Part shown: positions 1-16,962 of the stretch, piece by piece
How positions within the stretch are numbered: the first letter of the stretch is position 1
Layout of the letters: each line of letters opens with the position of its first letter
Assembly (NCBI GenBank): GCA_965644295.1
Contig: CBFFRP010000387.1
Span: forward strand, 1 to 16,962
From: Paraphysomonas bandaiensis
Taxonomy: Eukaryota; Protista; Chrysophyceae
Direction of reading: 5' to 3'
DNA length: 16,962 bases
Notes under the pieces: generated by a model
Seen by the model: the letters and a program-made list of their open reading frames with translations, nothing else
Told to the model about the DNA's origin: nothing
Database searches by the model: none
Program-made: the position numbers and the translations under genes

Positions 1-554
1 ACTGGTAGTAGGTAGTAGGTAGGGGTTGTCCAGGAGGGAGGCCTCGGTAGCCTACTGGGTGATGTCAAGAAGCTCACGGAAGAATACATTACAGCATCCT
101 CTGGGTCATTAGGGTCAAGCAAGGGATGAGTACTGGGGCTCTCCTGACTGGTAGTAGGTAGTAGGTAGGGGTTGTCCAGGAGGGAGGCCTCGGTAGCCTA
201 CTGGGTGATGTCAAGAAGCTCACGGAAGAATACATTACAGCATCCTCTGGGTCATTAGGGTCAAGCAAGGGATGAGTACTGGGGCTCTCCTGACTGGTAG
301 TAGGTAGTAGGTAGGGGTTGTCCAGGAGGGAGGCCTCGGTAGCCTACTGGGTGATGTCAAGAAGCTCACGGAAGAATACATTACAGCATCCTCTGGGTCA
401 TTAGGGTCAAGCAAGGGATGAGTACCGGGGCTCTCCTGACTGGTAGTAGGTAGTAGGTAGGGGTTGTCCAGGAGGGAGGCCTCGGTAGCCTACTGGGTGA
501 TGTCAAGAAGCTCACGGAAGAATACATTACAGCATCCTCTGGGTCATTAGGGTC
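1..554. repeat. 146-bp tandem repeat (satellite), about 3.8 copies visible, probably continuing left of the window
   Basis: Units begin ACTGGTAGTAGGTAGTAGG at 1, 147, 293 and 439. Copies look identical except T>C at 426. The fourth copy is cut at 554 by the Copia LTR. Confidence 0.97.
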
Positions 555-847
555 TAACAGAAGTTGACATTATTTGCTAAGGTTTACTATTCTCAACTGA
601 TAAGATGAAATTATAAACATTACATGATAAAGAACCTAAGTTGTGTTCGATGTGTTCAACACCATTCATTTACTACTATAGTGTACAAACCACACACTCA
701 GTGATCGTATCCTGTATAGTCATCCACTTCTACTTCAGTTTCATACTACATAATATAATGTACTAATTACATATATATCTTTCGATCCTTGCATCTCACA
801 TAATACTGCACTCAATTGCAAGTATATAGAATCTTCAGATCTCAACA
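555..847 (-). repeat. 3' LTR (293 bp)
   Basis: No difference found by eye versus 5554-5846. The minus strand reads TGTTGAG...CTGTTA. Confidence 0.97.
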
Positions 848-856
848 CTCCCCCTC
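848..856 (-). promoter_or_regulatory. Polypurine tract
   Basis: Minus-strand GAGGGGGAG abuts the TG of the 3' LTR. Confidence 0.9.
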
Positions 857-972
857 AATTGAGTGTTGTACTTATGACGCCTCCCAGCTATTGAATGCCT
901 GAGATAAAAAAATTCTTGACAGTAAAATAGACTCATCTCTAAGTCTAAACCTCTGTCTAAAAAACTCAGTAC

Positions 973-2784
973 CTACTTGCGTCTTCTTTTATCCCTTGGT
1001 CCCTCATTAATCACTTCAGTGGAACTCTTAACTTTCTCTCCGAGATTTCTCTTTCTCTGCTCCATATATGATAAACCAACCAATGACTTTGTATAAATAT
1101 CTGCTGCTTGTTGCGATGTATGCACATGCACTAACTTAATCGTATTGAACTGATTGGGATCCACGTGCTCTCTCACCATGTGATACTTAATCTCAATGTG
1201 CTTCGACTTCTTGTGAAACACTGGGTTTTCGGCCAAATCCTGGGCACTCTGACTGTCGATGAAGAATGGTGTGGGTTTGATGAGCCTCAACTTAATCTCA
1301 CCCGTCACCCCCCGAACCCATAGCACTTCTTGGAGACCCGAGTAAATACACTGATACTCAGACTGCATGCTTGACGTTGCCACTGTCGTCTGCAGTTTGG
1401 ACTGCCAGACTATAGGCCCTCCCGCTGCAAACCCAACGTACCCCGACGTGGACTTCCTGGAGAGCTGATCTCCCGCCCAATCCGCGTCAGTAAACATATG
1501 GAAGTCGAACCGTCTACTCCCATATTGAATCCCTTTGTCAATAGAACCACGAATATATTGCCATACATGTGTTAATAGCTTGCATACTTCAATATTCACC
1601 TTATTACTGAACCGAGACAGTACTCCCACTGCATAGGCTATATCCGGCCTCGTGTTCATCGATAGATATAGTAATGCACCTATCAGCGGCCGATATGGGA
1701 AGTTATCTACTATAAGCTGTTCCTCCTCGGTATGCTCATGCCGCGCCCCTTTTGCCACTAGATCCATTGCTTCCGCCGGTAGAGGACTCTTCCGTACCTT
1801 TCGCGGTGACCCAAGATACTTTTCAAACTTTTCTAAGATCTTAGCCGCATATACTGATTGGTCAAGACGAATATACTCTGGCGTTCTTGTGACTCGAACA
1901 TTCAGAAAATGTTCCATCTCGCCCATATCCTTCATATCAAACCGGGCACACAGTTGAGCTTTAATATCCTTCACTATGTTGACATCACGACCTAACACTA
2001 GGATATCATCCACATATATCGTTAATAATATCAATTCATCGCCCTTATACTGATAATACAAACACGGGTCTAATACACATGGTTTAAAATGCATAGATCG
2101 TATGAATTTATCCAATGTTTTCCACCACGACCGCGGGGAACTCCGAAGCCCGTATAACGACTTCTTCAGCTTAAAGCAGTACCCCTCAGGCAGCTGAAAG
2201 TCCGGAGTTGCCTTCATATATACGTCCCCCTCTATATCTGCATATAGAAATGCGTTAGACACATCCAGTTGATGAATTACCATGTTCATCACGAAAGCTA
2301 TGGCGATTAACAGTCGCACTGTTACCCCCTTAACAACGGGTGCGAAATGGTTCGCCCAACCACTCGACTGCTGTCCACAACCGATTGCTACAAGACGAGC
2401 CTTATATCGGCGGACCTCTCCCTCCTTATCGTACTTCTTTCCATAGACGTACTTGGAGTGCAGTGGGACGACTCCGTCCGGTATACGAGTCACCTCCATG
2501 GTATCTCGCTTCGCCAAACCCTCTCGCTCTACACGGCGAGCTCGTCTCCACTCCCTGTGCTCGGCACTCTCCAAGGACTCACGATGTGTCTGAGGCACTG
2601 TCGACTCTTCCGCTGACATCCACACTGAGTCTGCCTCCTGTAAAAGGTCACTCACATCACTCTCATCACTCAAATGATGGATTTGTCCTAACACCGACAC
2701 ATTCGTTACCGTCCTTGGAGTTCTTGCGCGTTTGCCGTGCGGATGATTCTCGGCAGGGGTCCCTTCCCCGAAGGTAATGCTGAG
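973..2784 (-). CDS. pol: Copia polyprotein part 3: linker, reverse transcriptase (RVT_2 type) and RNase H
   Basis: RYKARLVA, HQLDVSNAFL, LKKSLYGLRSSPRSW, IYVDD, TRPDIAYAV, FTDADWAG, KSKHIEIKYH, AADIYTK. The frame is open upstream of the listed GTG (2700) to a TGA at 2787-2785 and includes basic linker GKRARTPR. Confidence 0.95.
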   Translation of the reverse strand, partial: LSITFGEGTPAENHPHGKRARTPRTVTNVSVLGQIHHLSDESDVSDLLQEADSVWMSAEESTVPQTHRESLESAEHREWRRARRVEREGLAKRDTMEVTRIPDGVVPLHSKYVYGKKYDKEGEVRRYKARLVAIGCGQQSSGWANHFAPVVKGVTVRLLIAIAFVMNMVIHQLDVSNAFLYADIEGDVYMKATPDFQLPEGYCFKLKKSLYGLRSSPRSWWKTLDKFIRSMHFKPCVLDPCLYYQYKGDELILLTIYVDDILVLGRDVNIVKDIKAQLCARFDMKDMGEMEHFLNVRVTRTPEYIRLDQSVYAAKILEKFEKYLGSPRKVRKSPLPAEAMDLVAKGARHEHTEEEQLIVDNFPYRPLIGALLYLSMNTRPDIAYAVGVLSRFSNKVNIEVCKLLTHVWQYIRGSIDKGIQYGSRRFDFHMFTDADWAGDQLSRKSTSGYVGFAAGGPIVWQSKLQTTVATSSMQSEYQCIYSGLQEVLWVRGVTGEIKLRLIKPTPFFIDSQSAQDLAENPVFHKKSKHIEIKYHMVREHVDPNQFNTIKLVHVHTSQQAADIYTKSLVGLSYMEQRKRNLGEKVKSSTEVINEGPRDKRRRK

Positions 2785-3365
2785 TCAGCCTGGGGCTGCA
2801 CCTGCCCACTTTCCGACTGCTGTGGCACCACTCCGCTGATACCGCCGTCACGGTTGTCAGTAACTCTGGCCCTAACCACCCTCTGCGCAAGATCCTCTGT
2901 CATCTTCTTGATGTCAGCAATATGAATAGGAGTTTTATCCTCCACTTGAACCTGGTTACCAGTAACCAACGACCGGTATCCCACAATAAGTCCCTTCCTT
3001 ATCACCACTCTGTTAGTCTTGTATAGCAGACCACCATCCTCATGGTGCTTTCCGATAAGATACTCAAACTCACCCGGTTGACGAGCCTCGGGATCTATAG
3101 CCACTTGAGCCTCCTCCAGCTCTCTATAATAATCCTGAGACCTCTCAGGTACCGATTCATCAAATAATACATGTACAGAGTGTACTACGGTGTCCCCCAC
3201 TAGCACCTTGTATCCTTTTCGATCAGCTGGATACCCTATGAAATAACCTGTCATTGCTTTGTCCTCCCAGTCCTTCCTCCTGTCGGCCTTGGGTGTTAGC
3301 ACATATGCTTTGCACCCCCATTTCCGTAGCCACGATAGGCTGGGAACGCTCCCCCTGGGACACAC
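2706..3365 (-). CDS. pol: Copia polyprotein part 2: integrase C-terminal SH3-like (GKGY) region plus an extra domain; frameshifted continuation rather than a separate gene
   Basis: PSLSWLRKWGCKAYV, GYFIGY...KGYKV and VHVLFDE are the motifs that normally follow SPYE in Copia integrases. The ORF caller's start is GTG, immediately after an in-frame TGA (3368-3366). Confidence 0.9.
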   Translation of the reverse strand: MCPRGSVPSLSWLRKWGCKAYVLTPKADRRKDWEDKAMTGYFIGYPADRKGYKVLVGDTVVHSVHVLFDESVPERSQDYYRELEEAQVAIDPEARQPGEFEYLIGKHHEDGGLLYKTNRVVIRKGLIVGYRSLVTGNQVQVEDKTPIHIADIKKMTEDLAQRVVRARVTDNRDGGISGVVPQQSESGQVQPQADSALPSGKGPLPRIIRTANAQELQGR

Positions 3366-5569
3366 TCATATGGAGACATCCATCCTTGCCACGTCCGAGT
3401 TGGCATTCGTCGCACAATGTAACATGCAGTTTGATAAGCATCAAACCAGAACGACTTTGGAAGTCCAGATGCCGTCAACATCGTCAGTGTCATCTCCCCA
3501 ATTGTTCGGAATTTCCTCTCAGACACCGCGTTGAGCTCTGGCGTGTCTCGTGTTGTATGTGACACCCGAGTCCCATATCGCTGCAACAGATACTCTCTTA
3601 TCTGCTGACTAATAAGTTCGGATCCTCCATCGGCATGATACTCCACTATACGGTTCCACCCCTCGTACTTCACTAAGTGGACCTCGCACAAGTGTCGTAG
3701 ACATTTGAACACCTCCTCTCCGCTTCGAGTCCTCAATCCATATTCCCATATCATCTTTGTTGCTAAGTCCGTAAATAGGAGCACGTACTTATACCCTTGT
3801 CTGGATTCACAATTGAGATAGACGGAGATGTCCGCTGTTACTCTTTCCAGGAACCTGACTGCGCTTAGCTCTTCGTTGTCCCGTGATTTGAACGAATGCC
3901 TGGTTATCTTCGCCTTGGCACACCATTTACACAGGGGTTTCTTGCAACTCTTCTCCTTTGCCTTCGAAAGGTGATGTCGTTGTAGTCCTGATCCTCTGAA
4001 TAACATGTGTCGGTGAGCTTCTATTAACTTCGATTTCGAGACATGTCCAGTACGCTCATGTAAGCGATCCAACGCATCTTGTCCTGTATTATCCGACAAA
4101 TTTACCTCCTCCATCTGATTGCACATAGACACATTTGGCAGATTTAACACCTCCATCAAGTCCACATACGGCATTCCTCCATGCTCATCGTACTCTCCAG
4201 TCAACACCTCGTTTCCAGAGTCCAATTCCACGATTTTAGGCTTTCGAAGCAGTTGTAATCCGTATCCCATTGATCTCAGCATCCCTCCTGACACAATGTT
4301 CTTCACCGCTTCTTCACTAACTCTGATGTCTCTCCATTCCCCGAATGTACCAGTTCCCTGTGTCTCCAATTGAGAACCCTTTCTAGTTAGTTGGATTGCC
4401 CCAAACTCAGGAGTAAATGACTCCAGTGCAATTTTATCCTTTACTATAAACAGTCTTTTACTTGCACAACTGTCCAGATATACACGAGGTTCTTCCGACG
4501 TATCCACCGATAGCAAAACCTCTTCTCCAAACATATTCGCTTCATCATCCGACGACTCTCCGTCGTTGACGTATTTCTTCCATTCTGTCTCGAATTTCCT
4601 GTTCGATTTTCGAGGATTCTCATTATCCGGGTTTTTTATGTTCTTCCGTTTTTTCGACTTGCACTGTCGGGCTTTGTGACTAAAATCTCCACAGATATGA
4701 CAACCAGTATAATCCTTTGATCCTGGCTGCTGCACACTCTTCGAAGCCTTTTCCTTTGTCTTCCCTTTTCTTTTGAACTTGTCCATTTTTCTTTGTCGTT
4801 CCTTAGCATAACAATTCGCTGCTACATGTCCCTTCTTCCGACAAAATGAACAAACCACTGGCTCCTTCGACGCCGTAAAATTGATCTCTTCAGATTTGTC
4901 TCCCTTTAGTTTCTTCAGCTGCGTCATAGCCTCGTCATACTCTTCACAAGCCTCTTTCACCGAATCAAATGTAGTTGTTGCTTTAGGCATCATCGCTACC
5001 GACATCCATAAATCATGTAATTCCTCTATCTGCAGCGCTGCTTTTATCTTTGCTAATTTACTTGCCTCTGTCTGCGGTTGTCCCAATTTTATGAGCTTCT
5101 GGATTATACCGTTCAGTCGATCTACCCCAACAGACACCTTTTCCCCCGGCCTTATTTTGAACGAATGGTATTCTGCCGTAGTCTTCTCCAATACAGTCCC
5201 AATCTCGCCTCTGAACCTATCAACCAGTGTCTGAAGGAGCTCACTGGATAACACCTCCTTAGCAGGATCATCAGCAGGTAAAATTGCCTTCCCCTCCAAA
5301 TATTGATTGGCTACCTCCAACACATCAGGGTCATGCTCGCAAGCCTCCCAAATAGTACTAACACAGGTATCATTACGCTCTCTCCATGACTCTAAATTCC
5401 TTCCTCCGGCTGGCGGGTCCTCCAAGCCAAGATGGTTTCGGTTTTTCTTCATTAGATGCATCTTGATTTTTCTCGCTGAATAGTCTGCTTGGTTCTTGTC
5501 AAACCGTAGCTTCTTGTCATCTTCCCCATCCCTACAACTAGCATTCGCTACCATAACAGAAGTTGACAT
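3296..5569 (-). CDS. gag-pol: Copia polyprotein part 1: Gag (two CCHC knuckles), aspartic protease, integrase HHCC and DDE core; real frame likely ends near 3355
   Basis: CSFCRKKGHVAANC and CHICGDFSHKARQC; YLDSCAS protease motif; HERTGH...CKWC; VTADIS / HADGG / NAVSERK catalytic triad; SGLPKSFW and SPYE. Confidence 0.95.
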   Translation of the reverse strand: MSTSVMVANASCRDGEDDKKLRFDKNQADYSARKIKMHLMKKNRNHLGLEDPPAGGRNLESWRERNDTCVSTIWEACEHDPDVLEVANQYLEGKAILPADDPAKEVLSSELLQTLVDRFRGEIGTVLEKTTAEYHSFKIRPGEKVSVGVDRLNGIIQKLIKLGQPQTEASKLAKIKAALQIEELHDLWMSVAMMPKATTTFDSVKEACEEYDEAMTQLKKLKGDKSEEINFTASKEPVVCSFCRKKGHVAANCYAKERQRKMDKFKRKGKTKEKASKSVQQPGSKDYTGCHICGDFSHKARQCKSKKRKNIKNPDNENPRKSNRKFETEWKKYVNDGESSDDEANMFGEEVLLSVDTSEEPRVYLDSCASKRLFIVKDKIALESFTPEFGAIQLTRKGSQLETQGTGTFGEWRDIRVSEEAVKNIVSGGMLRSMGYGLQLLRKPKIVELDSGNEVLTGEYDEHGGMPYVDLMEVLNLPNVSMCNQMEEVNLSDNTGQDALDRLHERTGHVSKSKLIEAHRHMLFRGSGLQRHHLSKAKEKSCKKPLCKWCAKAKITRHSFKSRDNEELSAVRFLERVTADISVYLNCESRQGYKYVLLFTDLATKMIWEYGLRTRSGEEVFKCLRHLCEVHLVKYEGWNRIVEYHADGGSELISQQIREYLLQRYGTRVSHTTRDTPELNAVSERKFRTIGEMTLTMLTASGLPKSFWFDAYQTACYIVRRMPTRTWQGWMSPYECVPGGAFPAYRGYGNGGAKHMC
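5541..5553 (-). promoter_or_regulatory. Primer binding site, probably for initiator tRNA-Met
   Basis: TGGTAGCGAATGC directly after the 5' LTR. TGGTAGC is complementary to the GCUACCA 3' end of many eukaryotic initiator tRNAs. The full length of pairing cannot be verified without the host tRNA. Confidence 0.8.
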
Positions 5570-5846
5570 TATTTGCTAAGGTTTACTATTCTCAACTGAT
5601 AAGATGAAATTATAAACATTACATGATAAAGAACCTAAGTTGTGTTCGATGTGTTCAACACCATTCATTTACTACTATAGTGTACAAACCACACACTCAG
5701 TGATCGTATCCTGTATAGTCATCCACTTCTACTTCAGTTTCATACTACATAATATAATGTACTAATTACATATATATCTTTCGATCCTTGCATCTCACAT
5801 AATACTGCACTCAATTGCAAGTATATAGAATCTTCAGATCTCAACA
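5554..5846 (-). repeat. 5' LTR (293 bp)
   Basis: Direct repeat of 555-847, followed immediately on the minus strand by TGGTAGCGAATGC. Confidence 0.97.
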
Positions 5847-5884
5847 GGGTCAAGCAATGGTCTCCTGACTGGTGATGTCAAGAT
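5847..5884. repeat. Degenerate remnant of the 146-bp satellite unit on the far side of the retrotransposon
   Basis: GGGTCAAGCAA, TCTCCTGACTGG and GTGATGTCAAGA are three blocks of the unit in the correct order with the intervening sequence missing. Confidence 0.85.
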
Positions 5885-6542
5885 ACGCTTTGTGGCATCC
5901 TTTAACGAGTGGACGGCGTACTTATATTTCTCTTTGGGGACCCTCTGTTGATATGTATATACAGTGTAGTACATGTGAGTACAAGGACCTTTTCTTCATT
6001 AATGTGTGGGTTATATTGTCCTTTTGTATTCAGTATACATACATGCAACTGTATTTCTGCATTTTGTGTGCTTGTGGTATAAGGCAATATCAAGCCACAA
6101 GTTGATAGTAAACGATAGTGTTTTTAAGTTGTTTTATCAGAGGTTATCTGTGATAATAATGACTTGTATCACTAACTATATCACAGACTATACCTACACC
6201 AATCTACTGTACATCTTGGACTGTGCATACACTACGTCGTATTGTCATCATATATCGTATACTAGTATACTCTAGTATGCAGCTGTCATACTGTAGCTTG
6301 CTGTCCACACCACACTGCATATAGCCGTATACCGTATACTATATCACACCAAGCTTTCACTCCAATGACAGACAATCTCCTATACGGGGATGACAACAAG
6401 ATATAAATCTTATTTGAGATAACATAAATTGGTGATATGATTATAATTTATAATCTCAGTATAATAGAGGGAAAGTCTTGTCCAGTGATGTCAATTTCTA
6501 ACACAACATACCTAGAAAAAAAATCGAAAAGAACATCACTAA

Positions 6543-9116
6543 CTAAGATGTAAACGAATTAAATGTTTGCTTAGTGTTGATTTCTATATCAGATGTCAAT
6601 AATAGATGGTCAGAGGGCCAGGTGGAATTGGGAAAGGGACCATCCTGCGGAGAATACAAAAACTCAGTTTGCCAATCCTTCGAGTCACAAGACGAGGACT
6701 GAGAAAAGGTTTCTCGAAGAGTTCCTGGCAGTCGCCCTAAATATTTACATAATACACAGGGCAACAATATCTACATCATTTTATTGCACTACACTGGATA
6801 CTACACAGCATGGGAATATTAAATGTGAATTTACCTTTTTCTATCCCTAATGATGATGGTAAAACACTTGCTGAGAGCACATGGCATTCCTCCGAGACGA
6901 ACACATAGTCCAAAGTCCTGAAGAAACGCGATTAATATATACAAGAATGATACCAACAAGTATCACGTAGTATGTACGTTGTAGCTTTACGAATATGTTG
7001 CTGAGCATAACGAACAAGGTTGAATACACTACAAGGATTCGTACCCCGAAAACTCTGAGGTCCAGTTAGTATAGGATGGGTCCTCACGATGCAGGTCTTT
7101 ATACACGCTCCTAAGAGCTGGAATTCGATCTTCTTTTCCTCCACATCGAACACAGGATTCGTCTTTATTCACATGACTCCGACAAGTCTCTTCATTCTCA
7201 CCTCCAAACTGTGAGGTAGTAGGAGCTTTTTTTAGCAGTGCCTCATCTCTAAGTCTGAACATTTCTTGCAGAGAGGGGGCGGAAACAACTCTCTCCCCAA
7301 GAATATCCTCAATTCCATCTGCACTCGGACTCGTATCAGTATCTTCCTCTGTTACCCAAAGGTGCGGACACCGGGCGTACAACAAATCGAAGAGCTCGTG
7401 GGCTAAAACCATAGCCCGCGCAGGAGAGCTTCGTTCATTTTCACTCCACCAATATGGCTGCGTAAAACAAATCATACAAGTCAATTAATTTCATCCATTT
7501 AACATATGACGTTACGACAAACTATTGCATGTACACTGTTTAACATACATCTGAAACATTGTACCTAGTGCGCATAATCATATTTATATGTGCTATTGGA
7601 GGTATGTACACATCATGTACAATGGAATACAATACACACTTATGTCTAATAACCTGCAAAAATTTGCACTCCAAGAACAAAAACTTATCATGTCATAGTA
7701 AAGTGTTGTGTACATCGTAGCACGGGCGTTCAGTGTGTATTAATCGCGCACAAAAAGAATATAAGGCAATGATTAAATCCTCAACTACCTGATAACACTC
7801 CTTGCACATAAAAATCTCTCGATCCTTAGGCACCCAAGGCATGCTTGTCCTTCCGTTCTCTCTAGCTTTCTCCACATATTCTGCACCCTGACAACTAACA
7901 ATACCTCCTCCGCACTTACCGCACACCGTCAAAAACCTGTCTTTCAGTAAAGGAAGCCTGTATCTGTTGTATATATCCACCAGCGCTTGTTTAGGATCTT
8001 TAGGATCAACAAGTACACTTTCTGGGCAAGCTGAACGCAGTCTCATACCCTTGCTTGTCGTCAACAATACCCGGTCCTCAATGCGGGCTCGCTGAAATAC
8101 TTCCTGGTACTCAGGATGTGCATTCTTCGGAGGTAGTCCTTCTAGACCATATATTATACATATACAATAGTGTAGGGGTTTCTTAGAAATAGAAGTGTGT
8201 GTGCGACATATTAACTTGTGTCCCAGGGTATAGTGTACTAAGATTCGTAGTGCTATTTTTTAGCGATGGGCTGTAGCATCGTATTAGATGAACAATACAC
8301 AACTAAAACTACGAGCGAGCAGTGTTGGGTACCTGTAGTTTTCAGATTCTGACTCTTGGAAGGGCAGTGCATCGCAGCATCAAGACCAAGCACTCTTAAC
8401 CACCGACAGAGCCTCGAAAGGCTACTATCACATAGAAATTTCACCTGACCGCCCGCCATGCGCCGGTGCATGGAGACATAGGTCTCAGGGGTTGAGTGCG
8501 CAGAAGAATAAGCACATGGACACCAACTGGATGTCAGCAACTTGTACGGCTCACTAGTAGGAGTGGAATTAAAATCACCAGCCAAAACTATTGGTATGTT
8601 AGTATTTCTCATCAATGACTCTCGAAATTTACGGATTCTATCCAGCAGATAGCGAGATTGAGCTTCTTTAACATCTTCGAATGCAGGATTCCAATACAAA
8701 TGAGCAGTAGACACGATGATATCACAGGACGACTCCTTATGTCGAAGACATGCAATAATACCAACATTATGACGTCGATAATTGTGATAAATGCTCTTAT
8801 CAGTATCCGCATATGGCTCTGCAAGATCATCAAAGTAAATATCTTCATATGATATAAGATCAAATCTATCAGCTGCATAAGCCACCAAACATCCATCTTG
8901 TTTATATGGTCTTTTTATATAGATACAATTATGTCCCATTATTGATAATAAGGGACAAAATGTGTCTTGATAATGATCGACTTCTTGTAGGCAAATCACA
9001 TCGTACGAATGCAATACACGGATGATAGAGGTGATAAGATCCTTACGATGAGTCCAGTTAGTTGAACTATAACAATTGGCAAGAGTATTCCAACAAGCTA
9101 ATTTAATATGTATCAT
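6543..9116 (-). CDS. CCR4/Angel/nocturnin-like EEP nuclease with an internal Mut7-C domain; exons 9116-8333, 8141-7789, 7457-7045, 6917-6835, 6736-6543 (about 608 aa)
   Basis: All four introns are GT-AG and phase-compatible (1827 nt = 609 codons). EEP motifs: WNTLA, DVICLQEVD, AHLYWNP, GDFNS, YTNW..F.GTLDYVF (spanning a splice junction), PSDH. Mut7-C motifs: KFLCDSSLSRLCRWLRVLGLD, ARIEDRVLLTT, CGKCGG, CKECYQ/PYWW. Confidence 0.88.
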
Positions 9117-9290
9117 ATTTGTGATGGTTAGTATATGGGGGGGTTAATGTATGGAGATGTGTGTAGGATATGGAGCTACATGGAGGGCTGGATGCACGTG
9201 TATATGGACATGTATGTAGAGGGGCCAGCTATACCATATACACATATACATATATATACAGCAGTAAGTATATATACAGAGGACACAGTA

Positions 9291-9453
9291 CAGGGGGTGG
9301 TTGTGCATATCGATTTCATCGTTTATTTCATCGTTTATTTCATTGAAAAGTCATCGATTTTTCAGTGAAAAGTGAAAAAAAGTGACTTTTTAATGAAAAA
9401 TCGACGACTTTTCAATGAAATAAACGATGAACAATATGCACAACCACCCCCAG
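9291..9453. mobile_element. 163-bp palindromic MITE-like element, possibly Tc1/mariner type with TA TSD
   Basis: Left arm CAGGGGGTGGTTGTGCATAT...TTTCATTGAAAAGTCATCGATTTTTCA. The right arm is its near-perfect reverse complement, ending ATATGCACAACCACCCCCAG. TA lies on both sides (9289-9290, 9454-9455). No coding capacity. Confidence 0.7.
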
Positions 9454-9601
9454 TACTATAGCATATATATACATATATATACAGAGGCTAGACACAGTAC
9501 TGTATATATATACAGATATGTATGAGGACAGCGTAGCGTATATATGTACAGTATGTGTGTATGGAGAGTATGTACATGTATGTATTCCTACAGCAGTTCT
9601 C

Positions 9602-9644
9602 TGTACTGCTGTACCGTCCATATGCACTATGGTACAGCAGTACA
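9602..9644. repeat. Perfect 14-bp inverted repeat with 15-nt loop, inside a longer imperfect fold-back (about 9543-9671)
   Basis: TGTACTGCTGTACC (9602-9615) / GGTACAGCAGTACA (9631-9644). Outer arms CAGTATGTG..TATGGAG / CTCCATA..CACATACTG. Confidence 0.75.
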
Positions 9645-9904
9645 CTCCATATATACACCACATACTGCATACTTCACCACATTCATAGTCAGAATACTGT
9701 ATACTGTATTCTCATCTCATCCCTATGAAAAATGCCGTTGACTCCACTGTATTCCACTGTATTACAGCACCTGATTCAACCAACTCAACTGTTAATGTCT
9801 ACTGAACCCCCCTCACTCTCATTATTCTTCAATATATCGGCTATACCAGCCAGTGTATAGTCATATCTTGTATTTGTTATTCTAGAATAAGTTCAGTGTG
9901 TGTA

Positions 9905-12839
9905 ATGGGCAAGTTCAAATACAAGGTAAGTGCCTATAGCCTCTAAACGCATGCAATTGACTGGTTGCAGATCACTCAGCATCACGGATACCACAGTGCC
10001 AATCAAGTCTTTATTCCTGGTAATTTTGCAATAGCTATGGTAAATTAATTACTACATGCAACTAAACATATCATTTATATCATTTTTTATTAGTCATATT
10101 TCTCTGTGGGGTTTACGACTTCATTCATGGCCACGCCTCTCAATATCTACCTTGTATCTACTCTCAATGCTGAGCCACCCATGCAAACTACAATATCTAT
10201 TTTACAAACTCTTCCTTGGTCATTAAAGTTGATATTCGGATTTATTAGTGATGTATTGCCAATCAATGGGATGCACAGGAAGCCTTATTTATCGATAGGC
10301 GCACTGGTGTATTCCTTTGCGTTGATGGGGTACGCTATACTGGGTATCAATGATGTAGTAGTACTGGCGATTACTCTGTTTGTGGCCACTATGGGAATGA
10401 TTATGATGGACGTCATGGCGGATACTATGGTAAGTATATTTTGCACTCACATGACTAGTATTCGAGATCGATGTCATGCGTTAATATAAATGATCGCTTT
10501 GCTAATGTATGTAGTGTGTTGAGAGGTCTAGGTTCGAGCCAGAGGATATACAAGGACAAATGCAATCAAGTTATTACTCTATTAGATTTGCAGGTACCGA
10601 ATTTTATGAAATTTTGTGATGGCTTTGTATATATATACATATATATTTCGAATTCGTGCTGCAAATTAGTTCGGTGGGTGTGACAATATGTGAGCCATAA
10701 TTGAAAACTACTTCAAGTGACTATTTATTCCTTTTAAGATATTAACATATCGATAATCGTACGAATTCTATTGTGAATAATGTATTTTAGGCGCGTTGAT
10801 TGGTTCAGTTATGGGGGCCCTCGTTAGCAACCGAGATATATGGGGATGGGGCCTCACGTTCAACCAGGTAGCTTTAATAACAGGCTGCGTTCCATTCGTG
10901 CTGGTTTGCCCATTTCTATTCAGGTAATCCCAGTGTATATTCTGCACTTTTTTAGTTATAATATGTAAATTTCCTGGACTTCGTTTTTACAACAGCCTCC
11001 GGGAAAAATACCGAAGAGTGCCACTGTCATTGGCCGAAGGGGCGTCTAGTGATATGGTGGAACTGCCTGCGGACGAAAGAGTCCTGATTTACGACAGTAC
11101 TGCTACTGCCATGTCTGTTGTGGAGATGTCAAAGACGACTTCCGCTCCCAATCTCATGTACCCCTACTCTTACCAACGTACGTGACGTGTTCTGCAATTT
11201 TTATCAGTGTATACTTTTCATGACGCGACTTAGAACTATTGTTCATCTATCGGAAGTATTCAGTATATATATCGCTCTGTGATGAGTGGAAAGCCACAGT
11301 TTAGATGTCATGATGTTGCAGAGATGTCTGGGACTGATGATGCCGAGGCTGCTGTGCTGATTCAGAGGTGTAAAAGTGACCTGAGTACTCCTGTATCCAA
11401 CTTCTTTGAGGATATTGATGAAGAGGATACCTCTGCGTTGTCACCTTTGTCGAGACAATGCCAGGAGATATGGCAGACTGTTCAGCTCAAGTCTGTATGG
11501 AGACCAATGGTAGAATCACCTTATCTTTCACTTATTCTAAAATCGACCTATTATATTAACTGCACACTATACGTAGGCATTTGTCTACTGTTTCAACATG
11601 CTTCAAATACCGAATGTTGCTTGGCAGTCATATTTGCAGCTCACTCTACATTTTGAGCCGTGGGTTCTGGTGAGTACTACATAAACTGACGAAATATAAT
11701 GTTGCACACGAAGTGTTATAGTTCGATATGTATGATTTTATTGTGTAATATACTACTATTGTACGTTAGGAACACTAGTTCAGTGAGAGCGTGAAGTAGA
11801 TTGTATGACTTATTACGATATATGTAGGGTGCTATGGTAGTGGCAGGAAGCTTTATGACATTTGCCGGCGTAGTGGCATACAAGTACTTTTTCTTCAAGG
11901 TACACGTTGTATGTATTGTATTATGGGGGCATATATTGCATTGTGTTGGTCTGCGTCTTTCTGAATTGCAAATTCCTACTTAGCTGATATAGTATTGCAG
12001 ACGTCTTGGAGAAAGATATATCTGTGGTCTGTGGTCTTGACAACTTTTTTTTCACTGCTTCAATTGGTACTTATATTCCAAGTAAGTGCGTCATATGTAG
12101 TCTAAATGGGACTGCTTTTCATACTCATATGGGTGTATATCTTACATGTGTTGTTGAATCAGCTTAATACCAAGTATCTCCATATAAGCAACTATTTTTT
12201 CTCTTTGGGTGATGATGTCATTACGGCCTATATTAATGGGATACAATTTTTGCCGGTATGTATTCCGATGCGTTTCCTCATGAAGTGTAAAGATGAGATT
12301 TAACATCAACATATGCGTAATTGGTTTGGTTTCTTATTGTGATTTCTCTCCCAGCTATGCATCATGTATATGAAGCTGTGTCCCGATGGAGCGGAGGGGG
12401 CGAGCTACTCTATGCTTACAACATTTGGAAACATCGCCCTCGTTTGTGCCTCCAACCTCGGAAATATAGTGGCAGGGTTTTGGTATGTTCAATGTATACT
12501 GATATATATATGTGGCGTTGGTATTGCGTATTGACATTTGTTATTCTTTGTATGGTGCATCTCTCTTGACTATATACCAGGGATGTGTCGAATGACGCTA
12601 TGAGAGAGGGAAATACAGATGGCTTATGGAAATTACACGTCTTCACTTCTGTCATAGCTCTGTTGCCACTCTCTTTACTGTTCCTTCTCCCCCGTAACGA
12701 AGCAGAACAGGAAGAACTGCGGAAAAACGCCACCCGGTCTCGGAAGGGGGGTGCTGTGTTTCTGACTGTGCTTATCGGCAGTATTGTATGGAGTGTGGGA
12801 GCTGCCGGAGTGAAGCTGTATGAGAACTGGAGCTTTTGA
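9905..12839 (+). CDS. BT1-family folate-biopterin transporter (MFS); exons 9905-9925, 9971-10039, 10094-10429, 10515-10593, 10791-10923, 10996-11177, 11322-11509, 11577-11669, 11828-11899, 12001-12081, 12163-12255, 12355-12482, 12581-12839 (about 577 aa)
   Basis: LPWSLKLIFGFISDVLPINGMHRKPY, DVMADTM/CVER, GQMQS, LCPDGAEGASYSMLTTFGN and multiple hydrophobic helices. Twelve GT-AG introns give a continuous frame (1734 nt). The first exon and the exon 6/7 junction are the least certain. Confidence 0.9.
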
Positions 12840-14830
12840 TTCAATAGCTGTTGTGCATTCATAGTAAATTAAACCTCTGACAGCGCATCCAACGGTAGCA
12901 TATCCGAATAATGTGCTACGGTGCCGCCTAGAGCTTGTATAGGTTTAGAGCTAGGAATAAGAGAAGTAGTGATAGTACATAATAATTTATTGCCTACAAT
13001 AAAGAGCGGGTGTGTTAAGGAGCCACATTGCATCTCGATAGGATATGTGAAATTACTAGGCGTGTCTATGAATTCGATTCCTTGATATATTGTAATTCAT
13101 GCTTATGGATTAGAACTGACTTATCAATCAGTGCTGTGTTGAGTTCACCTATTTGAGAGCAATTGAAAGCTGTAGTTCAAAGATATTTGACTTATGACTG
13201 TTAATGAAGAAATACAGAAGTGGTTAACTGTATTATGAGAACTAATGTCATGATAGCAATCATAGTAGTGAAACTGATATATATTGAACATACAATCTCT
13301 TATAGTTATTATCTCCAATAGTTAATTTTGACCTCTACTTTGCTCCAGAACCTACACTGCAGTGAATCTCTAATACTGTTATGGATACAGCCACCCTGTA
13401 ATGCTGTTGTAGATGCTATCTGTGAATGTGAATACAGTGAAGGTATTGGTTCAGAAGTATAGTATAGCAGAAGTGATAACACTGTTGTGGCTGTTGAGTT
13501 CTGCACTATGATGAAATATAGATTGTGCAAAATACGCTGGATTTTGCGTAATTATGTATGGGTCACGTAGAATTGCTAAAGCTAGTATGACACCCAATGA
13601 TATGATATTATATGCATTGCTTAATTAACACTATCATTGCACAATATGAGTGAGTGTATAGTGTCATTTCGATGTTCCTATAATTTGGAGTCAGTGGTAT
13701 TGTGTTCATTCAGTACCAAATTAAAAATTGTTAAGAACATAGAGCTGATGCGGAGTAATTAAGTTAGCGCTATATATCAACTAAAACGGGATAGATACTG
13801 CAGTAAATGTAGCACTAAAAGCAATAGTACTTAATTCCTAAAGGCACGAGAACTAAATATAAAAAATACTTTCTTAGACTGCTGCGTATCTTCGGTTTTA
13901 CTACAAACATCTTTAATAGTACTATTATTTGTCAAGTTATGACACAAATTGGATGATTAGTAAGTTAACTGGACGTGTATACACTCATTAGTCAAGTTAA
14001 GATAAGAGAAGATTATAATAAATATAATAAACTATATATCACGCTATCTCTACTACCACTCATTTCTAGTACGATCTTACATCGTCATGATATCACTTCT
14101 CATAATACAGCTCATCACTACTGTATTCTCCAGTAACCGTCATAATTCCAATATCTTAGAATTACAGCTTTTAATTGCTCAAACAGCAAAACTCAACATT
14201 ATTTCAATCTATGTTTTGCACTCACCTAAGCATTGCTCTACACGCAAAACTTAAACATACTTTGTTGCACACTGCATACTTTCAAGAAAGAATTAAGAAT
14301 ATGAATCTATCATATTCACGTAACTTCTGTTTTCAGAAACATCTATCTATTTATCACATCTTACCCCAGTCACTCCTATACCTTATATATAGCCATACAC
14401 CAGAAAATGAGTTCATTTCCTTTGTATCTATATTCATCCGTTACAGCTATGAAGGTTTCATATATTGTACACCATTAACTCACTTCAATTACACTATATA
14501 TATAGTATCACACACAAAACTCATCAGTCTTATATACAAATAAATACTAGTTATGCTGCTTATAAGTGAATACTATGGCAGCGTACTCAATCCCAAAGCA
14601 TAAAACTTCAACTAGTACAATATATATATTTATTATGATGCCACCATTTTGTGACAATGAATATCTTACACTACGTCGGAGTAATAACTAATCATGCCAT
14701 AATACTGTTGTCACACCAGTATATCACAATATGGTTCAAAATATACGGCAAATCCACATTAGAAATTTGCATTTGACATTCATACATTTTAACCAAGGTA
14801 AAAAAAAGTATATAATAATGTTCTCAATAC

Positions 14831-16651
14831 TCATTTATGTATTGGACAGACCTTCACAAAACGCTTGAAAAAGTTCATAACTGACCAATTCTTTCGCGTA
14901 TTCCCTTTAACATGATGCACCGCAATTTCATCGTCGTCATTGGGAAAGTGGCCCGCCAAAATATTCTCAATATGGCTCAGATCCAGTGGCTGACGGATGA
15001 TATGGGTGAACCCAATATCCTTCAAATCAGCTACTTCGTCAAAAAAATCTTCCGCGTGGCTATAAGGTGGAAGCATTCCTATGAAGAGGGTACTATCAAA
15101 AGTCTTTGCTAGCTCAAGCAAGTTGTATGTAGAGTTTTCTCTCTTTGTATTTTTTCCATGTGACTCATCCACTATGCGCATCATATTACTCATCATTTCC
15201 CCACCGTGCATAACAGGCATTTGCAAGTCGACAAATACTACGTCATACAAACACCGAGAGTTTCCAGAAATCGATGTCTTCTCCTCACTTATAGAATCTA
15301 TGAGTTTTCCGAGCCCCAATTGGCCATTAGTAGCACTCGTTACAGTGCAGTTTCTCCCCTCTAAGAATTCCGAAAGTGTTTCAATCACAGTCGTGCTGTC
15401 ATCAACAATGAGTACCTTGAGAGGGGTGATTCTATTGACTGGAAAATGCCTTGCGTGGGAACAATGTGGTGTTCCGGTATCCTGGAGTTCGAGTTGGGTA
15501 CAGGGAAGCCAAAAATCAAAACTAGCACATTTCAGTACATCATTTAGCTCCAGCGCCATGCCGCCTCCAATAGAGCGGAGAACCCTCCACTGATCACCCA
15601 CTACAGTATCTGAATTATTTTCTAAGTATTCAGCAGGAGAAGATAAGAGTTCCATCACTTCACCGAATATTGCCTTAAAAGTAGGTACTCTCAGAGCCCC
15701 CTCAGCACACACGATACGCACTAGCATTAATTGTCGTGAACTACTCCAGTGCAACTTCACTGTCACAACACTTCTCGGCATACCACTATCTATTGCCTCC
15801 AACATCTGACATATTTTCCCTAATGCATTAACGAGAAGTAAATCTGGGTAGGTTACACACATAGTACTCCCTCGTCCAGATGCGTCTTCGTACTCAAAAG
15901 ATACACCCAATAGTGTAACAATGTTACGCAGCTTCTGTACAAGTTCATGCACACCACGAGCTACAGAACTATAAAGACCACAAGGATCACTAGATACCTC
16001 CGACTGGAAGAGTAGATCTTTGGTCAGCATTAAGCAGCTCTCTACCACGTTTTGCAAAAATGACAACGTCGTGGAGACACCAGACAATTCATATTTAATG
16101 CCGCTTTTAGTTGCTTCGCTGATACCTGATGGTGCCGTCATTACCTCAGCAAGGAAATTCTCATAGGCGAGGGACAAATTGGCAACAGGTGTCTTCAAAT
16201 TATGTGTCAAACGAAGCAGGCTCAGACTGCGCTGATTCTCACGCATGTCGTCATTGAAATTCGATTGAGTCACCTCTTGGGCCCGATCGCGACGAAGGGA
16301 TATTAAAGTTGACACAAAACTACTGAGATCCTGCAGATCTTGTTTCTGGGCCAGGGTAAACTCCGACCATGGTTTGGTGTCTATAATACAAATCGACCCT
16401 ATTTTAACACCACCAACCAGCAGTGCAGCCCCCGCATAGAACCTTACATAAGGTGGACCAGTTACTAGCACATTGTTTTTAAAAGTCTCATCCTCATGCG
16501 AATCCAATACTACGAATACATCTGAACTTTGAGGAAGACACACATATGTACAGAAGGCATGATTACGATGAGTCTCAGAGGCTGATAATCCATCATGAGA
16601 TTTAAACCATTGTCGTTCAAGGTCGACTAGAGATACCAAGCATATAGGGAC
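14831..16651 (-). CDS. Hybrid histidine kinase-like protein (GAF - HisKA - degenerate HATPase - receiver); last exon only, 5' exon(s) outside the window
   Basis: Acceptor ctaat...tag then VPICLVSLVDLERQWFKS. GAF motifs AFC and GPPYVRFYAGA.L...KIGSICIIDTKP; H-box-like THNLKTP; receiver LKVLIVDDS...DVVFVDLQMPVMHG. The listed start at 16639 is an internal TTG. Confidence 0.88.
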   Translation of the reverse strand, partial: VPICLVSLVDLERQWFKSHDGLSASETHRNHAFCTYVCLPQSSDVFVVLDSHEDETFKNNVLVTGPPYVRFYAGAALLVGGVKIGSICIIDTKPWSEFTLAQKQDLQDLSSFVSTLISLRRDRAQEVTQSNFNDDMRENQRSLSLLRLTHNLKTPVANLSLAYENFLAEVMTAPSGISEATKSGIKYELSGVSTTLSFLQNVVESCLMLTKDLLFQSEVSSDPCGLYSSVARGVHELVQKLRNIVTLLGVSFEYEDASGRGSTMCVTYPDLLLVNALGKICQMLEAIDSGMPRSVVTVKLHWSSSRQLMLVRIVCAEGALRVPTFKAIFGEVMELLSSPAEYLENNSDTVVGDQWRVLRSIGGGMALELNDVLKCASFDFWLPCTQLELQDTGTPHCSHARHFPVNRITPLKVLIVDDSTTVIETLSEFLEGRNCTVTSATNGQLGLGKLIDSISEEKTSISGNSRCLYDVVFVDLQMPVMHGGEMMSNMMRIVDESHGKNTKRENSTYNLLELAKTFDSTLFIGMLPPYSHAEDFFDEVADLKDIGFTHIIRQPLDLSHIENILAGHFPNDDDEIAVHHVKGNTRKNWSVMNFFKRFVKVCPIHK

Positions 16652-16800
16652 CTATCACAATAGATTAGCATTCATAGATATGAAACAAATACATCAACAA
16701 CTCTCCATATATATAACAAAACATCCATATAAATATCTCTCTATACATTCTCATATTATCTATGAACATAATACACTAATAATAACATAACACTATGTCA

Positions 16801-16962
16801 ATATATAACATAACATGCATATCATCCATATATAACATAACATGCATATCATCCATATATAACATAACATGCATATCATCCATATATAACATAACATGCA
16901 TATCATCCATATATAACATAACATGCATATCTCCCATATATAACATAACATGCATATCATCC
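16801..16962. repeat. 27-bp minisatellite, 6 copies to the window edge, probably intronic
   Basis: Unit ATATATAACATAACATGCATATCATCC at 16801, 16828, 16855, 16882, 16909 (variant ending TCTCCC) and 16936. Degenerate related sequence at about 16700-16800. Confidence 0.96.

What the first reader, a model, noticed from the sequence alone, without database searches (positions are those of the whole stretch)
6543..9116. Mut7-C domain nested inside a CCR4/Angel-type EEP nuclease
Seen: after splicing, the order is EEP N-half (WN, QE, HLYWNP, GDFNS), then a complete Mut7-C domain (FLCD..L..LCRWLRVLGLD, RVLLTT, CxxC...CxxC-Q-P-YW zinc ribbon, about 8445-7445), then the EEP C-half (YTN, GTLDYVF, PSDH). 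This is an insertion into the catalytic domain, not an end-to-end fusion, and all recognisable EEP catalytic residues are retained. Established: eukaryotic Mut7-C normally partners a DEDD exonuclease in MUT-7/Nibbler/EXD3 small-RNA trimming enzymes, while CCR4/Angel/nocturnin/PDE12 EEP domains act as deadenylases or RNA-end and nucleotide phosphatases. Inference: this could be an alternative RNA 3'-end processing enzyme in which the MUT-7 RNA-binding module delivers substrate to a different catalytic core. I know of no functional characterisation, but cannot exclude that the architecture exists in domain databases.
Basis: partly seen in the sequence, partly recalled or inferred. Interest (0 to 1): 0.78.

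Follow-up and report, generated by a model that had tools for sequence, protein, structure and literature searches.

The report
Mut7-C domain nested in EEP nuclease
This is a real, expressed five-exon gene of a marine alga (probably a diatom or close relative) for a CCR4/nocturnin-type phosphodiesterase with an RNA-binding Mut7-C domain inserted in a loop of its catalytic domain; the family is large, visible in databases, and apparently unstudied.

Summary
The minus-strand CDS 9116..6543 has five exons with GT-AG introns and encodes 608 aa. All four junctions appear in RNA contigs from two independent studies, and one 1648-nt contig links exon 4 to exon 1.

The domain order is EEP N-half, then Mut7-C plus a linker (about 290 aa), then EEP C-half. 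Both domain junctions lie inside exons, and orthologues elsewhere are uninterrupted ORFs.

In a homologue model the two EEP halves close into one fold (CNOT6L Z 34.5). The insert alone folds as Mut7-C (best solved match C. elegans MUT-7 CTD; TM 0.67-0.82 to Atlas Mut7-C clusters). It sits in a loop that holds 0 to about 83 residues in nocturnin, PDE12, CNOT6L and ANGEL2.

All EEP catalytic motifs are kept. The Mut7-C keeps its four zinc cysteines and basic residues, but one PIN acid is Ser family-wide.

At least 119 clusters at 50% identity carry the insert (diatoms, chrysophytes). Databases name them automatically, and I found no paper on them.

Most likely this is an RNA-end phosphodiesterase with a built-in RNA-binding arm. 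The substrate is unknown. I call it a new variant of a known kind, of moderate interest.

The parts
8333..9116 (-). Exon 1 (ATG at 9116-9114). Encodes the EEP N-half (residues 1 to about 198), a short variable stretch, and the first strand and helix of Mut7-C (residues 226-261).
   Evidence: ORF and translation. Pfam Exo_endo_phos at 5e-14 plus the Mut7-C start. An in-frame TAA lies 10 codons upstream, at 9146-9144. An RNA contig covers 8333-9130.
8142..8332 (-). Intron 1 (191 nt, GT..AG, phase 1), lying inside the Mut7-C domain.
   Evidence: Joint 8141/8333 is seen in RNA contigs of runs X1, X2 and X3.
7789..8141 (-). Exon 2: the Mut7-C core (LLTTS, ACPES) and the zinc-ribbon cysteine pairs CGKC and CKEC.
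   Evidence: Pfam Mut7-C at 1.3e-8, 35.6 bits. It aligns in line with homologues.
7458..7788 (-). Intron 2 (331 nt, GT..AG, phase 0), lying inside the zinc ribbon between CYQ and PYWW.
   Evidence: Joint 7457/7789 is in the 1648-nt contig of X1. In homologues the two sides are adjacent residues, for example P0043 403/404.
7045..7457 (-). Exon 3: the end of Mut7-C (PYWW and the SSPARA helix, to about 7380), a poorly conserved linker with one conserved helix (SLQEMF, 7257-7274), and the start of the EEP C-half (ALRSVY, YTNW) from about 7130.
   Evidence: The C-half profile A4 matches PDE12, CNOT6L and nocturnin.
6918..7044 (-). Intron 3 (127 nt, GT..AG).
   Evidence: The joint is seen in X1, X2 and X3.
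6835..6917 (-). Exon 4: the EEP strand carrying the catalytic Asp (TLDYVF).
6737..6834 (-). Intron 4 (98 nt, GT..AG). It is spliced in X1 and X2 contigs and retained in X1 record 2 and X3 record 12.
   Evidence: If retained, the reading frame stops at 6776-6778, before the SDH motif (ORF 6776..6913).
6543..6736 (-). Exon 5: the last EEP strands with WPSDH (catalytic Asp and His) and the stop TAG at 6545-6543. The 3' UTR reaches at least 6440.
   Evidence: RNA contigs cover 6440-6738.
7380..8441 (-). Mut7-C domain coding span (residues 226 to about 405, interrupted by introns 1 and 2).
   Evidence: Pfam. The insert profile finds 8q66_A, the MUT-7 CTD. The insert model has pLDDT 95.6, with structural matches.
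7131..7379 (-). Linker between Mut7-C and the EEP C-half (about 83 aa). It is acidic, variable and of low confidence in the homologue model, except for one conserved helix.
   Evidence: Alignment A1. The equivalent segments of the P0043 model have low pLDDT.

Best explanation
The gene encodes a 608-aa, single-chain, two-domain enzyme.

Shown here:
- The catalytic core is a complete Mg-dependent-type EEP phosphodiesterase of the CCR4 / nocturnin / PDE12 / Angel clade.
- Its sequence is interrupted by about 290 residues after the helix that follows the GDFNS strand. The first roughly 180 of these are a minimal Mut7-C domain (a reduced PIN-like fold plus a four-cysteine zinc ribbon). The rest is a linker.
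- The two EEP halves refold into one domain in a homologue model.
- The protein has no LRR or any other N-terminal domain.
- The gene is spliced as predicted and is found in poly(A) RNA libraries.

Inferred:
- The EEP site is the active centre and cleaves a phosphoester at an RNA end. Candidates are 3' tail removal, or removal of a 2',3'-cyclic or 2' phosphate.
- The Mut7-C insert is not a second nuclease. It acts as a built-in single-stranded-RNA-binding arm, as shown for MUT-7 and EXD3 (PMC11347159).
- The arm would let the enzyme find RNA on its own, without docking to CCR4-NOT through an LRR.

The exact substrate cannot be told from sequence.
For: Gene model and expression:
- The CDS and all four junctions were confirmed.
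- One RNA contig runs from exon 4 to exon 1.
- Both domain junctions lie inside exons.
- Orthologues are single uninterrupted ORFs in other genomes.

EEP core:
- Pfam hit of 53 bits.
- The N-half matches nocturnin at 4e-18, ANGEL2 at 1e-15, Ccr4 at 1.6e-14 and PDE12 at 1.6e-13.
- The C-half profile matches PDE12 at 4e-14, CNOT6L at 6e-11 and nocturnin at 3e-9.
- The catalytic N, E, H, D/N, D and D/H motifs are present in the window and are invariant or at least 90% conserved in the family.
- The homologue model has pLDDT 79.5 and pTM 0.73. It aligns to CNOT6L over model residues 1..631 with Z 34.5 and 285 aligned residues.

Insert:
- Pfam Mut7-C hit in the window, and 1e-12 to 1e-25 in all 12 Mut7-C-bearing homologues scanned.
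- The only whole-domain PDB match is the MUT-7 CTD, 8q66.
- TM 0.67-0.82 to Mut7-C clusters in the Atlas.

Evidence against a catalytic role for the insert:
- The bacterial LLTRD Asp is Ser in at least 90% of the family and in the window. C. elegans MUT-7 also has Ser there.
- Conserved Arg and Lys residues and four invariant Cys are kept.
- MUT7-C binds RNA and speeds up the attached exonuclease (PMC11347159).

Other points:
- No LRR was found.
- This is the only Mut7-C locus in the 62.6-Mb genome.
Against: - No biochemical data exist for any member, so the substrate is open. Solved relatives act on poly(A), 2',5'-oligoadenylate, 2',3'-cyclic phosphate RNA ends or NADP(H).
- The N-half is closest in sequence to nocturnin, whose best-supported substrate is NADP(H), not RNA.
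- The first two PIN acids (FLCD, LG.D) are still conserved, so residual or altered nuclease activity of the insert is not excluded.
- The position of the insert relative to the EEP cleft could not be inspected, because the tools return no coordinates or PAE.
- The structure was predicted for a homologue about 35-46% identical to the window's exon pieces, not for the window protein itself.
Confidence: 0.6

Rival explanations
1. It is a dual nuclease. The Mut7-C insert is an active PIN-like endoribonuclease that works with the EEP exonuclease or phosphatase: it cuts, and the EEP site then trims or heals the end.
For: The first two PIN acids are kept: the FLCD Asp in at least 90% of members, and the LG.D Asp in most members and in the window. 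Archaeal Mut7-C has been described as an active RNase domain (PMC4075521).
Against: The Asp of the bacterial LLTRD motif is Ser throughout the family. The PIN classification paper calls Mut7-C the most reduced PIN-like form, with activity depending on the species (PMC5499597). The only studied eukaryotic Mut7-C domains bind RNA, and no cleavage was reported for them (PMC11347159).
Confidence: 0.12
2. The EEP core acts on a non-RNA substrate, for example as a nocturnin-like NADP(H) 2'-phosphatase. The Mut7-C insert then serves in regulation, localisation or partner binding rather than substrate delivery.
For: The N-half is most similar to nocturnin. In C. elegans the Mut7-C domain also mediates protein binding and localisation (PMC11347159).
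Against: The protein-binding surface of MUT-7 is a nematode-specific insertion between the cysteine pairs. That spacing is about 115 residues in 8q66 but only 27-35 here. The C-half is closer to PDE12 and CNOT6L than to nocturnin. Basic residues of the insert are conserved.
Confidence: 0.15
3. It is a DNA-end or DNA-repair enzyme of the EEP superfamily (TDP2- or APE-like), with Mut7-C as a nucleic-acid clamp.
For: TDP2, LINE-1 endonuclease and ExoIII share the same fold, and the model matches them at Z 21-25.
Against: The model matches the CCR4 / PDE12 / nocturnin / ANGEL2 group clearly better (Z 31-34.5, against 25 or less for the DNA enzymes). Sequence searches find only that clade plus bacterial EEP proteins.
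Confidence: 0.05
4. It is a gene-model artefact: two neighbouring genes, or a transposed Mut7-C gene sitting in an intron of an EEP gene, wrongly read as one protein.
For: None was found. Contigs cannot exclude rare isoforms that skip exons.
Against: Exon 1 alone encodes the EEP N-half plus the Mut7-C start. Exon 3 alone encodes the Mut7-C end plus the start of the EEP C-half. One RNA contig joins exons 4, 3, 2 and 1. Intronless orthologues encode the whole architecture in one ORF. 119 of the 150 nearest clusters carry the insert.
Confidence: 0.01

Closest known systems
CNOT6L / CNOT6 / yeast Ccr4 (the EEP deadenylase subunit of CCR4-NOT)
   Same: They share the EEP fold (Z 34.5, 285 residues aligned) and all catalytic motifs. 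Both halves match by sequence.
   Different: This protein has no LRR domain for CAF1 docking; it starts at the first EEP strand. The loop after the GDFNS helix holds about 37 residues in CNOT6L and about 290 here, including a whole Mut7-C domain.
Nocturnin (NADP(H) 2'-phosphatase)
   Same: It is the best sequence match for the N-half (4e-18), with Z 33.3.
   Different: In nocturnin the N-half and C-half alignments abut (chain residues 222 and 220), so there is no insert at this loop. The substrate specificity of the window protein is unknown.
PDE12 and ANGEL2
   Same: Both belong to the same clade. PDE12 is the best match for the C-half (4e-14). ANGEL2 matches the N-half at 1e-15. Z is 33.5 for PDE12 and 31.8 for ANGEL2.
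   Different: They carry about 20 (PDE12) and about 83 (ANGEL2) residues at the same loop, with no Mut7-C. PDE12 has its own N-terminal domain.
MUT-7 / EXD3 (DEDDy 3'-5' exoribonuclease plus a C-terminal Mut7-C)
   Same: They carry a Mut7-C domain with a zinc ribbon. The solved MUT-7 CTD (8q66) is the only whole-domain PDB match of the insert. Ser replaces the bacterial Asp at the same position in the one MUT-7 sequence aligned here, C. elegans 8q66. In both cases a Mut7-C is paired with a nuclease that acts on 3' ends.
   Different: The catalytic partner here is EEP, not DEDD. The domain is nested, not appended. It is the minimal form, without the large insertion between the cysteine pairs. 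There is no evidence here of a role in small-RNA pathways.
Plant CCR4 homolog 6; Babesia 'angel-like protein 2'; Plasmodium 'DNase I-like protein'
   Same: These are the nearest named relatives of the EEP core. They also carry large insertions (128-486 aa) at the same loop.
   Different: Their insertions show no Mut7-C by Pfam at E up to 1, by the family insert HMM, or by hhalign. They form a separate clade on the core tree.
Bacterial Ubl-Mut7-C and stand-alone archaeal or bacterial Mut7-C proteins
   Same: They have the same minimal domain. The insert profile finds them at E 1e-9 to 1e-14, with TM 0.67-0.76.
   Different: They keep the LLTRD Asp. They are separate small proteins or fused to a ubiquitin-like or THUMP domain, not nested in an enzyme.

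Membership tests
EEP superfamily (Pfam PF03372 Exo_endo_phos) | A profile match above the curated cut-off. | tested here: met
   Exon 1 scores 53 bits against a cut-off of 24.5. The C-half profile matches the C-terminal third of solved EEP enzymes at 4e-14 to 3e-9.
EEP superfamily (Pfam PF03372 Exo_endo_phos) | A complete catalytic set: Asn (WN), Glu (QE), His (HLYWNP), Asp/Asn (GDFNS), Asp (LDY) and Asp-His (SDH). | tested here: met
   All are present in the window. All are invariant or at least 90% conserved in the family.
EEP superfamily (Pfam PF03372 Exo_endo_phos) | The two sequence halves form one four-layer alpha/beta sandwich. | tested here: met
   This was tested on the homologue P0043, not on the window protein. 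VIA-align spans model residues 1..631 against CNOT6L residues 187..541 with Z 34.5.
Ccr4 / CNOT6-type subunit of CCR4-NOT | An N-terminal leucine-rich repeat domain that docks on CAF1. | tested here: not met
   The protein begins at the first EEP strand. An in-frame stop lies 10 codons upstream. Pfam finds no LRR. Homologues begin at the same place.
Mut7-C (Pfam PF01927) | A profile match above the curated cut-off. | tested here: met
   Exon 2 scores 35.6 bits against a cut-off of 23.3. Exon 1 adds profile positions 2-32. Homologues score 48-88 bits.
Mut7-C (Pfam PF01927) | A C-terminal zinc ribbon with four cysteines. | tested here: met
   CGKC lies at 7912-7923 and CKEC at 7795-7806. The four Cys are invariant in alignments A2 and A3.
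Mut7-C (Pfam PF01927) | The full set of PIN-like acidic residues, as needed for an active RNase. | tested here: not met
   The FLCD and LG.D Asp residues are kept. The Asp of the bacterial LLTRD motif is Ser in the window and in at least 90% of the family.
MUT-7 / EXD3 / Nibbler exoribonucleases | A DEDDy 3'-5' exonuclease domain (PF01612). | tested here: not met
   No exon of the window gene and none of the 12 Mut7-C-bearing homologues scanned shows this domain. Only PF03372 and PF01927 are found.
Nocturnin, ANGEL or PDE12 functional classes | Substrate specificity: NADP(H) 2'-phosphate, 2',3'-cyclic phosphate, or 2',5'-oligoadenylate and mitochondrial poly(A). | not testable with these tools
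   The sequence is about equally distant from all of these. On the core tree the family does not sit with the named plant and apicomplexan clade. No solved enzymes were in the tree.

The most novel reading that the evidence does not exclude
In ochrophyte algae (diatoms, chrysophytes and relatives), Mut7-C has been grafted into an active-site-proximal loop of a CCR4-type EEP enzyme. This would create a self-sufficient RNA 3'-end trimming or deadenylating enzyme that works without CCR4-NOT. It could be the functional counterpart of MUT-7/Nibbler in a lineage whose only Mut7-C gene is this one. If so, Mut7-C would be a portable 'RNA 3'-end handle' that evolution has paired at least twice with unrelated 3' nucleases.
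Probability: 0.25. Interest if true: 0.75.

Novelty: new variant of a known kind. Interest (0 to 1): 0.55.

Why it matters
The ancestral role of Mut7-C is still open. The only experimental work (2024) assigns it RNA binding that boosts an attached DEDD exonuclease. Here the same domain is nested in an unrelated 3'-end enzyme, in a conserved and widespread family. That is an independent natural test of the idea that Mut7-C is a general accessory for RNA-end enzymes.

It also points to a possible CCR4-NOT-independent RNA-end pathway in diatoms and other ochrophytes. These are major marine primary producers whose RNA decay and small-RNA machinery is poorly known.

The nested design is also a clear example for protein-domain evolution. 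The loop is absent in nocturnin, about 20-83 residues in its solved relatives, about 290 residues here, and 128-486 residues with other content in plants and apicomplexans.

Tried and rejected
Step left out on instruction:
- The joined 608-aa protein was never sent to a search or folding tool. Exons were searched one by one by reference. The structure was predicted for homologue P0043 (alignment A2) and for its insert (A3).
- Only in the tree script were the window's EEP-core pieces placed in one row, with X at the exon joints.

Searches that gave nothing useful:
- A single-sequence phmmer of the P0043 insert against the PDB found nothing real. Only the profile found 8q66.
- Foldseek on the 632-aa model aligned only the N-half, about 230 columns. 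VIA-align was needed to show that the fold closes.
- Word-index protein searches with A2 and A1 returned no NCBI- or UniRef-named protein carrying both domains, and did not return the window's own protein. The index scored only 8000 candidates, so this says little.
- Cluster look-ups gave organism names only for chrysophytes. Other members come from unnamed metagenome or run assemblies, so the taxonomic range beyond Ochrophyta is unresolved.
- hhalign of the family profile against plant CCR4 homolog 6 aligned only the N-half.

Readings rejected:
- A degenerate Mut7-C in the plant insert: no support from Pfam, the insert HMM or hhalign.
- Exon-skipping isoforms: none were seen in the contigs, but contigs drop rare forms.
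- Complex prediction was not used, because no protein-protein binding claim is made.
Full report
**1.
- On the minus strand, an ATG at 9116 opens a 784-nt exon. Four GT..AG introns follow, at 8332-8142, 7788-7458, 7044-6918 and 6834-6737. The frame closes at TAG 6545-6543. That gives 1827 nt and 608 residues.
- An in-frame TAA lies 10 codons upstream of the ATG. Homologues start at the same point.
- I laid public contigs on 6400-9300. All four junctions appear at the predicted bases.
- A likely culture transcriptome (run X1) has one 1648-nt contig running from exon 4 through exons 3 and 2 into exon 1, up to 9130. A second X1 contig bridges exons 5 and 4. Poly(A) marine metatranscriptomes from another study (X2, X3) show the same joints.
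- A DNA-like run (X13) holds the unspliced locus.
- No joint skips the Mut7-C exons.
- Intron 4 is retained in two contigs. That form would end at a stop (6776-6778) before the catalytic His.

**2. Domain content, tested exon by exon.**
- On instruction, the joined protein was not sent to any search or fold.
- Exon 1 matches Exo_endo_phos at 53 bits over profile positions 4-168 of 225. Its last 36 residues start Mut7-C (profile 2-32). Exon 2 matches Mut7-C at 35.6 bits, above the cut-off, over profile 29-131.
- The N-half/Mut7-C junction lies inside exon 1, and the Mut7-C/C-half junction lies inside exon 3. So the nested order does not depend on the splicing model.
- Exons 3-5 carry YTNW, TLDYVF and WPSDH. 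A profile of the family's C-halves that includes the window pieces matches the C-terminal third of PDE12 (4e-14), CNOT6L (6e-11), yeast Ccr4, CNOT6, nocturnin (3e-9) and ANGEL2.
- The N-half matches nocturnin (4e-18), ANGEL2, Ccr4, PDE12 and CNOT6/6L.

**3. It is an insertion into a loop, and the fold closes.**
- In nocturnin the N-half alignment ends at chain residue 222 and the C-half alignment starts at 220, so nothing lies between them. In PDE12 about 20 residues lie between, in CNOT6L about 37, in ANGEL2 about 83, and in the window protein about 290 (residues about 199-489).
- An AlphaFold2 model of homologue P0043 (632 aa, 40-sequence alignment) has pLDDT 79.5 and pTM 0.73. Only the variable stretches are disordered.
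- VIA-align superposes 285 residues spanning model 1..631 on CNOT6L 187..541 at Z 34.5. PDE12 scores 33.5, nocturnin 33.3 and ANGEL2 31.8. TDP2, LINE-1 endonuclease and sphingomyelinases score 25 or less.

**4. The insert is a minimal Mut7-C.**
- Folded alone, it gives pLDDT 95.6.
- The only solved structure that matches the whole domain is the C. elegans MUT-7 CTD, 8q66 (Foldseek probability 0.99; VIA Z 7.6 over 142 residues). All other PDB rows cover only the generic flavodoxin-like half.
- The insert profile finds 8q66 at E 1.6e-4.
- In the ESM Atlas it matches Mut7-C clusters of bacteria, archaea and plants at TM 0.67-0.76, and one EEP+Mut7-C cluster at 0.82.
- The cysteine pairs are 27-35 residues apart, against about 115 in MUT-7. 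This is the minimal form that PMC11347159 describes for prokaryotes and plants.
- The profile scores bacterial Ubl-Mut7-C proteins at 1e-9 to 1e-14. Aligned with them, the family keeps the FLCD and LG.D aspartates but has Ser where bacteria have the Asp of LLTRD. C. elegans MUT-7 also has Ser at that position.
- Four Cys and several Arg/Lys are invariant or nearly so.

**5. The family.**
- A full HMMER scan with exon 1 gave 3377 hits. Of the 150 best 50%-identity clusters, 119 carry the insert, and 51 of those are complete to the SDH motif.
- All 12 Mut7-C-bearing homologues put through Pfam have both domains.
- The window's five exons map in the same order, and without gaps at the exon joints, onto many of them.
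- In other genomes the whole architecture is one uninterrupted ORF.
- Named members come from chrysophytes and synurophytes (Epipyxis, Pedospumella, Mallomonas, Ochromonas). The single ESM Atlas cluster with this architecture has 120 members, most commonly Bacillariophyta.
- Automatic names exist, such as 'uncharacterized protein with PIN domain/endonuclease/exonuclease/phosphatase family' and 'CCR4-NOT transcription complex subunit 6'.
- On a tree of the EEP core with the insert removed, the 63 insert-bearing rows form one group with a single nested exception. That needs two changes, against about 26 for shuffled labels. Support for the group is only 83 SH-aLRT, and the sampling was biased by a query that included the Mut7-C start.
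- Plant CCR4 homolog 6, a Babesia 'angel-like 2' and a Plasmodium 'DNase I-like' protein form another clade. They carry 128-486 residues of unrelated sequence at the same loop.
- The window's 62.6-Mb genome has only this one Mut7-C locus.

**6. Mechanism.**
- Shown: a complete and conserved EEP catalytic set, an intact zinc ribbon, a degenerate PIN acid set, and no LRR.
- Inferred: the EEP site does the chemistry on an RNA end. The Mut7-C is a built-in ssRNA-binding arm, by analogy with MUT-7 and EXD3, where deleting the domain lowers RNA binding and slows decay (PMC11347159).
- The substrate is not predictable, because the core is about equally distant from deadenylases, PDE12, ANGEL2 and nocturnin.
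- Rivals are a dual nuclease, a small-molecule phosphatase with a regulatory insert, a DNA-end enzyme, and a gene-model artefact. The artefact reading is contradicted.

**7. Novelty.**
- The PIN-superfamily survey and the MUT-7 paper list Mut7-C with DEDD exonucleases, with ubiquitin-like domains, or standing alone. Neither mentions EEP.
- No paper in the library holds Mut7-C together with CCR4. Related searches found nothing relevant.
- The architecture is therefore visible in databases but undescribed and uncharacterised: a new variant of a known enzyme kind.
- The window gene itself is an ordinary member of that family. The organism was not identified; a marine diatom or close relative is an inference from the nearest relatives and the marine metatranscriptomes.

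Noticed in passing
window 1-554 and 16801-16962: Both ends of the contig are tandem repeats. At the start is a 146-bp unit repeated 3.8 times at 99% identity. At the end is a 27-bp unit repeated 6 times at 97%. These repeats probably explain why the assembly breaks here.
   Followed up: no
window 973-5569 (-): A Copia-type retroelement is split into three adjoining ORFs. One ORF carries the integrase core and a zinc finger (3296-5569), one the SH3_retrovirus domain (2706-3365), and one RVT_2 (973-2700). The pol frame is therefore interrupted at least twice. An earlier scan note (s1-439313) concerns 2895-3068 of this element.
   Followed up: partly
window 10106-10489 (+): An exon of a BT1 (folate-biopterin transporter) family gene lies about 1 kb from the start of the EEP gene and points the other way. 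The two genes may share a bidirectional promoter region.
   Followed up: no
window 14831-16639 (-): A 602-aa ORF carries a GAF domain and a response-regulator receiver domain. It looks like part of a hybrid sensor or phytochrome-like protein.
   Followed up: no
window 6737-6834 and 7458-7522: Intron 4 is retained in two RNA contigs (X1 record 2, X3 record 12). X3 record 12 also runs 65 nt into intron 2. Retaining intron 4 would truncate the protein before the catalytic SDH motif.
   Followed up: partly
window 8784 and 8981: The X1 RNA contig differs from the window at two bases, G>A at 8784 and C>T at 8981. The 8981 difference is also in the DNA-like run X13, so these look like strain or allele differences rather than editing.
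   Followed up: no
G000, many contigs (for example C644:8171-8899 and C661:43947-44675): The genome holds 69 Exo_endo_phos matches. Most are near-identical hits to profile positions 2-204 inside very long open frames, typical of the endonuclease of LINE-type retrotransposons.
   Followed up: no
proteins P0187-P0199, P0241, P0242: Plant 'CCR4 homolog 6', a Babesia 'angel-like 2' and a Plasmodium 'DNase I-like' protein carry 128-486 residues at the same EEP loop with no recognisable domain. This loop is a recurrent insertion site in this branch of the family.
   Followed up: partly
ESM Atlas clusters: Mut7-C also occurs fused to THUMP in Myxococcota and other bacteria, and to a DEDD exonuclease in plants. 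This adds to the picture of a domain that repeatedly joins RNA-handling modules.
   Followed up: no
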